Positions 1-64,000 of a DNA stretch of 64,000 nt are shown piece after piece. Positions within the stretch are counted from its first letter, which is position 1. Every line of letters starts with the position of its first letter. The notes under the pieces are model-generated. The model made no database searches. It was given only the letters and a program-made list of their open reading frames with translations, and was not told the origin of the DNA. Both the position numbers and the translations under genes were made by a program. The DNA comes from Candidatus Omnitrophota bacterium (lineage in GTDB: Bacteria > Omnitrophota > Gorgyraeia > Pluralincolimonadales > Pluralincolimonadaceae): positions 78,558-142,557 of the forward strand of contig PLNR01000006.1 of NCBI GenBank assembly GCA_003141835.1, in the 5' to 3' direction.

Positions 1-1128
1 ACCCGACCACCTGTAAGGAAGGAACCCCTTGTCCGGGTACCAGCCCATGCTCGGCGTGGTGCCGTTGTCCATCATCCACGCCCAATCTACCCTGTCACAG
101 ATCTCCTTCGCGAGGCCTTCTATCTCGGTGTCTTTGTAATATTCCCCGACGAAGACGACGCCGGCCAGGAGGAGGGTCGTATCTATCGAAGAGAGCTCGC
201 AATCGCCCCAGCGCAGGCCTGTCTTCATGTCCAGGAAATGGTAATAGAAGCCGTGGACGCATTCAGCCCTGTCCCTGAAGAATTTAAGCGTCGTGATTAT
301 CCTCTCCTTGACCTTATCCTCGGGTATCCATCCGCGCTTCGCGGCAACGCACAGCGCCGGCAGTCCGAACCCGACCGAGGCGATGCTCGCCATAGGCGAA
401 TTATCCTTGAGGAGGGTATTGCAGGTGTCCTTGATAAGCCCGTTCTCGGGATTCGCCTCCTCCCAGAAGAACATGCATGCCGAATGTTCGATGAGGTCAA
501 GGAACTGGTCGTCGGTCATCGTAGACAGCTTAGGAGCCTCCCACCTGACGGGTTGCGGCTTGATGACACCGGTCCTTTCGCCCGACAGGGTAAGCCCGTC
601 CAAATAGATCACGCCGGTGAACGGCTGTCCGTAATCGTTATGGAAAGTGATCGAAAAATTATCCATATTATACCAGTCGTATATCGATTTGAAATCCGCC
701 AGCGGGACCGTGACTTTCTGCCATTCCGTAGTCACGCCTGCCGGGAGGTATGTCTTTATATCCAGCTTTTCCTCGAACGACGAGCCGTCTTTCATCCCTA
801 CTTTAAATACTTCTCCGCCCTTCTCGCCCTTCACCCAGAAAACGACGATCCCGTATTTGCTCAGGTCCTTTCCGACCAGGCCGAACCAAAAACCCGATTC
901 CTGTTTCTCTCCGCTTACGTTATATTTCAGCTGGCATACCTTCGCGCCTTCGGTGCGGGCGCCTTGCGAGGTATAGGACTGCTTCGCTGTCCCCTTATTC
1001 TCCCATGCCCCCTGCATCGCGCTCGGGATAAGCAAATCCCCGCCGGAACTCTCCTGCGCGCGGGCGATCCCGTTAAATGACAGGACCAGCACCGTTGTCC
1101 ACGCCAACACCCTCATCGCCGTCAGCAT
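1..1128 (-). CDS. Secreted glycosidase-like protein (partial; runs off the left edge): N-terminal signal peptide, CBM-like beta-sandwich domain, then an (alpha/alpha)-barrel-like domain
   Basis: Reverse-strand translation from the ATG at 1128 gives MLTAMRVLAWTTVLVLSFNGIARA (signal peptide), then FWFGLVGKDLSKYGIVVFWVKGEKGG...IYLDGLTLSG. This beta-sandwich segment resembles the C-terminal domain of the 18855..20084 protein. It is followed by ...WGDCELSSIDTTLLLAGVVFVGEYY...WYPDKGF. A GGAGG Shine-Dalgarno overlaps the stop codon of the upstream gene. The ORF is missing from the supplied track because it is truncated by the window edge. Confidence 0.6.
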   Translation of the reverse strand, partial: MLTAMRVLAWTTVLVLSFNGIARAQESSGGDLLIPSAMQGAWENKGTAKQSYTSQGARTEGAKVCQLKYNVSGEKQESGFWFGLVGKDLSKYGIVVFWVKGEKGGEVFKVGMKDGSSFEEKLDIKTYLPAGVTTEWQKVTVPLADFKSIYDWYNMDNFSITFHNDYGQPFTGVIYLDGLTLSGERTGVIKPQPVRWEAPKLSTMTDDQFLDLIEHSACMFFWEEANPENGLIKDTCNTLLKDNSPMASIASVGFGLPALCVAAKRGWIPEDKVKERIITTLKFFRDRAECVHGFYYHFLDMKTGLRWGDCELSSIDTTLLLAGVVFVGEYYKDTEIEGLAKEICDRVDWAWMMDNGTTPSMGWYPDKGFLPYRWSG

Positions 1129-1137
1129 CACTGCCTC

Positions 1138-2049
1138 CTATTTTGTTCCCCACAAATATGCGAAAGTGAAAAGTATCCCGAAAGAGAGATGTATCGCTAT
1201 CGTAAGAGCGTTTGCCGGCAACAGCTCTTTTATCTTGTCGAAATACATATCGACAATCTTTATCGCTTTTATAGCGACAGGCAATGTCACAAATGTTATT
1301 ACCGCTGTGAACGGGAAGATCCTGGCGGCTATGCCGGCCAGGACTATGACATACACCGATATTAAAAAGAACTTGTAATATCCGACCGCCTTCGCCTTCC
1401 CTACCATGACTACGGTATTGTTCTTGCGCGTCGCCTTATCCGCCTCGTAATCCGGGAATTGGTTTATGAATTGTACGAGCGAGATTAGTATAGCGATGGG
1501 GATAGAGGCGAAAAACGCCTCCCACGAAAGCTTCTTCGCCTGGACATAATATGCGCCCAGTACCATAAGCGTCCCGAACCCGAAACCCGTCGTCACCTCG
1601 GATAGCCGCGTATAGCCTATCTTCAGAGGGTCGGCGTTATAAAAATACGCGATAAATACTCCCACGATACCGATCAGCAGGATCGTATACCCTCTGCAAA
1701 TGTAATTGAGATAAAGGCCGATCGCGCTTCCCGCCGCGAAGCAGATAAATCCCGCCACTTGCACCTGCCGGGGCTTGAGCGTTCCTTCGCGCAAGAACCT
1801 GACTCCGCCGCTAAAAGGCGTGGGTGTCTTGTTGATGACATCGTTTCCCGTCTTGAAATCGTAATAAGCGTTGGTGAAATTGAGGCCGCCGTGTATGAAT
1901 ATGCCGCCTATCAAGGTAAGCCAGAAGAGCCCCCAATCAAAAACCCCCGTATCGTGGCGTGCGACCGCCGCACCCAACGCGATGGGGATTATAGCCGCCG
2001 TAAAGAATTGCGGCCTGACCGCTGTTATCCAAAGGAGTATCCTGTTCAT
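1138..2049 (-). CDS. UbiA-family aromatic prenyltransferase (MenA/UbiA-like)
   Basis: 303 aa, polytopic membrane protein. Carries the UbiA-type Asp-rich region NAYYDFKTGND and a second Asp motif FPDYEADK. Its start overlaps the stop of the upstream adenosyltransferase gene (ATGA). Confidence 0.75.
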   Translation of the reverse strand: MNRILLWITAVRPQFFTAAIIPIALGAAVARHDTGVFDWGLFWLTLIGGIFIHGGLNFTNAYYDFKTGNDVINKTPTPFSGGVRFLREGTLKPRQVQVAGFICFAAGSAIGLYLNYICRGYTILLIGIVGVFIAYFYNADPLKIGYTRLSEVTTGFGFGTLMVLGAYYVQAKKLSWEAFFASIPIAILISLVQFINQFPDYEADKATRKNNTVVMVGKAKAVGYYKFFLISVYVIVLAGIAARIFPFTAVITFVTLPVAIKAIKIVDMYFDKIKELLPANALTIAIHLSFGILFTFAYLWGTK

Positions 2050-2573
2050 ATTTTAAGCGGGTCGGAGGTTCTTTCCTCTCGGACGGCAAGGACGAATAAA
2101 AAGTCTGAAAGCCTGTTAAGGTAGGCCAGTATACAGGGATCTACCTTGGCCTTGCGGCCAAGTTCGACAACACAGCATTCGGCCCTGCGGGCGACCGTCC
2201 TTGCTACATGCAGGACCGCCGAACTCTCATTGACCCCCGGAACAATAAACCCCGAAGGCATATGGACGCGGCCTTCCATCAGGTCTCCGAACTGTTCGAG
2301 CATCTTCACGTCGCAATTTTTCACCGGGGGGATGGCGGCCTTCCTGCCGCCGGACGAGATGCATCCTATCACTTTGAAAAGATCCCTCTGTATGAGCGCG
2401 ATCTTCTTTTTCACGGAGCGGTCTTTTATCTTCGCCTTCGCGAGCCCGAGGAAAGAGATCAACTCGTCTATCGCGCCCTGTGCTTTTATGCACGGGTCGC
2501 ATTTGGAAACGGCCTTCCCGCCGCAGAGACGTGTCCTGCCGCCGTCGCCTGACCTTGTCGTGATACGCATCAC
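2046..2573 (-). CDS. ATP:cob(I)alamin adenosyltransferase, PduO/MMAB type
   Basis: 175 aa. N-terminus MMRITTRSGDGGRTRL matches the conserved RIYTRTGDxGxT opening of PduO-type adenosyltransferases. An ATGA overlap couples it to the neighbouring genes. Confidence 0.85.
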   Translation of the reverse strand: MMRITTRSGDGGRTRLCGGKAVSKCDPCIKAQGAIDELISFLGLAKAKIKDRSVKKKIALIQRDLFKVIGCISSGGRKAAIPPVKNCDVKMLEQFGDLMEGRVHMPSGFIVPGVNESSAVLHVARTVARRAECCVVELGRKAKVDPCILAYLNRLSDFLFVLAVREERTSDPLKI

Positions 2574-2980
2574 CTGGCCCCTCGGCTAACTTCAGGGACA
2601 ATCCTGTACCTGGCGGTCACAGTCGTCTTCATGCCCCCGCGCACGCTGAACTCTCCTGTCACTATACACCACTTCGGTTTGCACGATGAGACGACGTCTT
2701 TGAGTATCCTGTTCACCGCGTTCTCGTAGAATATTCCCATGTTCCTGAAGCCGAGGATGTAATATTTCAGGGACTTCAGCTCTATGCATGACCTGCCCGG
2801 CATATATCTTATCGTTATCGTACCAAAATCCGGAAGGCCGGTCTTCGGGCAGACCGAGGTAAACTCGGGTATCTCGATCTTTATATCATAATCTTTGTGA
2901 AAACTCGGAAAGGCCTCGATAGGCGGCAGTCTGTCATTTATGCCCTTGCCGGCATGCTTAGCAGTATATTCTTTCTTCAT
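2570..2980 (-). CDS. queF: NADPH-dependent 7-cyano-7-deazaguanine reductase QueF
   Basis: 136 aa. The signature EFTSVCPKTGLPDFGTI contains the QueF catalytic Cys motif. Size fits the unimodular QueF type. Confidence 0.9.
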   Translation of the reverse strand: MKKEYTAKHAGKGINDRLPPIEAFPSFHKDYDIKIEIPEFTSVCPKTGLPDFGTITIRYMPGRSCIELKSLKYYILGFRNMGIFYENAVNRILKDVVSSCKPKWCIVTGEFSVRGGMKTTVTARYRIVPEVSRGAR

Positions 2981-3007
2981 GAGTTTATTCGCGCTCCCTG
3001 GGATGTT

Positions 3008-3991
3008 TTACTGGCTCGACAGAAAAAACCCGGAAACCCTGAAATATATAAGAAGGGTTATGATATCGCACGTGGCCAGGACTATCGGCCCGGATGACAA
3101 CGCCGGGTCTATCTTGAACAGCTTGAACAAAAACGGCAGGCAGGAACCGATGACGCCTGAAAGGATTATCGACATCGACATCGAGATCGCCAGCGCCGCG
3201 CCCAGGTTCGCGTTTGCCTGCCACAGAGTGGCGACCCCGCCTACAAGCAAGCCGCATATAAGCCCTACGATGATCCCGACGGACATCTCCTTCTGGAGCA
3301 GCCACCTGACGTCCTTGAAAGACGCCCTGCCGAGGGCCATGTTCCTTACCACTATCGTTGACGACTGCATCCCGATGCTTTCGGAAAGACCAAGCACTAT
3401 CGGGATAAAAAGCGCCAGCGCTATGACCGACTTCATGTCGCGTTCGAACCATCCGAGGATGAACGCGGACACGAACCCGCTGATTATGCTTATCGCGAGC
3501 CACGGCAACCTCAGCCTGACTATTCGCGGTATTGACCTTGAGGTTATCTCGTCGACGCCGGTACCGACTATCTTGGCGATATCGTCTTCGGCCTCGAGTT
3601 CGGCTATATCTACCATCTCATCGGCCGTTATTATGCCGACGAGTTTCTCTTCGTTGTTGACTACCGGCAGCGCGAGGAACCTGTGCCTTATGAAGTACCT
3701 TACCACCTCTTCCTGGTCCATCTCCGCGTGCACCTTTACCACGTTCTTGATCATTATATCCCTTACGTGTACGCCCGGCGCGTGGCTCAAAAGGTCGCGC
3801 ATCTGGACTACGCCTACAAGATGGCCGCGGGGATCTACCACATATATATAGGAGGGCTTTGATACTTTCTCCAGCGAGGCGGTGCGGAAATGCTTTATAG
3901 TCTCTTCTATCGTGGATTCGCCGGAGACCGCCAGGAACTCATTCTTCATTATAGAGCCCAGCGTCTCGCCTTTTACCCTTCTAATGGTCAT
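3008..3991 (-). CDS. mgtE: Magnesium transporter MgtE
   Basis: 327 aa. A CBS-pair region (VVDPRGHLVGVV...GIITADEMVDI) is followed by the MgtE transmembrane domain with acidic selectivity residues (ISGFVSAF...ESIGMQSS). Confidence 0.88.
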   Translation of the reverse strand: MTIRRVKGETLGSIMKNEFLAVSGESTIEETIKHFRTASLEKVSKPSYIYVVDPRGHLVGVVQMRDLLSHAPGVHVRDIMIKNVVKVHAEMDQEEVVRYFIRHRFLALPVVNNEEKLVGIITADEMVDIAELEAEDDIAKIVGTGVDEITSRSIPRIVRLRLPWLAISIISGFVSAFILGWFERDMKSVIALALFIPIVLGLSESIGMQSSTIVVRNMALGRASFKDVRWLLQKEMSVGIIVGLICGLLVGGVATLWQANANLGAALAISMSMSIILSGVIGSCLPFLFKLFKIDPALSSGPIVLATCDIITLLIYFRVSGFFLSSQ

Positions 3992-4024
3992 CTTCCGTCC
4001 TGATTTTGGGTAATATTATAAAAC

Positions 4025-4060
4025 AAAAAGCCCCCTGATTCAATCATCAAAGGGCTTTCA
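4025..4060 (-). terminator. Rho-independent terminator downstream of the 4086..4442 gene
   Basis: On the minus strand the RNA reads AAAGCCC-(18-nt loop)-GGGGGCUUU, followed by UUGUUUUAUAAU. Confidence 0.55.
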
Positions 4061-4085
4061 GTAGATATCCTGATGAGCCTCCGCG

Positions 4086-4442
4086 CTACTTATGCGCGTT
4101 CGTCCCGGCCTGATAACCGGCTTGATAACCGGACTCATAACCCTTGGTGTAGCCTCTCTCGAACCCGCCCGAATCCGCTGCCGGAGCCGGAGCTACCTGC
4201 TGAGGAGCCGGTTTTTCATCCGGCATAAGCGCATCGGCTATAACGCCCGCCGCTATCCCGGTACCCGCTCCTATGAGCGCGCCCTGACCGGCCTTGCCGC
4301 CTGAAGCGCCTGAAGCTACGGCACCCGTCGCTGCGCCGATCAAACCGGTCTTAATGAGACTGCTGGCGCCGTCAGCAAATACCGGAGCTGAGACAGATAA
4401 CATAAGGGCAATTACCACTACAAATATTACCGCTATACGCAT
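4086..4442 (-). CDS. Small secreted/membrane Gly-rich protein (glycine-zipper type)
   Basis: 118 aa. Signal peptide MRIAVIFVVVIALMLSVSAPVFA, then GxxxG-rich LIGAATGAVASGASGGKAGQGALIGAGTGIAAGVIA and a Gly/Tyr-rich tail. A strong Shine-Dalgarno AAGGAGGGG precedes the ATG. Confidence 0.55.
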   Translation of the reverse strand: MRIAVIFVVVIALMLSVSAPVFADGASSLIKTGLIGAATGAVASGASGGKAGQGALIGAGTGIAAGVIADALMPDEKPAPQQVAPAPAADSGGFERGYTKGYESGYQAGYQAGTNAHK

Positions 4443-4465
4443 CTCTTCCCCTCCTTATTGGTTAA

Positions 4466-4474
4466 ATTATACCA
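4466..4474 (-). promoter_or_regulatory. Extended -10 promoter element (TGgTATAAT) for the 4086..4442 gene
   Basis: On the minus strand TGGTATAAT lies about 24 nt upstream of the ATG at 4442, with an AAGGAGGGG Shine-Dalgarno in between. No good -35 is present, which is compatible with an extended -10 promoter. Confidence 0.4.
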
Positions 4475-4498
4475 CAGAAAGCCAAAATGTCTATACCC

Positions 4499-5128
4499 TT
4501 ACCTTACCTTCTCGGCGAGGGCCCTGTAGTTCTCCTTCGGATCGCCTTTCCCGAATATCCCGCTCCCGACGCAAGCGAGGTCGACGCCCGCCTCCTTTAT
4601 CATCAGGATATTTTCCGTTTTCAAGCCGCCGTCCATCGCGATTATAGGCCTGCCGCTGCGCCCTTTTAACGCGCGCGCCTTATCGCATACCTCCGGGATG
4701 AACTTGCTGCCGTAAAAACCCGGGTTCACGGAAAGGAAAAGCAAGACATCAATATCCTTGAAATATCCCTCGACTTTCGACACGGGTGTCTCCGGGTTTA
4801 TCGCGATGCCCGCTTCCATGCCGAGCGCGCGGATCTTCGGGATGAGCCCGGCCGGGTCCTCTTTGGATTCATAGTGGAAGATGATCCTTCCCGCGCCGGC
4901 CCTTTTGAAGGGTTCGAGGTATTTGCCCGGCTCCTCGACCATGAGGTGTATCTCAAGTTTCAGCCCCGTCTTGACCTTCGCCAGGTCCCCGGCAGATATG
5001 CTCTTCGACGGGACGAATTTCCCGTCCATTATGTCTACTTGGACCAGGTCGCAGAAACCTCCGGATTGGGCGATCATCCTTTCCAATTCGCCGGGTTTGT
5101 CGGTCAGCAATGCCGGTACTATCCTCAT
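4499..5128 (-). CDS. rpe: Ribulose-phosphate 3-epimerase
   Basis: 209 aa. Motifs LVQVDIMDGKFVP and LLFLSVNPGFYGSKF are diagnostic of RPE. Confidence 0.9.
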   Translation of the reverse strand: MRIVPALLTDKPGELERMIAQSGGFCDLVQVDIMDGKFVPSKSISAGDLAKVKTGLKLEIHLMVEEPGKYLEPFKRAGAGRIIFHYESKEDPAGLIPKIRALGMEAGIAINPETPVSKVEGYFKDIDVLLFLSVNPGFYGSKFIPEVCDKARALKGRSGRPIIAMDGGLKTENILMIKEAGVDLACVGSGIFGKGDPKENYRALAEKVR

Positions 5129-5709
5129 CAGGTCGCTCCTTTGTTTATATAATCGAGTAAGAATTCCGCGAGATTATTTGAGGCGAGATCGACGTCCCTC
5201 TTGAGGCGCAGCAGCCTCGGCAGCCACAAGAGCTGCAGGAAAGACCTCGGCAGCTCATCCAACAGCGTGTCGCTTACCGCCTTCATGGCAATAAAGGGTA
5301 TACCATGTTTTTTTGCCACCGATAAGACCGCCCCTGATTCCATGTCAACGATGATGGCTCCTTCCCTTTCTGCTGCGGCCGTCTTCTCCTCACAAGTAAA
5401 TAACGGACGCGGGGAGCAGAACAACTTACGGTCTTCCGGGTCGGATACCACCACGTCACCGATCTTAAGGTCCCTGGAAAGCGCGCCGCAAAACCCGGCC
5501 GAGATTATCAGGTCGGGCTTGAAATCCCTTATGATATCCTCAGCCGTCACCCCGGCCTTGTCCGCGCCCATGCCGCTCCTCGCCAGTATCACATATCCGT
5601 CCGCCGCCTCTATCACGGGCCGCATCGACCTGAAAAGATCGATCCCCAAACGGCGCGCCAGGGGCCTGAGTTCCCAGTAAAACGCGAAGATAACGGCGAT
5701 CTTTTTCAT
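5128..5709 (-). CDS. PNP/MTA-nucleosidase-family protein; HpnG-like (adenosylhopane nucleosidase) candidate
   Basis: 193 aa. The IIVDMESGAV motif is typical of MTA/SAH-nucleosidase-type phosphorylases. It sits in the same operon as shc, hpnH, an hpnA-like gene and ispH, and its start overlaps the ispH stop. Confidence 0.65.
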   Translation of the reverse strand: MKKIAVIFAFYWELRPLARRLGIDLFRSMRPVIEAADGYVILARSGMGADKAGVTAEDIIRDFKPDLIISAGFCGALSRDLKIGDVVVSDPEDRKLFCSPRPLFTCEEKTAAAEREGAIIVDMESGAVLSVAKKHGIPFIAMKAVSDTLLDELPRSFLQLLWLPRLLRLKRDVDLASNNLAEFLLDYINKGAT

Positions 5710-6548
5710 TTCCGGCTGATATTCTTAAGTTTATTTTTGACTTCCTCTATCAGGACGTCGGGCGTCGACGCGCCCCCGATTATGCCCACGGACTTCACGC
5801 CTTTTAACGCGGAAGGCTTCAGGTACTTCGCGCTCTCTATCTGGATAGTGTTCTTGTTGTAATTATGGCAGAGTTTCTTGAGCTTCAGGGTGTTCGAACT
5901 GTGATGGCTTCCGACAACTATCATGAGGTCGACCTTTTGGGCAAGCTTTACTGCGTCTTCCTGCCTCTTCCTTATGTCGGCGCATATGGTGTTGATTATC
6001 TTTATTTCATGCGCTACCCTCATCACCTCGGCGACGACGTCCCTGCAGAGCTCCACCGAATGGGTAGTCTGGAAGATAAGCCCGACCTTGTATTTCAGTT
6101 TCGCCTGGTCCACCTCTTTATGGGTGGCTACCACGAGCGCCTTGGCGCTCAGGTGGCCCAGTATCCCTTTTATCTCGGCGTGGTCTTTATCCCCCACTAT
6201 CAGGACCTGGTAGCCTTCCTCTTCCAATTTCTTCGCCGCGATCTGCGCCTGCCTGACGATGGGACACGTGGCGTCGACTATCTCTATCTTCTTCGCCGCG
6301 ACCTTAGCCCTCTCGTCGGGAGATATCCCGTGCGCGCGAATGATAAGTATACCGTCTTTTTTTACGTCATTTATGCTCTTCGTTTCCCTCAAACCCCTTT
6401 CGGAAAGTTTGCGGGTTATGGCGTCGTTATGCACGAGCTCGCCGGTTATGTAGGCCGGCACGCCTTTCGAAAGCGCTTCTTCGGTCAGCTTGACCGCGCG
6501 GTTCACGCCGAAACAGCATCCTATCTTCTTGGGTGTCAATATCCTCAT
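5706..6548 (-). CDS. ispH: 4-hydroxy-3-methylbut-2-enyl diphosphate reductase IspH/LytB
   Basis: The conserved N-terminus MRILTPKKIGCCFGVNRAV carries the first Fe-S Cys. Further Cys lie in DATCP and NTICAD. The track start at 6704 would overlap the upstream gene. The ATG at 6548 gives an ATGA overlap with the hpnA-like stop. Confidence 0.9.
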   Translation of the reverse strand: MRILTPKKIGCCFGVNRAVKLTEEALSKGVPAYITGELVHNDAITRKLSERGLRETKSINDVKKDGILIIRAHGISPDERAKVAAKKIEIVDATCPIVRQAQIAAKKLEEEGYQVLIVGDKDHAEIKGILGHLSAKALVVATHKEVDQAKLKYKVGLIFQTTHSVELCRDVVAEVMRVAHEIKIINTICADIRKRQEDAVKLAQKVDLMIVVGSHHSSNTLKLKKLCHNYNKNTIQIESAKYLKPSALKGVKSVGIIGGASTPDVLIEEVKNKLKNISRK

Positions 6549-7561
6549 TTCTTTTCTCCCTGTTTCACGTAACCTTTCGAGCGGAACCAATCCACTGATT
6601 TTCGGAAGGCGTTCCCGATGTCGCCCTGCGGGAGCCCGAGTTCCTTTACCGCCTTTGAGCAGTCGAACGCGAACGGCTTGCCGCCAAGCCTCAAGCCCTC
6701 CCACGGGATCAACGGCTCTTTATGCGTAATATACTGGCATACCTTCTGCGACACAAAACCAAGCGGCAAAAAAAGCGCCGGGGGGAATTTCATCGCAGGC
6801 TTCGGCTTGCCTGACGCCTTGCTTAAGATATCAAACACTTCATCGAGTGTCAGGTTATCGGCTCCGAAGATATAGCGTTCCCCGGTCTTTCCCTTCTCTG
6901 CCGCGAGCAGGTGTCCGGCGGCGACATCCTCCACATCGATATAATTTATGACGGTATCTATATAACCCGGGAGCCTGCCGTTCAGATAATCGAGTATCAT
7001 CTTCCCTGGCGGGGTCAGGTTATAATCCCCTTCGCCCACAGGCGTAGTCAGGCTGACGGTGACGATCGGCAGCCCTGCCTTGACATATTTAACCGCCTCC
7101 TGGTAAGCCAGCCATTTTGAGCGGGCGTAGTGGCCCGGCATATTCTCCAAACCCAGGACCGCTCCTTCGTCTGACGGTTTCTTTTTCGTGCCCCCTTTTA
7201 AAATGGCCGCCGTGCTGGTAAAGATGACCTTATCGACCCCTTCTTCGAGCGCGGCCTGGAATAAATTCTTCGTCCCTGTCCAGTTGATATCATAGACTTC
7301 CTTGGGATTCGCATACCAGAGATGGACATAAGAGGCGAGGTGGTATACTGTCTTTACCCCGGCAAGTGCTTTTTTGAGCGAATCCTGGTCGCGCAGGTCG
7401 CCGTAGGCGAACTCGACATCGCATTTCAGTTTCTCCTCCCCGATGAGGTTAACGAGATTGGAATTCTTGCGCACGAGGCAGCGGACCCGGTCCCCTCTTT
7501 TGTCCAATAACCTCACTACGTGCGAACCCACGAACCCGTTCGAACCGGTGACGAGTATCAT
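6545..7561 (-). CDS. NAD-dependent epimerase/dehydratase, HpnA-like (hopanoid-associated sugar epimerase family)
   Basis: 338 aa. Rossmann motif MILVTGSNGFVGSHVV and catalytic YARSK (YxxxK). Operon context with shc, hpnH and ispH. Confidence 0.75.
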   Translation of the reverse strand: MILVTGSNGFVGSHVVRLLDKRGDRVRCLVRKNSNLVNLIGEEKLKCDVEFAYGDLRDQDSLKKALAGVKTVYHLASYVHLWYANPKEVYDINWTGTKNLFQAALEEGVDKVIFTSTAAILKGGTKKKPSDEGAVLGLENMPGHYARSKWLAYQEAVKYVKAGLPIVTVSLTTPVGEGDYNLTPPGKMILDYLNGRLPGYIDTVINYIDVEDVAAGHLLAAEKGKTGERYIFGADNLTLDEVFDILSKASGKPKPAMKFPPALFLPLGFVSQKVCQYITHKEPLIPWEGLRLGGKPFAFDCSKAVKELGLPQGDIGNAFRKSVDWFRSKGYVKQGEKK

Positions 7562-8535
7562 CTTTTAGTCTCCTGTTTAGGCGGCATCCAATATATGAAT
7601 AACCCGAAACCCGCCCAAGAAAGTTCCCGTATCCTCTTTATTATGCTGAGCGCGACCCCCATCTCCCCTCCTATGCCGAGGGCCGCCAGCGCCGCGTAAC
7701 CCGCGCCTTCCTGGACGCCTATCGCCGCCGGAACGAAGAAGAAAGCCGAATTAGCCGTCTTCATGAAAACTTCTATCACGAACGCTTTTACCCAATCGAC
7801 CGGGACGCCCAAGAAATATAATATTATATAGACCTCTATCGCTCCCGCGGCCCACCCAAGCAGGTGGAACGCGAAAGAACCGCAAAACCGCAGCCGCTCC
7901 TTAAGGTAAAAATCCCCTATTGTCCTGTCTATCTCTTCGATGCGGTCCTGCTTATCCTCAAAGGTCCCGCTTAATTTAAACCTGCGCGCGAACCGCAGTC
8001 CCACCATGAACAGCCCCTTCCTCTGGAGCAGGAGGAAGACTACAAATAACCCTAGGACGCCTATGAACGTCCAAAGTATCCCGGCGGCGACAACGCTTTC
8101 AAGCCGCAAAAATTTCAAGGCCAGCACGACGCCTATGAGCAGGAACGCGATCTTGCTCAGGAAGAGCGTGGTCTTGGCGATCACGACGCTGGCAAGCCCG
8201 TCGACCATATCGACGCCGTAGCGCCTGTTCAGAAGGATCGCCTTGACCGGTTCCCCTCCGATATACGCCGACGGGGTCGTGTAGTTAAGCGCTTCACCCG
8301 CCTGGCGCACCAGGAAAAACCTCCAAAGGCCCGGTAGTTTCACTCCTCTCCTGAATGACAGCCGCCAGCCCATCGTGTCGAAAAAATATATTACGAGATA
8401 AGCGAATATCACGGCCAATATGCGCCAATTTAGCGATACTACCTGGCTCCATATAAGCGCAGGGCCGGACCTCGCGATTATCCAGGCGAAAAGCGATACC
8501 GCGACGATAAATATTATTTTTTTAAATAAGCTCAT
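7558..8535 (-). CDS. UPF0104/flippase-like membrane protein (HpnL-like; lysyl-PG synthase C-terminal domain-like)
   Basis: 325 aa, about 8 predicted TM helices. It has the UPF0104 architecture usually found next to lipid glycosyl/phosphotransferases. It sits between the hpnA-like gene and a CDP-alcohol phosphatidyltransferase. Confidence 0.6.
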   Translation of the reverse strand: MSLFKKIIFIVAVSLFAWIIARSGPALIWSQVVSLNWRILAVIFAYLVIYFFDTMGWRLSFRRGVKLPGLWRFFLVRQAGEALNYTTPSAYIGGEPVKAILLNRRYGVDMVDGLASVVIAKTTLFLSKIAFLLIGVVLALKFLRLESVVAAGILWTFIGVLGLFVVFLLLQRKGLFMVGLRFARRFKLSGTFEDKQDRIEEIDRTIGDFYLKERLRFCGSFAFHLLGWAAGAIEVYIILYFLGVPVDWVKAFVIEVFMKTANSAFFFVPAAIGVQEGAGYAALAALGIGGEMGVALSIIKRIRELSWAGFGLFIYWMPPKQETKR

Positions 8536-9179
8536 TACTGCCGGCCTGTCAAATATTTGAAGTTCACAGCCAAAAGGACGATGCAGAATATATTGGCGCC
8601 TATCGCTCCCAGCCAGAGGAAAAGTTCCATCCTGTTCAGGACCGCGAAAAGCAGGACCACGAGCGAAAGATCACCGGCGCAAAAGACCTCGATCGCGCGA
8701 TCGGCGGCCGTTATCCTTTTTATCTCCCCCTCCGGCGCTTTCGGCATGCCATGGATGGCCGGGCCGAAGTTCATCGTCTTCTGCAGTATCGCCACAAATG
8801 TCGACAAAAACGTTCCTATGCCCGCCGCGACACCCAGGAATAGCATTATCGGGTCCTGGGTAAGGCGGAAGAGCCCCACGCTGATCCCGACAAAGGTAAG
8901 CGTGTGGATGCAGCAGTCTACCACAGTGTCCATCCAGCTCCCGAACGTCGAAGAGAGCCCCCTCGCCCGCGCCACTTCCCCGTCGCAATTGTCGAGGATA
9001 TAAAACATCTCGAACATGACGGCGCCGGCTATAAAGCCCGCTTTTGTCCCGGCCGAGAAAAAAAGGAACGCCAGGATCCCGGCCAGCCCCCCCAACAGGG
9101 TTATGAAATTAGGGTGCAGTCCGGACCTGATAAAAAAACCCGTGAACGGCGCAGCCAAAACGCGATTTATGCTTCTCAT
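8535..9179 (-). CDS. CDP-alcohol phosphatidyltransferase family protein
   Basis: 214 aa membrane protein. The signature D-x2-DG-x2-AR...G...D-x3-D is present as DNCDGEVARARGLSSTFGSWMDTVVD. Confidence 0.85.
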   Translation of the reverse strand: MRSINRVLAAPFTGFFIRSGLHPNFITLLGGLAGILAFLFFSAGTKAGFIAGAVMFEMFYILDNCDGEVARARGLSSTFGSWMDTVVDCCIHTLTFVGISVGLFRLTQDPIMLFLGVAAGIGTFLSTFVAILQKTMNFGPAIHGMPKAPEGEIKRITAADRAIEVFCAGDLSLVVLLFAVLNRMELFLWLGAIGANIFCIVLLAVNFKYLTGRQ

Positions 9180-9212
9180 CCCCCAACCCTCCCGGTCCCC
9201 GCCTTCCGGCGA

Positions 9213-9929
9213 TCAGCGTATCTTCAGGGATTCGGCTTTCTTTATATCTTCCGGAAAATCTACCTCGGTCCACTTCAACCCGGTTATCTCCTCGATCCCG
9301 GCCGGGACGTGCCTGATAAAATTATCGAGCGCTTCTTCGTAATCGGCCCCCCGGTCCAGGGCAATAGTCTCTTCGACGGCTTTAAGGAATTCCCTCCTGT
9401 GAGCGGCCGATGTCTTGAAAAAACCGACACCCTCGCCCACCTCATCGTGTTTGCGCGTTATCCGCCGCGCTATCTGGGTAACCCTCCAGCCGAGGACCGC
9501 GACCTTCATCTCCTCCCCGCTCTCGCTGAAATGCCTGTCTATAAGAAAACAATTTTCATTTTTGGAGCCGATAAGCCTTCCGATCAGGCGCGATTCAAAA
9601 ACGACGTCGGCGTCCATCAACAAAAGGTCATCCGCTGTTGAAAACTCCCTCCGCGCGACCCACAGGGAGACGATACTGCCGAGTTTATATTCCCTGTTTT
9701 CGATATATCTTATCTTCGCGCCGTTATGCTCTTCTCCGACCGCCTCCGCAATCATCTCCTTAAGATAGCCGGTGACCAAGCATATATCCCTGACGCCGGC
9801 GGCCGCGAGGGAATCGAGCATGCGTTCCAGGATGGTCCTTCCACCGATACGGATAAGGGATTTCGGGGTCTTGTCAATAATGGGTTTTAGGCGGTTGCCG
9901 ATCCCGGCCGCAAGTATTATCGCTTTCAC
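9213..9929 (-). CDS. Nucleotidyltransferase (LicC/phosphocholine- or aminoethylphosphonate-cytidylyltransferase-like)
   Basis: 238 aa. N-terminal MKAIILAAGIGNRLKP...PKSLIRIGG is the sugar/phospho-alcohol nucleotidyltransferase fold signature. Confidence 0.75.
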   Translation of the reverse strand: MKAIILAAGIGNRLKPIIDKTPKSLIRIGGRTILERMLDSLAAAGVRDICLVTGYLKEMIAEAVGEEHNGAKIRYIENREYKLGSIVSLWVARREFSTADDLLLMDADVVFESRLIGRLIGSKNENCFLIDRHFSESGEEMKVAVLGWRVTQIARRITRKHDEVGEGVGFFKTSAAHRREFLKAVEETIALDRGADYEEALDNFIRHVPAGIEEITGLKWTEVDFPEDIKKAESLKIR

Positions 9930-11041
9930 CCCGCCGCCCTCTTTCCTTTATGCGGGCCAGGTTTCCTTAGCACGGACTTTAACGACGCCAAAAACCTGCG
10001 CGCATCACCGGCGGTTATCTGCCCCATATTCGCTATCCTGAAAATGACCTTCTTGAGTTTTGACTGGCCCGCGTAGATGATAAAACCTTCCGCTTTCAGC
10101 GCATCATGCAACCTGGTGTAAGTCATCCCTTTAGGGAGGCGCAGCGCGGTTATCGTATTCGAAAGGTATTTTGGCGCGATGAGGTATTCAAAACCGGCGG
10201 CCTCGAAACCTTTCCTTAGAAAGACCGCCAGGTTTTTATAACGTTTAACGCGGTTATTCACCCCTTCTTTCAAAAGCTCGTCGAGCGCGACATCCAGGGC
10301 GTAAAACGCCTGGACCGCCGGCGTAAAGAGCGGCTCGCCTTTCTTCTGCCCCTCGAGATTCGAGGGGATATCGAAATACAACGAACGCGGGGCGATCTTT
10401 TTCAGCCCTGGCAGGGCGGTCTTTTTTACCAGCACAAACGATATCCCGGGGATGCCCTCTATGCACTTGTTGGCGGTCCCGACGCAAAGCCCGACGCCCG
10501 CCTTACCGGGATCCAGTTCTTCGCCGCCCAACGCGCTTATGGAATCCAGGAGATAGAGTTTTTTGTATTTCCTGCACAGCTTGCCTATGCCGTATACGGG
10601 GTTCAAGATCCCGGTCGACGTCTCGTGATGCACCATCGCTATAACGGAGATATCTTTATTTTTCCTTATCTTTTCTTCAGCGGCATCTATATCCGGCGTC
10701 TTTTTCACGTCGGAGGCAAGGTTTATAAGGCCTATGCCGTGCCTTCTCGCTATCTCGGCTATCCTTCCGGCGTAAATACCGTTATTAACCACCAACATCT
10801 TTTTGCCCCGCGGGACAGACGAGACGACCGCGGCCTCCAATGCCGCCGTACCTGAACCGGTAAAGAATACAGCCTCGTAAGCTCCGGCTATGCCGAACGC
10901 CCGGAGCAGTTTTTTCGCGCAGCCTGTCATGAGCCTGCCGAACTCCGGTTCCCGGTGGCACATATCCGGCGCGAGAAGCGACCTCCTCACCTTTTCCTTG
11001 ATATTCACCGGCCCGGGATTCAACAGTACGTATCTTTTCAT
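9926..11041 (-). CDS. Class V aminotransferase, 2-aminoethylphosphonate:pyruvate (PhnW)/serine-pyruvate type
   Basis: 371 aa. N-terminus YVLLNPGPVNI...HREPEF matches the LLTPGPxx...HRxxxF pattern of the PhnW/AGXT family. The PLP Lys region is TANKCIEGIPG. Confidence 0.7.
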   Translation of the reverse strand: MKRYVLLNPGPVNIKEKVRRSLLAPDMCHREPEFGRLMTGCAKKLLRAFGIAGAYEAVFFTGSGTAALEAAVVSSVPRGKKMLVVNNGIYAGRIAEIARRHGIGLINLASDVKKTPDIDAAEEKIRKNKDISVIAMVHHETSTGILNPVYGIGKLCRKYKKLYLLDSISALGGEELDPGKAGVGLCVGTANKCIEGIPGISFVLVKKTALPGLKKIAPRSLYFDIPSNLEGQKKGEPLFTPAVQAFYALDVALDELLKEGVNNRVKRYKNLAVFLRKGFEAAGFEYLIAPKYLSNTITALRLPKGMTYTRLHDALKAEGFIIYAGQSKLKKVIFRIANMGQITAGDARRFLASLKSVLRKPGPHKGKRAAG

Positions 11042-11589
11042 GCGTTTTTGAACCTTTTCGCTATCTCAGGAGGGGCGATGCCGACCCTCGGCACTTTTTC
11101 CGAAGGATCGCGCCCCACTTTTACCAGGATAAAACTCGGCCCCTCTTTTTTCAGGCAATCCTTGAATGCTTCGGCAAAATCCTGCCCGAGGTCTTTCTTT
11201 ATGACGTTTTTTATCCCGCATCCTTCGGCTGCCCGCGCCAGGTCCACCCGGGGGGAGATGGTCGGCTGGCCGCCCGTCGAATCATAGCATTCGTTATCGA
11301 GCACTACGTGGATATAGTTTTTTGGTGAGATATTCGATATCATCGAAAGCACGCCGAAGTTCATGAGCAGGTTACCGTCCCCGTCCAGGACGACGACCTT
11401 CTTTCCCGGCCGGGCCATCGCGAACCCCAGGCCGATCGATGACGCCTGGCCCATAGATCCGAGCATATAGAAATTCCGCGGCCGGTCTTTCGCGTTGAAG
11501 GCATCGCGGGAGATGAACCCGTTGGCGCAGACGACATATTCGTCGCCTATAAGGGAGATTATCTTCGTTATCGCCTCGCGCATGATCAT
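11038..11589 (-). CDS. Phosphonopyruvate/sulfopyruvate decarboxylase beta subunit (ComE-like, TPP-binding C-terminal domain)
   Basis: The TPP motif GDGNLLMNFGVLSMISN...N is present. The track start at 11619 (MHLHQ...) is an N-terminal extension that overlaps the alpha gene. The ATG at 11589 (MIMREAIT) forms an ATGA overlap with the alpha stop. Confidence 0.75.
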   Translation of the reverse strand: MIMREAITKIISLIGDEYVVCANGFISRDAFNAKDRPRNFYMLGSMGQASSIGLGFAMARPGKKVVVLDGDGNLLMNFGVLSMISNISPKNYIHVVLDNECYDSTGGQPTISPRVDLARAAEGCGIKNVIKKDLGQDFAEAFKDCLKKEGPSFILVKVGRDPSEKVPRVGIAPPEIAKRFKNA

Positions 11590-12059
11590 TCCAGCGTGTC
11601 CTCTTTGATGAAGATGCAATATGGCTTGCCTTTCGCGATCTCTTTATCGGCCTCGGCCAGGGCCGCGGCGAGATCCTCCCTGCCGCATACGCTGTTGCGG
11701 ATACCGAATGTCTCCATAAGCTCGACGCAATGCCTGCCCATGATTATGTGCTCCGGGGCGTCCTTCCCGCCGTATCCGCGGAAACTGACAAGCATAAGGA
11801 CCGGGATGTCATAGATCATGTTGAGGCTGGTGAGGACATTCAGTGAATAGCCCAGGCCGGAATTCTGCATCAGGACGCAGGGCTTTCTTCCGCCGAGATA
11901 CGCGCCGGCCGCCATGCCCAGCGCAGTGTCCTCCCTGACCGCCGGGATATATTCCCCGGCGAGGGCGGTTATTATGCCTCCCAGGAGGGAACAGGGCACA
12001 CCGGTAAAAAAATCGAACCCCAGGCCTTTAAGTCTCGTCTTTAGCGTTGTCGCATCCAT
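11586..12059 (-). CDS. Phosphonopyruvate/sulfopyruvate decarboxylase alpha subunit (ComD-like, TPP pyrimidine-binding domain)
   Basis: 157 aa. FFTGVPCSLLGGI...ALGMAAGAYLGGRKPCVLMQNSGLG is the N-terminal domain of the Ppd/ComD family. Confidence 0.75.
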   Translation of the reverse strand: MDATTLKTRLKGLGFDFFTGVPCSLLGGIITALAGEYIPAVREDTALGMAAGAYLGGRKPCVLMQNSGLGYSLNVLTSLNMIYDIPVLMLVSFRGYGGKDAPEHIIMGRHCVELMETFGIRNSVCGREDLAAALAEADKEIAKGKPYCIFIKEDTLE

Positions 12060-12070
12060 ACCGCTTCCTA

Positions 12071-12931
12071 TCAGACCGCCCTGGCGAACTTCCTGTATAT
12101 TATATTGGATATCTCGTCTTCGAGGTCATGCAGGAATTTCAGTTCGGCGTCGGCCCTCTGGTATTCGTTCACATCCATATACCTGAGAAAATCCCTCAGG
12201 CCCATGTCAACGATCTCGTAGGGGATAGCCGGCTGGCCCATCTCGCCCAGCCTTATTATTATTGCCTTCATGAGAGCCTCCGGCTTCAGCTCGACGTCCC
12301 AGACCTTGCTCTTTGCCACTTCTTTACGGAACGGGATTATATTCTCCGGCTTATAGAAATCCCCCCTGAACTTCATGTAATCTATTTTCGACCAAAAATC
12401 CCACTGGGCCGAACAGAGCGAACAATTGGGGAGGAATATCTGGACGGGGTTGTTATAGGTATCGAAATAGGTGTGCGAGAGCAGGCTCACCGCGGCCGAG
12501 AGCTTGTCCGTGGATATCTTGGTCACTCTCCCGTCGCCGACCACATCCCTGGCGTCGTCGAGCAGCTTAAGGAATCCGGGCGCCTCTTCGCTTATGCGCG
12601 TGAAAGCGTATATCTTCTTTTCGAGCTTCTGCCTTTTTGCGGCGTCGGCCGGCGGCGTGCCGTCAAATTCTTTCCGCAGCTGCGCCGCCTTCCCGTCCAC
12701 GAACCTGCCCAGGGCCGCAAAATCTTTCTTCTCCGCCTCCGGCCTCGCGAAAAGCTCGAGCGTGACGTCGAGGAAATCAGGCTGGTTCTCGAGTATATGG
12801 GCGTAGACCCTGTGGAAATGCGCGGGTTTCTGGTCGATAACGGGTATCACGGAATATATCGCGGCGCCAAGGTCAAGCTTACTGGAATCCAAAAGCCTCG
12901 CCGCCAAAACCATATGAGTCCCCCAGTCCAT
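12071..12931 (-). CDS. Hypothetical protein, possible Zn-dependent phospholipase C / S1-P1 nuclease-fold protein
   Basis: 286 aa with no signal peptide. N-terminus MDWGTHMVLAARLL resembles the W-x-x-H zinc-ligand start of the Zn-PLC/P1 family. Several conserved His/Asp follow (AHFHRVYAH, SHTYFD). A strong AAGGAG Shine-Dalgarno lies 5 nt upstream. Confidence 0.4.
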   Translation of the reverse strand: MDWGTHMVLAARLLDSSKLDLGAAIYSVIPVIDQKPAHFHRVYAHILENQPDFLDVTLELFARPEAEKKDFAALGRFVDGKAAQLRKEFDGTPPADAAKRQKLEKKIYAFTRISEEAPGFLKLLDDARDVVGDGRVTKISTDKLSAAVSLLSHTYFDTYNNPVQIFLPNCSLCSAQWDFWSKIDYMKFRGDFYKPENIIPFRKEVAKSKVWDVELKPEALMKAIIIRLGEMGQPAIPYEIVDMGLRDFLRYMDVNEYQRADAELKFLHDLEDEISNIIYRKFARAV

Positions 12932-12944
12932 GTTTCTCCTTTAT

Positions 12945-13016
12945 GGGGACGTCCCATTGGGGGACGCTCCATTTATCTATTTTCATCTAATGGGGTGTCC
13001 CCCAATGGGACGTCCC
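12945..13016 (-). repeat. Inverted-repeat element, copy 1 (two 26-nt arms made of GGGGACGTCCC-like palindromic units around a 21-nt A/T-rich core)
   Basis: Arm A (12945-12970) is ggggacgtcccattgggggacgctcc. Arm B (12992-13017) is ggggtgtcccccaatgggacgtcccc, the near-exact reverse complement of arm A. The element fills the gap between the hpnH stop (13017) and the Shine-Dalgarno/ATG of the 12071..12931 gene. Confidence 0.8.
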
Positions 13017-14015
13017 CTAGGTGAACTGCCAGCCGATCAAAGTCATTATATCCCTGAATGATTTCCCTTCGAGCACGCTGGCCGGCTCGAAGCCGCAATG
13101 GACCGCGCATTCCGCGCAGCGCGGGTTCTTGCTTTTGGGCCCGTACTTCTTCCATTCGGTCTTTTCGATAAGTTCCTTGTAAGTGGCGAAATGCTTGTCC
13201 GCAAGCTGGTAACAGGGCGAACGCCATCCTATGGGGTTGCGCGTCGGCGTCGACCAGGGCGCGCAATCCAGGTCGCGCTTGCCCTGCACAAATTCAAAAT
13301 ATAGCGGCGAGCCGAGAAAATTGTATTTTTTGAACTCCGGCTCAAGTTTCCGGAAGAAATCCGCGAGTTCTTTCTTGCGGAAGAAGAACTCCTCGCCTAC
13401 CTGCGGGTACCCGTAGGCCGGCGATATCAGGAAACCGTCCACCCCGGCGCCCTGGAGGGTCTTGAACAATTGCTTAAGCTCGTTTATATCCGTCTGCCTG
13501 TAGATGGTCGTATTGGTGCAGACGAAGAAACCCTTCTTCTTCGCCGCCTTTATCGCCTCGATCACCCTGGCGTATGTCCCCTTAAGCCCGGTTATCGCGT
13601 CATGCGTCTTCTCCAGCCCGTCGATATGGAAATTTACCATGAGGTTTCCGCTCGGCTTCAGCTTGTCGATCTTGTCCTTGAAAAGCAGGCCGTTGGTGCA
13701 GAGGTATATATATTTTCCCTTCCTGGCGAGTTTCTCTATCAGCTCGGAGATATACGGGTAGACGAGCGGCTCTCCGCCGCAGATCGACACTATCGGCGCC
13801 CCGCACTCATCCGCCGCCTTGAGGCATTCGGCGACGGTCATCATCTTGTGCAGGTCGCGCTTATATTCCCTTATGCGCCCGCAGCCTTCGCACGATAAGT
13901 TGCACATTAACGACGGCTCCAGCATCAAGACAAGCGAGAACCGTTTATTGTTCCTGAGCTTGTTCGCGATTATGTGTTTCGTCATTCTGGCCGTTAAGCC
14001 GGGCTTGAACCTCAT
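13017..14015 (-). CDS. hpnH: Radical SAM adenosyl-hopene transferase HpnH
   Basis: 332 aa. Radical-SAM Cys triad CNLSCEGCGR, plus C-terminal cysteines (CAPW...CYQ...CAECAVHCG) typical of HpnH. Lies immediately downstream of shc. Confidence 0.85.
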   Translation of the reverse strand: MRFKPGLTARMTKHIIANKLRNNKRFSLVLMLEPSLMCNLSCEGCGRIREYKRDLHKMMTVAECLKAADECGAPIVSICGGEPLVYPYISELIEKLARKGKYIYLCTNGLLFKDKIDKLKPSGNLMVNFHIDGLEKTHDAITGLKGTYARVIEAIKAAKKKGFFVCTNTTIYRQTDINELKQLFKTLQGAGVDGFLISPAYGYPQVGEEFFFRKKELADFFRKLEPEFKKYNFLGSPLYFEFVQGKRDLDCAPWSTPTRNPIGWRSPCYQLADKHFATYKELIEKTEWKKYGPKSKNPRCAECAVHCGFEPASVLEGKSFRDIMTLIGWQFT

Positions 14016-14018
14016 TTT

Positions 14019-15920
14019 TCAGACCTTTGTCTTTCCGCGGTTGGCCGCATATTCCGAGAGGGCAATAAGAGGAAAATAAACGGAATAAAGTTCGTAACGC
14101 AGGTAGCATACCCTCGGAAAACCCGTCCCGGTAAAACTATCCTCTTTCCAGTTGCCGTTCGCCTCCTGGCTCCCTATGAGATAATCTATTCCGCGCGCGG
14201 CTGCGCCGCTCTCGTGGTCGCCTGCGGCGAAGAGTATGAAAAGCGCCCAGGCCGTCTGCGAAGCGGTCGATGGGCCTTTGCCTTTCTTGAACGGGTCCTC
14301 GTAAGTCGCCGCCGATTCCCCCCACCCCCCATCGTCATTCTGGACGCCGTATATCCATTTCGCCGCGGCTTCGAGCTCGCCCTTCGACGATCCCCCGGAC
14401 GAGAAAGAAAGGCCGCGCGCGGCAAGGAACGTGCCGTATATATAATTCACTCCCCACCTGCCGTACCACGTGCCGTCGGCTATCCTGTCTTTTTTCAAAA
14501 ATCTTATCGCGTCCTTTAGCGGGGATTTTTTAGCGTCGAAGCCGAGCCGGCCCAAAAGCTCGCACGTCCTTCCGGTTACATCCGCGCACGTTGGGTCGAG
14601 CATCGCATTATGGTCCGAAAAAGGCACCTTGTTCAGGAAACGCTTGTTGTTATCCCTGTCGTAAGAGCTGAACCCGCCGTCGCTGGACTGCATCTTCAGC
14701 ATCCAGTCAAGGCCGCGGTCGAATCCGGCTTTCTTCTGCGGCTCTTCCGTCCCCATATCTATCTGCGTCAACCCGAGCAATACCTGCGCGGTATCGTCTA
14801 TATCCGGGTAAAATTCGTTCCTGAACTGGAAATACCATCCTCCGGGCGAAGCGTCCCCGGCCTTTACCTTCCAATCGCCGGTCTCGTTCACCTGCTTCGA
14901 GAGGAGCCAGCGCCCGGCCTTCCTCATCGCATCGTGGCCCTTCGGGAAACCCGATATCCCGAGGGCGTATGCGCAGAGCGCCGTATCCCAGACCGGCGAT
15001 ACGCAGGGCTGCATCTCCGCCTCATTGCCGTTATCTATAGTTAATTTCAGAACTTCTTCGAGATTCGATTTCAAGAGCGGATGGTCGTTCTTATAGCCCA
15101 GGCAGCTCAATGCCATTACGGAATTTATCATTGCCGGATAGATGGCGCACAAGCCGTCGCTCTTGTCGAACCTTTTTATCATCCATTGCCCGGCTTTCTT
15201 CACTGCCGCGCCCTTAAAGAACGCTAATCTCAATTTATATAAGGTCTTTATCGTGCCATCCAGGAAGAGGAAAAGGTTCTTCCAACTTACCACCCGCATG
15301 TCCCATCGTATGCCGCAATCTTTCGTCCTGTGTCCGGCCGTGTAAAGCTCATCGACGCTGAAATTTTTCGCGAGGGGCCGCACCGGCCTGGAAGCCCAGA
15401 TCACCGAAAGCGGCACGACGATCGTCCTCGTCCAGGCGCTGAAATCGTAAATATTCACCGGGGACCACTCCGGGAGCAGGATAAGCTCCGGCGGTATAGC
15501 CGGCGCTGCGTCCCAGTTCCCGAGGCCGAACATGGCCAGGTAGAACCTGTTATAGCTGTTGGACTTTTCGATTCCGCCGAGGCTTAATATTATCCGGCGG
15601 TCCCGCGCCATCAGCTGGTTCCCTTCTTCGAAGCCTTTAAGCTTCAGCGCCATATAGTTCTTTATGGTGGCGTTGAGTTCCGGCGGGCCGCCCGGATAGA
15701 CCGGCCATCCCCCGTCCTCAAGGCGCCCGGCCAAAATAAAATTCACAAGTTTACCTTCCAGCTCCTCGTCCCTTATGCCAAGGAACCGCAGAAGGAAGAT
15801 AGTATCCGCCTCCAGGCCCAGGTCCATATGGAAATTCGAATGGAAATGGCCGTCGGCATCCTGTTTGCCCAGGATATACTCCTGGGCGCTGTTTATCGCG
15901 TTCGAGAGTCTCTCGTTCAT
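14019..15920 (-). CDS. shc: Squalene-hopene cyclase
   Basis: 633 aa. Catalytic DIDDTA motif (DxDDTA) and multiple QW repeats (GGWxxxxxG...). The C-terminal GGWGE segment is present. Confidence 0.93.
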   Translation of the reverse strand: MNERLSNAINSAQEYILGKQDADGHFHSNFHMDLGLEADTIFLLRFLGIRDEELEGKLVNFILAGRLEDGGWPVYPGGPPELNATIKNYMALKLKGFEEGNQLMARDRRIILSLGGIEKSNSYNRFYLAMFGLGNWDAAPAIPPELILLPEWSPVNIYDFSAWTRTIVVPLSVIWASRPVRPLAKNFSVDELYTAGHRTKDCGIRWDMRVVSWKNLFLFLDGTIKTLYKLRLAFFKGAAVKKAGQWMIKRFDKSDGLCAIYPAMINSVMALSCLGYKNDHPLLKSNLEEVLKLTIDNGNEAEMQPCVSPVWDTALCAYALGISGFPKGHDAMRKAGRWLLSKQVNETGDWKVKAGDASPGGWYFQFRNEFYPDIDDTAQVLLGLTQIDMGTEEPQKKAGFDRGLDWMLKMQSSDGGFSSYDRDNNKRFLNKVPFSDHNAMLDPTCADVTGRTCELLGRLGFDAKKSPLKDAIRFLKKDRIADGTWYGRWGVNYIYGTFLAARGLSFSSGGSSKGELEAAAKWIYGVQNDDGGWGESAATYEDPFKKGKGPSTASQTAWALFILFAAGDHESGAAARGIDYLIGSQEANGNWKEDSFTGTGFPRVCYLRYELYSVYFPLIALSEYAANRGKTKV

Positions 15921-16705
15921 ATGTTAAGGCAGTATTTGACTATTTTTTCAAGCTCTTTTATGTCTACGGAAGTGTTTTTGCAAGGCCCTTCAGGGCGCTT
16001 GTTCGGGATGCCGAAGACCGGCATCTTCGGGGCGGTGTCCTGTATGCCTGAGATAAGGTCCCTCTCGCACGCGACGCCTATCACCGCGTCGGGATTGTTG
16101 TCTTTAACGGCTTTCCTGGCTTCATCGCCTCCAAAAGCCGTGTAAGCCACAAACTGGTATTTTTCGCCTAGTTCTTTTACCTTGGCCCTTACCTCGGCCG
16201 AGAGACAGCGCGGCAGGAGGACGAGTATCTTCTTTGAGCTCTTTCCCGTCCGCGTAGCGTACATAAGGTCGTTATGGAATTTGACGAAGGAATTGCCTAT
16301 CCTGTCTCTCGCTATGCCGGATATCCCGGCCAACCTCACCGCTCCGGAGAGTAAGACGCGCAACGAGATCCGCCTGACAAAATAAGACGGCGCAAGCTTG
16401 ACTTTCAAGAGCGCAGATAAGACCTGCGATAGGTACCAGGCAGCGAGTAAAGAAGCGGAAATACAGAATGCCGCACCGGCCATGCCGGTAAACCCGGGCC
16501 CAAAGCTTTCAAAACGCGGCAACGCGAGGTACCAAAACAACCAAACTCCAAGCAAGACAAGGATTAATACCAAAAAAGAAAAGAAGATGAATAGCGATTT
16601 CGGTGCGTCGCTCGAGCTTCCGCCCTTGGAGCCGGGCTGCCAATCGGCCCACTCGTCCCCCAATAACCTGTCTTCCAGCCTCTTACCCTGCCCTGTCTCT
16701 TTCAT
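15917..16705 (-). CDS. DUF116-family membrane protein
   Basis: 262 aa. Two N-terminal TM helices, then the conserved KKILVLLPRCL motif (DUF116 LLPHCL-like). Stop overlaps the shc start (ATGA). Confidence 0.55.
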   Translation of the reverse strand: MKETGQGKRLEDRLLGDEWADWQPGSKGGSSSDAPKSLFIFFSFLVLILVLLGVWLFWYLALPRFESFGPGFTGMAGAAFCISASLLAAWYLSQVLSALLKVKLAPSYFVRRISLRVLLSGAVRLAGISGIARDRIGNSFVKFHNDLMYATRTGKSSKKILVLLPRCLSAEVRAKVKELGEKYQFVAYTAFGGDEARKAVKDNNPDAVIGVACERDLISGIQDTAPKMPVFGIPNKRPEGPCKNTSVDIKELEKIVKYCLNI

Positions 16706-16751
16706 AAGTGGATAATTATATCACGAATAGGGGGTTGGCGCAATAATGCTA

Positions 16752-17750
16752 TTATGCGGATTTGCGGACGACCAGCTTGGGAGCGAAGAAACGCGTGAAG
16801 GATTTCTTATGGGGGGAGTTTATCGAGTTGAGCAGGTCTGAGCCGGCCTCATAGGAGATATCTGTAACCGGCTGGTCGATGGTGGTTATGGGAGGGTCGA
16901 AGAGCTCGCATATCGGTATGTTATCGAACCCGATTACGGCGACATCCTCCGGGACCTTCTTACCCGCCGCCTTGACAGCTTTTATCGCGCCGATGGCCAT
17001 CCTGTCGTTCGCCGCGAAGATCCCGTCGGGCGGGGAGTCCAGCGACAAGAATTTCTTGGTGGCGATCTCGGCGTCCTCGTACCTGAAATAGCCGCGCTCC
17101 ACGTAATCCGGCCTGAATTGCAGCCCGGCCTCTTCAAGCGCCTGCTTATAGCCCTTTAACCTCTCCTCGGCGTCGAACCAGTTCTCATGCCCGTGGATAA
17201 AGGCTATCCTCTTCCTGCCGGTGTCTATGAGATATTTTGTGGCGATATATCCGCCCTTCCTGTTGTCGCAGCCAAACGAGTCGGCCCTGTCTGAATACGC
17301 GAATAGCAGCGCTACCGGCACCTGGTACTTCCTCAATTCTTCGAGTTTCTCCGTATCGTCTTTCGAAATGGCGACCAGTATCAATCCGCCGACCAGTTTG
17401 CTCTTGTACATCTGGAGGCATTGGTTGCCGTCGAATTTGCCCTGGGTGAATATCATGAGCTGGTAGTTGTTCTCGTTGGCGGCGCGGGCCACCCCTTTGA
17501 TAGTATCTATCGCGAAAAAATCGGTATTTATAAAAGTGTCTTTGGGAAATATGAGGCCTATTACGTTTATCTTCTTTGAGGCGAGGCTCGCGGCGTGGAT
17601 GTTAGGGAAATATTTCTCTTTGTCGAGATGTTTTAAAATGAGCTCCCGCGTACCATCGGCCACGTTCTTGTCGTTCTTCAGGACCCTGGAGATGGTCCGG
17701 CGCGAGATGTTGAGTTTCTGCGCGAGTTCCTCCAGCGACTTTACGCTCAT
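16752..17750 (-). CDS. LacI-family transcriptional regulator
   Basis: 332 aa. N-terminal HTH LEELAQKLNISRRTISRVL followed by a periplasmic-binding-protein-like sugar-binding domain. Confidence 0.88.
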   Translation of the reverse strand: MSVKSLEELAQKLNISRRTISRVLKNDKNVADGTRELILKHLDKEKYFPNIHAASLASKKINVIGLIFPKDTFINTDFFAIDTIKGVARAANENNYQLMIFTQGKFDGNQCLQMYKSKLVGGLILVAISKDDTEKLEELRKYQVPVALLFAYSDRADSFGCDNRKGGYIATKYLIDTGRKRIAFIHGHENWFDAEERLKGYKQALEEAGLQFRPDYVERGYFRYEDAEIATKKFLSLDSPPDGIFAANDRMAIGAIKAVKAAGKKVPEDVAVIGFDNIPICELFDPPITTIDQPVTDISYEAGSDLLNSINSPHKKSFTRFFAPKLVVRKSA

Positions 17751-17807
17751 TTACCGACCTTTCCCATAAATGACATACTATCAGACAAGCCGGAAAAAGT
17801 AAACTCC

Positions 17808-17840
17808 GAAAAAAAGACCGCTGCCCTGAATAGCAGCGGT
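17808..17840 (-). terminator. Rho-independent terminator (minus strand) downstream of the PEP-CTERM gene
   Basis: On the minus strand the RNA reads ACCGCUGC-UAUUCAGG-GCAGCGGU, an 8-bp stem followed by CUUUUUUU. Confidence 0.6.
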
Positions 17841-18005
17841 TGGGTCATTTGCCTCTTAGGCAGCATCAGCATGGGGGGGTATCGCATGAACAAAGAAGCC
17901 GTAATATGTTCCCCCCTTCTGCCGATATCCTGATCAAGGAACCGGCCCTGCCTTGTCTTATTTGTGGGGGATGAGATTTTAGCAGGGCCGGCCCCCTAAA
18001 TCAAG

Positions 18006-18659
18006 TTACTTTTTCCTTCTCAACCCAAATATACCTACTAAACCTGAACCGAGCAATAAAAGGCTCGCCGGTTCCGGGACAGCAGCCGTATCGAGCTGTG
18101 CATCATCCCAGTAGAACGTACCGGTGTTTGAAGAGAGGTTCTTTTCAACCAGGAGGTTGGCCAGGACAATTGCCGTGCCATCCGGTGTTTTGAACCCTGC
18201 CGGAAGCGCCAACTGCGTCCAGTCAAACGTTCCTGTCGGAGCTGTAACAAACGTTTTAGCGATCTGAGCACCGTCGGAGTTCTTGAACTCAAGCTGAAGC
18301 TTGGGGTTCGCGCCATTACGGGCTGTGCTCTTAAGCCATACTGAAGCTGAGATGTCCTGATTACCGCCGATCTCTACTTCCTGGCCCCATCCTGCCCAAG
18401 TGTTTTTGTTGCCTGATGTAGGCGAAGTAAGTATTGAGATCCTTCCGCTCTGGTTGCCTGTATGCTTTTCCGCGGTTGACGTCTTCAGTTCGACATCACT
18501 AATCTCAGGAAACTGACGCAGGCCCCACCAGTTCTCCGGATCCGCATTGTTGGTCATAGGATTTTCGAAGCTCGAGTTGATCAACATGTTGGCATGCGCT
18601 GTTGAGGACAACAAAAGCACCATACCCGCTACTAACCCAAGGAAGAACAGTTTCTTCAC
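18006..18659 (-). CDS. Secreted CBM-like beta-sandwich protein with C-terminal PEP-CTERM sorting signal
   Basis: 217 aa with a GTG start. Signal peptide MKKLFFLGLVAGMVLLLSSTAHA. The C-terminus VPEPASLLLLGSGLVGIFGLRRKK is a PEP-CTERM anchor (PEP, hydrophobic helix, basic tail). Confidence 0.8.
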   Translation of the reverse strand: MKKLFFLGLVAGMVLLLSSTAHANMLINSSFENPMTNNADPENWWGLRQFPEISDVELKTSTAEKHTGNQSGRISILTSPTSGNKNTWAGWGQEVEIGGNQDISASVWLKSTARNGANPKLQLEFKNSDGAQIAKTFVTAPTGTFDWTQLALPAGFKTPDGTAIVLANLLVEKNLSSNTGTFYWDDAQLDTAAVPEPASLLLLGSGLVGIFGLRRKK

Positions 18660-18854
18660 TTGTCTACCCCCTTTCCCTTTTTATGTTTCTGTGCATATTC
18701 TGCCCCCGAGGGCAAAATAAAGGATAAAACAAAATGTGGTTATTTAGATCCGAGGATTGTTAAGGAACTACGTAAAATTTACCACGCTATCGCAGGTTTG
18801 TCAAGAAAACTAATTTGCTATTTTTTAGTAATTTTTTGCCCACGTGCGCAACGG

Positions 18855-20084
18855 CTATTTCCCGAACGATATATCGTCTACGTATATCCTTCCGGTCTTC
18901 TTATCGGAGTTCACTTCATCGTCAAAACGGATGACAAATTCCGACACCGAAGAGATATCCTTTAGATCGGTGAATTCCTTCACCGGTATCACGAACCTCT
19001 TCCAATCTTTTGTTATCCCGGAAAGCGTATATCTCCCGACTTCTCCTTTGCGGTTCTTGAGCTCCATCCTGATCCCTTTCGAGAAACCTACCGTCTCGTC
19101 GCCCTTTATCCAAAGGCTTAATTTTCCGTATTGGGAAAGGTCCAGGTTCTGCAGCGCCATCCAAAGACCGACCATGGCCTGGTTAGGTGAATCTACGTCA
19201 TAGTCAATCTGGAGGGAGAAACCGGAATCCCCGCGCTTGATATTCTGGTTATAAGTCAAGGTGCAACTCTGGGTATTGTCATTGGGGTCTTTTGCCCAGG
19301 TCCCGCCGCCTGATTCCAGATCGCCTGCGTTGAAATTGGCCACCACTAGCGACAATCCGGTCTCCTCTTCCTGGCCGCCGCTTGTCCCGGTTTCAACCTT
19401 TTCCGTCTTATCTTTTTCCACGAGCGTCACGGTCTTGGCGCCGGGGCGCGTATCCGCAAGCATATAGCCCTTAATGCCTCCCTTAGTTTTTATCTCTTCG
19501 GCCGCCGCGTCGTCAGCATAGAACCTCCCTGTGCCGTTCTCCTTATTGTCGAACTCCACGACGAAATTACAGCTATCGGTATCAGCCGGGGCTACGGCCG
19601 ACATTGTAACGGGTGTCCATTTCGTCGTCGACATCTCCGGCCCGAGCGTCCGCCCGTAATCGCGGCTTATCTCCACGTCTATCTCTTTGTTATCTTTATC
19701 CTTTCCCTTCTTACGCCATTCTATATGCAACTGGCCGAACGCATTGCCGCTTACCGGGTTTGATCCGTAGTTCAGGAAATATGCGGAAAAGTTATACCTG
19801 TACCCGGCTTTCGCGTTTCTATACGTATAGTAGACGCCGGTCGACTCGTTCTGTTTGGGGCAATCCATATAGACCGATTGCTGCCCTCTCCTGCGTTCCG
19901 TCGTAGAGATCCCGTTAAAATTATCATTCCAGCTTCCCCAACCGGACGGGGTCTGGTCCTTGAAACCGGGGCGATTTTCGAAACTCTCATTCTTAAGGAG
20001 GTTCTTCCCGATCAACGGGCTTTCGACGGCATACAGCGGCGCCGCAACAGCGATGATGAGCACTACTAAAAATATCCGCAGCAT
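18855..20084 (-). CDS. Secreted protein with two CBM-like (carbohydrate-binding-type) beta-sandwich domains
   Basis: The signal peptide MLRIFLVVLIIAVAAPLYA starts at the second ATG (20084), which is preceded by GGGAGAAAGG. The track start at 20105 lies only 4 nt from the upstream stop. The C-terminal domain (LWIKGDETVG...GRIYVDDISF) resembles the N-domain of the <1..1128 protein. Confidence 0.6.
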   Translation of the reverse strand: MLRIFLVVLIIAVAAPLYAVESPLIGKNLLKNESFENRPGFKDQTPSGWGSWNDNFNGISTTERRRGQQSVYMDCPKQNESTGVYYTYRNAKAGYRYNFSAYFLNYGSNPVSGNAFGQLHIEWRKKGKDKDNKEIDVEISRDYGRTLGPEMSTTKWTPVTMSAVAPADTDSCNFVVEFDNKENGTGRFYADDAAAEEIKTKGGIKGYMLADTRPGAKTVTLVEKDKTEKVETGTSGGQEEETGLSLVVANFNAGDLESGGGTWAKDPNDNTQSCTLTYNQNIKRGDSGFSLQIDYDVDSPNQAMVGLWMALQNLDLSQYGKLSLWIKGDETVGFSKGIRMELKNRKGEVGRYTLSGITKDWKRFVIPVKEFTDLKDISSVSEFVIRFDDEVNSDKKTGRIYVDDISFGK

Positions 20085-20109
20085 TAAAACACCTTTCTCC
20101 CTCATAGGA

Positions 20110-22869
20110 TCACTTTTTGGCCTTCTTCTCTTTCGCCACTATCTCCATGAAGATCGCCACGATCTTCGGGTCGAAATGCGTCCCTGATTCTTCTCTTATT
20201 ATCTTCAGGGCCTCCCTCTTCGGGTAGGCCTTCCGGTACGGCCTGTTGGAAACGAGGGCCTGGTATACGTCTACGACCGCGATTATCCTGGCGCCGATCG
20301 GTATCTCATCGCCCTTCAATTTGGAGCCGTACCCGTATCCGTCGTATCTCTCGTGGTGGTGCAGGATGATCGGGACGACATCCTTAAGGAAATGCACGGG
20401 CCTGATTATGTCCGCGCCGATCTGCGGGTGCTTCTTTATTACCTCGAACTCCTTCTTGGTGAGCTTGCCGCGCTTGAGGAGTATCTTCTCGCCGATGCCG
20501 AGCTTGCCTATGTCGTGGAGCATGGCGCCGTGCTTGAGGTCGTCGAGCTCCTGGTCCGTAAGATTCATTTTCTTGCCCACCTCGGTCGATAATTTCACCA
20601 TCTCTTCCGAGTGCTCCTCGGTATACGCGTTCTTGGCACCTACCGTGTGCGCCAGGGCATAGACCGCCTCTATCGTATTCTGTTTGTTGCGCCTGAGGAG
20701 TTCCAGGAATTTATTCGTGATACTGCTCAGACGTTTCTGCGAATCGGCATCTACGGGCGGCGCCGAGGCCTTCTTCTTGCGCAGCTGGCTGGAGACGCTT
20801 ATCGTGTCACCGCCTTGTTCTTTCGCGAGGCGCACGCACTTATCCGCGCTCGTAAGCAGCTGGTCTACGGTGGCGACGCCATCCGCAGGATATGAGCAGA
20901 TGCCGATGCTTATCCTGAGTTTCACTTTATTCGCCCCGAACCTGTGTTTCTTTATTATCCTTTGTATCCTGTCGGCAAAGGCCAGGGCGCCATTCTCTTC
21001 CGTATCCGGCAGGATGATGGCGAAACCCTCGCCTTCGAACCTCGTTACGACGTCTATGCCGCGTGAAGCGTGCTGCAGGACTATGGCGAACTCCTGCAGG
21101 ACCGTATCGCCGTACTCGTGCCCGTAGGTGTCGTTCACGGATTTGAAATAATCTATGTCCACCATGAGTATCGAAAGCGGCGTCGCCCTGCGTTTCGCCA
21201 GCTCGAATTCGGAATGTATCCTCCTCTGGAGGTAGCGGTAATTATAGAGCTGGGTGTGCGGGTCTATCAGGGCCAGGGCTTCGGCTTCCTTCTTTTCGCG
21301 TTCGATCCGCTTGAGCTCCGATATGTCCCTGAATATTCCCTGCGCCACTTTCTTGCCGCCAAGCTCGAAGACAGAGGCGCTTATATAGACAGGTATCCTT
21401 TCACCCTTTGAATTGAATATCTCCGCTTCAAGAGAGGGATTATGAGAGCCTTTAGATTCCTCCGCTGCCTTGACGATATCGCGGAATTTCTCCTGATAGC
21501 TCTCGGCTTCTTCCGGAGGATGGAGCCTGACCTGGTTAATCCCGATAAGCTCTTTCCTGGGCCTGCCAATAAGCTCTTCCACCTGTTTATTGACATCCAA
21601 TATTTCGCCTGTCCGCGTATCCATTATGACTATCGCGTCGTTTGCTGACTCGAAGATACTTTTGAATTTATCTTCGGATTCCTTGAGCTGGAACTCAAGT
21701 TTTCTCCTGACCGTTATGTCGCGCGCGATGCCTGTCGTCCCGATCACTTCGCCTTTTTCGTTGAAGATAGGGGTCTTGATCGTCTCGATCCATGTCACTA
21801 TTCCTTCCTTGTCGTGCATGGGCTCTTCTATGACTTTTCTCCTCCCGGTCCGCATGACCTCGGCATCATCAGCCCTGTAGCTCTGCGCGAGGTTCTTGGG
21901 CCAACAATCAAAATCCGTCTTTCCGACAATGTCTTTGGCCGCCATGCCGCAGGCTTTCGCGAATGATTCGTTTGCCGCGATAAACCTGCTTTCTTTATCT
22001 TTTAGCCATGCCATATCGGGTATATTGTCAAGTATAGCTTCCTGCTGCCTCTCGGCCTCTTTAAGTGTTTCTTCTGTCCGTTTCCGCTTTGTGATATCGA
22101 ACATGACACCCTGGAGGAAGAGCGGTTTCCCTGATTCGTCTTTTACTACTGACGCCTCATCGGTGATCCATATAACACGGCCGTCCTTCCTCATCATCCT
22201 GTAATCCACCCGGAAAGATGACATTGCCTTATGGCATTTCTCCAGCTCGGATAGTACCCTGTCCCGGTCTTCCGGATACAGCTGTTTCAGCCATACCTCC
22301 GCGCTCGACTTATAGTACTCTTCCGGGGTGAACCCCAGCAGGTCCTTGATCTGGGGGCTGATGAAAAGCGTCCTGCTGTCCTTGCCCAGTTCCGCGATGT
22401 AAGTGACCGCCGGAAGTTTTTCGACAAGTGAACGGTATTTTTTTTCCGTCTTCTCCCTCTCTTCGTCTAAATATTTACGCTCGGTCACATCTTCTACGAC
22501 TTCGATCGCGGCGATCACGTTGCCGTTCTTGTCTTTGACCGGAGAGGAGACTACGCGGAAATTGATTATTTTATCGAATCGGGGGGTCTCGGTGACCGCC
22601 TCGTGGACTTTTCCGTCTTTCAGGGTTTTGGCGGTCGGACAATATGTACATTTCTCGTTGCGCGGCGGATTATTGAAACAGGAATAACAGATAGGCTTTT
22701 TGTTTACGTCCACTTCGGGAAACCACTTCTTCATGACTTTGTTTAAAGCGAGGATCTCCATCTCCGGGCTTATTACGGAGACGCCCATGCCGAAGTCGTC
22801 GAATAACGCGAAAGCGGCTTTATTCTCTTTGACCCAGTTATCGTTCTTTACGAAGAGGTTTACGAACAT
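20110..22869 (-). CDS. Multidomain c-di-GMP signalling protein: several PAS/PAC domains, degenerate GGDEF, HD-GYP
   Basis: 919 aa. The GGDEF region has RFEGEGF in place of RYGGEEF, with the upstream RGID I-site retained. The HD-GYP domain (LHDIGK...HHHERYDGYGYG) has GYG in place of GYP. The first PAS-like domain contains CYSC...CTYC. Confidence 0.8.
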   Translation of the reverse strand: MFVNLFVKNDNWVKENKAAFALFDDFGMGVSVISPEMEILALNKVMKKWFPEVDVNKKPICYSCFNNPPRNEKCTYCPTAKTLKDGKVHEAVTETPRFDKIINFRVVSSPVKDKNGNVIAAIEVVEDVTERKYLDEEREKTEKKYRSLVEKLPAVTYIAELGKDSRTLFISPQIKDLLGFTPEEYYKSSAEVWLKQLYPEDRDRVLSELEKCHKAMSSFRVDYRMMRKDGRVIWITDEASVVKDESGKPLFLQGVMFDITKRKRTEETLKEAERQQEAILDNIPDMAWLKDKESRFIAANESFAKACGMAAKDIVGKTDFDCWPKNLAQSYRADDAEVMRTGRRKVIEEPMHDKEGIVTWIETIKTPIFNEKGEVIGTTGIARDITVRRKLEFQLKESEDKFKSIFESANDAIVIMDTRTGEILDVNKQVEELIGRPRKELIGINQVRLHPPEEAESYQEKFRDIVKAAEESKGSHNPSLEAEIFNSKGERIPVYISASVFELGGKKVAQGIFRDISELKRIEREKKEAEALALIDPHTQLYNYRYLQRRIHSEFELAKRRATPLSILMVDIDYFKSVNDTYGHEYGDTVLQEFAIVLQHASRGIDVVTRFEGEGFAIILPDTEENGALAFADRIQRIIKKHRFGANKVKLRISIGICSYPADGVATVDQLLTSADKCVRLAKEQGGDTISVSSQLRKKKASAPPVDADSQKRLSSITNKFLELLRRNKQNTIEAVYALAHTVGAKNAYTEEHSEEMVKLSTEVGKKMNLTDQELDDLKHGAMLHDIGKLGIGEKILLKRGKLTKKEFEVIKKHPQIGADIIRPVHFLKDVVPIILHHHERYDGYGYGSKLKGDEIPIGARIIAVVDVYQALVSNRPYRKAYPKREALKIIREESGTHFDPKIVAIFMEIVAKEKKAKK

Positions 22870-22895
22870 TGACCCTTTCGATCCGCTCAGGACTT

Positions 22896-23684
22896 TTACT
22901 TGCCCTTGAGGCTGGTTAACATCTGCTTCGCTTTATCGAAAGAAATATTGTCATGGACGATGGCCCGGATGGTCTTTATCATAGCCACCGGATCCCTGGA
23001 CTGCCATATATTGCGGCCCATATCCACGCCGCATGCGCCGCGCCTTATCGCCTCATACGCTATCTCGAGCGCGTCCGTTTCGGTCTTTAACTTCGGGCCG
23101 CCTGCGATGACTAGCGGGACAGGGCAGCTCTTTACCACTTTCTCGAAATCTTCGCAGTAATATGTCTTTACGAAGCTTGCGCCTAATTCGGCGGCTATCC
23201 TGCAGGAGAGCGAAAGGTAACGGGCGTCCCTCTTCTCGAGTTCTTTCCCGACCGCGGTCACGGCAAGCACCGGGACGCCGTATTCCATACCCTCGTCTAC
23301 AAGCCTTGAAAAACTCACGATTGTCTGGTGCTCATGTTTCGAGCCGATATATATCGAGAAAGCCACGGCTGAGACGTTGAGGCGCACCGCGTCCTTCATC
23401 GAAACCGTGATCTCCTCGTTCGAAAGGTCTTCGCCTATTATGGTGTTCCCGCCTGAGGCCCTGAGGACTATCGGTATATCGTTGCCTGCGTCAATACAAT
23501 TCCGCAGTACTCCCCGCGTGGGCATAAGGGCATCAGTATAAGGAAGCAGGGGTTTAACGGTCTTGGAAGGATCTTCTAATCTTTGGACGGGTCCGAGGAA
23601 ATACCCGTGGTCTATTGCGAGCATGACTGTGCGGCCGTCCGGTTTTATTATCCGGCTTAAACGGTTCTTGAGTCCCCAATCCAT
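22896..23684 (-). CDS. Class I (DhnA/archaeal-type) fructose-bisphosphate aldolase / ADH-synthase family protein
   Basis: Translated from the ATG at 23684 (MDWGLKNRLSRII...), the protein has the conserved AIDHG and Schiff-base Lys region (VKTYY) and the 262-aa size of this family. A Shine-Dalgarno AAGGAG sits 7 nt upstream. The track start at 23783 would translate through the inverted-repeat element and is rejected. Confidence 0.75.
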   Translation of the reverse strand: MDWGLKNRLSRIIKPDGRTVMLAIDHGYFLGPVQRLEDPSKTVKPLLPYTDALMPTRGVLRNCIDAGNDIPIVLRASGGNTIIGEDLSNEEITVSMKDAVRLNVSAVAFSIYIGSKHEHQTIVSFSRLVDEGMEYGVPVLAVTAVGKELEKRDARYLSLSCRIAAELGASFVKTYYCEDFEKVVKSCPVPLVIAGGPKLKTETDALEIAYEAIRRGACGVDMGRNIWQSRDPVAMIKTIRAIVHDNISFDKAKQMLTSLKGK

Positions 23685-23703
23685 GTTGTAGCTCCTTTTT
23701 AGC

Positions 23704-23781
23704 GGGGACGTTCCAAAAAGGGTACACTCCACTTTCTTATTTATCATCTGAAAGTGGGGTGTCCCTTTTTGGGACGTCCCC
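23704..23781 (-). repeat. Inverted-repeat element, copy 2 (homologous to 12945..13016)
   Basis: Arm A (23704-23730) is ggggacgttccaaaaagggtacactcc. Arm B (23756-23781) is ggggtgtccctttttgggacgtcccc, the reverse complement of arm A with 3 mismatches. The A/T-rich core resembles that of copy 1 (agatgaWaaaUa). The element sits between a sigma70-like promoter and the aldolase Shine-Dalgarno. Confidence 0.8.
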
Positions 23782-23784
23782 ATA

Positions 23785-23812
23785 ATTATACCCTATTTGC
23801 CTTATTTTTCAA
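23785..23812 (-). promoter_or_regulatory. Sigma70-type promoter (TTGAAA-16-TATAAT) firing into IR element copy 2 and the aldolase gene
   Basis: Minus strand: -35 TTGAAA (plus 23807-23812), 16-nt spacer, -10 TATAAT (plus 23785-23790). The predicted TSS falls in the first Gs of the IR arm. Confidence 0.55.
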
Positions 23813-23832
23813 GAGTCATAGAAACGTTTCGT

Positions 23833-25317
23833 TTATAACTCCCCGTTCCTGCTCTTTTCGATCAGGTACTGGAGCATCTCGAGCTCCCCCTTATCGAACC
23901 AGATATTTCCGCATTTTAAACATTTATCTATGATGACCGGGAGACCGTATGTGAAGAAGCCGCGTTCCATCGCCTCCCCGCACTTGGGACAGGGCAGCTT
24001 ATCTGTCACGTTAAAAAAATTAGGCGGGGCCTCCCTCCAATGGCTTTTCATGAGCGCTTCGGCAGCCTCTGTTATCTCGCCGGGAAATGAATAATTTTCC
24101 CTTGCGATCACCCTGCTCGCTACATCAGAGGCGGCCAAAACACCTCCGCAAAAACGGCACTTCATCGCAGGCGCGCCCTCATATGATATTTCCGAGAGCC
24201 CCTGGCCGCATTTAGGGCAAGAGAGCTGCCCTCCCTCACCTGAGGCGGAAAGCCCTTCCAATTCTACGGGTTCCTCTTCGACCACTGTTTTATAAGGCAT
24301 CCTTATGTTCCTCTTTAGCGATACCAGGTCGGAGTGCGCCATGCCAAGCAGGACTTTCAAGCGGTTCCTGACCGGGGGATGCGTCGAAAACAGGTCGGAA
24401 AAGATACCTTCGGATTCCTCAAGGCCTCCTGTATCCGGGCTCGTTATGAATATGGGCGATAGCGAATCAGGGATCACTCCGACACCACGCCATCCCCTGG
24501 AAATAAGGTAAAGCGCCTCGGAGAACGCGACCGGGTCCCTTGTAAGGCGGACCGCGACCGCGTCGGCCCGGTATTCGCGCTGCCTGGAGATGAACATATT
24601 AAGGAGGTAATTCGCGCCTTTTATGACGAAGAGCACCAGGTAGACGACCAAAAGGTATGCCCCGAACCTCGCGCCGACACTTACCCTCTCTTCGGAGCTG
24701 TCGCCGGACCTCGTCAAGGTGATCCTGTTGATCCCTTCGAGGAGCGCGCCGTATATGCCGAAGAGTGAGCATATTACCGTCGTAGAAAAGCTGTCTCCCG
24801 AGGCGATGTGCGCTGCCTCGTGGCCGATGACCGCCTCGAGCTGGCTCCTGCTAAGCCTTGAAAGCAGCCCCTCGGTGACGCCTATTGCGGAATTCCCCTC
24901 GAAATCCGATACGGCGAAGGCGTTCATCCCGCTCGACGGCACGACATAACAGCTTATCTTCCTTCCGCCTGTGGCGACCGAAACCTCATCGACGACATTT
25001 TGGAACATCTTGTGGTAGGTATCCTTGGGATCCGGCGGCCTCGCATCGAGCAATATCGTCACATCCGATATCATGTTCTTGGTCGAATAGTACCAATGGA
25101 GGGATGCAATTACGAGCGCAACGGCAAATACTATTACGAACTCTCCCGGGGAGAAGAGCCCGGCCGGGCCGGTAAACGAGGACGGAAAATTAAAAAATAA
25201 CCTCGTCACTATCCATAGGAGCTCGGCGGCGAGGAAATAAAAGACCATCAGGAAGGCGAAGACTATCGATATTACCCACGTCTTCTCTTTCTCTATCTCG
25301 ACGAATGAGTAGGGCAT
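23833..25317 (-). CDS. M48-family zinc metallopeptidase (HtpX-like) with C-terminal zinc-ribbon domains
   Basis: 494 aa. N-terminal TM helices. HExxH zinc site in VIGHEAAHIASGD. The C-terminus carries two CxxC...CxxC ribbons (CPKCGQG...CRFCGG and CPKCGEA...CLKCGN). Confidence 0.8.
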   Translation of the reverse strand: MPYSFVEIEKEKTWVISIVFAFLMVFYFLAAELLWIVTRLFFNFPSSFTGPAGLFSPGEFVIVFAVALVIASLHWYYSTKNMISDVTILLDARPPDPKDTYHKMFQNVVDEVSVATGGRKISCYVVPSSGMNAFAVSDFEGNSAIGVTEGLLSRLSRSQLEAVIGHEAAHIASGDSFSTTVICSLFGIYGALLEGINRITLTRSGDSSEERVSVGARFGAYLLVVYLVLFVIKGANYLLNMFISRQREYRADAVAVRLTRDPVAFSEALYLISRGWRGVGVIPDSLSPIFITSPDTGGLEESEGIFSDLFSTHPPVRNRLKVLLGMAHSDLVSLKRNIRMPYKTVVEEEPVELEGLSASGEGGQLSCPKCGQGLSEISYEGAPAMKCRFCGGVLAASDVASRVIARENYSFPGEITEAAEALMKSHWREAPPNFFNVTDKLPCPKCGEAMERGFFTYGLPVIIDKCLKCGNIWFDKGELEMLQYLIEKSRNGEL

Positions 25318-25323
25318 TTAACT

Positions 25324-25881
25324 CTAGGTGAAGCTGACTTTTGGCGGCTCCCTCTCCGCGAGGTCCTTGAGCTCGAAGAACTCTTCAGGCGCGAAACCCA
25401 GCGCCGGGGCGACCGTATTGGCCGGGAAGGTCTTGACGGCCGTGTTAAAGCGCGTGACTTCGTCGTTGTAATACTGCCTTGAGAAGGCGATCTTGTTCTC
25501 GGTTGAGGTTAGCTCCTCCTGCAGGGCCAGCATGTTCTGGTTCGCCTTCAGGTCGGGATATTTCTCCGCGACGGCAAATAAGGAACGCAACGCGCCGGTA
25601 AGCATATTTTCCGCGCCCTCTTTGTCCTTGACCGTCGTCGCCTGTGTCGCCTGGGTGCGCGCTTTGATGACGTTCTCTAAGGTCTCGCGCTCGAATTTCA
25701 TGTATCCCTTGGCCGTCTCTACAAGGTTCGGGATAAGGTCGTGCCTTCTCTTGAGCTGCACGTCTATCTGCGCCCAACCGTTCTTGACCCGCATCTTCAG
25801 CTGGACGAGGCCGTTATAGACGCCGATCAGCCAAAGCGCGGCGACGACAACGATGACGAGGATGACAAATAATATGACCAT
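25324..25881 (-). CDS. LemA-family protein
   Basis: 185 aa. N-terminal TM helix followed by the LemA domain (YNGLV...KRRHDLIPNLVETAKGY...AEKYPDLKA). Forms the typical LemA-M48 peptidase gene pair. Confidence 0.88.
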   Translation of the reverse strand: MVILFVILVIVVVAALWLIGVYNGLVQLKMRVKNGWAQIDVQLKRRHDLIPNLVETAKGYMKFERETLENVIKARTQATQATTVKDKEGAENMLTGALRSLFAVAEKYPDLKANQNMLALQEELTSTENKIAFSRQYYNDEVTRFNTAVKTFPANTVAPALGFAPEEFFELKDLAEREPPKVSFT

Positions 25882-25916
25882 CGCGCTACCTCCTGTTTTT
25901 TAAACTATGGGATATC

Positions 25917-25945
25917 ATTATATACGTTTTATTTCTGGGGTTCAA
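25917..25945 (-). promoter_or_regulatory. Sigma70-type promoter (TTGAAC-17-TATAAT) for the LemA-M48 operon
   Basis: Minus strand: -35 TTGAAC (plus 25940-25945, inside the 3' end of the ADH gene), 17-nt spacer, -10 TATAAT (plus 25917-25922). An AGGAGG Shine-Dalgarno lies before the LemA ATG. Confidence 0.45.
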
Positions 25946-26960
25946 TGATGACTTTTATGGAATCCGCGGCGCTTGCGACGAGCTTAAAACCTTTTCCCGT
26001 GTCGGCCAGGGCGAACCGGTGCGTTATCATATCCTTGACGTTGACCTTGCGCGACCTGATCAATTCGATGGCCTCAAGGTGTTCTTTGGGGCTCGCCGCG
26101 TAAGAGCTCGTAAGGGTCACTTCGTTGCGCCAGAAGATATCATTTATGGACTTGGGAAGCATAAGGTCTTTCTCCGCGGCCGCGAAGAAGAGGACGGTCC
26201 CGCCGCGCTCGACCGAGGCCAGCGCCTGCTCCACGGCCGGCCTTGCGCCGGCGCACAGGATGACAACGTCAGCTAGCATGCCGCCGTTTACAGCTTTCAA
26301 TTTTTCAGGGGAATATTCTTTCGCGTCAAATGCGTTGTCCGCGCCGAATTTCTTAGCAGCGTCAATACGGTATTGCGAAATATCTGTCGCTGCGACAAGT
26401 TTCGCGCCGAGAGAGCGCGCATATTGGATATGCAGGAGCCCAGATATCCCACTTCCTATCACGAGGACGGTCCGGCCTTTTTTGACCCCGGCCAGCCTCT
26501 GGCCGCGCAGGACGCACGAAAGGGGCTCGATGAATGTTGCTTCGTCAAAAGAGACGTCTGCCGGCAGATTATAAACTCCGCCCTGCTCGATATTTACCGC
26601 CGGGACGCGGACAAATTCGGAGAAACCTCCCGGGTAGAAATTCGTCTTGCGCAGCGTCTCGCAGACGGTCTCATGCCCGCTTAGGCAATAATGGCATTTA
26701 TGGCACGGGACATGATGGGAGGCCGCGACGCGGTCGCCTATTTTAAGATTTTTAACGCCAGCGCCGGCCTTCTCTATAGTTCCGGCTATCTCGTGTCCGA
26801 GGACAAGCGGCACCCTGTTGATGCGGTACCATTCCATGACGTCACTGCCGCATATGCCGCTCGAGACTACCCGGATAAGGATTTCGCCCGGCCCGATCTC
26901 AGGGACAGGAGCTTCTTCGAGACGAACATCATTATTACTGTAATACATCGCGACGCGCAT
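25929..26960 (-). CDS. Zn-dependent alcohol dehydrogenase (MDR family; threonine/sorbitol dehydrogenase-like)
   Basis: 343 aa. Catalytic zinc site GICGSDVMEW...GHEIAGTIE. Structural zinc Cys cluster CHKCHYCLSGHETVC. Rossmann motif VIGSGISG. Confidence 0.88.
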   Translation of the reverse strand: MRVAMYYSNNDVRLEEAPVPEIGPGEILIRVVSSGICGSDVMEWYRINRVPLVLGHEIAGTIEKAGAGVKNLKIGDRVAASHHVPCHKCHYCLSGHETVCETLRKTNFYPGGFSEFVRVPAVNIEQGGVYNLPADVSFDEATFIEPLSCVLRGQRLAGVKKGRTVLVIGSGISGLLHIQYARSLGAKLVAATDISQYRIDAAKKFGADNAFDAKEYSPEKLKAVNGGMLADVVILCAGARPAVEQALASVERGGTVLFFAAAEKDLMLPKSINDIFWRNEVTLTSSYAASPKEHLEAIELIRSRKVNVKDMITHRFALADTGKGFKLVASAADSIKVIIEPQK

Positions 26961-26972
26961 AATCGGCCTTTT

Positions 26973-27224
26973 TTATTTATGTTTATGCTTGCAGCCTGAA
27001 GGGCAACTCGATGTCGCCTTCTCGCAAGGAGCCGGCTGGGATTTCTTCTTGTAATCGGTCTCGTAAAAACCCGAACCCTTGAATATCACCCCGGCGCCGC
27101 CGCTTATGAGGCGCTTGACCTTGCCTCCGCATTTGGGGCATTTCTCGAGGCGTTTGTCGGACATCGACTGGAAGACCTCAAATATATGCTTGCATTTCTG
27201 GCACTCGTAATCATAAGAAGGCAT
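26973..27224 (-). CDS. FmdB-family zinc-ribbon protein
   Basis: 83 aa. MPSYDYECQKCKHIFE...CPKCGG is the FmdB CxxC...CxxC signature. A Cys-containing C-terminal tail follows (PAPCEKATSSCPSGCKHKHK). Confidence 0.8.
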   Translation of the reverse strand: MPSYDYECQKCKHIFEVFQSMSDKRLEKCPKCGGKVKRLISGGAGVIFKGSGFYETDYKKKSQPAPCEKATSSCPSGCKHKHK

Positions 27225-27242
27225 CTTCGAAAGCTATCTCCT

Positions 27243-28241
27243 TTATATCCAGCAGAGGCCGTCTTCGGCCAGGTAATCGTTCCCCACCGCGTAGGCGAAA
27301 GCCCTGCATCCGCGGCATTTATCTATGCGGCAGGTGCCGCACTTTCCTTTTAATTTGCTCTTATCGGTCACTTCCTTGAGTACCCTGCTTTCGCTTATTA
27401 TATCCTTCAAGCCCTTGTCGAGGAGGTTGCCGATCTTCATGGCAAACCTGCGGCACGGGAGCAGGTCCCCGTTTGGCATTATCGCGAATGCATCCTCGCC
27501 GAGGTTGCATTCGGCTCCCAGCAGTTCGGCGTCACCCTCTTTGAACTTTATCCAGAACGCCTTGCACGGGAGCATATCATCCCCGGCCGAGTCGACCTCC
27601 ATGTATTCGCATATCTCGCCGACAAGCCGCTTCCAATCCTCTTTGCCTATGACCTCGGATTTGAGGCCTTTGCTCTGGCCAAGCGGTATGAAGCGCTCTA
27701 TTATAAGGCCGTCGACCTTCAGGTCCCTGCATAACTGGAAAAGCGCGGGCAGCTCATAGGTGTTCGACCGCATGGCGGTAAGCATTATTATGACCTCGAA
27801 GGCGCCCTTCTCCTGGAGCAGGTTTATCTTTTCAAGCACGGTTTTGAAAGCGCCGGGCCTGCGTATCGCGTCGTTAGTCTTCTCTGTCGCCCCGTCGAGG
27901 GATATCTTTATCTGTTTTAATTTCTTTATCCCCTTAAGTTCCGTGACGGTATCATCGCCGATGAGGCTCGCGTTCGTTATCACTGCGAGCTCTTCGGTGG
28001 TGTCGTGTTTGTCGAGATAACGCAGCAGGCTGAGGAAGTCCTTCCTCAGGAAAGGTTCCCCGCCGGTCAGGTTTATTTTCGTCTTCCTGCCGCCTGCGCT
28101 CGAGGCGATGTTCTCATATATCTTAATGAGGGCTGCCAACGGAAGGTCGGAGGCCTTCGTGAAATCATTCTGGTAACAATGGCGGCACCTGAAATTGCAC
28201 GCGTCGGTTATGTGCCACTGGAAAAAAAGGTTCTCCCCCAT
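27243..28241 (-). CDS. Radical SAM / SPASM-domain enzyme (peptide- or protein-modifying maturase-like)
   Basis: 332 aa. Radical-SAM CNFRCRHC (Cx3Cx2C) near the N-terminus. C-terminal SPASM-type Cys cluster CNLGEDAFAIMPNGDLLPC...CGTCRIDKCRGC. Confidence 0.8.
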   Translation of the reverse strand: MGENLFFQWHITDACNFRCRHCYQNDFTKASDLPLAALIKIYENIASSAGGRKTKINLTGGEPFLRKDFLSLLRYLDKHDTTEELAVITNASLIGDDTVTELKGIKKLKQIKISLDGATEKTNDAIRRPGAFKTVLEKINLLQEKGAFEVIIMLTAMRSNTYELPALFQLCRDLKVDGLIIERFIPLGQSKGLKSEVIGKEDWKRLVGEICEYMEVDSAGDDMLPCKAFWIKFKEGDAELLGAECNLGEDAFAIMPNGDLLPCRRFAMKIGNLLDKGLKDIISESRVLKEVTDKSKLKGKCGTCRIDKCRGCRAFAYAVGNDYLAEDGLCWI

Positions 28242-28242
28242 C

Positions 28243-28740
28243 TTATGACACGCCCCTCCAGATCTTCAGGATCCCTTTTAGCGACTCGAGGTGCTTCTCC
28301 TCTTCTTTTATTATATCCTCAAAAGCCTTCTTTGCCGGCGCGTCGGTGGTCTTGACCAGGCAGGCCTTAAAGAAGCTGACCGAGCGTTTTTCGAAAAATA
28401 TGCCCAACTCTATCGCTTTCTTCTCGTCTTTTATTATGTCAGCCAGGTCGACCGACTCGCCGAGAGCCCCGAAGACCCTCGTATCTATCTCGTCGACTAT
28501 GCTGTTCTCGTCGAAAGGCCCGGAGAGTTCTTCGACCTTTTGGTTGAAGAACTTCAAGTGCTTCCTCTCCTCTGTAAGGAGCGAATAGACCGCCTTCTCG
28601 GCCTCCACATCATCCACTGACGACAGGAAGAGGCTGTAAAAATTTATCCCCTCGGCCTCGAGCCTGCGCGCGATCTTGTACGCCTCCAGCGGCTTGAAGT
28701 CCGATATGATTATCTCGTCGCCTTTATAGTCTATCTTCAT
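28243..28740 (-). CDS. Rubrerythrin/ferritin-like di-iron domain protein
   Basis: 165 aa with two ExxH-containing helices (TEERKHL and EEEKHLESL). Lacks a rubredoxin domain. Separated from the radical-SAM gene by 1 nt. Confidence 0.65.
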   Translation of the reverse strand: MKIDYKGDEIIISDFKPLEAYKIARRLEAEGINFYSLFLSSVDDVEAEKAVYSLLTEERKHLKFFNQKVEELSGPFDENSIVDEIDTRVFGALGESVDLADIIKDEKKAIELGIFFEKRSVSFFKACLVKTTDAPAKKAFEDIIKEEEKHLESLKGILKIWRGVS

Positions 28741-28741
28741 T

Positions 28742-29158
28742 TCACTCCCCTATTATCTTGACCAGAACCCTTTTGCGCCTCTGGCCGTCGAACTCGCCGT
28801 AGAATATCCTCTCCCACGGCCCGAAATCCAGCTTTCCCTTCGTCACGGCCACGACGACCTCGCGGCCCATGATCGTCCTTTTAAGGTGCGCGTCGCCGTT
28901 GTCCTCGCCGGTGCGGTTGTGCCTGTATTTCTCGACGCCGTAAGGCGCCAGCTTCTCGACCCAATCAAGGAAATCCTGGTGCAACCCTTCCTCGTCGTCG
29001 TTTATGAAGACGCTCGCCGTGATATGCATGGCGTTCACGAGGCAAAGCCCTTCTTTGATACCGCTCTTATCGAGCGCCTTCTCGACCTGGGCGGTAATAT
29101 TAACTATCTCGTACCTTTTTTCGGTATTGAACGCGAGATACTCGGTATAGGCTTTCAT
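28742..29158 (-). CDS. YjbQ/UPF0047 family protein (secondary thiamin-phosphate synthase-like)
   Basis: 138 aa. Conserved [20 protein letters not shown]...HLKRTIMG segments of the YjbQ family. Confidence 0.85.
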
Positions 29159-29184
29159 CGCCTGATAATTATAACAATAAAAAT

Positions 29185-29227
29185 GGTGACAGTATACTTA
29201 ATTATTGGGAGATAAGTATACCGTCAC
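29185..29227 (-). terminator. Rho-independent terminator (minus strand) after the SYLF-domain gene
   Basis: On the minus strand the RNA reads GGUGACGGUAUAC-(18-nt loop)-GUAUACUGUCACC, a 13-bp stem with one mismatch, followed by AUUUUUAUUGUU. Confidence 0.55.
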
Positions 29228-29233
29228 CAAATT

Positions 29234-29920
29234 TTATTTCGAATAGCTCTGGATCTCCGCGATGAGGGAGACGCCTGCCGGCGTGGGTTGTATCTTGCCG
29301 CTCTTAAGTATCTCTTTCGCGGTCACGTCAGCTTTGTACAGCGCCTTGTCTCCTTCTTTATTCTGGGTGATCCCCGCGCCTTCAAGTTTCAGCCCGATAA
29401 AGGCGCCTCTTGACCTCGAATACGAGAATATACCGCCCTTCAACTGGAGGTCGGTCGAGGCCTGCGCGTCCCTTCCTACCGGGCCCGCGGCCACCGAAGC
29501 GTCGGCGCCTAGAGTCAATTTGCTCGCGAGGAAACCGTCGACCCCGCGGTCGCTCATTATAATGAGTATCGAATCCGTCGCCTGCCCGCCTATCTGCCAT
29601 CCGAAGCTCCCCCCTCCTATATTAAAGACGGCTGGGGGACTCCAGTTGCCGTTATTGTCTTTGTAGAGCACGACGCCCTGGCCGTATTTCGCGCCGATTA
29701 TGAAACCGCCGCCGACCGTCGAGGGGAATATCGCTATACCCCTGCATTTCCTTAACAGGTCCGTCGGGATCGAGGTATCGGGCATTGAATTCACTTCCTT
29801 GAGCACCTTGCCCGCTTCCGTAATAAGGTCTTCCCATTTGTCGGCGTATGCCTTTGCGCCGGTCAACAACATCGACGCCGTTAACGCGCCGATCAACAGC
29901 AGAACATATACCTTCCTCAT
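29234..29920 (-). CDS. SYLF (Ysc84/DUF500) lipid-binding domain protein, secreted
   Basis: 228 aa. Signal peptide, then the SYLF core (AIFPSTVGGGFIIGAKYGQGV...FNIGGGSFGWQIGGQATD...ADASVAAGPVGRDA). Confidence 0.82.
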   Translation of the reverse strand: MRKVYVLLLIGALTASMLLTGAKAYADKWEDLITEAGKVLKEVNSMPDTSIPTDLLRKCRGIAIFPSTVGGGFIIGAKYGQGVVLYKDNNGNWSPPAVFNIGGGSFGWQIGGQATDSILIIMSDRGVDGFLASKLTLGADASVAAGPVGRDAQASTDLQLKGGIFSYSRSRGAFIGLKLEGAGITQNKEGDKALYKADVTAKEILKSGKIQPTPAGVSLIAEIQSYSK

Positions 29921-30564
29921 GCAGCACCTCCTTTTTCTCCGTTAGTTTCAAGGAACTTCGCCATATCTTCCGGGACCGGCGCCGTAAAAACAAGCTGTTC
30001 CCCGGTCACGGGATGCGTGAACCCGATCTTTTGGGAATGGAGCGCCGCCCTCCTGAATTTAAGCTCATAATCCTTGGCGAACGCGAATTTTCTTTCGCCC
30101 ACCAGCGGATGGCCTATCGACTTAAAATGTATCCTTATCTGGTTGGTCCTGCCCGTTTCCGGCTCGATCTCCACGACCGAAAAACTCCTCCATTCCTCGA
30201 TCACCTTATATTTCGTCACGGACTTTTTTCCCTCGATCGGGAGGTCGATGGCGCCGGCCTTCCTGGCGAGCCGCCCGTGGACAAAAGCGATATAAGTCTT
30301 ACTGACCCTGCGGTTCCTGAACTCCTCCATCATCGCCTGCTGGGTCTTCTTCCCTTTCGCGTATATTATCAGCCCGGAAGTCTCCCTGTCAAGGCGGTGG
30401 CACGGGTGAGCGTTCGCCTCGATGCCGCGGGCGTCGAGCTCCCGGTTTAAAAGGGCAGTAAGGGTATTCGATTCTCCCTTAGGGGTCGGTATAACCAGCA
30501 TCCCGGCCGGCTTATCGGCGACTATTATGTGGTCATCTTCATAGAGTATTTTGGATCCGCTCAT
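29917..30564 (-). CDS. RluA-family pseudouridine synthase
   Basis: 215 aa. Catalytic Asp motif HRLDRETSGLIIYAK. Confidence 0.88.
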   Translation of the reverse strand: MSGSKILYEDDHIIVADKPAGMLVIPTPKGESNTLTALLNRELDARGIEANAHPCHRLDRETSGLIIYAKGKKTQQAMMEEFRNRRVSKTYIAFVHGRLARKAGAIDLPIEGKKSVTKYKVIEEWRSFSVVEIEPETGRTNQIRIHFKSIGHPLVGERKFAFAKDYELKFRRAALHSQKIGFTHPVTGEQLVFTAPVPEDMAKFLETNGEKGGAA

Positions 30565-30613
30565 CGACGTGATTATACCTCCGCCGGTGAGGGATTGACA
30601 ATGTAATATTTAT

Positions 30614-31867
30614 ATGCTAACTTTATTCAATAGCATGGACATAAATACAACCCGTACTATTAACGAGCTAGTCTCCGCTATTGCTTATGTCCTTGATGTG
30701 ATGAGTGAAGGCACAAACCTCTACCACTCTTGGCGCGTAAGCATATTCGCTTCCCAATTCGCGAAAACGCTCATCCCCGACGAAAGAAAAACGATATTCT
30801 ACGCCTCGCTCCTGCATGATATCGGTTATCTCGCGCTTCCCGAACATATAACGCATTACCTTTCATCGCAGGAAGACCCTTCGAAGGACCCGGTGATCCT
30901 TTCCCATCCTATCATCGGCGCGGAACTGACCAGCCAGATACCGAACCTCTCGACGATAGCGAAGCTTATCCTGAACCACCACGAATGGTACAACGGCAGG
31001 GGTTATCCGCTCGGCAAGCAGCGCAACGAGATCCCGCTGGGCGCGCAGATAATATTGCTCGCCGACCAGATGGACATGCTCATGAGGAGCAAATCGATAA
31101 CCGGCATAAAGGCGATCGAGAAAGAAATATCCTTATGGTCAAATGAGCGCGTCTCGGCCGAGCTCCTTGAAACGGCAATGAGGGTCCTCACGGATGAGGG
31201 ACTGGTCGAAGAAGTATCGGATAAAGAGAAAATACCGGCGGTATTCAACAGGGTAAGGGCTGAGACCGGGCCGGTGGACATTCCCGGGAGCGTCGACGCG
31301 GTAGGCATCGCCTGCGAGGTATTTTCGCAGCTGATAGACACTAAACATCCCTCGATGATCGGGCATTCCAAGAGGGTCTCGGTCTATTCGATACTCATCT
31401 CGCTGGCAATGAACCTCTCCCACGACGATATAACCAAAACGAAATGGGCGGCCCTGCTCCACGACGTAGGTAAGCTCGGCATCGCCAAGGGCCTCATCAG
31501 CAAACCCGGAAAACTTACCCCGCAGGAATTTGACGCGATGAAGATACATGCCGTATTTACGCGCGAACTGCTCGAGACGATAGTGGATTTTAAAGAGATA
31601 GCCTTGATAGCGAGCTCCGATCACGAGCGTTTTGATGGGAAGGGTTATCCGATGGGCATCAAGGGCAACCAGATACCTTTAGGAACAAGGATAATCTCAG
31701 TCGCCGACGCCTTCGACGCGATGACATCTACAAGGACCTACCGCAGGGCGATGTCCAAGGAAGCGGCCTGCGACGAGATCGAAAGATGCGCCGGGACCCA
31801 GTTCGACCCGGCCGTGGTCAAGGAAGCTATTCCGGTCCTGCGCAATCTCTCTGTTTCCCTCCTCTAA
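30614..31867 (+). CDS. Tandem HD-GYP domain phosphodiesterase-family protein
   Basis: 417 aa with two complete HD-GYP modules: (LLHDIGY...HHEWYNGRGYPLG) and (LLHDVGKLG...DHERFDGKGYPMG). The only clear plus-strand gene. The true start may be the second ATG (30635, MDINTT...). Confidence 0.82.
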   Translation: MLTLFNSMDINTTRTINELVSAIAYVLDVMSEGTNLYHSWRVSIFASQFAKTLIPDERKTIFYASLLHDIGYLALPEHITHYLSSQEDPSKDPVILSHPIIGAELTSQIPNLSTIAKLILNHHEWYNGRGYPLGKQRNEIPLGAQIILLADQMDMLMRSKSITGIKAIEKEISLWSNERVSAELLETAMRVLTDEGLVEEVSDKEKIPAVFNRVRAETGPVDIPGSVDAVGIACEVFSQLIDTKHPSMIGHSKRVSVYSILISLAMNLSHDDITKTKWAALLHDVGKLGIAKGLISKPGKLTPQEFDAMKIHAVFTRELLETIVDFKEIALIASSDHERFDGKGYPMGIKGNQIPLGTRIISVADAFDAMTSTRTYRRAMSKEAACDEIERCAGTQFDPAVVKEAIPVLRNLSVSLL

Positions 31868-31868
31868 T

Positions 31869-32561
31869 TTATTCTTTCCCGAGCTTGCGGCTGAGGTAGC
31901 CCCCTGTGAGGCCGTCAATTGTGGCGGTGAGCTCTTCTATCCTGATCTCTCTTTCCGTGTAAGCAGGGTTTTCTGTATCGGTTACCCTGGTAAGTTGCCT
32001 CTGGAGTTTCTTTCTTTCGAAATAGGCGGTATTAAGGGCCTCCATTATTTCATTCCTTAGCTCAACCATAAGTTTCGAGCGCGAGTCTATCGAGGTCTGG
32101 GCGGTGTTATATATAAGATCTCCCAAGTCCCATTTCGCCGTGAAATCCCAGCCACTGCTCATGTTATCGGGACCGACGAAGAAATTTGTCTTGCCGCTTG
32201 CGGTGGCGTAGGTTATGGTATCGTCGATATCGTTATTGTAGCCGACGGATACCTCGGGCATAAGTGCGCGCGCGGCGGCCTGCGCTCGCCAGTTGGCTAT
32301 CTTATCGGGATTGACCTCAGCGTATCTGATCGCGGCGCGCTGGAGTTCTAGGATGGCCGGTTCGTTGGGATCAGGATGATAAGAAGCTTTATTTTGGACT
32401 AAGGCTGTTTCAGCAGCTTCCTCTTTAGAGGCCACGGCCTCTTCATTAACAACGGGAGCCGGTTTGATTGATGTTTTCTCCACCTTCTCCCGAGCACAAC
32501 CATTTATCCACGGCACAGTCATACACAATACCAAAATCACGCTCAGTTTATCAGGACGCAT
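31869..32561 (-). CDS. Hypothetical lipoprotein
   Basis: 230 aa. The signal peptide ends in the lipobox-like WINGC. The C-terminal half is predicted helical. Last gene of the low-GC three-gene block. Confidence 0.45.
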   Translation of the reverse strand: MRPDKLSVILVLCMTVPWINGCAREKVEKTSIKPAPVVNEEAVASKEEAAETALVQNKASYHPDPNEPAILELQRAAIRYAEVNPDKIANWRAQAAARALMPEVSVGYNNDIDDTITYATASGKTNFFVGPDNMSSGWDFTAKWDLGDLIYNTAQTSIDSRSKLMVELRNEIMEALNTAYFERKKLQRQLTRVTDTENPAYTEREIRIEELTATIDGLTGGYLSRKLGKE

Positions 32562-32649
32562 TTGCTTGTGTCTCCTTTCTAAGGTAATAGACGTTAATTG
32601 GAAGGAAAAACTTTCAAAAATATTTTTTCAATGAGTTAATTTACGCCTC

Positions 32650-33615
32650 TCATTTAACTTCTGGATTTACGGGGTACGCCACGGGATCATCAGGCATATG
32701 TTCAGCTTTGGGATTTAACGGAGGCCTGTTCCAAATTTTATCTACCTCCAGATTCCTTGAGCCATCTGGCTGGAGGTAGTAGTCGAAGTCTCCACTAAAA
32801 CAAATCTTTCCATACCTGCCCTCTGGAGTCTTGAAATAACAAAACTTGCGATACCTGTCGTCAGGTTTATGTTCCGCCGGAGTGAAAGTTGGTACATAGC
32901 CTGATTCAGGGGCTTCGGGCATTAGATCAAAGTCAGCATAATATCGCTCCGTGCTATTTTCGAATTTCGGGTATCCTTCAAAATATATAAAGCCGCCTGG
33001 TTCTTTTATGGTATAAGTACTCTTACCGTCCTCATTAACACCGCGAACTATATCAACAGCCTTATCTCCGTCAACGGGGAAATACCACCTCTTCGAGAAG
33101 GACCAGCCGCATTGCTTGCCTCCTGATTTCTGCTCGTCTATGTCAGGGATTTCACCGCCCCTGGTAAACTCAAGGCTCGAGGGGTTGCCCTTTGGAATAA
33201 GATAAATCAGGATGTCTTTTTCGGTTAGCTGGAATGGTATAAAAGCATATTTTCCATTCACAACATCCGGGCCGCCCGAAAATGGAACATCCACCTCAGT
33301 GCTATAATAGCTGTCTTTTTGCGCTAAAACCGAAACGCTGGTAGCTTCTCCTGTCCAGCTAAAACGGCTTCCCTGCGATTTCAGCTCTAAAGTATCTTTG
33401 ATTTCAACGAATCCATACATATTCGAAGCATCATCTTTGTGTTTACTAACTTTGATTATCAAAGTTACATCCCCGGAAATTTCTTTCCCATCTTTGTCTA
33501 GAATTTTCCCGGATATATCGACCGGCAACAATTTACGCTCCGAACAATAACCGCCCTCAGATAATAACGCTATCAAGAAAATGGACAAAATAAAACCAAG
33601 CGATACTTTATTCAT
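32650..33615 (-). CDS. Hypothetical secreted protein
   Basis: 321 aa with a signal peptide (MNKVSLGFILSIFLIALLSEGGYC). No recognisable motif. Its start overlaps the stop of the 1136-aa gene. AT-rich codon usage. Confidence 0.45.
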   Translation of the reverse strand: MNKVSLGFILSIFLIALLSEGGYCSERKLLPVDISGKILDKDGKEISGDVTLIIKVSKHKDDASNMYGFVEIKDTLELKSQGSRFSWTGEATSVSVLAQKDSYYSTEVDVPFSGGPDVVNGKYAFIPFQLTEKDILIYLIPKGNPSSLEFTRGGEIPDIDEQKSGGKQCGWSFSKRWYFPVDGDKAVDIVRGVNEDGKSTYTIKEPGGFIYFEGYPKFENSTERYYADFDLMPEAPESGYVPTFTPAEHKPDDRYRKFCYFKTPEGRYGKICFSGDFDYYLQPDGSRNLEVDKIWNRPPLNPKAEHMPDDPVAYPVNPEVK

Positions 33616-36600
33616 TTATTTCCTCCATTCTGTTTTTTATGTCTCTCGGGATCGAGAACATACTCGTAGAAGTTTAGAACATCAGAATAATACTCGTCCA
33701 TCATGCTTCCATGGTTTCTTATGCCATAGGGATGATTGTTTTCGTTTAAGAATAATGACCAATTTTCGAAATTCGCTAGACCTGATTCGGCTGCATTCAA
33801 TCCAAGGGGCGCTCTTAAAGCTTCTTGTGGAAAAATGAAGCCAATTGGATTTCTATTAATTAGATTATAATCGTTATCCAGGGGCGTCTCAAGCCCAGAC
33901 AAGCAATTATTCGTTAACCAAGCATCTTTTAACGCCTTGTCTTTCTCAGAATAAGTATTATAAACTTTTTTTACTACCGTGGCGTCTATTCCGTACATAT
34001 TATCAAAATAGTATCCTCTTCTCTTTGGGTCGTATCCGGAAAATGTTTCCCCTGGAACTGCCGCTTCAGCCAATATAAGATTATTTAGAGTTATCTTGTT
34101 TTCAACTGGTTTTTTTGCGTTCTCAACCGCAATCAATCTTATCGCATAAGAAATCGCATTATTGCCCAGCGAATGCGCGCTTAAATTAATATTGGCGTTG
34201 GGGTATTTGTTTCTATAAGTCGTTAGTATATCAGCAACGATCTGGCCGGATTGAAACGAATTAATCCAATCCGCATTGAAGGCTAATTGAGTCCAGCCTT
34301 CATGCGCGTGCCATGTAATTCCGATAAAGGCTCCTCGGTAACCGGTCCTGTACATCCTCTTAAATATAGTATCGGTAACTACCTTTGCCTGTTTGGCATC
34401 GCTGTAATAACCATGGGTCCAAAATACTACCTCTTTAGGGTTATCAGGATAAATGTGACCGGTCTCATGATTATAGAGATATCTGTATATGCCATTATTA
34501 TCCTTCTCCGGACCCTGCATTTTATTATCAGTAATAATCTCTTTGCTTGAAACGGCATTTCCATATCCTACGGTATTATACCTAACGTTACAAAACAAAT
34601 ACATATCATTAAGGTCTTTTAAAGTGATAACCGCCTCATCCAAAACCACCCTCTTTTTATCTTGGCCTACGCCTAACTCTACCTCTAATGTGAGTTTGAG
34701 CTCTCCTGTGGAGACGCCTTCGAAGATACCGTAGAAATTGCCTTCGGAATTGAACCACATAGGATCAAGAATTATCTCATTTTTGTCATCCTTATCCGGA
34801 ATAGAAAATTCCATTTCTTTTATAAATTGTTGTTTTGCGTAGTGCAAATCTGTTAAATAGGCGTCGTTTACTCTTTCAAAAACCCTTATTCTGCCCGTTC
34901 CTTTGGCTTTTAGATAGAATTTTACATTCTGGTTGGTAGTCCATTCCTTAATGTTGGGTATTGATAGATTAATTGGCATAAAGTCCTCGAGATCGCGGAT
35001 GCCATTTATCTTACCATCAAAAGCATCGGCTGCGCCGCTCGCCAAATTAGGATCATTGTCATCGGAATGGATCGTTGACTCATTATAATCATCGTCATCA
35101 TTCACCCACAACACGCACCCCGGCGCGACCTGCTCGACGGCATTATCATCACCGCCCAGGAAGCCGTCGTTATTGGAGTCTACGAGGATGTCGCCTTCAA
35201 GAGTTTGCATGTCATAACAAGTAAAACTTCTTCTATACCACCCGTAGCTCCAAGACACGCCGTCATCATGGCTGATGCCGTAGGCGGGCGCTTCCATGGT
35301 TATATCGATATCGGTATCGGGATTAGGGTTCTCCATAATAATATATGCCGGCCTCTTGAAAACTGTGTCTTGATGCAATCCTCCCGCGGGATCGGAGATT
35401 AACTTATGCGCTGGATCGAATAAGGCAACTAAAGGGTATTTGCCGTTTATTTTGTATTTTGAAGGATCGAGTGAAAGTTGGCTATTGCCCGTGATCATAG
35501 GTTCGGTCTCGATAAAATGGCAGTCCTTGAATATGACGATAAAGGGCCTTTCCTTTAACGGCGGAGAATGAATAGTTGTAATTAACTTGCCCCAGCCTCT
35601 TCCGGGACGCCCATAATATTCCCATGGTTCACTAACAGGATACATTAACCAGGGAACCTCCGAGACATAGCAGTATGACGATATGCCGCTACCATATACA
35701 AAACCGCCGGCGGAACCGTATCGATTAAAAGGCGGACCGGCTGGGAAATGCTCACGGAAATTGAAGTTTATATCCGACCAGCCAAGAAAAGGCGGCTCCC
35801 TCAAGAAATCGCTATTGAATGCCTGAGCGTAGATGTTCTCAAGCTTTATCTCCTTGACGGTCCCCCACCAGTTGATGTCTGTTTCACGATGGTAAGGATC
35901 ATTAGGCTTCTCGGCATAAACGGGAGGAAACACATAAGATTCGCCTGTCGAATATAGTTTCACAAACAACTGATAATAATAAAACGTTATCTTCTCTTCG
36001 GTAACATGCCCGCTATCATCGGTTACCTGCGCGGTGAGGATGTTTTTCCCGGAATGCGTGACGGGATCGACCTTCATAATGATATAATCCGGTGAGTCGC
36101 TTTCAATATTCCTGCGGCGCGCTTCTCCCGGGGAAATAAGCGTCGGACCCGTAAAGGTAGAACTGGCTTGATCTATCGTGCATTGCTGGCCGCCTATAGT
36201 TATGTTTCTTACGTGGGCGGTTCCACTGAACCTGCCGCCTATTTGAAGGGCATTTTCGGTTATGATCTGGTCTTTATAGGGAGAAGAAAAAGACAGTATC
36301 GGCTCGCCATTATAATAATCTTCTTTATTATTGGGAGCCGGTGTTTGCGTTTGGGCGACATCAGCCTGGGAACTTGGGTTATTGACGGCGTCGGCTCCGG
36401 TGGTAACGCCGCCTGTTATCTGCTGGATAACGGAAATGACTTGCGAATTATCATTCTTAATACTATAACCCGAAGTTGCTGGCGTTGGGGCAGGCGCAAT
36501 ATCAATAGGCGAACTGTTAGACGCGGTAACCGCCGGTGTAAAACCCTCTGCTACGATGGCAGTATCTGTTGACGGAACTTTTTTAGCTTCTGTCTCATTA

Positions 36601-37022
36601 GTTCCTGTCGCTTCCAGGAGTTTTCCGGCCTCGTCCTTTAATTCTTCTTTACGATATAGCGAATAAGAATAAAACTTCCTTTTACCGGTCGAATCAAGTA
36701 TCTCAAATAGGAAGACATTTTTTCCTATTGATAACGGCAGGTTAGATATCGTGAATTTGGATCCTCTAAATTTGACCGGCTTGCCGTCTATCCGCAAAGA
36801 TAAGATATTTGATCCTGTCACTATACGGCCGCTGATATCTACCGTTTTGGTATCTATTATAGAGAAGGCTGGCGGAACTATCGATTCCAGGGTTGGTAAG
36901 CGATAATTTATGCCCTCGTGAGCATAAGAAGGCGTAAAAAATAGCGTCAATGACGCTAACGCGACAAATATAACTGCGGCTATTCTCTTGTACATAGGAG
37001 AAATTAATATACAATATTCCAC
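33612..37022 (-). CDS. Large secreted multidomain protein with C-terminal lipase-like alpha/beta-hydrolase (DUF900/PGAP1-like) domain
   Basis: 1136 aa with a GTG start in the track. Signal peptide MYKRIAAVIFVALASLTLFFTPSYA. Asp-rich putative Ca-binding stretch DSNNDGFLGGDDN...VNDDDDYNE. The C-terminal domain has THGYYSD...NLSAHSLGNNA, a GxSxG-type nucleophile elbow. GC content is clearly lower than the flanking DNA. Confidence 0.55.
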   Translation of the reverse strand: MEYCILISPMYKRIAAVIFVALASLTLFFTPSYAHEGINYRLPTLESIVPPAFSIIDTKTVDISGRIVTGSNILSLRIDGKPVKFRGSKFTISNLPLSIGKNVFLFEILDSTGKRKFYSYSLYRKEELKDEAGKLLEATGTNETEAKKVPSTDTAIVAEGFTPAVTASNSSPIDIAPAPTPATSGYSIKNDNSQVISVIQQITGGVTTGADAVNNPSSQADVAQTQTPAPNNKEDYYNGEPILSFSSPYKDQIITENALQIGGRFSGTAHVRNITIGGQQCTIDQASSTFTGPTLISPGEARRRNIESDSPDYIIMKVDPVTHSGKNILTAQVTDDSGHVTEEKITFYYYQLFVKLYSTGESYVFPPVYAEKPNDPYHRETDINWWGTVKEIKLENIYAQAFNSDFLREPPFLGWSDINFNFREHFPAGPPFNRYGSAGGFVYGSGISSYCYVSEVPWLMYPVSEPWEYYGRPGRGWGKLITTIHSPPLKERPFIVIFKDCHFIETEPMITGNSQLSLDPSKYKINGKYPLVALFDPAHKLISDPAGGLHQDTVFKRPAYIIMENPNPDTDIDITMEAPAYGISHDDGVSWSYGWYRRSFTCYDMQTLEGDILVDSNNDGFLGGDDNAVEQVAPGCVLWVNDDDDYNESTIHSDDNDPNLASGAADAFDGKINGIRDLEDFMPINLSIPNIKEWTTNQNVKFYLKAKGTGRIRVFERVNDAYLTDLHYAKQQFIKEMEFSIPDKDDKNEIILDPMWFNSEGNFYGIFEGVSTGELKLTLEVELGVGQDKKRVVLDEAVITLKDLNDMYLFCNVRYNTVGYGNAVSSKEIITDNKMQGPEKDNNGIYRYLYNHETGHIYPDNPKEVVFWTHGYYSDAKQAKVVTDTIFKRMYRTGYRGAFIGITWHAHEGWTQLAFNADWINSFQSGQIVADILTTYRNKYPNANINLSAHSLGNNAISYAIRLIAVENAKKPVENKITLNNLILAEAAVPGETFSGYDPKRRGYYFDNMYGIDATVVKKVYNTYSEKDKALKDAWLTNNCLSGLETPLDNDYNLINRNPIGFIFPQEALRAPLGLNAAESGLANFENWSLFLNENNHPYGIRNHGSMMDEYYSDVLNFYEYVLDPERHKKQNGGNK

Positions 37023-37073
37023 CTTCCTTGTCTAGTAAATTTAATTGCTTTTTTGGGGTAATATTTTTGGGGA

Positions 37074-37652
37074 TTAGGCAAAGAGGTCAATATCTATTTT
37101 TTTAAGCATCTTTGCCAACTTTGCGAGCGGCAGGCCGATGACATTATTAAAGCAGCCTTCTATCCTGTTGATGAATATACTGCCTAATCCCTGTATATCG
37201 AAACTTCCCGCCTTATCGAGCGGCGAGACCTTCCTGAAATAATTCTTTATCTGCCTGTCGCTTAACCGGTACATATAGATCTTCGTCTTCTCATAATCTG
37301 TAAGGACTTTTTTATTATCAATATCTATGACCGCCATCCCGGTATAGACCCATTGGGGCCTGCGCGAGATGAGCTTTAACGTCCTGAACGCGTCGTCGAG
37401 GTCCTTCGGTTTGCCGATTATCTTCTTGCCGGAGAGGACGACCGTATCGGCCGCGATGACGATTCCGGAGCGGTACCTTTTCGCGGCGTCTTTCGCTTTT
37501 TTCAGCGCGTTATCCATGACCAGGTCAGCGCAGCCGCTTTTAAGGCGCATATCCTCTTTAACATCGGACTTCGCGGAAATAAAACGCAGGCCTATCTGTT
37601 TGAGAAGCCGCTGTCTTTGTTTGGATTGCGACGCTAAAATTATTTTTCGCAC
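37074..37652 (-). CDS. maf: Maf-like nucleoside triphosphate pyrophosphatase
   Basis: 192 aa. N-terminal ILASQSKQRQRLL and the conserved acidic motifs of the Maf/Ham1 fold. Confidence 0.85.
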   Translation of the reverse strand: MRKIILASQSKQRQRLLKQIGLRFISAKSDVKEDMRLKSGCADLVMDNALKKAKDAAKRYRSGIVIAADTVVLSGKKIIGKPKDLDDAFRTLKLISRRPQWVYTGMAVIDIDNKKVLTDYEKTKIYMYRLSDRQIKNYFRKVSPLDKAGSFDIQGLGSIFINRIEGCFNNVIGLPLAKLAKMLKKIDIDLFA

Positions 37653-38905
37653 GACGCGCTCTCCCCTGCCAAATAACCCGTCGAAAACGCCTGCTGGAGG
37701 TTATAACCGCCGCTCGGAGCGGTCAAGTCTATTATCTCTCCGGCAAAATACAAGCCCGGAATGATACGCGACTCCATCGTGCGCGGGTTGATGTCCTTGA
37801 CCGGGATGCCGCCGCACGTGACCATCGCCTCCTCGAGCGGTAAAGCGCCCGTAATCGTCATCCTGAAATCCTTGAGCAGCGCCGTTATCCCTTCCCTCTC
37901 TCCCTTGGCAAGCTGGTTTATCCTCTTTGCCGGGTCGAGGTTTAGCATCGACGCGAATACCGGGATCATCTTCAGCGGCAGCATATCTTTAAGGAGCGTC
38001 TTGATATTTATGCTCCCGTGCTCCTCTATATCACGCAGCATCCTGTTATCGAGCTGCTCCATCGTGAGCCCGGGTTTAAGGTCAATGGAAAGTGAAACTT
38101 CTTTTCTGTCCCCGAGGAGTTCGACGACCTGCGAGCTTAAGTCGAGGACCAGCGGCCCGGAGACGCCGAAATGCGTTAAGAGCATCTCTCCTATCTCGGA
38201 ATGTATTTTCTTGCCGCCGCATTCGAAAGTGATGCGCACGTTCTTGAGCGTCAGCCCCTGCATCTCGATCACCCAGGGTTCTTTGGTCTTTAACGGCACG
38301 AGACCGGGCCTTAAAGGGTTAAAGGTGTGTCCGAGCAATTTCGCGAAATGGAAACCGTCGCCGGTGGAGCCCGTCGCCTTATAGGATGCCCCGCCTGTCG
38401 CGAGGATGAGCCTGTTGGTCCACATCTCTGTCCTGCCTTCGACCTTCAAATGGAATATGCCGGCGTCGTTCCTGATGCCCATCACGCGCGAGCCGGTGAA
38501 GACATTGACGCCGGTCTCGGCGAGCGCTTTCTCGAGGGCCCTGACCACCGACATCGACTTGTCGTCGGACGGGAAGACCCTGCCCTGCCTTTCCGCCTTT
38601 GCCGAGAGGCCGTATTCCTTGAAGAAATCGATAAGGTCGTTGTTGAAAAATTCGTAGAACGCCGAACGCAGGAACTGTCCCTGCTTGCCGAATTTCTGCA
38701 TGAACGGATCCATGTCGGCGGTGTTGGTCAGGTTGCACCTGCCCTTGCCGGTTATCAGTATCTTCCTGCCGACAGAGGCGTTCCGCTCGACCAGCGCGAC
38801 GTTCTTTTTTAATTGCGCTGCGCGTATCGCGGCCATCGTGCCGGCCGGCCCGGCTCCGACGACCACGACATCATAATAATCAACGGCAGCCGTGCGGCCG
38901 GTCAT
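37640..38905 (-). CDS. NAD(P)/FAD-dependent oxidoreductase, HI0933/BaiN-like family
   Basis: 421 aa. Dinucleotide motif VVVVGAGPAGTMAA. The GKGRCNLTN motif is typical of the HI0933 family. Confidence 0.85.
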   Translation of the reverse strand: MTGRTAAVDYYDVVVVGAGPAGTMAAIRAAQLKKNVALVERNASVGRKILITGKGRCNLTNTADMDPFMQKFGKQGQFLRSAFYEFFNNDLIDFFKEYGLSAKAERQGRVFPSDDKSMSVVRALEKALAETGVNVFTGSRVMGIRNDAGIFHLKVEGRTEMWTNRLILATGGASYKATGSTGDGFHFAKLLGHTFNPLRPGLVPLKTKEPWVIEMQGLTLKNVRITFECGGKKIHSEIGEMLLTHFGVSGPLVLDLSSQVVELLGDRKEVSLSIDLKPGLTMEQLDNRMLRDIEEHGSINIKTLLKDMLPLKMIPVFASMLNLDPAKRINQLAKGEREGITALLKDFRMTITGALPLEEAMVTCGGIPVKDINPRTMESRIIPGLYFAGEIIDLTAPSGGYNLQQAFSTGYLAGESASCEK

Positions 38906-39489
38906 TTCTTTTTCCTGTTCATGTAAAATATCCTCTTCGTTATTTTATAAGATATGAATATCAATACCAGCAGGCCAACGACGATGATCGTCGGTTTAGT
39001 GTATTTCACGAGGCTCGCGCCGAAGATCGTAAGCAGGATTATCCTCGGTACGACGCCTATAAACGTGCACAGGATGAAAGGCCCTAAAGGGATCTTCGTT
39101 ATCCCCGATGCGATGGAGAATACTTTAAACGGGATGATCGGCAAAAGGCGGCCGACCAGGACACCCCATAGGCCGTGTTTTTTCGCGAATGCTTCGGCTT
39201 TGTCTATGTGGTGGGGCTTTATTAATATATATTTGCCGTACCTTTTGATGACTGGCGCGCCGGCGTATTTCCCGATCATGTACCCGACTATCGCGCCGAG
39301 CGTCGCGCCGAGCGAGCCGAAGACCGTCACCGACCAGAATGAAAGGCCTAGCGCCCCGGCCCCGATTATTATGACCTCCGAGGGCAAGGGAACGATACTC
39401 GACTCGAGGAACATCGCGATAAAGACGCCGAAGTCGCCCAGTTCGGCGACGAGCTTTGTCACATGAGGCTGCATTCCGGCATCTAACAT
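38902..39489 (-). CDS. DedA/SNARE-associated family membrane protein
   Basis: 195 aa. DedA core FLESSIVPLPSEVIII...G...Y..GK..G with 4-5 TM segments. Confidence 0.8.
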   Translation of the reverse strand: MLDAGMQPHVTKLVAELGDFGVFIAMFLESSIVPLPSEVIIIGAGALGLSFWSVTVFGSLGATLGAIVGYMIGKYAGAPVIKRYGKYILIKPHHIDKAEAFAKKHGLWGVLVGRLLPIIPFKVFSIASGITKIPLGPFILCTFIGVVPRIILLTIFGASLVKYTKPTIIVVGLLVLIFISYKITKRIFYMNRKKK

Positions 39490-39526
39490 AGGTAGTATTT
39501 TAACTTCTTTGGGGGGATTTGTCCAT

Positions 39527-39988
39527 CTATCTGAGCGGCGGCGGGGTGAGGTCGACTATATCGCTTACTGTCATCACTATAAGGTACTTCGGCTTCGGGA
39601 ACTGCGCCTCGGGATGCCTCTCGTGGCCCTGCTCGCCCTTCAGGTTCTTGATGAGGCGGTGGGCTATCCTTGCGGTGAGCTTTTCTTCCCAGGCTTTTAT
39701 AATATGCGGTTTCAGCTCTTCCTCTTTTATTATCTTCGCCGTGCCTTTCAGGCTGTAGCCCTTGAATTTATGCTCGTCGACGGCGCTCAAGCTTATCGCG
39801 GGATTCCTCTCGAGGTTAGCGCGCGTCTTTCCGGTATAAAGGTCGAGGAGATATATCGTCCCGTCGGCGTCTATCTTTACTATGCCCTTGCACGAGATAT
39901 GCGGCATCCCGTCAGGGTCTACCGTAGAGACGATGGTAAAATGCTGGCTGTGGAAAAATTTTATGACATCTTCCGGAAGCTTAACCAT
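39527..39988 (-). CDS. Pyridoxamine 5'-phosphate oxidase-like FMN-binding protein
   Basis: 153 aa with split-barrel PNPOx-like hallmarks (FFHSQHFTIVSTVDPDGMPHIS...YLLDLYTGKTRANLERNPAISLS). Start overlaps the RND pump stop. Confidence 0.75.
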   Translation of the reverse strand: MVKLPEDVIKFFHSQHFTIVSTVDPDGMPHISCKGIVKIDADGTIYLLDLYTGKTRANLERNPAISLSAVDEHKFKGYSLKGTAKIIKEEELKPHIIKAWEEKLTARIAHRLIKNLKGEQGHERHPEAQFPKPKYLIVMTVSDIVDLTPPPLR

Positions 39989-42900
39989 CTTTTAACCCTT
40001 TCTTTTTCCAAAGCAGGTATATTGCGGGGTATACGACCAGTTCCATCAAAAATGACGTAAATATGCCGCCCACCATGGGCGCGGCAATCCTCTTCATCAT
40101 ATCCGCCCCGATCTCGTAGGTCTGCGCCCACATTATCGGCAGCAACCCTATGAACAATACGCAGGCGGTCATCATCTTCGGCCTGACCCTTTTTACCGCG
40201 CCGTGGATGATGGCCTCTTTGAGGTCGGCTACCGTATTAAGCAGGCCTTTCTTCTTCATATCCTCGTAAGAGAGGTCGAGATAGAGGAGCATGAATATGC
40301 CGGTCTCTGCGTCGACGCCGAGGAGCGCTATTATGCCCGCCCAGACGCCGATGCTCATATTATAATGCAGCAGCCAAAGTATCCAGACGACGCCTACGAG
40401 GGAGAACGGCACCGCAAGAAGTATTATGAACGTCTTTACGTAACTGCGCGTATTCATGTGAATGAGGAAGAATATTATGAATATCGTGAGCGGCAGGACT
40501 ACCTTCATCCGCTCTTTGACCCTTTCCATAAATTCATACTGGCCGCTGAAAGCTACCGAATATCCGGCGGGAAGCTTCAGCTCTTTCTTCAATATCTTCT
40601 TCGCTTCGTCGACATAACTTCCGATATCCCGGCCGGCGATATCGACATAGACGTAGCCGGCGAGCCGGCCGTTCTCGTCGCGTATCATCGACGGGCCGGT
40701 CGTGATCTTTATATCGGCCAATTGGCCAAGCGGGATATTCGCTCCGCCCGGGGTCGAGATATAAGTCCTCTTTATCTTCTCTATGTCATCCCTCAGTCCG
40801 CGCGGATAACGGATATTTACCGGGAACCTCTCCCGCCCTTCGATCGTCTGGGTGATATTCTCGCCGCCGATAGCCGACATGAGCGTCGTATGCACCTCTT
40901 CGGTCCTCAGTCCGTATCTGGCTATCTCGTCTTTCTTAAGGGTAAAGTCAACAAAGTATCCGCCGGAGGTCCTCTCGGCGTAAATGCTCCTCGTCCCGTT
41001 AAGCCCCTTAAGCAGGCCTTCTATCTCGGTGCCGAGTTTTTCGGTCACTTTCAAGTCGTCGCCGTATATTTTTATCCCGACCGGGGTGCGCACACCGGTC
41101 GTCAGCATGTCTATCCTCGCCTTTATCGGCATAGTCCACGCGTTGACCTGCCCGGGTAGCTGCAGTTTCGCGTCCATCTCGTTTATCAGGCCGTCCCAAG
41201 TCAGGCCCTTCCTCCATTCGTTCTGGGGCTTGAGGTTTACGACCGTCTCCATCATCGAAAATGGCGCCGGGTCGGTGGAACTATCGGCGCGCCCTGCCTT
41301 CCCGAATACGCTTGTCACCTCCGGGAATGTCTTAAGTATCCGGTCCTGCGTTTTAAGCAGTTTCGACGCTTCGGTCACCGAGATCCCGGGCGGCGTAGTC
41401 GGCATATAGAGGACCGTGCCTTCGTTTAAGGGCGGCATGAACTCCTTGCCGAGCGTTAAGAATAGCGGCATTGAAACCAAAAATATTACCGCCGCGCAGG
41501 ATATTATGAAAAACGGCCGCTTCAGGACAAACCGGACGACGGGTTCATACCATTTGAACATGACCCTGCTTACCGGATGTTTCTCTTCCGGTTGGATCTT
41601 CCCGACAAGGACATGGTTGGTAATGCTGCACAACCATTTCGGCCTGAACTTATAGAAATCGAGCCGCGTGAACAGCAGCCTTATCGCCGGGTCGAGCGTT
41701 ATCGCCAGCAGTGCCGCGAAGAACATCGCGAACGTCTTCGTAAATGCCAACGGCTTGAATAACCTTCCCTCTATCCCCTCAAGAGTGAATATCGGCAGGA
41801 AAGCTACGGCTATGACCATCAATGAGAAGAACGACGGCCTGCCCACCTCTTTTATCGACGCGATGAGCACTTCTTTATAATCGCCTTTCCTGCCTTCTTC
41901 CTGCCAGCGCGAGAGGCGTTTATGCGAGTTCTCGACGACCACGATGGCCGCGTCGACCATGGCTCCTATCGCTATGGCTATGCCGCCCAGACTCATCACA
42001 TTCGAGGTGAGCCCCATAAAATACATCGGGATGAACGCGATAGCTACGGCGATCGGAAGCGTGATGATCGGTATGATAGCGGAAGGGATATGGAGCAGGA
42101 ATATAAGTATGATGATGCTTACTACCGCCATTTCTTCGTAGAGTTTCCTTTTTAACGTATCTACCGCCTTGATGATAAGGTCGGACCGGTCGTAAGTGAC
42201 TACGAGTTTCACCCCTTCGGGAAGCTGGATATCCTTTATCTTATCCTTGACCCTCTCGATAACGGCGAGCGCGTTCTCTTTATACCTCATCACGACTATG
42301 CCGCCGACGACTTCGCCCTTGCCGTTCAATTCGGCCACGCCCCTTCTTATCTCGGGGCCGAACTGCACCTTCGCAACATCTTTTATCCTGACCGGGACGC
42401 CGTTCTTATCCGACCGCAGCACGATATCTTCAATGTCCTTAAGGGAGGTTATATAACCTCTCAGCGTCACCATATATTCTTTGCCCGAGAATTCCAAAAG
42501 CCTGGCGCCCGCGTCGTGATTTGATACTTTGAGCGCCATAACGACATCAGTCATGGGTATATTGTAGGCAAGCAGGGCGTTGGGATCGATCATCACCTGG
42601 TATTGTTTCACGAACCCGCCGACGCTCGTCACTTCGGCCACGCCCTTGACCGACTGGAGGGCGTATTTCAAGTGCCAGTTCTGGAATGTGGTCAGGTCCC
42701 GGATGGAATGCTTGCCGCTTTCGTCGACGAGGGCATACTCAAAGACCCATCCGACGCCTGTCGCGTCCGGGCCCAGCTCGGTCTTCGAATCGGCGGGCAG
42801 CTGGGGTATTACTTTCGAAAGATATTCCAGCACCCTTGAACGGGCCCAGTAAACATCCGTGCCATCTTCAAAAATAACATAAACGTATGAGAAACCGTAA

Positions 42901-43166
42901 TCCGAATACGCGCGGATATCTTTTACTTTAGGGGCGCCGAGAAGCGCGGCGACGATGGGATACGTGACCTGGTCCTCGATGAGCTGCGGTGGCCTGTCCC
43001 ATTTAGAAAATACGATGACCTGCGTGTCGGAAAGGTCGGGGATGGCGTCGAGCGGTATATTTTTTATGGCGAACCAGCCGCATAATACGGCGACACCCAC
43101 CATCACCAGGACGATGAACTTGTTCCTGGCGCAAAAATCGATTATCCGGTCTATTATATTTCCCAT
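39981..43166 (-). CDS. Heavy-metal-efflux RND transporter (CusA/CzcA family)
   Basis: 1061 aa, 12-TM RND architecture. N-terminus MGNIIDRIIDFCARNKFIVLV...DAIPDLSDTQVIV is near-canonical for the CusA/CzcA HME family. Confidence 0.9.
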   Translation of the reverse strand: MGNIIDRIIDFCARNKFIVLVMVGVAVLCGWFAIKNIPLDAIPDLSDTQVIVFSKWDRPPQLIEDQVTYPIVAALLGAPKVKDIRAYSDYGFSYVYVIFEDGTDVYWARSRVLEYLSKVIPQLPADSKTELGPDATGVGWVFEYALVDESGKHSIRDLTTFQNWHLKYALQSVKGVAEVTSVGGFVKQYQVMIDPNALLAYNIPMTDVVMALKVSNHDAGARLLEFSGKEYMVTLRGYITSLKDIEDIVLRSDKNGVPVRIKDVAKVQFGPEIRRGVAELNGKGEVVGGIVVMRYKENALAVIERVKDKIKDIQLPEGVKLVVTYDRSDLIIKAVDTLKRKLYEEMAVVSIIILIFLLHIPSAIIPIITLPIAVAIAFIPMYFMGLTSNVMSLGGIAIAIGAMVDAAIVVVENSHKRLSRWQEEGRKGDYKEVLIASIKEVGRPSFFSLMVIAVAFLPIFTLEGIEGRLFKPLAFTKTFAMFFAALLAITLDPAIRLLFTRLDFYKFRPKWLCSITNHVLVGKIQPEEKHPVSRVMFKWYEPVVRFVLKRPFFIISCAAVIFLVSMPLFLTLGKEFMPPLNEGTVLYMPTTPPGISVTEASKLLKTQDRILKTFPEVTSVFGKAGRADSSTDPAPFSMMETVVNLKPQNEWRKGLTWDGLINEMDAKLQLPGQVNAWTMPIKARIDMLTTGVRTPVGIKIYGDDLKVTEKLGTEIEGLLKGLNGTRSIYAERTSGGYFVDFTLKKDEIARYGLRTEEVHTTLMSAIGGENITQTIEGRERFPVNIRYPRGLRDDIEKIKRTYISTPGGANIPLGQLADIKITTGPSMIRDENGRLAGYVYVDIAGRDIGSYVDEAKKILKKELKLPAGYSVAFSGQYEFMERVKERMKVVLPLTIFIIFFLIHMNTRSYVKTFIILLAVPFSLVGVVWILWLLHYNMSIGVWAGIIALLGVDAETGIFMLLYLDLSYEDMKKKGLLNTVADLKEAIIHGAVKRVRPKMMTACVLFIGLLPIMWAQTYEIGADMMKRIAAPMVGGIFTSFLMELVVYPAIYLLWKKKGLKDG

Positions 43167-43167
43167 A

Positions 43168-44193
43168 TTAACGTAACGTGCTCTCCGAATCGATGAAGAA
43201 ATTTCCGGACGTCACGACCTCTTCCCCTTCGGACAGCCCGGAAATGACCTTATAATAATTCCCCGCCTTCACTCCTAATTTAACATCGCGTTTCTCGAAA
43301 TAACCGTCGGGCTTGACTACAAAGACGACCTGCCGCTCACCGGTATCGACCACGGCCTCTTCCGGGACGGCAAGGGCTTCTTCCGGGTCCCCTTTCATGA
43401 CCACATCGACGCGCATCTCAGGTTTGAGTCTATTTCCGGGGTTATCTATCTCAGCCCTCGCGTTTAAAGTCCTTGTCACGGGATCGGCTACAGGCGTCAG
43501 CGCGGCGATCTTCCCTTCAAATCTTTCTCCGGGAAAAGCAACCGCTGTTATTTCCACCGGCATGCCTTCTTTAACGGCTGCGATATCGGATTCGTATATC
43601 GCTATATAGACCCATGCCTTATCGCCCTCTTCCGGCAGGTAGAGGTTCCTCTGCGGCTGCCCTTTCTGCGCTAATTCTTTTATCTGGTCTTTGCTCATCC
43701 CCAGGAGGAGAAGCCGCTTCTCCGCAGCCGCGATCATGGAGTCCATCTGCTGTTTTATGACCGGCAATGTGGAATCCACGGTTAAATCTTTCGCCTTCAG
43801 CGCCTGCAGGTACTCGGCCTGGGCAACGTATAATTCCGGGTCGTAGGCAATCCTTCCCACTGTCCGTATCTCGCGTTCGAGATGCTGCTTGCCGATCTTT
43901 TCTCTCTGTATGCCGACAAGCTCCTGTTTCTCCGGGCTCACGTAAACGCCCTTTGCCGCGCCTGCCGGCTGGGTTTTCTCGTCGTAGACAGGCACATAGT
44001 CCATCCCCATCTGGTCCTTCGCCGGGACCGGGGATGTTATTTGCGGGTTCATTGGATTGCGGTAGTAAAGTATCTTCGGTTTTGCGGATTCCTGCGGCTT
44101 GTTAACCTTACGGCCGGCAGCCGTACCGATAACCGCGGCCGCGGCCACCACCAAAATTATTAAAATGATCTCGATAAAAATATTCTTCTTCAT
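43168..44193 (-). CDS. RND efflux periplasmic adaptor (membrane fusion protein, CusB/CzcB-like)
   Basis: 341 aa. N-terminal TM anchor, then MFP beta-barrel and lipoyl motifs (YYRNPMNPQITSPVPAKDQMGMDYVPV is the CusB-type metal-binding region). Lies 1 nt from the RND gene. Confidence 0.82.
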   Translation of the reverse strand: MKKNIFIEIILIILVVAAAAVIGTAAGRKVNKPQESAKPKILYYRNPMNPQITSPVPAKDQMGMDYVPVYDEKTQPAGAAKGVYVSPEKQELVGIQREKIGKQHLEREIRTVGRIAYDPELYVAQAEYLQALKAKDLTVDSTLPVIKQQMDSMIAAAEKRLLLLGMSKDQIKELAQKGQPQRNLYLPEEGDKAWVYIAIYESDIAAVKEGMPVEITAVAFPGERFEGKIAALTPVADPVTRTLNARAEIDNPGNRLKPEMRVDVVMKGDPEEALAVPEEAVVDTGERQVVFVVKPDGYFEKRDVKLGVKAGNYYKVISGLSEGEEVVTSGNFFIDSESTLR

Positions 44194-45452
44194 TTTTGCG
44201 CCCCCGTAAATTCAGTGCCGGTAGCCTTTTCCAAGTCCGCAACATCAGTATTATATTTCACCAGGATCCTGTAATAATCCATCTTCGTATCTATGAGCAT
44301 CCTCTCGCTGTCCAGCAGCGCCATCAGGTCGCCTCTTCCGGAACGGAAATTGGCGATAGACGAATTTATCGAGCTTTCCAGCATCGGTATCAGGTTATTT
44401 TTATTGAGGTCTATTTTGCTTTTAGAGACCGCTATATCGGTAAAAAGGTTCTTTGTCTCCAGCAGGGCCTTGTTCTTCATCGCCTCATACGCGGCCTTCG
44501 CCTCATCGAGGTTTGATATCGCTTCCTTGATCTCGTATTTTTGTTTTGTCCAGAACCAGAACGGCACCGTAAAGGCGAGCATCAGATCCCACAATCCGAA
44601 ACTGCCCGTGCCTATCCCCCTTAAAGTGATCCCGGCCGCCAGGTCGGGCCAGTTATTTTTTTCGGCGAGCGTCTTCGCGTGTTTGTTCCTCTCGATCGCG
44701 TAAGAAAAGGTAAGCAATTCCGGCTCGTTCTCCAGGGTGAGCTTGTATAAGGAGGTTATATCCCTGTTAAAGACGACATCCTCGCGCAATTCAGGCGCGG
44801 CTAAGGGGCTTTCCGGGTCGCGGCTTAAAAGGCTGTTCACGCGCGCCTTCTTTGCCGCCTGTTCCAGTTTCAGGTTTGCGATCTTATTGCTGAGATTCGC
44901 TATCTCGAGATTTATCTTGAAGAGGTCTTCCTGCGTGGTTTTTCCCGTGATGTATTTCGCTTCCGATATCCCGGCCACCGACTCAAGCAGTCCGAGGCTC
45001 TGCTCGTTCAGCTCAATCTCTTTGTAATTCATGAAGAGGTCATAATATGCGCCCTTGACCTCATTCACCACTTCCAGTTCTTTATTTTTATACTCGGACG
45101 CGAATATCTGCGATTCGGCAAGCGCGATCTTCCCCTTTGTCGATAACTTCCCGAAAAGCGGCAGGAACTGCGAAATAGTGAGCATATGTTCGTCGTTCGG
45201 CGCCTTGAACACATTTAAAGTATTGGGTATTTTCCAGAATGAAACGCCGATCGTGGGAGCGTCGAGGGATTTCGCCATGGGCACTCTCGCCAAAGACGCG
45301 TCCCATCGGTTCTTCGCCGCCAGGATCTCGGGATTCTTCTCTTTTGCCTCTTTGATAAGGCTGTCTAGAGAAAGTACATCGGAGGGATAAGAAAGGGTTT
45401 CGGTAAATAATAACGCGGCCGCCAGGAATAATGCGGAGAGCCTCTTCGGCAT
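44190..45452 (-). CDS. TolC-family outer-membrane efflux protein (CusC-like)
   Basis: The signal peptide MPKRLSALFLAAALLF starts at the ATG at 45452, 12 nt after the nifU stop. The track start at 45524 would overlap nifU by 60 nt. Two TolC repeat halves are recognisable. Confidence 0.78.
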   Translation of the reverse strand: MPKRLSALFLAAALLFTETLSYPSDVLSLDSLIKEAKEKNPEILAAKNRWDASLARVPMAKSLDAPTIGVSFWKIPNTLNVFKAPNDEHMLTISQFLPLFGKLSTKGKIALAESQIFASEYKNKELEVVNEVKGAYYDLFMNYKEIELNEQSLGLLESVAGISEAKYITGKTTQEDLFKINLEIANLSNKIANLKLEQAAKKARVNSLLSRDPESPLAAPELREDVVFNRDITSLYKLTLENEPELLTFSYAIERNKHAKTLAEKNNWPDLAAGITLRGIGTGSFGLWDLMLAFTVPFWFWTKQKYEIKEAISNLDEAKAAYEAMKNKALLETKNLFTDIAVSKSKIDLNKNNLIPMLESSINSSIANFRSGRGDLMALLDSERMLIDTKMDYYRILVKYNTDVADLEKATGTEFTGAQK

Positions 45453-45463
45453 ATGGTCAGCTC

Positions 45464-46075
45464 TTATTTTGAGAAATGTTTCTTCTTGTACTCCTCGAGC
45501 ACCTGTATCGCCTTGTCCTTGCATTGCCCGCAGACGGTGCCGAGTTTCGTGTGTTCCTGCAATTCAAGGTATGTCCTGGCGCCCTCCAACACGGCATTTT
45601 CTATCTCCGTATCCGTGACATTCATGCACTGGCATACGGTATGGGCCTTTTCTTCCTCGACCTTATCGGTCATGCCGTTTCTGGTGTAATAATCGCTTAT
45701 GGCGGCGCGCAGGGCCTTATGGCCGAGGACCGAACAATGTATCTTATGCTCCGGCAGGCCGCCGAGCTCTTTCGCTATATCTTTCGCGGTCAGGTGGTAC
45801 GCCTTATCGAGGGTCTTGCCAATCACGATCTCTGAAAGTATGGACGTGCTGGCGATCGCGCTCGCGCAGCCGTATGTCTTCCATTTGCATTCGGCGATCG
45901 TATTCTTCTTCTTGTCGACCTTTATCGCGACGACCATCTCGTCGCCGCATTTTATATTGCCGACGATGCCCCTGCCGTCCGGATCGTATTTTGCCTCGTC
46001 CTCAAGGACGTTGCGGGGATGCATGAAGTGGTCTTTTACTTTTTCCGAATATACCCATTCAAAATTTTTGTCCAT
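45464..46075 (-). CDS. nifU: NifU-type Fe-S cluster scaffold (IscU-like domain fused to BFD-like [2Fe-2S] domain)
   Basis: 203 aa. IscU-like segment GNIKCGDEMVVAIK...WKTYGCASAIASTS and C-terminal BFD-like Cys pairs (CQCMNVT...CGQCK). Confidence 0.88.
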   Translation of the reverse strand: MDKNFEWVYSEKVKDHFMHPRNVLEDEAKYDPDGRGIVGNIKCGDEMVVAIKVDKKKNTIAECKWKTYGCASAIASTSILSEIVIGKTLDKAYHLTAKDIAKELGGLPEHKIHCSVLGHKALRAAISDYYTRNGMTDKVEEEKAHTVCQCMNVTDTEIENAVLEGARTYLELQEHTKLGTVCGQCKDKAIQVLEEYKKKHFSK

Positions 46076-46078
46076 GGC

Positions 46079-47251
46079 TTACCTCACCGTAGACATTTTC
46101 CTGATCTTGTCTATGACCAGGGCGGTCTTTTCGACCGTATAATCGATGTCCTCTTCGGTGTTATCCCTGCCGAGGCTCATCCTGATCGAGCCGTGCGCCT
46201 CTTCAGCCGGGAGGCCAGCCGCTATCAGGACATGCGACGGGTCGAGCGAGCCGGACGCGCATGCCGAACCGGTCGATACGGCTATTCCCTCGAGGTCGAG
46301 GTAGAGGAGTATCGCTTCTCCCTCGGCGCCAAAGAATGAGACGTTCAAAGTCCCGGGCAGCGAATCGGTCGGATGGCCGTTGAACTGGATATTGGGGATA
46401 TTTTTTTCGATGCCGGCTTTAAGCCTGGCCTTAAGCGACAACAAACGCTTCGCCTCGGGGCCCATTTCGGTAACACGCATCTCGATGGCTTTACCGAAAC
46501 CGGCTATGCCTATCGTATTCTCGGTTCCCGCGCGCCTGCCCCTCTCCTGGTGCCCGCCCCGTATAAAAGGACAGAACGGCACTCCGGGCGAGACATAAAG
46601 CGCGCCTACGCCTTTCGGCCCGTATATCTTATGGGCCGAGAGCGAAAGATAATCGACGCCCAGCTCGTGGACATTGACGGGTATCTTGCCGACCGCCTGT
46701 ATCGCGTCGGTATGGAACATCGCGCCGTGTTTATGGGCGATCCTGCCTATCTCTTTTATGTCCTGTATCGTGCCGATCTCGTTATTGGCCATCATGATCG
46801 TGACGAGCGCGGTCTTATCCGATATGACCGAAGAATATTTCTCCATGTCTATCTTCCCGGTCTTATGCACGGGCAGGTAGACGACGTCGATGCCTCTCTC
46901 CTCGAGGCATGCCGCCGCTTCCAGGATACACGGATGCTCTATTTGGGACGTTATTATCTGGTGTCTTTTTGTGTGGGGCGCCTCGCAGTGCCTCGCGGCG
47001 CAATAAAGCAGGTTCAGGACGGTGTTGTTCGCCTCGGATCCGCTTCCGGAAAATACAATGTCCTCGGCCTTTCCCCCGATAAACGTGCCTATTTTTTCCC
47101 TCGCGTCATCGATGAGGCGCCGCGCCTGCCTGCCGAAACTGTGTAAACTGGAGGGATTCCCGAAGGCGTCCATCGCTTCTATCATCGCCTTCTTTACTTC
47201 CGGATGCAATGGCGTTGTCGCGTTATGATCCAGATATACTTTGCGTTTCAA
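46079..47251 (-). CDS. nifS: Cysteine desulfurase NifS/IscS
   Basis: VYLDHNATTP...SAHKIYGPKGVGALYV (PLP Lys)...SACAS (active Cys). The probable TTG start at 47251 is preceded by AAGGAG. The ATG at 47383 in the track adds a 44-aa non-conserved extension. Confidence 0.9.
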   Translation of the reverse strand: MKRKVYLDHNATTPLHPEVKKAMIEAMDAFGNPSSLHSFGRQARRLIDDAREKIGTFIGGKAEDIVFSGSGSEANNTVLNLLYCAARHCEAPHTKRHQIITSQIEHPCILEAAACLEERGIDVVYLPVHKTGKIDMEKYSSVISDKTALVTIMMANNEIGTIQDIKEIGRIAHKHGAMFHTDAIQAVGKIPVNVHELGVDYLSLSAHKIYGPKGVGALYVSPGVPFCPFIRGGHQERGRRAGTENTIGIAGFGKAIEMRVTEMGPEAKRLLSLKARLKAGIEKNIPNIQFNGHPTDSLPGTLNVSFFGAEGEAILLYLDLEGIAVSTGSACASGSLDPSHVLIAAGLPAEEAHGSIRMSLGRDNTEEDIDYTVEKTALVIDKIRKMSTVR

Positions 47252-47271
47252 TTTAGTTTCTCCTTGGAAGT

Positions 47272-48198
47272 TTACTCCTGGAACAGCCAGGTCGAAAGGT
47301 ACCTTTCTCCCGTATCGGGAAGCAGGGCAACTATCGTTTTCCCTGCAGATTCCGGGCGTTTTGCCACCTCTAATGCCGCCCATAATGCGGCGCCGCTCGA
47401 GATCCCCACGAGGATGCCCTCTTCTTTTGCAAGCCTGCGGGAGGTCGCTCCGGAGTCTTCGGCGGTCACCTGGATTATCTCATCAATTATGTTTTTGTTC
47501 AATACTTTCGGGACGAATCCCGCGCCTATCCCCTGTATCTTGTGGGGTCCCGGATTACCGCCGGATAGAACGGGAGAATCCTTCGGCTCAACCGCTATTA
47601 TCTTCACTTTAGGATTTTTCTTTTTCAGGACTTCGCCGACGCCTGTTATCGTTCCGCCGGTGCCGACCCCTGAGATGAACACGTCGACTTTACCGTCGGT
47701 ATCCTTCAGGATCTCTTCCGCCGTCGTCCTGCGGTGTATCTCGGGATTGGCCGGGTTGTCGAATTGCTGCGGCATAAAAGCATTAGGGGTGCTATTTACA
47801 AGTTCTTCCGCTTTCTGGATAGCGCCCTTCATGCCTTTTGCGCCCTCTGTCAAAACTATCTCCGCTCCCAGGATCTTAAGCAGCTGCCTGCGTTCGACAC
47901 TCATTGTCTCGGGCATCGTTAAGACCAGTTTATAGCCTTTTGCGGCGGCGACAAATGCCAAAGCAATGCCCGTATTCCCGCTCGTCGGCTCGATGATCAC
48001 GGTGCCTTTCTTAAGCTTGCCCGCCTTCTCGGCCGCCTCGATCAGCGCGACGCCTAACCTGTCCTTGACGCTGGATAGCGGATTGAATGATTCAAGTTTT
48101 GCAATAACCGTCGCGTTCAAGCCTTTCGTAAGGCGATTTATCCTGACCAGTGGCGTGTTACCCACCGTCTTTGTTATATCGTCAAATATTCTCGCCAT
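47272..48198 (-). CDS. cysK: Cysteine synthase A (O-acetylserine sulfhydrylase)
   Basis: 308 aa. [12 protein letters not shown]...SVKDR (PLP Lys)...TSGNTG...GTGGT are canonical CysK motifs. Confidence 0.9.
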
Positions 48199-48217
48199 CT
48201 TATTGTCTCCTTGATAG

Positions 48218-50451
<2,234 letters not shown>

Positions 50452-50510
50452 CTCCAGGTGACTGGTCGTCCAGGTGCTTTTTTGATTTTTTTAAGTTCCC
50501 GGTGATCCGG

Positions 50511-50553
50511 AAAACACAAAAACCTAAACTACCCTTCGGCTGCGCCGCAGGGT
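50511..50553 (-). terminator. Rho-independent terminator (minus strand) after the DUF2292 gene
   Basis: On the minus strand ACCCUGCGGCGCAGCCGAAGGGU forms a stem of about 9-10 bp with a 3-nt loop, followed by AGUUUAGGUUUUUGUGUUUU. Confidence 0.45.
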
Positions 50554-50745
50554 TCAGATACCACCTCCTTCCTCTATTGTCCACACATCGTCAAACCGCT
50601 TCTTTTCCGAGACCTCTACCTGGACTATCTTCGAATTATGCACGGTGATGTTTATCGTGCCGTATTTCAGGCCGCGGACCGAATTGTTAAGCTCCTTGAT
50701 TATAGCGTCATTGATTATGCTCTTGTTCTGCTTATCCGTCTCCAT
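50554..50745 (-). CDS. DUF2292 (YezD-like) small protein
   Basis: 63 aa. GLKYGTINITVHNSKIVQVEVSEKKR matches the G-x-V-x-I-x-V-x-D-G-K-V-V-Q-I-E-x-T-E-K core of the YezD family, which is often found beside sulfur-assimilation genes. Confidence 0.6.
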   Translation of the reverse strand: METDKQNKSIINDAIIKELNNSVRGLKYGTINITVHNSKIVQVEVSEKKRFDDVWTIEEGGGI

Positions 50746-50765
50746 CGTCTTTTTCCTGTCCGGCC

Positions 50766-50945
50766 TTAGCCCAATAGTTTGTCGCCATGGGCCCAGTTCT
50801 CGCCGTTGACCTCGTCGAAGACCAGATACAGGCTATCTTTAGGTTTTCCGGCCACTTTCAGGAGCGTCTCTGAAAATCTCTCGGCGATCTCTTTCTTCTG
50901 TTCTTTCGTCAGCTTACCGACCAACTTTAAATTTACGAACGGCAT
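50766..50945 (-). CDS. 4-oxalocrotonate tautomerase-family protein (59 aa; below the ORF-track cutoff)
   Basis: Manual translation of the minus strand gives MPFVNLKLVGKLTKEQKKEIAERFSETLLKVAGKPKDSLYLVFDEVNGENWAHGDKLLG. Pro2 plus the beta-alpha-beta fold length are the tautomerase hallmark. A GGAGG Shine-Dalgarno lies 5 nt upstream. Confidence 0.7.
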   Translation of the reverse strand: MPFVNLKLVGKLTKEQKKEIAERFSETLLKVAGKPKDSLYLVFDEVNGENWAHGDKLLG

Positions 50946-50959
50946 CTTCTCCTCCTTTT

Positions 50960-51406
50960 TTAAATTACGTAATTGTATGCGGCCGCAGACCCGTATTTAT
51001 TCTTCTGCTTCTCTACTATATCCTCGAGCGTTACCGATTCCAATATCTGCAAAAATTTTTCCGATAATTCACTCCAAATATCCCTCGTTGCGCACGTCTC
51101 AGACCTTTTACACACGGCGGAATCGTCTACGCACGTGACAAAAGTTATAGGCCCTTCCACCGCCAGCAATATCTCTTTCAGGGTTATGTGGGCCGGCGGC
51201 CTGGCCAGGGAATAACCTCCGTGAGCGCCCCTGACAGACGTTATCAGGCCTGCGTTTTTCAAGGGCGGTACCAAATGCCACAGGTATTTCTCCGATATCT
51301 CCTGTCTTTTGGCTGCATCCTTCAGGAAAACAGGCTGCTCACCGAAATGAAGCGCCAGGTCCAGCATCAGCCGCGTCCCATACCTGCCTTTTGTCGTTAA
51401 CTTCAT
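50960..51406 (-). CDS. Rrf2-family transcriptional regulator (IscR-like, 3-Cys cluster)
   Basis: 148 aa. N-terminal wHTH MKLTTKGRYGTRLMLDLA. Cys ligands C-x6-C-x5-C (CVDDSAVCKRSETC). Confidence 0.88.
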   Translation of the reverse strand: MKLTTKGRYGTRLMLDLALHFGEQPVFLKDAAKRQEISEKYLWHLVPPLKNAGLITSVRGAHGGYSLARPPAHITLKEILLAVEGPITFVTCVDDSAVCKRSETCATRDIWSELSEKFLQILESVTLEDIVEKQKNKYGSAAAYNYVI

Positions 51407-51455
51407 CAGGACCTCTCCTTATTTCATTTCCTACTAATTCCATTGAATTGGTGTA

Positions 51456-51483
51456 ATTATAGCACCAAAAAAAACTCTGTCAA
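51456..51483 (-). promoter_or_regulatory. Sigma70-type promoter TTGACA-16-TATAAT for the Rrf2 regulator gene
   Basis: Minus strand: -35 TTGACA (plus 51478-51483), 16-nt spacer, -10 TATAAT (plus 51456-51461). The imperfect palindrome TAATTCCATTGAATTGGTGTAATTA covers the predicted +1 region and is a possible autoregulatory operator. An AAGGAGAG Shine-Dalgarno lies before the ATG. Confidence 0.55.
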
Positions 51484-51501
51484 GTAAAAAAATGTACCCG
51501 C

Positions 51502-52170
51502 CTATTCGAGCTTTTCAGGATGGTGCCTTACGACCTTCGCCTGGACCATGTATATCACGTCCTCGGCGATGTTTGTCGCGTGGTCGCAGATGCGCTCGAG
51601 ATGGCGGGCTATCAGGAGGAGCGGCACCGCGCGCGGGGCGGTGGACTTATCCTTGGCTATGTAATCGTTTATAAGCTCGTCCTGGACAAAATTCCTCAGT
51701 TTATCGGCTTCCGGATCCGTAAGGACGACCTTCTTCGCCAATTCTATGTCCCTGTTGACGAAAGCGTCTATCCCCTGCTTTACCATGCTTTGCGCTATGG
51801 CGCAGAGCTTCGGTATGTCGACCAGGGGCTTGAGCAATGGCTTATCCACTATCTCGAGGACGCGCTGCGCGATATCGACCGCGAGGTCGGCTATCCTCTC
51901 GAGCTCGTTGTTAAGCTTCATAGCAGTAGTGATGAACCTGAGGTCTATGGCGATCGGCTGGTGCAGGGCAAGCATCTCAAGGCAGCGCTCTTCTATCTCG
52001 AGCTCCATCATGTCTATCTGCTTGTCCGAATCGATGACCTTCAGGGCCAGGGCCTTGTCCTGCTCTTTAAGGGACTTGACCGAGCTCATTATCGCCTCCT
52101 CGGCCAGGGCGCCCATCTTTAATATTCGCGCGTTAAGATCCTTTAATTCCTCGTCAAAATGCCTTTCCAT
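51502..52170 (-). CDS. phoU: Phosphate-specific transport regulator PhoU
   Basis: 222 aa with two PhoU repeats (ELERIADLAVDIA and ERICDHATNIAEDVIY). Confidence 0.9.
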   Translation of the reverse strand: MERHFDEELKDLNARILKMGALAEEAIMSSVKSLKEQDKALALKVIDSDKQIDMMELEIEERCLEMLALHQPIAIDLRFITTAMKLNNELERIADLAVDIAQRVLEIVDKPLLKPLVDIPKLCAIAQSMVKQGIDAFVNRDIELAKKVVLTDPEADKLRNFVQDELINDYIAKDKSTAPRAVPLLLIARHLERICDHATNIAEDVIYMVQAKVVRHHPEKLE

Positions 52171-52592
52171 TATTTATCTCCTCTTTTGCGCTTATCCGCT
52201 TCCGCAACTTCGAATATGAGTTTCAGCACCTTCTCCTTGATAGTATCCCTTACCGTCCTGAAAAATTCTATGCCCTTGCCTTTCGGGTCAGGGATGTCCC
52301 ATTCGATATGTTTCTTCGCCGGTACGAAAGGGCACGTGTCCTGACAACCCATGGAAATGACATAGCCGAACTCCTTGACCGGCAGGTCGTTGAAACCTTT
52401 GGATTTCTGCGAAAATATATCCACCTTCTCTTCCCACATCACTTTCGTCGCGTACGGGTTTATCTTTCCCGATGGCTTGGAGCCGGCGCTGTAAGCTTCC
52501 AGCACATGCCCGCCGATGTTCCGCGCAAATCCCTCGGCCATCTGGCTGCGGCAGGAATTTTCTATGCACACGAACAATATTTTTTTCTTCAT
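52170..52592 (-). CDS. LMW protein-tyrosine phosphatase family protein, ArsC (thioredoxin-coupled arsenate reductase)-like
   Basis: 140 aa. P-loop CIENSCRS (Cx5R). Downstream Cys pair GCQDTCP at the position of the ArsC Cys82/Cys89 relay. Confidence 0.75.
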   Translation of the reverse strand: MKKKILFVCIENSCRSQMAEGFARNIGGHVLEAYSAGSKPSGKINPYATKVMWEEKVDIFSQKSKGFNDLPVKEFGYVISMGCQDTCPFVPAKKHIEWDIPDPKGKGIEFFRTVRDTIKEKVLKLIFEVAEADKRKRGDK

Positions 52593-52654
52593 GGTTAGAC
52601 TCGCTCCTCTCGCTCACCATGACCCTGAGCAAACGTAGTGCGTCGAAGGGTCAT

Positions 52655-53419
52655 TTAACCGAACCTCCCGGTGATATAATCTTCCGTCCTCTTGTCTTTC
52701 GGGGCCGTGAAGATATCCTGCGTCTTGCCGAATTCTATCAGTTCGCCCAGGAGGAAGAACGCGGTGTAATCCGAGACGCGGGCGGCCTGCTGCATGTTAT
52801 GGGTCACGATGACTATAGTATAATACTTTTTCAATTCGAGTATGAGCTCTTCTATCTTGCTGGTGGATATAGGATCGAGGCTCGCGCACGGCTCGTCGAA
52901 CAGCAATACCTCCGGCTCGACCGCGAGACAGCGCGCTATGCAAAGCCTCTGCTGCTGCCCGCCGGATAATTTGAGCGCGTTCTCGTGTATCCTGTCCTTT
53001 ACCTCGTCCCAGAGAGCTGCTTTTTTCAGCGACTCCCCGACCTTCTTCTCGATGAAATTCCCGTCGGTTATCCCGTTTATCTTAAGCCCGTAACTGACAT
53101 TCTCAAATATGCTCTTCGGGAACGGGTTCGGCTTCTGGAAGACCATCCCTATGCGCCTCCTGATCTCGACCGGGTCCACCGACGGGTCGAAGATGTCCTC
53201 TTCCTCCAGTAATATCGCCCCTTTCAATGACGTGTTGGGCACAAGCTCGTTCATCCGGTTCAAAAGCCTTATGAAAGTCGATTTGCCGCAACCCGACGGC
53301 CCTATGATGGCAGTAACCTGGTTCTTATAAATTTCAATGCTTACCGAACTCAACGCCTGGCGGCTCCCGTAAAAGAAATTTATATCCCTCGCCTCTATTT
53401 TGACTATCCGCCTATCCAT
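52655..53419 (-). CDS. pstB: Phosphate ABC transporter ATP-binding protein PstB
   Basis: 254 aa. Walker [13 protein letters not shown] signature LSGGQQQRL, Walker B LLFDEP. Confidence 0.93.
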
Positions 53420-54263
53420 GGATGACCCTCTGTTTTTGCCGTATGACTATCGCTATGGTAGAGATCAATAAGACCAGGACCAAAAGTATCAAGCCGCATC
53501 CGTAGGCGATCGCCGCCTGTTTATCCGGATGCGTGCCTTCGGTCATCAACGCGTAAATGTGGTAAGGAAGCGCCATAACTTCCGAAAATACCGAATCCGG
53601 ATAATGCCGCGTATAAAATGTGGCTGCGGTAAAAAGGATCGGCGCCGTCTCTCCCGCGACGCGCCCGATGCTCAATATCACGCCTGTCAAAATACCGGGC
53701 AGGGCAGTCGGAAGGACGATCTTCTTTATCGTTTGCCATTTTGACGCGCCGAGTGCCAGGGAAGCTTCCCTTAAAGATTGGGGAACAGCCGTAAGCGCCT
53801 CCTGCGACGCGGATATTATCACGGGAAGGGCTAATATTCCTAACGTGAGGCTGCCGGATAATATCGAAACTCCGAATTTCATGTATTTTACGAATACCGC
53901 AAAACCAAAAAGCCCGAATACGACCGACGGGACGCCCGCGAGGTTGTTTATGCTCATCCTGATCAAATTCACCAACGCGCTTTTCGGGGAATATTCGCAA
54001 AGGTATATCGCGCACGCCAGGCCGAGCGGCAATGAGACGAGTATAGCTCCCATCGTAAGATAAAATGTCCCTAATATCGCCGGCGCCACGCCGCCTTCGG
54101 TCATCCCGTTCCGCGGGACCTGGGTCAGGAATTCCCACGATATGACCTTTATTCCCCTGATGGTAATAAAATAGATTATCGCCCCGAGGAAGAACAGGGT
54201 GACCGCCATGCAAAGGAAGAGCAGCGCAAAACCTATATTCTGCGTTACCTTGTGTTTTTTCAT
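53412..54263 (-). CDS. pstA: Phosphate ABC transporter permease PstA
   Basis: 283 aa, 6 TM. The EAA-type motif region ([19 protein letters not shown]) is typical of PstA. Confidence 0.85.
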
Positions 54264-55144
54264 CCGCCCAACCCCAGTTTTATCCTGAACCTGCGGCTGA
54301 TAAGTTCAGCGACGATATTAAATACAAAAGTTATAAGGAACAGGACCAGCGCGATCGCGAAGAGCGAATGGTAATGCGCGCTGCCCATCGGCGCCTCGCC
54401 CATCTCAGCGGCTATGGCCGAGGTCATCGGCCGCACCGGTTCAAAGAACGAATGTGGTATAACGGCTGCGCCTCCGGCTACCATCAGGACCGTCATCGTC
54501 TCTCCTATGGCCCTGCTCATGCCGAGGATTATCGCCGTGGATATCCCTGAGCCTGCCGCCGGGATCACGACGTTCACAAGCGTCTGCCAACGGTTCGCGC
54601 CCACGGCGAATGAGGCCTCCCTGAAACTTTTCGGGACATAGCTCAGCGCGTCCTCGGCGATGCTGCAGACCGTAGGCGTCGCCATTATCCCCAGTGTAAG
54701 GCTCGCGGTGAAAGCGCATAATCCCGTCGGAAGATGGAGCAAATTTTGCAAAAAAGGCGCGATCATCATCATACCGAAAAATCCGTATACTACCGACGGT
54801 ATGCTGGCCAATATTTCGACAAGCGGTTTTAATACCGCCCTCTGCCGGTGGCCCGCCAGCTCGTTCAGGTAAAGGGCGCTTCCTACGCCTAACGGGACGC
54901 AGACGAACATTGCGCCTACGGTGACCCAGAACGACGCCAGTATCAAAGGCAGGATCCCGAATTCCGGCGGGTCAAATGTCGGATACCATGCCTTCCCGAA
55001 GATAAAGTCCGCCGGCTTGACCTCTTTAAATACCGGCAGCCCTTCTTTAAAAAGGACGATTATTATGCCGACCAGAAAAATAAGGGAAGAGAAGGCCAGC
55101 ACAGTGAAGATCCACCGGTAGGCCTTCTCTTTTAACTTAGCCAT
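54260..55144 (-). CDS. pstC: Phosphate ABC transporter permease PstC
   Basis: 294 aa, 6 TM. EAA motif EASFAVGANRWQTLVNVVIPAA. Confidence 0.85.
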   Translation of the reverse strand: MAKLKEKAYRWIFTVLAFSSLIFLVGIIIVLFKEGLPVFKEVKPADFIFGKAWYPTFDPPEFGILPLILASFWVTVGAMFVCVPLGVGSALYLNELAGHRQRAVLKPLVEILASIPSVVYGFFGMMMIAPFLQNLLHLPTGLCAFTASLTLGIMATPTVCSIAEDALSYVPKSFREASFAVGANRWQTLVNVVIPAAGSGISTAIILGMSRAIGETMTVLMVAGGAAVIPHSFFEPVRPMTSAIAAEMGEAPMGSAHYHSLFAIALVLFLITFVFNIVAELISRRFRIKLGLGG

Positions 55145-55148
55145 ATGC

Positions 55149-55973
55149 TTATTTTAACGCTACAAACCCTTCTTCATCAACGATTTTCTGCCCGTCGTCG
55201 CTCATTATAAAATCGATGAACGCTTTGGTCGCGCCTTGCGGGGCGCCATTCGTATACATGAACAACGGCCTCGAGAGCGGGTATTTGCCGGAAAGGACCG
55301 TCTCTTTGGAAGGTTCAACCCCGTTTATGGGTATCGCCTTGACCTCACCGTTAATATATCCCAAGCCCACGTAACCTATCGCGCCCGGCGTCTTCGCTAT
55401 GACTGAAGCCACCGCCTGGTTAGAGGCCTGCATCAACGCGTCCGCCCTTACCTTATGGCCGTCAAGCGCGAGCGCGCCGAAAGCCTCGAACGTCCCGCTC
55501 GAGCTGTCGCGCGAGACGACTACTATCTTATCACCGGTCCCGCCCACATCGGACCATTTAGAGACCGAGCCGGTAAAGATCTCTTTCAGCTGCTGTTTCG
55601 TCAAAGCGCTCAGGCCGTTGGAGGGGTTCACTATCACCGCTATCCCGTCCATTGATATTACATTCGCTTTCGGGCTCTTGCCTCTCTGGCCCGCCTTCTC
55701 TAATTCGGCATCTTTCATCGAACGCGACGAATCACCGATATCGCAGGTGCCGTCTATCAATGACGCGATACCTACGCCGGAGCCGCCCCCGCGCACCGAT
55801 ATATCCACGGCCGGGTTCTTCGACATGAAAACCTCAGCTGCCTTCTGCGCGATCGGCAGGACCGTAGTCGATCCCTCGACCACTATCTTGTTAGTAGCTG
55901 CGGATGCCGCGGGCACACAGGAACCCGCAGCCACAAAGACCGCAATAACCGCCAACCAAATAACCTTTTTCAT
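55149..55973 (-). CDS. pstS: Phosphate-binding protein PstS
   Basis: 274 aa. Signal peptide, then the PBP motifs VEGSTTVLPIA...VRGGGSGVG...SRDSSSGT. Confidence 0.88.
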   Translation of the reverse strand: MKKVIWLAVIAVFVAAGSCVPAASAATNKIVVEGSTTVLPIAQKAAEVFMSKNPAVDISVRGGGSGVGIASLIDGTCDIGDSSRSMKDAELEKAGQRGKSPKANVISMDGIAVIVNPSNGLSALTKQQLKEIFTGSVSKWSDVGGTGDKIVVVSRDSSSGTFEAFGALALDGHKVRADALMQASNQAVASVIAKTPGAIGYVGLGYINGEVKAIPINGVEPSKETVLSGKYPLSRPLFMYTNGAPQGATKAFIDFIMSDDGQKIVDEEGFVALK

Positions 55974-55982
55974 TTTTCCTCC

Positions 55983-57284
55983 TTAGAATTTTATGTTCCA
56001 ATCCGCCTGGATAACCTGCGCCGGCAGCCTCGAGCTTTCGCTATCTGCTGTCAACCTGGTCAAATTATACGTGTTGAAATAACTGAGCGCAAGCCAGGAA
56101 TTCTTGCTCAGGCCGAAGTTTAACGATACATGATTGCCGCCCACGTTCGTCTTGCCTCCGTAGAAATCAGAATCCGGATAGGCATCCAAAAAGGCGTCCC
56201 TCTCGATGATCCTGTGGTCGTAGACCAGCTGCCACTGGTATTTATCCGCCACCTTCTCGTTGCCGATCTTGAAGCCGGCGATCCAACCTGTGCCCTTGGC
56301 GCTGGCGCTCATATTATCCATGTACTCGCCGAAGACAGCAAAGTACGGGAAACCCAGGTTATAACCGAAGAACGGCTCGGTAAAACCCAGTTCCAGTTTC
56401 GGGACGACAGAGTTGTAATCATTTTGGTAGACTATGTCACTGGTCCTGCCCTGGTCGGAATTCCTTGCAAGGGTGTTCGTCCCGGGAGTATTGGCTATCT
56501 GCGTCTGGCCTTTTACTTCGGCCAACCAGAAATCGACTGTGGATTTCAGTTTGACGTTGTCAAGCACGCTCCAGGAAACACCCGGCTGGATGACATTCTG
56601 CAGTTGGTTCTTTGATTTCGGAAAGGTGTCACCCAGATACAGGAAACCGTAGTTCAAAAACACATTGGCGCTTGGATTGACATTATAGCTTAACTGCAGC
56701 GCTGCGCCTTCGGGATTGATATCAGGATCCACGAGCGCGTTTATCGGTTCCCAGAACGGGTTCTTGAATTTACCCGCCGTGAAAGTGGTATCGACCGGCG
56801 CTGTCCACTGAGGCAGATACTGGCCGTAACCGTAGTCCAGTATTATATTCTTGAACGAAAAACCGTTGCCTAAAGTTACATTCGTGGATTTCGGGTCAGT
56901 GGTCGTTCCGGTAGCTATACCCAAACCCACCTTGAAATCCTCGATCACCCTCGTTTCGGCGCCGAGCCTTACCCTTATCCTATCCCTGTTCTCCTCTGTA
57001 CCGGTCGTAGTCGCGCTCTTCGCCTTGTCCCACTGGTACCTGTTCCTGAAATCGCCCTTGAATTTGATATCCTGCACCCACTGCGGGATATTTGCCGCCT
57101 TGCCTTGCGCTACTTCTTTCCTTGCTTCCTCTTTCGTTTCTGCGAGGACCTGCGCGCCTTCCCCCTGCGTCAGGACACCCTTGTCTACGAGCTTCTGGAC
57201 GAGGATCTCCATCTCGCCCGCGTAGGAACGGCTTGCCAACAGAACCATCCCCATCACGCCTAACAGCAACGTCGCCTTTTTCAT
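55983..57284 (-). CDS. Putative phosphate-selective porin (OprO/OprP-like) with N-terminal coiled-coil extension
   Basis: The signal peptide MKKATLLLGVMGMVLLASRSYAG starts at the ATG at 57284, preceded by GAGGAGAGGG. The rest is a beta-barrel pattern ending in an aromatic residue (WNIKF). It lies immediately upstream of pstSCAB. Confidence 0.55.
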   Translation of the reverse strand: MKKATLLLGVMGMVLLASRSYAGEMEILVQKLVDKGVLTQGEGAQVLAETKEEARKEVAQGKAANIPQWVQDIKFKGDFRNRYQWDKAKSATTTGTEENRDRIRVRLGAETRVIEDFKVGLGIATGTTTDPKSTNVTLGNGFSFKNIILDYGYGQYLPQWTAPVDTTFTAGKFKNPFWEPINALVDPDINPEGAALQLSYNVNPSANVFLNYGFLYLGDTFPKSKNQLQNVIQPGVSWSVLDNVKLKSTVDFWLAEVKGQTQIANTPGTNTLARNSDQGRTSDIVYQNDYNSVVPKLELGFTEPFFGYNLGFPYFAVFGEYMDNMSASAKGTGWIAGFKIGNEKVADKYQWQLVYDHRIIERDAFLDAYPDSDFYGGKTNVGGNHVSLNFGLSKNSWLALSYFNTYNLTRLTADSESSRLPAQVIQADWNIKF

Positions 57285-57380
57285 ACCCTCTCCTCTTTTT
57301 GTTGGACTTCCGGTTAGCATGGTGGTTTTTTAACTTCAAGGAGAGTATAAGATTTGAAGGTTACGGACAAAGGGAGGAAA

Positions 57381-57398
57381 TGTGAACTTTCTGTGAAC
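57381..57398 (-). promoter_or_regulatory. Candidate Pho box: direct repeat TGTGAAC-N4-TGTGAAC (11-nt period) upstream of the porin-pst operon
   Basis: tgtgaactttctgtgaac at 57381-57398. On the coding (minus) strand it reads GTTCACA-GAAA-GTTCACA, resembling TT(A/C)ACA-type PhoP/PhoB half-sites with helical periodicity. A TATACT -10-like hexamer lies at 57344-57349. Confidence 0.4.
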
Positions 57399-57424
57399 TA
57401 TAAACGGGGTATTTTAGGGGGGTT

Positions 57425-59197
57425 TCAGGCCTTGGGGACGGTAAAACTGAAGGTGGAGCCGTGGCAAGCTTCTGACTTTACCCACACTTGTCCACCATGG
57501 GACTGGACGATGTGTTTAACGATGGATAGGCCGAGGCCTGTGCCGCCGAGCTGGCGTGAACGGGCCTTATCTACCCGGTAGAACCTCTCAAAGACCCTCG
57601 GGAGGTCGCTTTCCGGGATCCCGACGCCGGTATCGGTGACATCGACTTGAAGATACTTATCCTGCGGGAAGACCGAGACCTTCACCGACCCGCCTTCAGG
57701 GGTATATTTTATCGCGTTATCGAGCAGGTTCAAGAATACCTGCGAAAGCCTGTTCTCGTCCGCCATGACCTTAGGCAGGCCCTCAGGAATATTAAATTCT
57801 ACCTTAATGGACTTATCGCGAGCTGATTTTTCAAGCACTCCGGCAGAACGTTTTACTACCGGGGCTATTCCCACAGGCATGAAGACCATGGCCATTTTGC
57901 CCGATTCTATCTTCGAAAGGTCAAGTAGGTCATCTATGAGCTTCGCCAGGCGGTCGCTCTCGCGGTAAATTATCCCGAGGAACTCCTGCCGTTCTTCCGC
58001 TTTCGGCACGCCGTCCATAAGCGTTTCCGAATATCCCTTTATGCTCGAGAGCGGGGTCCTCAACTCGTGCGATACGTTAGCGACAAAATCCTGCCTTACC
58101 TTCTCTAGCCGGCGCAGCTCGGTTATATCATGGAAGACGAATATTGCCCCGTCAACCTGATTTTCTTTCATTATCGCGACGCCGCTGACTTTAATGGATT
58201 TTTCCTCGGGGCTGCTTACGGATATCTCCTCCGCGGCTATCCTCTGGCCGCCTTTAAGCACTCGGTCGACGATATTTTGGACGGCGGAGTTGCGGACCAC
58301 TTCGAGCGGGGTCTTCCCCTCGGGCGCCGTATCGATAAAGAACAGCTTCCTGAGCGAAGGGTTCGCCAGGATTATCTTTCCTTTTGCGTCCGTCACTATG
58401 ACGCCTTCCACCATGCCGGAAAGCACCGTCTCGAGTTTCGCCTCGCCCGACCTTACTTTTTCTATCTTGGCCTTTATTTCATCTGACATATAATTCAATG
58501 TCGCGGCAAGGTCACCTATCTCGTCCCGGGAAACGTTAAATATTTTCCTGGAAAAATCCCCTGATGCCATCGCCTTCGCCGCCGATGAGATATTAGCCAG
58601 CGGGCGCGTCACGGCCATGGATATCAGGAAGCTCAGGATCAGCGAAGCAAAAAAGACCATTATGACCCCGACCGCCAGTATCTTCTGCATCCCTGATTCG
58701 AATTCCGCGACTTTTGCGACCGGGATCACGAGGCGCAGTATGGCCGCGGGTTTGTCCTTCCCGACGACCGCGGCGTTATAGAGCATGTACTTCTTTAAGG
58801 TATAGCTATAACGCTGGCTGGCCCCGAAACCCTCTTTCAACGCCTGTTGGACCTCGGGACGGCCCAGGTGGTTCTCTAATTTCGGCAGGTCTTCTTTTTT
58901 TACTTCAGAGTCGCCGAGCACGATCCCGTCCGGCGCGATAATCGTCACCCTGACGCCGAGGTCCGCTCCTATCCTGTCAGCCAAAGCCGCGGATCCCGCA
59001 GCCGCAGGCTGCCTACTGAACTCACTCTCCAGATAATCCTTGCTCAAGATGAGCTCTTTTTTCAGGTTGCTCTCGATATCCCTCAGGAGGAAAGATTTCA
59101 GGTGGGAATTAAAATATGTGTAGGCCGCCGCCAGGATAAAAACAGCGAGCAGGCAGAAGATCGCCGTCAATTTCCACTGCAGTTTAATCCTCATCAC
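57425..59197 (-). CDS. Sensor histidine kinase, PhoR-like (TM-HAMP-PAS-HisKA-HATPase)
   Basis: 590 aa. H-box SHELRTPLSSI. N, G1 and G2 boxes are present (NLLDNAIKY, DTGVGI, GGTGLGLSI). Its stop overlaps the start of the upstream response-regulator gene. Confidence 0.85.
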   Translation of the reverse strand: MMRIKLQWKLTAIFCLLAVFILAAAYTYFNSHLKSFLLRDIESNLKKELILSKDYLESEFSRQPAAAGSAALADRIGADLGVRVTIIAPDGIVLGDSEVKKEDLPKLENHLGRPEVQQALKEGFGASQRYSYTLKKYMLYNAAVVGKDKPAAILRLVIPVAKVAEFESGMQKILAVGVIMVFFASLILSFLISMAVTRPLANISSAAKAMASGDFSRKIFNVSRDEIGDLAATLNYMSDEIKAKIEKVRSGEAKLETVLSGMVEGVIVTDAKGKIILANPSLRKLFFIDTAPEGKTPLEVVRNSAVQNIVDRVLKGGQRIAAEEISVSSPEEKSIKVSGVAIMKENQVDGAIFVFHDITELRRLEKVRQDFVANVSHELRTPLSSIKGYSETLMDGVPKAEERQEFLGIIYRESDRLAKLIDDLLDLSKIESGKMAMVFMPVGIAPVVKRSAGVLEKSARDKSIKVEFNIPEGLPKVMADENRLSQVFLNLLDNAIKYTPEGGSVKVSVFPQDKYLQVDVTDTGVGIPESDLPRVFERFYRVDKARSRQLGGTGLGLSIVKHIVQSHGGQVWVKSEACHGSTFSFTVPKA

Positions 59198-59879
59198 CTT
59201 CCCTGCATCTGTAGCCCAGCCCTCTTACGGTTTCCAGCAGTTCTCCGGCCTTGCCCAGTTTTTCCCTCAACCTCTTGATGTGCGTATCGATGGTGCGCGT
59301 ATCGACATCGGCGGCGATATCCCAGACGTCAGTCAGCAGCTGTTCGCGCGACTGGACGCGGCCCTGCCTCTCGACCAATGTCGCGAGCAATTTGAATTCC
59401 ATCGGCGTGAGCTCTACATCCTTGCGGTTCGCCGTGACTTTATGCTTCGCGATATCTATGGTGATATTCCCCGCCTTTAGGACATTTTTCTTTATCTCCG
59501 GGACTTTTCCGCGCCTCAATATCGCTTTTACCCTCAGGACGAGCTCGCGCGGGCTGAACGGCTTTACGATATAATCATCGGCGCCTAATTCCAACCCCAC
59601 GACCCTGTCGACCTCTTCACCCTTTGCCGTTACCATGATGACCGGGATATTCTTGAGCTTGGGGTCCTGTTTTATGGAGCGGCAGACTTCGAAACCGTCT
59701 ATCTTGGGAAGCATCAGGTCGAGGATGACCAGGTCGGTGTGGTATTTTTTGAGGTGTTCGAGGGCCTCCTCGCCGCTCGGGACCGCGAAGGCGTCATAAC
59801 CATCTTTCTCCAGGTTGAATTTTATAAGCCTGGAGATGTTCTTGTCGTCTTCTACTATAAGGATCTCTTCTTTTTGCAT
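59184..59879 (-). CDS. phoB: OmpR-family response regulator, PhoB-like
   Basis: From the ATG at 59879 the protein reads MQKEEILIVEDD...DLVILDLMLPKIDGFEV...IPVIMVTAKGEEVDRVVGLELGADDYIVKPFSPRELVLRVKAILRR. This closely parallels PhoB. The winged-helix C-terminus is LTPMEFKLL. Confidence 0.82.
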   Translation of the reverse strand: MQKEEILIVEDDKNISRLIKFNLEKDGYDAFAVPSGEEALEHLKKYHTDLVILDLMLPKIDGFEVCRSIKQDPKLKNIPVIMVTAKGEEVDRVVGLELGADDYIVKPFSPRELVLRVKAILRRGKVPEIKKNVLKAGNITIDIAKHKVTANRKDVELTPMEFKLLATLVERQGRVQSREQLLTDVWDIAADVDTRTIDTHIKRLREKLGKAGELLETVRGLGYRCREGDED

Positions 59880-60514
59880 TTTTTGCTTACCTGTAAAAGG
59901 TCTGTGAGTTTCCCGGCTATCCCGCACGGCCGGGCTTTCTTCAATTCCGAATGCGACGAAGAACCGCCCAGGACCGCGACAACTTTCACGCCCGCGTTAT
60001 GGCCGGCATGGACGTCGACCGTCATGTCTCCGACATACAGGGCTTCGCTTTTTTTGACGCCCAGTTCTTTCAATATCCTCGGTATCAGGAAAGGTTTCGG
60101 CTTTATCTCGGTCTTATCTTTCGCGCACGCGATAGCGTCGAAATATTTAACAAGGCCGAGGTGCTTTAACAGTATCATGCTGAACTTCGGAGGCCTGTTG
60201 CTGGCAACAGCGAGCTTATAGCCCCTCTTCTTAAGGTCCCGCAAAAGCTGCCTTGCCCCGGGTATGACCTTCGAATATTTCAAAAGCGCTTTCCCGTGAT
60301 GCGCGCGATATAGCTTTAACCCCTCCGCGACATCCTTCTTCTCGACGAAATACTCTATGAAATTCTTGTCGCCGTGCCCGACTGCCCTGCGCGCGACAGC
60401 CATCTTCGCCTTGGGATATCCGAGCTTTACCAGGGTATAATTCAGGCTCTTCTCGATCGCGGTATACGCGTCGACTATCGTCCCGTCTATATCGAATATT
60501 ATCAGTTTAAGCAT
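59855..60514 (-). CDS. HAD-superfamily hydrolase (phosphoglycolate phosphatase-like)
   Basis: 219 aa. Motif I LIIFDIDGTIVD, motif II SNRP, motif III/IV K...GDMTVD. Confidence 0.85.
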   Translation of the reverse strand: MLKLIIFDIDGTIVDAYTAIEKSLNYTLVKLGYPKAKMAVARRAVGHGDKNFIEYFVEKKDVAEGLKLYRAHHGKALLKYSKVIPGARQLLRDLKKRGYKLAVASNRPPKFSMILLKHLGLVKYFDAIACAKDKTEIKPKPFLIPRILKELGVKKSEALYVGDMTVDVHAGHNAGVKVVAVLGGSSSHSELKKARPCGIAGKLTDLLQVSKKCKKKRSL

Positions 60515-60728
60515 CTATTTCGAATATCTTCTGTTTGGAGGTGCGGCCCTTTATGAGGCTTACCCTTGATTTCGCGATATCGAAATGCCCGGCGAGGGCT
60601 TTGGCGACCGCCTCGTTCGCTTTCCCGTCGGTAGGTTTCGCCTTCACCCATACCGCGTACTTGCTATCATCGATCTTTTCGACCTTCTCCCGGCTGGAGC
60701 TGGCCTTGACCTTGACGCTGATCTTCAA
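60507..60728 (-). CDS. DUF167 (YggU) family protein
   Basis: 73 aa. KASSSREKVE...GKANEAVAKALAGHFDIAKSRVSLIKGRTSKQK is the DUF167 consensus. Confidence 0.8.
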   Translation of the reverse strand: MKISVKVKASSSREKVEKIDDSKYAVWVKAKPTDGKANEAVAKALAGHFDIAKSRVSLIKGRTSKQKIFEIDA

Positions 60729-61295
60729 TTATTTATTCTTCCACTCGTACGAGCCGGACGCGTTCATTACCTCGATAGGCGTCCCGGAAGGCGCGTCGTT
60801 CTGCAGGCGCTGCGCGTAAAGTTTCCGTACATCTTCGAGAGCCGCGCCGTTCTTCTGCGATAACGCTTTGTATATCGTCATCCTGTCTGCATTTTCCGCG
60901 CTGATAAGGTCCGCGGGAGCGCCGCTTCCTTTTGCCTCGACCATGCCGGATCTATTCTCGCCTATCACGCCTTTTCCCTCAAGTGATGAAAGCTCCGCGT
61001 ATCTGGCCTTACGGCTTGCCGCCGCCTGTACCACTTCCGGTGATAAAGATTCCTCGGCATAAGCATTGACCATGAGGAAATTAAGTTTCATGCCGTCTTC
61101 CGGTTTCGGAGCGGCTTTGCCGGATACCGCATTCTCGATACTGTTGATGTCGTTTGCCACATGCTGATACACGTCGAGCCGCATGGTCACATCGACCTTT
61201 ATCGGATCTTTCGGCGCTTTGACCTGCATGCTCATGCATCCCATACCCAAAAACACGACCAGCAAGACCGCCAAGACTGCCATTTCTTTTTTCAT
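60729..61295 (-). CDS. YdbL-like (DUF1318) periplasmic lipoprotein
   Basis: 188 aa. Lipobox LGMGC. The C-terminal GKGVIGENRSGMVEAKG...ISAENADRMTIYKALSQKNG matches the DUF1318 core. Confidence 0.65.
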   Translation of the reverse strand: MKKEMAVLAVLLVVFLGMGCMSMQVKAPKDPIKVDVTMRLDVYQHVANDINSIENAVSGKAAPKPEDGMKLNFLMVNAYAEESLSPEVVQAAASRKARYAELSSLEGKGVIGENRSGMVEAKGSGAPADLISAENADRMTIYKALSQKNGAALEDVRKLYAQRLQNDAPSGTPIEVMNASGSYEWKNK

Positions 61296-61307
61296 CTTTC
61301 CCTCTCC

Positions 61308-62171
61308 TTAAAATCCGTGTAATGCGACCGTAACGTCCCTTTTCCCTTTCACCCCTTCCAGGATCACATGCAGGAGTATCGAATCCTCGTTCCTGGATAT
61401 CCCAAGCGTCCCTTTCGTGAAGTCATAATTCCCGAAGCTATCCTCGATAAGCGAAAGCGGCTGTTTCGTGTTATCCGCGAGCCTTTTGAGGATCTCCTTG
61501 TCGGTGATGACCAGCGAGCCTCCCGGAGACACAGTCGAAAAATCCCCTTTTATATCGGTGATCTTCGCTTGCTCGCCGCGGAGCATGATCGCGCCGCCCA
61601 TAATGCCTTTCATCTCCACGCGGCCTTCGGCATTCAACCCTTTCGGCAGCAAGGCAAGATCGATCCCTCCGGCTTCAATATTCGCGTCGTAGACTATCGT
61701 CTTGCCTATTGTCATATTGCCGCTCGCGTCGGCGTTAAGCTTCCAGTCGGCCGTATTCAGGACCACTGTCATGCCCGTCATGACGAGCGACCTGACCGCA
61801 AAAGCCTTCCCGGGTTTGAGGGCCGGATATTCGATAATGTCGCGTAATTTTTTTCCGGGAGAGTTAAATTCCAAAGAGCCGCCCTTGACGGTTATCTCGG
61901 GTATTATCCTCGTAAACAGCGAAAGCGGCGAAAATCTTATCTCTACCTGCTTGATACGGTAGCGCAGGGTATCGCCTTTCTTTATGTCGATCCCGGTGAT
62001 CGCGACCGTATTCGCGTTCCTGAGTCCTGCGTTCCCGATCGAAACATCATAGCCGGGAAACGCGCTTTTTATCTGCCCGACGGCGATATTGACTAACAGG
62101 GGCCTGCCGATCAACCACAGGGCCGGCAAGATCGCCAGGATAACCGCTAAGATAACTAATTTCCGTCTCAA
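61308..62171 (-). CDS. Membrane-anchored protein, paralog A (YdbH/AsmA-like domain candidate)
   Basis: 287 aa with an N-terminal TM helix. Shares extended similarity with 62179..62913 (for example ITGIDIKKGDTLRYRIKQVEIRFSPLSLFTR versus ITGIKATRGADLSYRINGLEIKFSPLSLFTR). Confidence 0.5.
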   Translation of the reverse strand: MRRKLVILAVILAILPALWLIGRPLLVNIAVGQIKSAFPGYDVSIGNAGLRNANTVAITGIDIKKGDTLRYRIKQVEIRFSPLSLFTRIIPEITVKGGSLEFNSPGKKLRDIIEYPALKPGKAFAVRSLVMTGMTVVLNTADWKLNADASGNMTIGKTIVYDANIEAGGIDLALLPKGLNAEGRVEMKGIMGGAIMLRGEQAKITDIKGDFSTVSPGGSLVITDKEILKRLADNTKQPLSLIEDSFGNYDFTKGTLGISRNEDSILLHVILEGVKGKRDVTVALHGF

Positions 62172-62178
62172 TAGTTTT

Positions 62179-62913
62179 TCATAATCCGCGCAAAGGAAAA
62201 GTCAGGTCCTTCTTGCCCTTCACGCCTTTGAGTGTCATATGAAACACCAGAGATCCCGTCTTTCCCGATATCTGCAGGGTGCCTTCCGTGAAATCGAAAT
62301 CTTTCAGGTCTTCGATATCAGCCAGCGGTTGTTTCGCGTTATCCGCAAGCCTTTTAAGGAATGCCTCATCCTTAATGGCAATGTTCCAACTGCCCGGGGC
62401 GACGGAAAAATCGCCTTTTATCTCCGTCTCGCCTGACGGTGTCTTACGTATCTCTATATTCCCGCCGACTACAGTGTTAAGTTTCCAGTCGGCCGTTTCC
62501 AATATCGGGTTAAAATTCAATATCACAATGGATTTAGCCGTAAAACCTTTCCCCGGATTAAATACCGGGTACCCGATGACATCTTTGAGCTTTTTATCCA
62601 CGGAACTGACTTCCATAAGAGAATTTTTTATAATGATCTTCGGGACTTTCCTCGTAAATAGCGAGAGCGGCGAAAATTTTATCTCTAACCCGTTTATCCT
62701 GTAAGAAAGGTCCGCGCCCCGCGTAGCCTTTATTCCGGTTATCGCGATCATGTCGGCATTCCTGATCTCGGCGGCGCCGATCGAAACATTATAGCCGGGG
62801 AACATCTCCTTGATCTCCTTTACCGCGATGCCGGTTATCAGGGACCTGCCGAATAATCCCACACCTAGCACGAGCGCCAGGATGACCGCGAAAATGACTA
62901 TTTCCCGTCTCAT
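62179..62913 (-). CDS. Membrane-anchored protein, paralog B (YdbH/AsmA-like domain candidate)
   Basis: 244 aa. Tandem duplicate of the preceding gene, lacking an internal segment of about 45 aa. Confidence 0.5.
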   Translation of the reverse strand: MRREIVIFAVILALVLGVGLFGRSLITGIAVKEIKEMFPGYNVSIGAAEIRNADMIAITGIKATRGADLSYRINGLEIKFSPLSLFTRKVPKIIIKNSLMEVSSVDKKLKDVIGYPVFNPGKGFTAKSIVILNFNPILETADWKLNTVVGGNIEIRKTPSGETEIKGDFSVAPGSWNIAIKDEAFLKRLADNAKQPLADIEDLKDFDFTEGTLQISGKTGSLVFHMTLKGVKGKKDLTFPLRGL

Positions 62914-64000
62914 CTTTTGAATGTATGCCTTACGGCTTTACCTTTCAGGTTATACTTTACTTCGATATTCCCGCCGTGGAAATCTTCCGGAACGAGCTTG
63001 GGCCTCAACGCGACTTTACCGAAATCGAATTTTACGCCGAGGACCTCGTCTATCAGCGTGTAAATATACCAGCTCGCCGAGCCGGTCAGGTAAAAATAAA
63101 GCCCCCGTCCCTCGTTGTTGAAATATTCCGGTATCATGGGATATATCCGGGCCGCGCCGCTCGTCGACATCTTATAGATGGAATCGAAGACCTCATGCCC
63201 TTCCTTGACGAAACCCCTTTTATACAGGGCATTCGCCAGCATCACGTTCATGTGGTTGAAGAACGCCCCGTTCTCCTTGTCGCCGTACGCGAACCCGTAC
63301 GCCCGCCCGAAGTCCATATATACCGTCCTGAAATCCGTCCCGAGGCGGAACCCTCCGAGCACGGGGTCTTTCAGGTTTTTTTTGATCGACTGCCATATCT
63401 TCCTTATCTGCTCATCGGTCGCGCAGCCGCTCATTATCGCGAAGACCTGCGAGGCCAGCTTCATGCGTACCCTGTCTCTAAATTTCCCCCGCTGAGGCGG
63501 GACCTTGCCCTCCACACGACATCCCTTATTATCGTAGTAACCGTTGAAGAATCCTGCGTCGGCGATCCATTCTTTCTTCCTCAGCCACGCGAAGAGATGG
63601 TCGGCCTTTTTGCGCAGGTCGTCGATCAGGTCGTCGATATCCACCTCGACTGCCTCGCCGGTGATCGCCCTGCAGGATTCGAGGTATTCTTCAAGCCGTC
63701 TCTGTTTCTCTTTATGATCATTATAATCGACCGGAGTGCCCATGCTATCGAGCAGCATCAGGAATTCTGTCAATAATTTGACGCTCTTGTGCCTCTTCTT
63801 CATCTCTTCGAGGATAACGCAGATGTCGCGCAGGTTATGCGCGTACATGAAGCTGAAAGCCACGCTCTCGCCCCTGTCGGATGCCATGTCAAGGCCGTCG
63901 TTCCAGTCGGCGTTCTCGAGGCGTATGACGTTATGCTCGCCGACGTTGAAGAATTGGACGAGATTCTGGACGAGGATATGTTCCAGGACGCTGCCCTTGT
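62910..64000 (-). CDS. Glycoside phosphorylase/hydrolase-like (alpha/alpha)6-barrel protein, C-terminal part (GH94/GH65-like), truncated by window edge
   Basis: RIYPMIPEYFNNEGRGLYFYLTGSASWYIYTL resembles the catalytic-barrel region of cellobiose-phosphorylase-type enzymes. The ORF continues past position 64000. Confidence 0.55.
   Translation of the reverse strand, partial: KGSVLEHILVQNLVQFFNVGEHNVIRLENADWNDGLDMASDRGESVAFSFMYAHNLRDICVILEEMKKRHKSVKLLTEFLMLLDSMGTPVDYNDHKEKQRRLEEYLESCRAITGEAVEVDIDDLIDDLRKKADHLFAWLRKKEWIADAGFFNGYYDNKGCRVEGKVPPQRGKFRDRVRMKLASQVFAIMSGCATDEQIRKIWQSIKKNLKDPVLGGFRLGTDFRTVYMDFGRAYGFAYGDKENGAFFNHMNVMLANALYKRGFVKEGHEVFDSIYKMSTSGAARIYPMIPEYFNNEGRGLYFYLTGSASWYIYTLIDEVLGVKFDFGKVALRPKLVPEDFHGGNIEVKYNLKGKAVRHTFKR

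Follow-up and report, generated by a model that had tools for sequence, protein, structure and literature searches.

A probable REPIN-like mobile doublet of the RAYT/TIRYT type ahead of an aldolase gene in a Candidatus Omnitrophota genome

RESULTS

Two hairpin elements and their neighboring genes

The window, a 64-kb stretch of DNA from a Candidatus Omnitrophota genome, carries two long inverted repeats, copy 1 and copy 2, which are single inverted pairs lying 10.7 kb apart. Copy 2 (78 nt, positions 23704 to 23781, minus strand) consists of two inverted REP-like units of 26/27 nt with a 25-nt spacer between them. On the minus strand, in the sense of the aldolase gene that follows, it reads GGGGACGTCCCAAAAAGGGACACCCC-ACTTTCAGATGATAAATAAGAAAGT-GGAGTGTACCCTTTTTGGAACGTCCCC, of which the middle part is the spacer. 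The 5' arm in the mRNA sense is a consensus (C-type) unit, GGGGACGTCCC-AAAAA-GGGACACCCC (23756 to 23781, minus strand), and the other arm is a variant (T-type) unit, GGGGACGTTCC-AAAAA-GGGTACACTCC (23704 to 23730, plus strand). The spacer, which is the loop region of the hairpin (23731 to 23755, minus strand), has AGATGA(A/T)AAATA in common with copy 1.

The gene behind copy 2 encodes an LsrF-type class I aldolase of 262 aa (22896 to 23684, minus strand; true start ATG at 23684, protein beginning MDWG), which matched the NCBIfam model PRK08227 with 398.7 bits in an alignment that begins at profile position 31. The element is preceded by a sigma-70-like promoter site, TTGAAA-16-TATAAT (23785 to 23812, minus strand; 11 of 12 positions match), with its hexamers at 23812 to 23807 (TTGAAA) and 23790 to 23785 (TATAAT), which was the top-scoring site of the region. 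The Shine-Dalgarno sequence of the aldolase, AAGGAG (23692 to 23697, minus strand), lies outside the element. Read along the minus strand, the order is TTGAAA-16-TATAAT, TAT, the 78-nt inverted repeat, GCTAAAAAGGAGCTACAAC, the ATG at 23684, and GATTGGGGA. A preliminary description of this DNA had placed copy 2 between a near-consensus promoter and a Shine-Dalgarno sequence, and our in silico analysis agrees with it; the promoter-like site is kept in relatives.

Copy 1 (73 nt, 12945 to 13017, minus strand) has its units at 12992 to 13017 on the minus strand and at 12945 to 12970 on the plus strand. It lies between hpnH (assigned by TIGR03470, 389 bits) and a gene for a conserved protein of 286 aa that begins MDWGTH (12071 to 12931, minus strand; AAGGAG at 12941 to 12936). 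Copy 1 begins within the hpnH stop codon, TAG (13017 to 13019, minus strand), taking the G as its first base; it is followed by ATAAAGGAGAAAC and the ATG at 12931, so that it sits on one gene's stop codon and 13 nt ahead of the next start codon. Copy 1, unlike copy 2, does not lie behind a promoter: since its first G belongs to the hpnH stop codon, it is intercistronic. The 286-aa protein had no match in Pfam or NCBIfam, and exact look-ups of this protein and of the aldolase (the latter with a query one codon too long) returned no match; representatives of close clusters were found by homolog searches.

The tip GGGGACGTCCC, with up to one mismatch, occurs 7 times in the window against an expectation of 1.46, and all 7 occurrences are inside the two elements. 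A looser two-part search of the window recovered only the four arms.

Predicted structure of the aldolase leader

Folded as RNA, copy 2 reached -54.4 kcal/mol in the sense orientation (z = -7.9) and -62.3 kcal/mol in the antisense orientation (z = -10.5), and its fold energy was equalled by none of 200 shuffled sequences. The Shine-Dalgarno sequence of the aldolase is mostly unpaired in the predicted fold, 6 to 12 nt beyond the stem. The element is not followed by a run of T on either strand, and a scan for intrinsic terminators did not flag it.

Given the promoter-like site conserved in relatives, the hairpin should, in silico, form the 5' part of the aldolase leader, as had been proposed. 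The transcription start had also been assigned to the first G of the element. The promoter placement behind that assignment stands, but because the first G is just 4 nt past the -10 hexamer, a start 1 to 5 nt inside the element (about 23780 to 23776) is more likely than one at that base.

An open reading frame prolongs the aldolase through the element from 23783. This 33-codon N-terminal extension is spurious, as the preliminary description had suspected; its source is the inserted element, and MDWG is the start in 101 of the 120 best aldolase homologs.

Unit and doublet anatomy

The unit is 26 nt long, GGGGACGTCCC-N5-GGGACACCCC, i.e., GGGG-AC-GTCCC-N5-GGGAC-A-CCCC, and is an imperfect stem-loop. 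Folded alone with DNA parameters, consensus units form a stem-loop of 4+5 bp whose 5-nt loop is the variable N5, with energies from -7.4 to -8.3 kcal/mol (-7.9 kcal/mol for the C-type unit of copy 2). The T-type unit of copy 2, which has one extra T, did not fold alone. The GTAG tag of classical REPs is absent at both unit ends.

The window and the retrieved loci together yielded 23 unique doublets of 59 to 99 nt. Fourteen of the 23 join a consensus arm (GTCCC...CACCCC/T) to a variant arm (GTTCC...CACTCC/T), and none has two variant arms. With arms that differ in this way, every stem mismatch is therefore C-A when read on one strand and G-T or G-U when read on the opposite strand. In the window copies, the fully paired strand is the plus strand, antisense to the genes; all four mismatches in the stem read C-A in the mRNA sense, and G-U only in antisense. 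We considered replication direction as the cause of the strand asymmetry and rejected it. The GC skew of the plus strand is negative throughout the window, which would make the fully paired strand the template for the leading strand, at odds with the lagging-strand model of IS200/IS605.

Doublets that share the same arms have unrelated spacers and unrelated flanks, and those from other samples (L106 and L089) have spacers wholly different from those of the window copies. In the doublet of locus L033 the two N5 loops are mismatched, which suggests that recombination between copies may have taken place.

Filled and empty sites in close relatives

The aldolase locus is empty in three metagenome-assembled genomes from NCBI (L159 to L161), in which the aldolase is 95% identical. 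These genomes keep TTGAAA and TATAAT unchanged, have AAAAAGGAG-TTACAAC-ATGGATTGGGG as in the window, so that the Shine-Dalgarno sequence is retained within AAAAAGGAG, and run TATAAT...AAAAAGGAGTTACAACATGGATTGGGG without the element; 14 nt (AATATACTGCCCAC) stand in its place. The hpnH locus is filled in L177 (93% identity), by the same element with one substitution, and in L001, a Logan contig of an identical strain. The L001 contig ends exactly at the element edge, a break that reflects the tendency of assemblies to end at repeats. The hpnH locus is empty in L002 to L006 (95%) and in L178 and L179 (86%), which have a 33-nt spacer instead of copy 1 and in which the downstream gene start is still ATGGACTGGGG.

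Presence/absence polymorphism at orthologous sites of close relatives was thus seen for both window copies, which are insertions that vary between close relatives. The empty sites show no clean excision footprint, about 14 to 18 nt of spacer being replaced, and neither filled site of the window shows a duplicated target site. The promoter, the Shine-Dalgarno sequence, and the MDWG codons are older than the insertion and are a property of the host genes, not of the element.

These comparisons bear on the proposal, made in the preliminary description, that the element is a portable expression cassette that provides the gene behind it with a structured leader and a Shine-Dalgarno sequence, together with its first three to four codons (MDWG). 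As that description had stated, both copies precede AAGGAG and ATGGAYTGGGG, with the 11-mer found at 23684 and 12931 and nowhere else in the 64 kb, and both proteins start MDWG; by our own a priori estimate, the chance that two unrelated proteins share MDWG is about 1e-5. However, the Shine-Dalgarno sequence, the ATG, and the MDWG codons are already present at both loci in the element-free relatives. The 286-aa family also retains an MDWGTH N-terminus almost without exception, down to about 50% identity and in several phyla, its homologs including proteins source-named Omnitrophota, Scalinduaceae, Brocadiales, Methylomirabilales, and Planctomycetota, and in E. coli LsrF, L-D-W-G at residues 34 to 37 is aligned with the MDWG of the aldolase, most of whose best homologs start in the same way. 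Because MDWG(TH) is so widespread among homologs and DWG occurs in E. coli LsrF, both N-termini are old features of their families.

The other doublets point in the same direction. None of the 21, all of which come from other genomes, is followed by an MDWG gene. A target preference for TGGGGAC/GGGGAC, common to both gene starts, was considered and rejected, since GGGGAC is in the flanks of 0 of the 21 and is not a general flank feature. As neither a flanking GGGGAC nor an MDWG gene accompanies any of these doublets, we treat the two MDWG starts behind the element as a coincidence, if an improbable one. Since the element contains neither the promoter nor the Shine-Dalgarno sequence nor the first codons, the cassette reading falls, refuted by the empty orthologous sites, and we give it practically no chance of being correct.

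Dispersal across genomes and metagenomes

Species-representative genomes were scanned with the exact 19-base one-arm pattern GGGGACGTCCC-N5-GGGAC-N-C-NCC, which gave 32 loci, comprising full doublets and solo arms. The matches include five Omnitrophota genomes, two of them with 3 to 4 loci each, and genomes labelled Planctomycetia, Aminicenantaceae, and Eubacteriales; loci with the exact pattern numbered 2 to 4 in single genomes. Eight matches in high-GC genomes (Actinomycetota, Longimicrobiales, and Solibacteraceae) lacked a second arm and were taken to be chance occurrences.

A tip-to-tip scan of metagenomes gave at least 120 matches. Among the matches listed, there are several subfamilies that keep the GGGGACGTCCC tips and have other inner arms, e.g., ...ATTAGGTACCACCCTAT and ...ACACGTTCACCTGTTTT. 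The tip-to-tip pattern is loose, and we set aside two CRISPR arrays (L087 and L123), a tandem repeat of 72 nt (L085), and chance matches in high-GC DNA. We rejected a CRISPR array as the identity of the element: the repeats of L087 and L123 are unrelated and merely contain GGGGACGTCCCC, and the window copies are not regularly spaced direct repeats. No viral contig matched the arm pattern, so nothing points to a phage origin. In the literature, a search for GGGACGTCCC brought up primers and unrelated sequences only, and one for Omnitrophota together with RAYT returned, by title and abstract, only work on syntrophy in anaerobic digesters.

Doublets and solo units sit at unrelated places in many genomes of Omnitrophota and of other uncultivated lineages. 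In other genomes, units lie after stop codons and around transposase genes, and one lies beside what we take, from its sequence, to be a probable tRNA gene. AAGGAG and an ATG directly follow the doublet in 2 of the 21 other doublets (L010 and L089), and both of these genes start MNVVI. The left flank is AGAATGTA in both, and from the sequences we read them as what would be one insertion site in two genomes, presumably the lptB-hpf junction. In L033, a stop-free stretch ends 4 nt before the doublet, on the fully paired strand, according to a rough heuristic; this stop-free-frame heuristic for gene context is noisy and gives no orientation statistics, and we used it for clear cases only.

The preliminary description had offered, as its second reading, a regulatory site that co-controls two otherwise unrelated genes. 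A palindrome bound by a dimeric regulator, or a cis-regulatory RNA, that acts on both the aldolase and the operon downstream of hpnH would agree with the self-complementary tips GGGGACGTCCCC and with the placement of both copies just 5' of start codons in the same gene-relative orientation. The element is nonetheless missing at the orthologous loci of close relatives, its spacer is not conserved, and its units elsewhere occupy the positions just described, after stop codons, by a probable tRNA gene, and around transposase genes. The orientation of L033 to its neighboring ORF is, by the same rough heuristic, apparently opposite to that in the window. No Rfam family was matched in the window at gathering thresholds. 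Absent from the leaders of relatives and built of units that flank transposase genes, the element is, in our view, extremely unlikely to be a site of co-control.

Association with a Y1/HUH transposase

Locus L021 has inverted solo units at 4256 to 4281 and 5056 to 5081 that enclose an ORF of 224 aa. The encoded protein matched Pfam Y1_Tnp (E = 1.3e-18) and scored 79.5 bits against the NCBIfam model for the REP-associated tyrosine transposase (RAYT), whose cutoff is 80. Its sole relative in the PDB was E. coli TnpA-REP (4ER8; E = 0.007), with the HUH motif aligned. By our reading of the alignment, what we take to be the catalytic tyrosine of TnpA-REP, Y115, is also aligned with the L021 protein.

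A homolog search at E <= 1e-20 gave 3,727 relatives, among them several source-named Omnitrophota or Omnitrophica. The two closest homologs on long contigs (L174 and L176) are putative RAYTs that lie between inverted GGGGACGT(C/T)C(C/T)-N5-GGGACACC units; with L021 they make up three metagenomic loci, related to one another, in which the same unit flanks the transposase. Three further putative RAYTs, labelled Omnitrophota/Omnitrophica by NCBI (L162, L166, and L170), have cognate variants of the unit on both sides, for example GGGGACGTGTC-ACTTT-GGGACACTCC. A GTTC-type unit is upstream of the transposase, on its coding strand, in both L174 (GTTCT) and L176 (GTTCC). Scored against NCBIfam NF047646, the six RAYT homologs reached 73.2 to 82.2 bits with a cutoff of 80, which one of the six passes. 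Wherever units flank a gene, it is a Y1/HUH transposase; this holds for six loci, all in genomes other than the source of the window. No RAYT gene is present in the 64-kb window. Solo copies of the element family flank, in inverted orientation, a Y1/HUH transposase gene, probably of the RAYT ("TIRYT") type.

This association also bears on whether a DDE-type insertion sequence gave rise to the element as an ordinary MITE, with the arms serving as terminal inverted repeats bound by a DDE transposase. Its insertion polymorphism, its long terminal inverted repeats with GGGG conserved at the tips, and its short, variable interior would all be in keeping with such an origin. Neither filled site has a target-site duplication, however, the flanked genes are Y1/HUH transposases at all six loci, a stem-loop is present within each arm, and solo units are frequent. 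We consider a DDE origin very unlikely.

DISCUSSION

The element is, in our view, very probably a REPIN-like doublet of the RAYT/TIRYT type, a mobile insertion in a Candidatus Omnitrophota genome. REP doublets and RAYTs have been described before (Bertels and Rainey 2011, PMC3116915; PMC5581495), and REPINs with their RAYTs are documented in Pseudomonas fluorescens and E. coli (PMC3116915; PMC5581495; Messing et al. 2012, PMC3479197). The present elements resemble them in having short, imperfectly palindromic units that are inverted around a short spacer and make a long hairpin. They are likewise extragenic, occur as solo units also, are found inverted around a Y1/HUH transposase gene, and vary between close relatives, with some insertions persisting at orthologous sites. 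They differ in their tips, which are GGGGACGTCCC and lack GTAG, and in their hosts, which are Candidatus Omnitrophota and other uncultivated lineages rather than Proteobacteria. The RAYT homologs, of about 195 to 225 aa, score near the NCBIfam RAYT cutoff and mostly just below it, and most of the doublets here pair a consensus arm with a C-to-T variant arm, which makes them heterodimers. As to abundance, two doublets were seen in the 64 kb of the source genome.

The BIMEs of E. coli consist of paired Y- and Z-type REPs in inverted orientation, are transcribed within operons, and affect mRNA stability and the translation of upstream genes. The doublets described here are similarly built of two distinguishable unit types in inverted orientation, whereas the unit sequences are unrelated.

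[quoted passage not shown] 2013, PMC3733652). These repeats form moderately abundant families and are often dimers, some TIRs are self-complementary and are also found as dimers elsewhere in the genome, and the hosts are Acidobacteria, Stenotrophomonas, and other cultivated species (PMC3733652). The inner half of every unit, GGGGACAC, fits GGGGWSAS, and a RAYT-like gene lies between inverted repeats of about 26 to 45 nt, a likeness judged from the repeats. The outer palindrome GGGGACGTCCCC, on the other hand, does not, as far as we are aware, appear in the description of TIRtrons (PMC3733652). The same source describes CGTC-tagged REPs, which have CGTC as an unpaired terminal tag, an 8- to 9-bp stem starting with A-T, and no transposase (PMC3733652). 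The tips of our units contain CGTC and the doublets are head-to-head dimers, as in that group. We nevertheless rejected membership: here, CGTC is inside the structure, a RAYT homolog is associated, and the architecture differs.

By analogy with its family, the doublet would be non-autonomous and would be spread in trans by a RAYT encoded elsewhere in the genome, an enzyme that would cut and join single-stranded DNA at hairpins. The insertion of copy 2 would have put it downstream of the aldolase -10 box and ahead of the Shine-Dalgarno sequence, in place of about 14 nt. Provided that the conserved promoter is active, transcripts of the aldolase gene would carry a very stable stem of about 30 bp at their start, with the Shine-Dalgarno sequence left free. 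By analogy with stem-loops at the 5' ends of other bacterial mRNAs, such a hairpin would be expected to protect the transcript from 5'-end-dependent decay and not to block translation. Copy 1, if it acts, could be an intercistronic hairpin that either stabilizes the message upstream or hinders ribosomes as they terminate on hpnH. The likely local effect, as predicted, is a stable 5'-terminal hairpin in the aldolase mRNA and, after hpnH, a hairpin between cistrons.

A further possibility, compatible with the doublet being a RAYT-type mobile insertion, is that the hairpin has been exapted, i.e., that it is now maintained because it tunes expression. Copy 2 could then serve as a 5' stabilizer of the aldolase mRNA, and copy 1 as an element for processing, stability, or translation coupling after hpnH. 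In E. coli, REPs stabilize upstream mRNA against 3' exonucleases, and translation of the upstream gene is lowered where a REP lies no more than about 15 nt from the stop codon; the ompA 5' stem-loop stabilizes its mRNA. Beyond these analogies, the position of copy 2 leaves the promoter and the Shine-Dalgarno sequence intact, copy 1 has persisted at one site in two lineages of 93% identity, and the L010 and L089 doublets precede MNVVI genes with the same left flank. Yet the stem mismatches are C-A in the sense RNA, so that pairing is best kept on the antisense strand, and close relatives do without the element. On balance, we regard maintenance for expression as rather unlikely.

More broadly, we tentatively raise the idea, toward which we lean less than away from it, that hairpins with GGGGACGTCCC tips make up a large, undescribed REP/RAYT superfamily in Omnitrophota and other uncultivated phyla. 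Its subfamilies would swap the inner arm and conserve the heterodimer design, the asymmetry might mark left and right ends or the active strand for the transposase, and one copy might have been co-opted as the 5' stem-loop of the aldolase mRNA.

The element is neither a new regulatory principle nor a gene-start cassette. Its practical consequences lie partly in annotation, as it yields a false N-terminus for the aldolase and breaks assemblies, as in L001. The filled and empty aldolase leaders, which precede proteins that are 95% identical, are a natural pair for the effects of a 5' hairpin of about 30 bp. For the family, the findings extend RAYT-associated hairpin repeats to Candidatus Omnitrophota and neighboring uncultivated lineages, and the clear two-arm asymmetry offers a handle on which DNA strand the transposase works on.

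Gene neighborhood of the first doublet

The REPIN-like doublet designated copy 1 (12945-13017) lies within a run of genes transcribed in the same direction (9926-15920, minus strand), which opens with a hopanoid pair made up of a squalene-hopene cyclase gene (14019-15920, minus strand), assigned from its counterpart in the relative L002, which has Pfam SQHop_cyclase domains, and the HpnH gene (13017-14015, minus strand). Four genes follow the pair, encoding a 286-aa MDWGTH protein, a TPP-dependent decarboxylase in two pieces (11586-12059 and 11038-11619, minus strand), and a class-V aminotransferase. The MDWGTH protein is conserved and had no family match in Pfam or NCBIfam. The split decarboxylase matched Pfam TPP_enzyme_N and _C only, and by our reading it resembles phosphonopyruvate or sulfopyruvate decarboxylases. 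In L001, a contig of an identical strain, the run extends further, to a nucleotidyltransferase, a CDP-alcohol phosphatidyltransferase, and an LPG_synthase_TM protein. Taken together, the genes resemble a cluster for phosphonate or polar-head-group lipids that has been fused to hopanoid genes.

Aldolase start and other repeats

At the aldolase gene downstream of copy 2, the gene-caller extension (23685-23783) adds 33 codons upstream of MDWG and runs through the element. In three relatives without copy 2 (L159-L161, positions 2501-2537), gene callers add 12 codons (MKYTAHQKRSYN) 5' of MDWG, across the Shine-Dalgarno sequence. Both extensions look like annotation artifacts.

Two further repeats were seen in the window. 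Direct repeats of 61 to 181 nt, spaced 742 nt apart (61699-62912; 71 to 78% identity), probably mark two tandem paralogous genes. A 94-nt inverted match (20433-20526 versus 31451-31544; 71% complementarity), one arm of which falls in the 3' part of a PAS-GGDEF-HD(GYP) gene (20110-22869), is probably a paralogous domain encoded on the opposite strand.

Related and unrelated repeats in other genomes

Two loci from high-GC organisms (L087, positions 400-2059, and L123) proved to be genuine CRISPR arrays. Their 37-nt repeat, GTTTCAACCCACGGCCGGGGACGTCCCCGGCCGCTGC, includes the same palindrome as the doublets, GGGGACGTCCCC; the arrays appear unrelated to the REP family. The palindrome also occurs inside a 72-nt repeat forming a tandem array of about 11 to 18 copies in L085 (420-1714). 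At one Omnitrophota locus encoding a REP-associated tyrosine transposase (L170-L173), a PhdYeFM antitoxin/ParE-YoeB toxin pair lies directly downstream of the transposase gene.

REPIN-like doublets of the same family as the window copies were found in other genomes. The doublet in L033 (1944-2021), which adjoins a putative tRNA gene recognized by its sequence, has different N5 loops in its two arms (AAAAA and ATTTG) and is apparently a recombinant of two subtypes that both occur in its own genome, MHHC01. The doublets in L010 (3043-3117) and L089 (9-90) share the left flank AGAATGTA, and each is followed by AAGGAG and a gene starting MNVVI, a site that we read as the probable lptB-hpf junction. 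The N5 loops differ (ATTTG in one, ATTGG in the other) and the spacers are unrelated, which suggests long persistence or turnover of the doublet at a single site.
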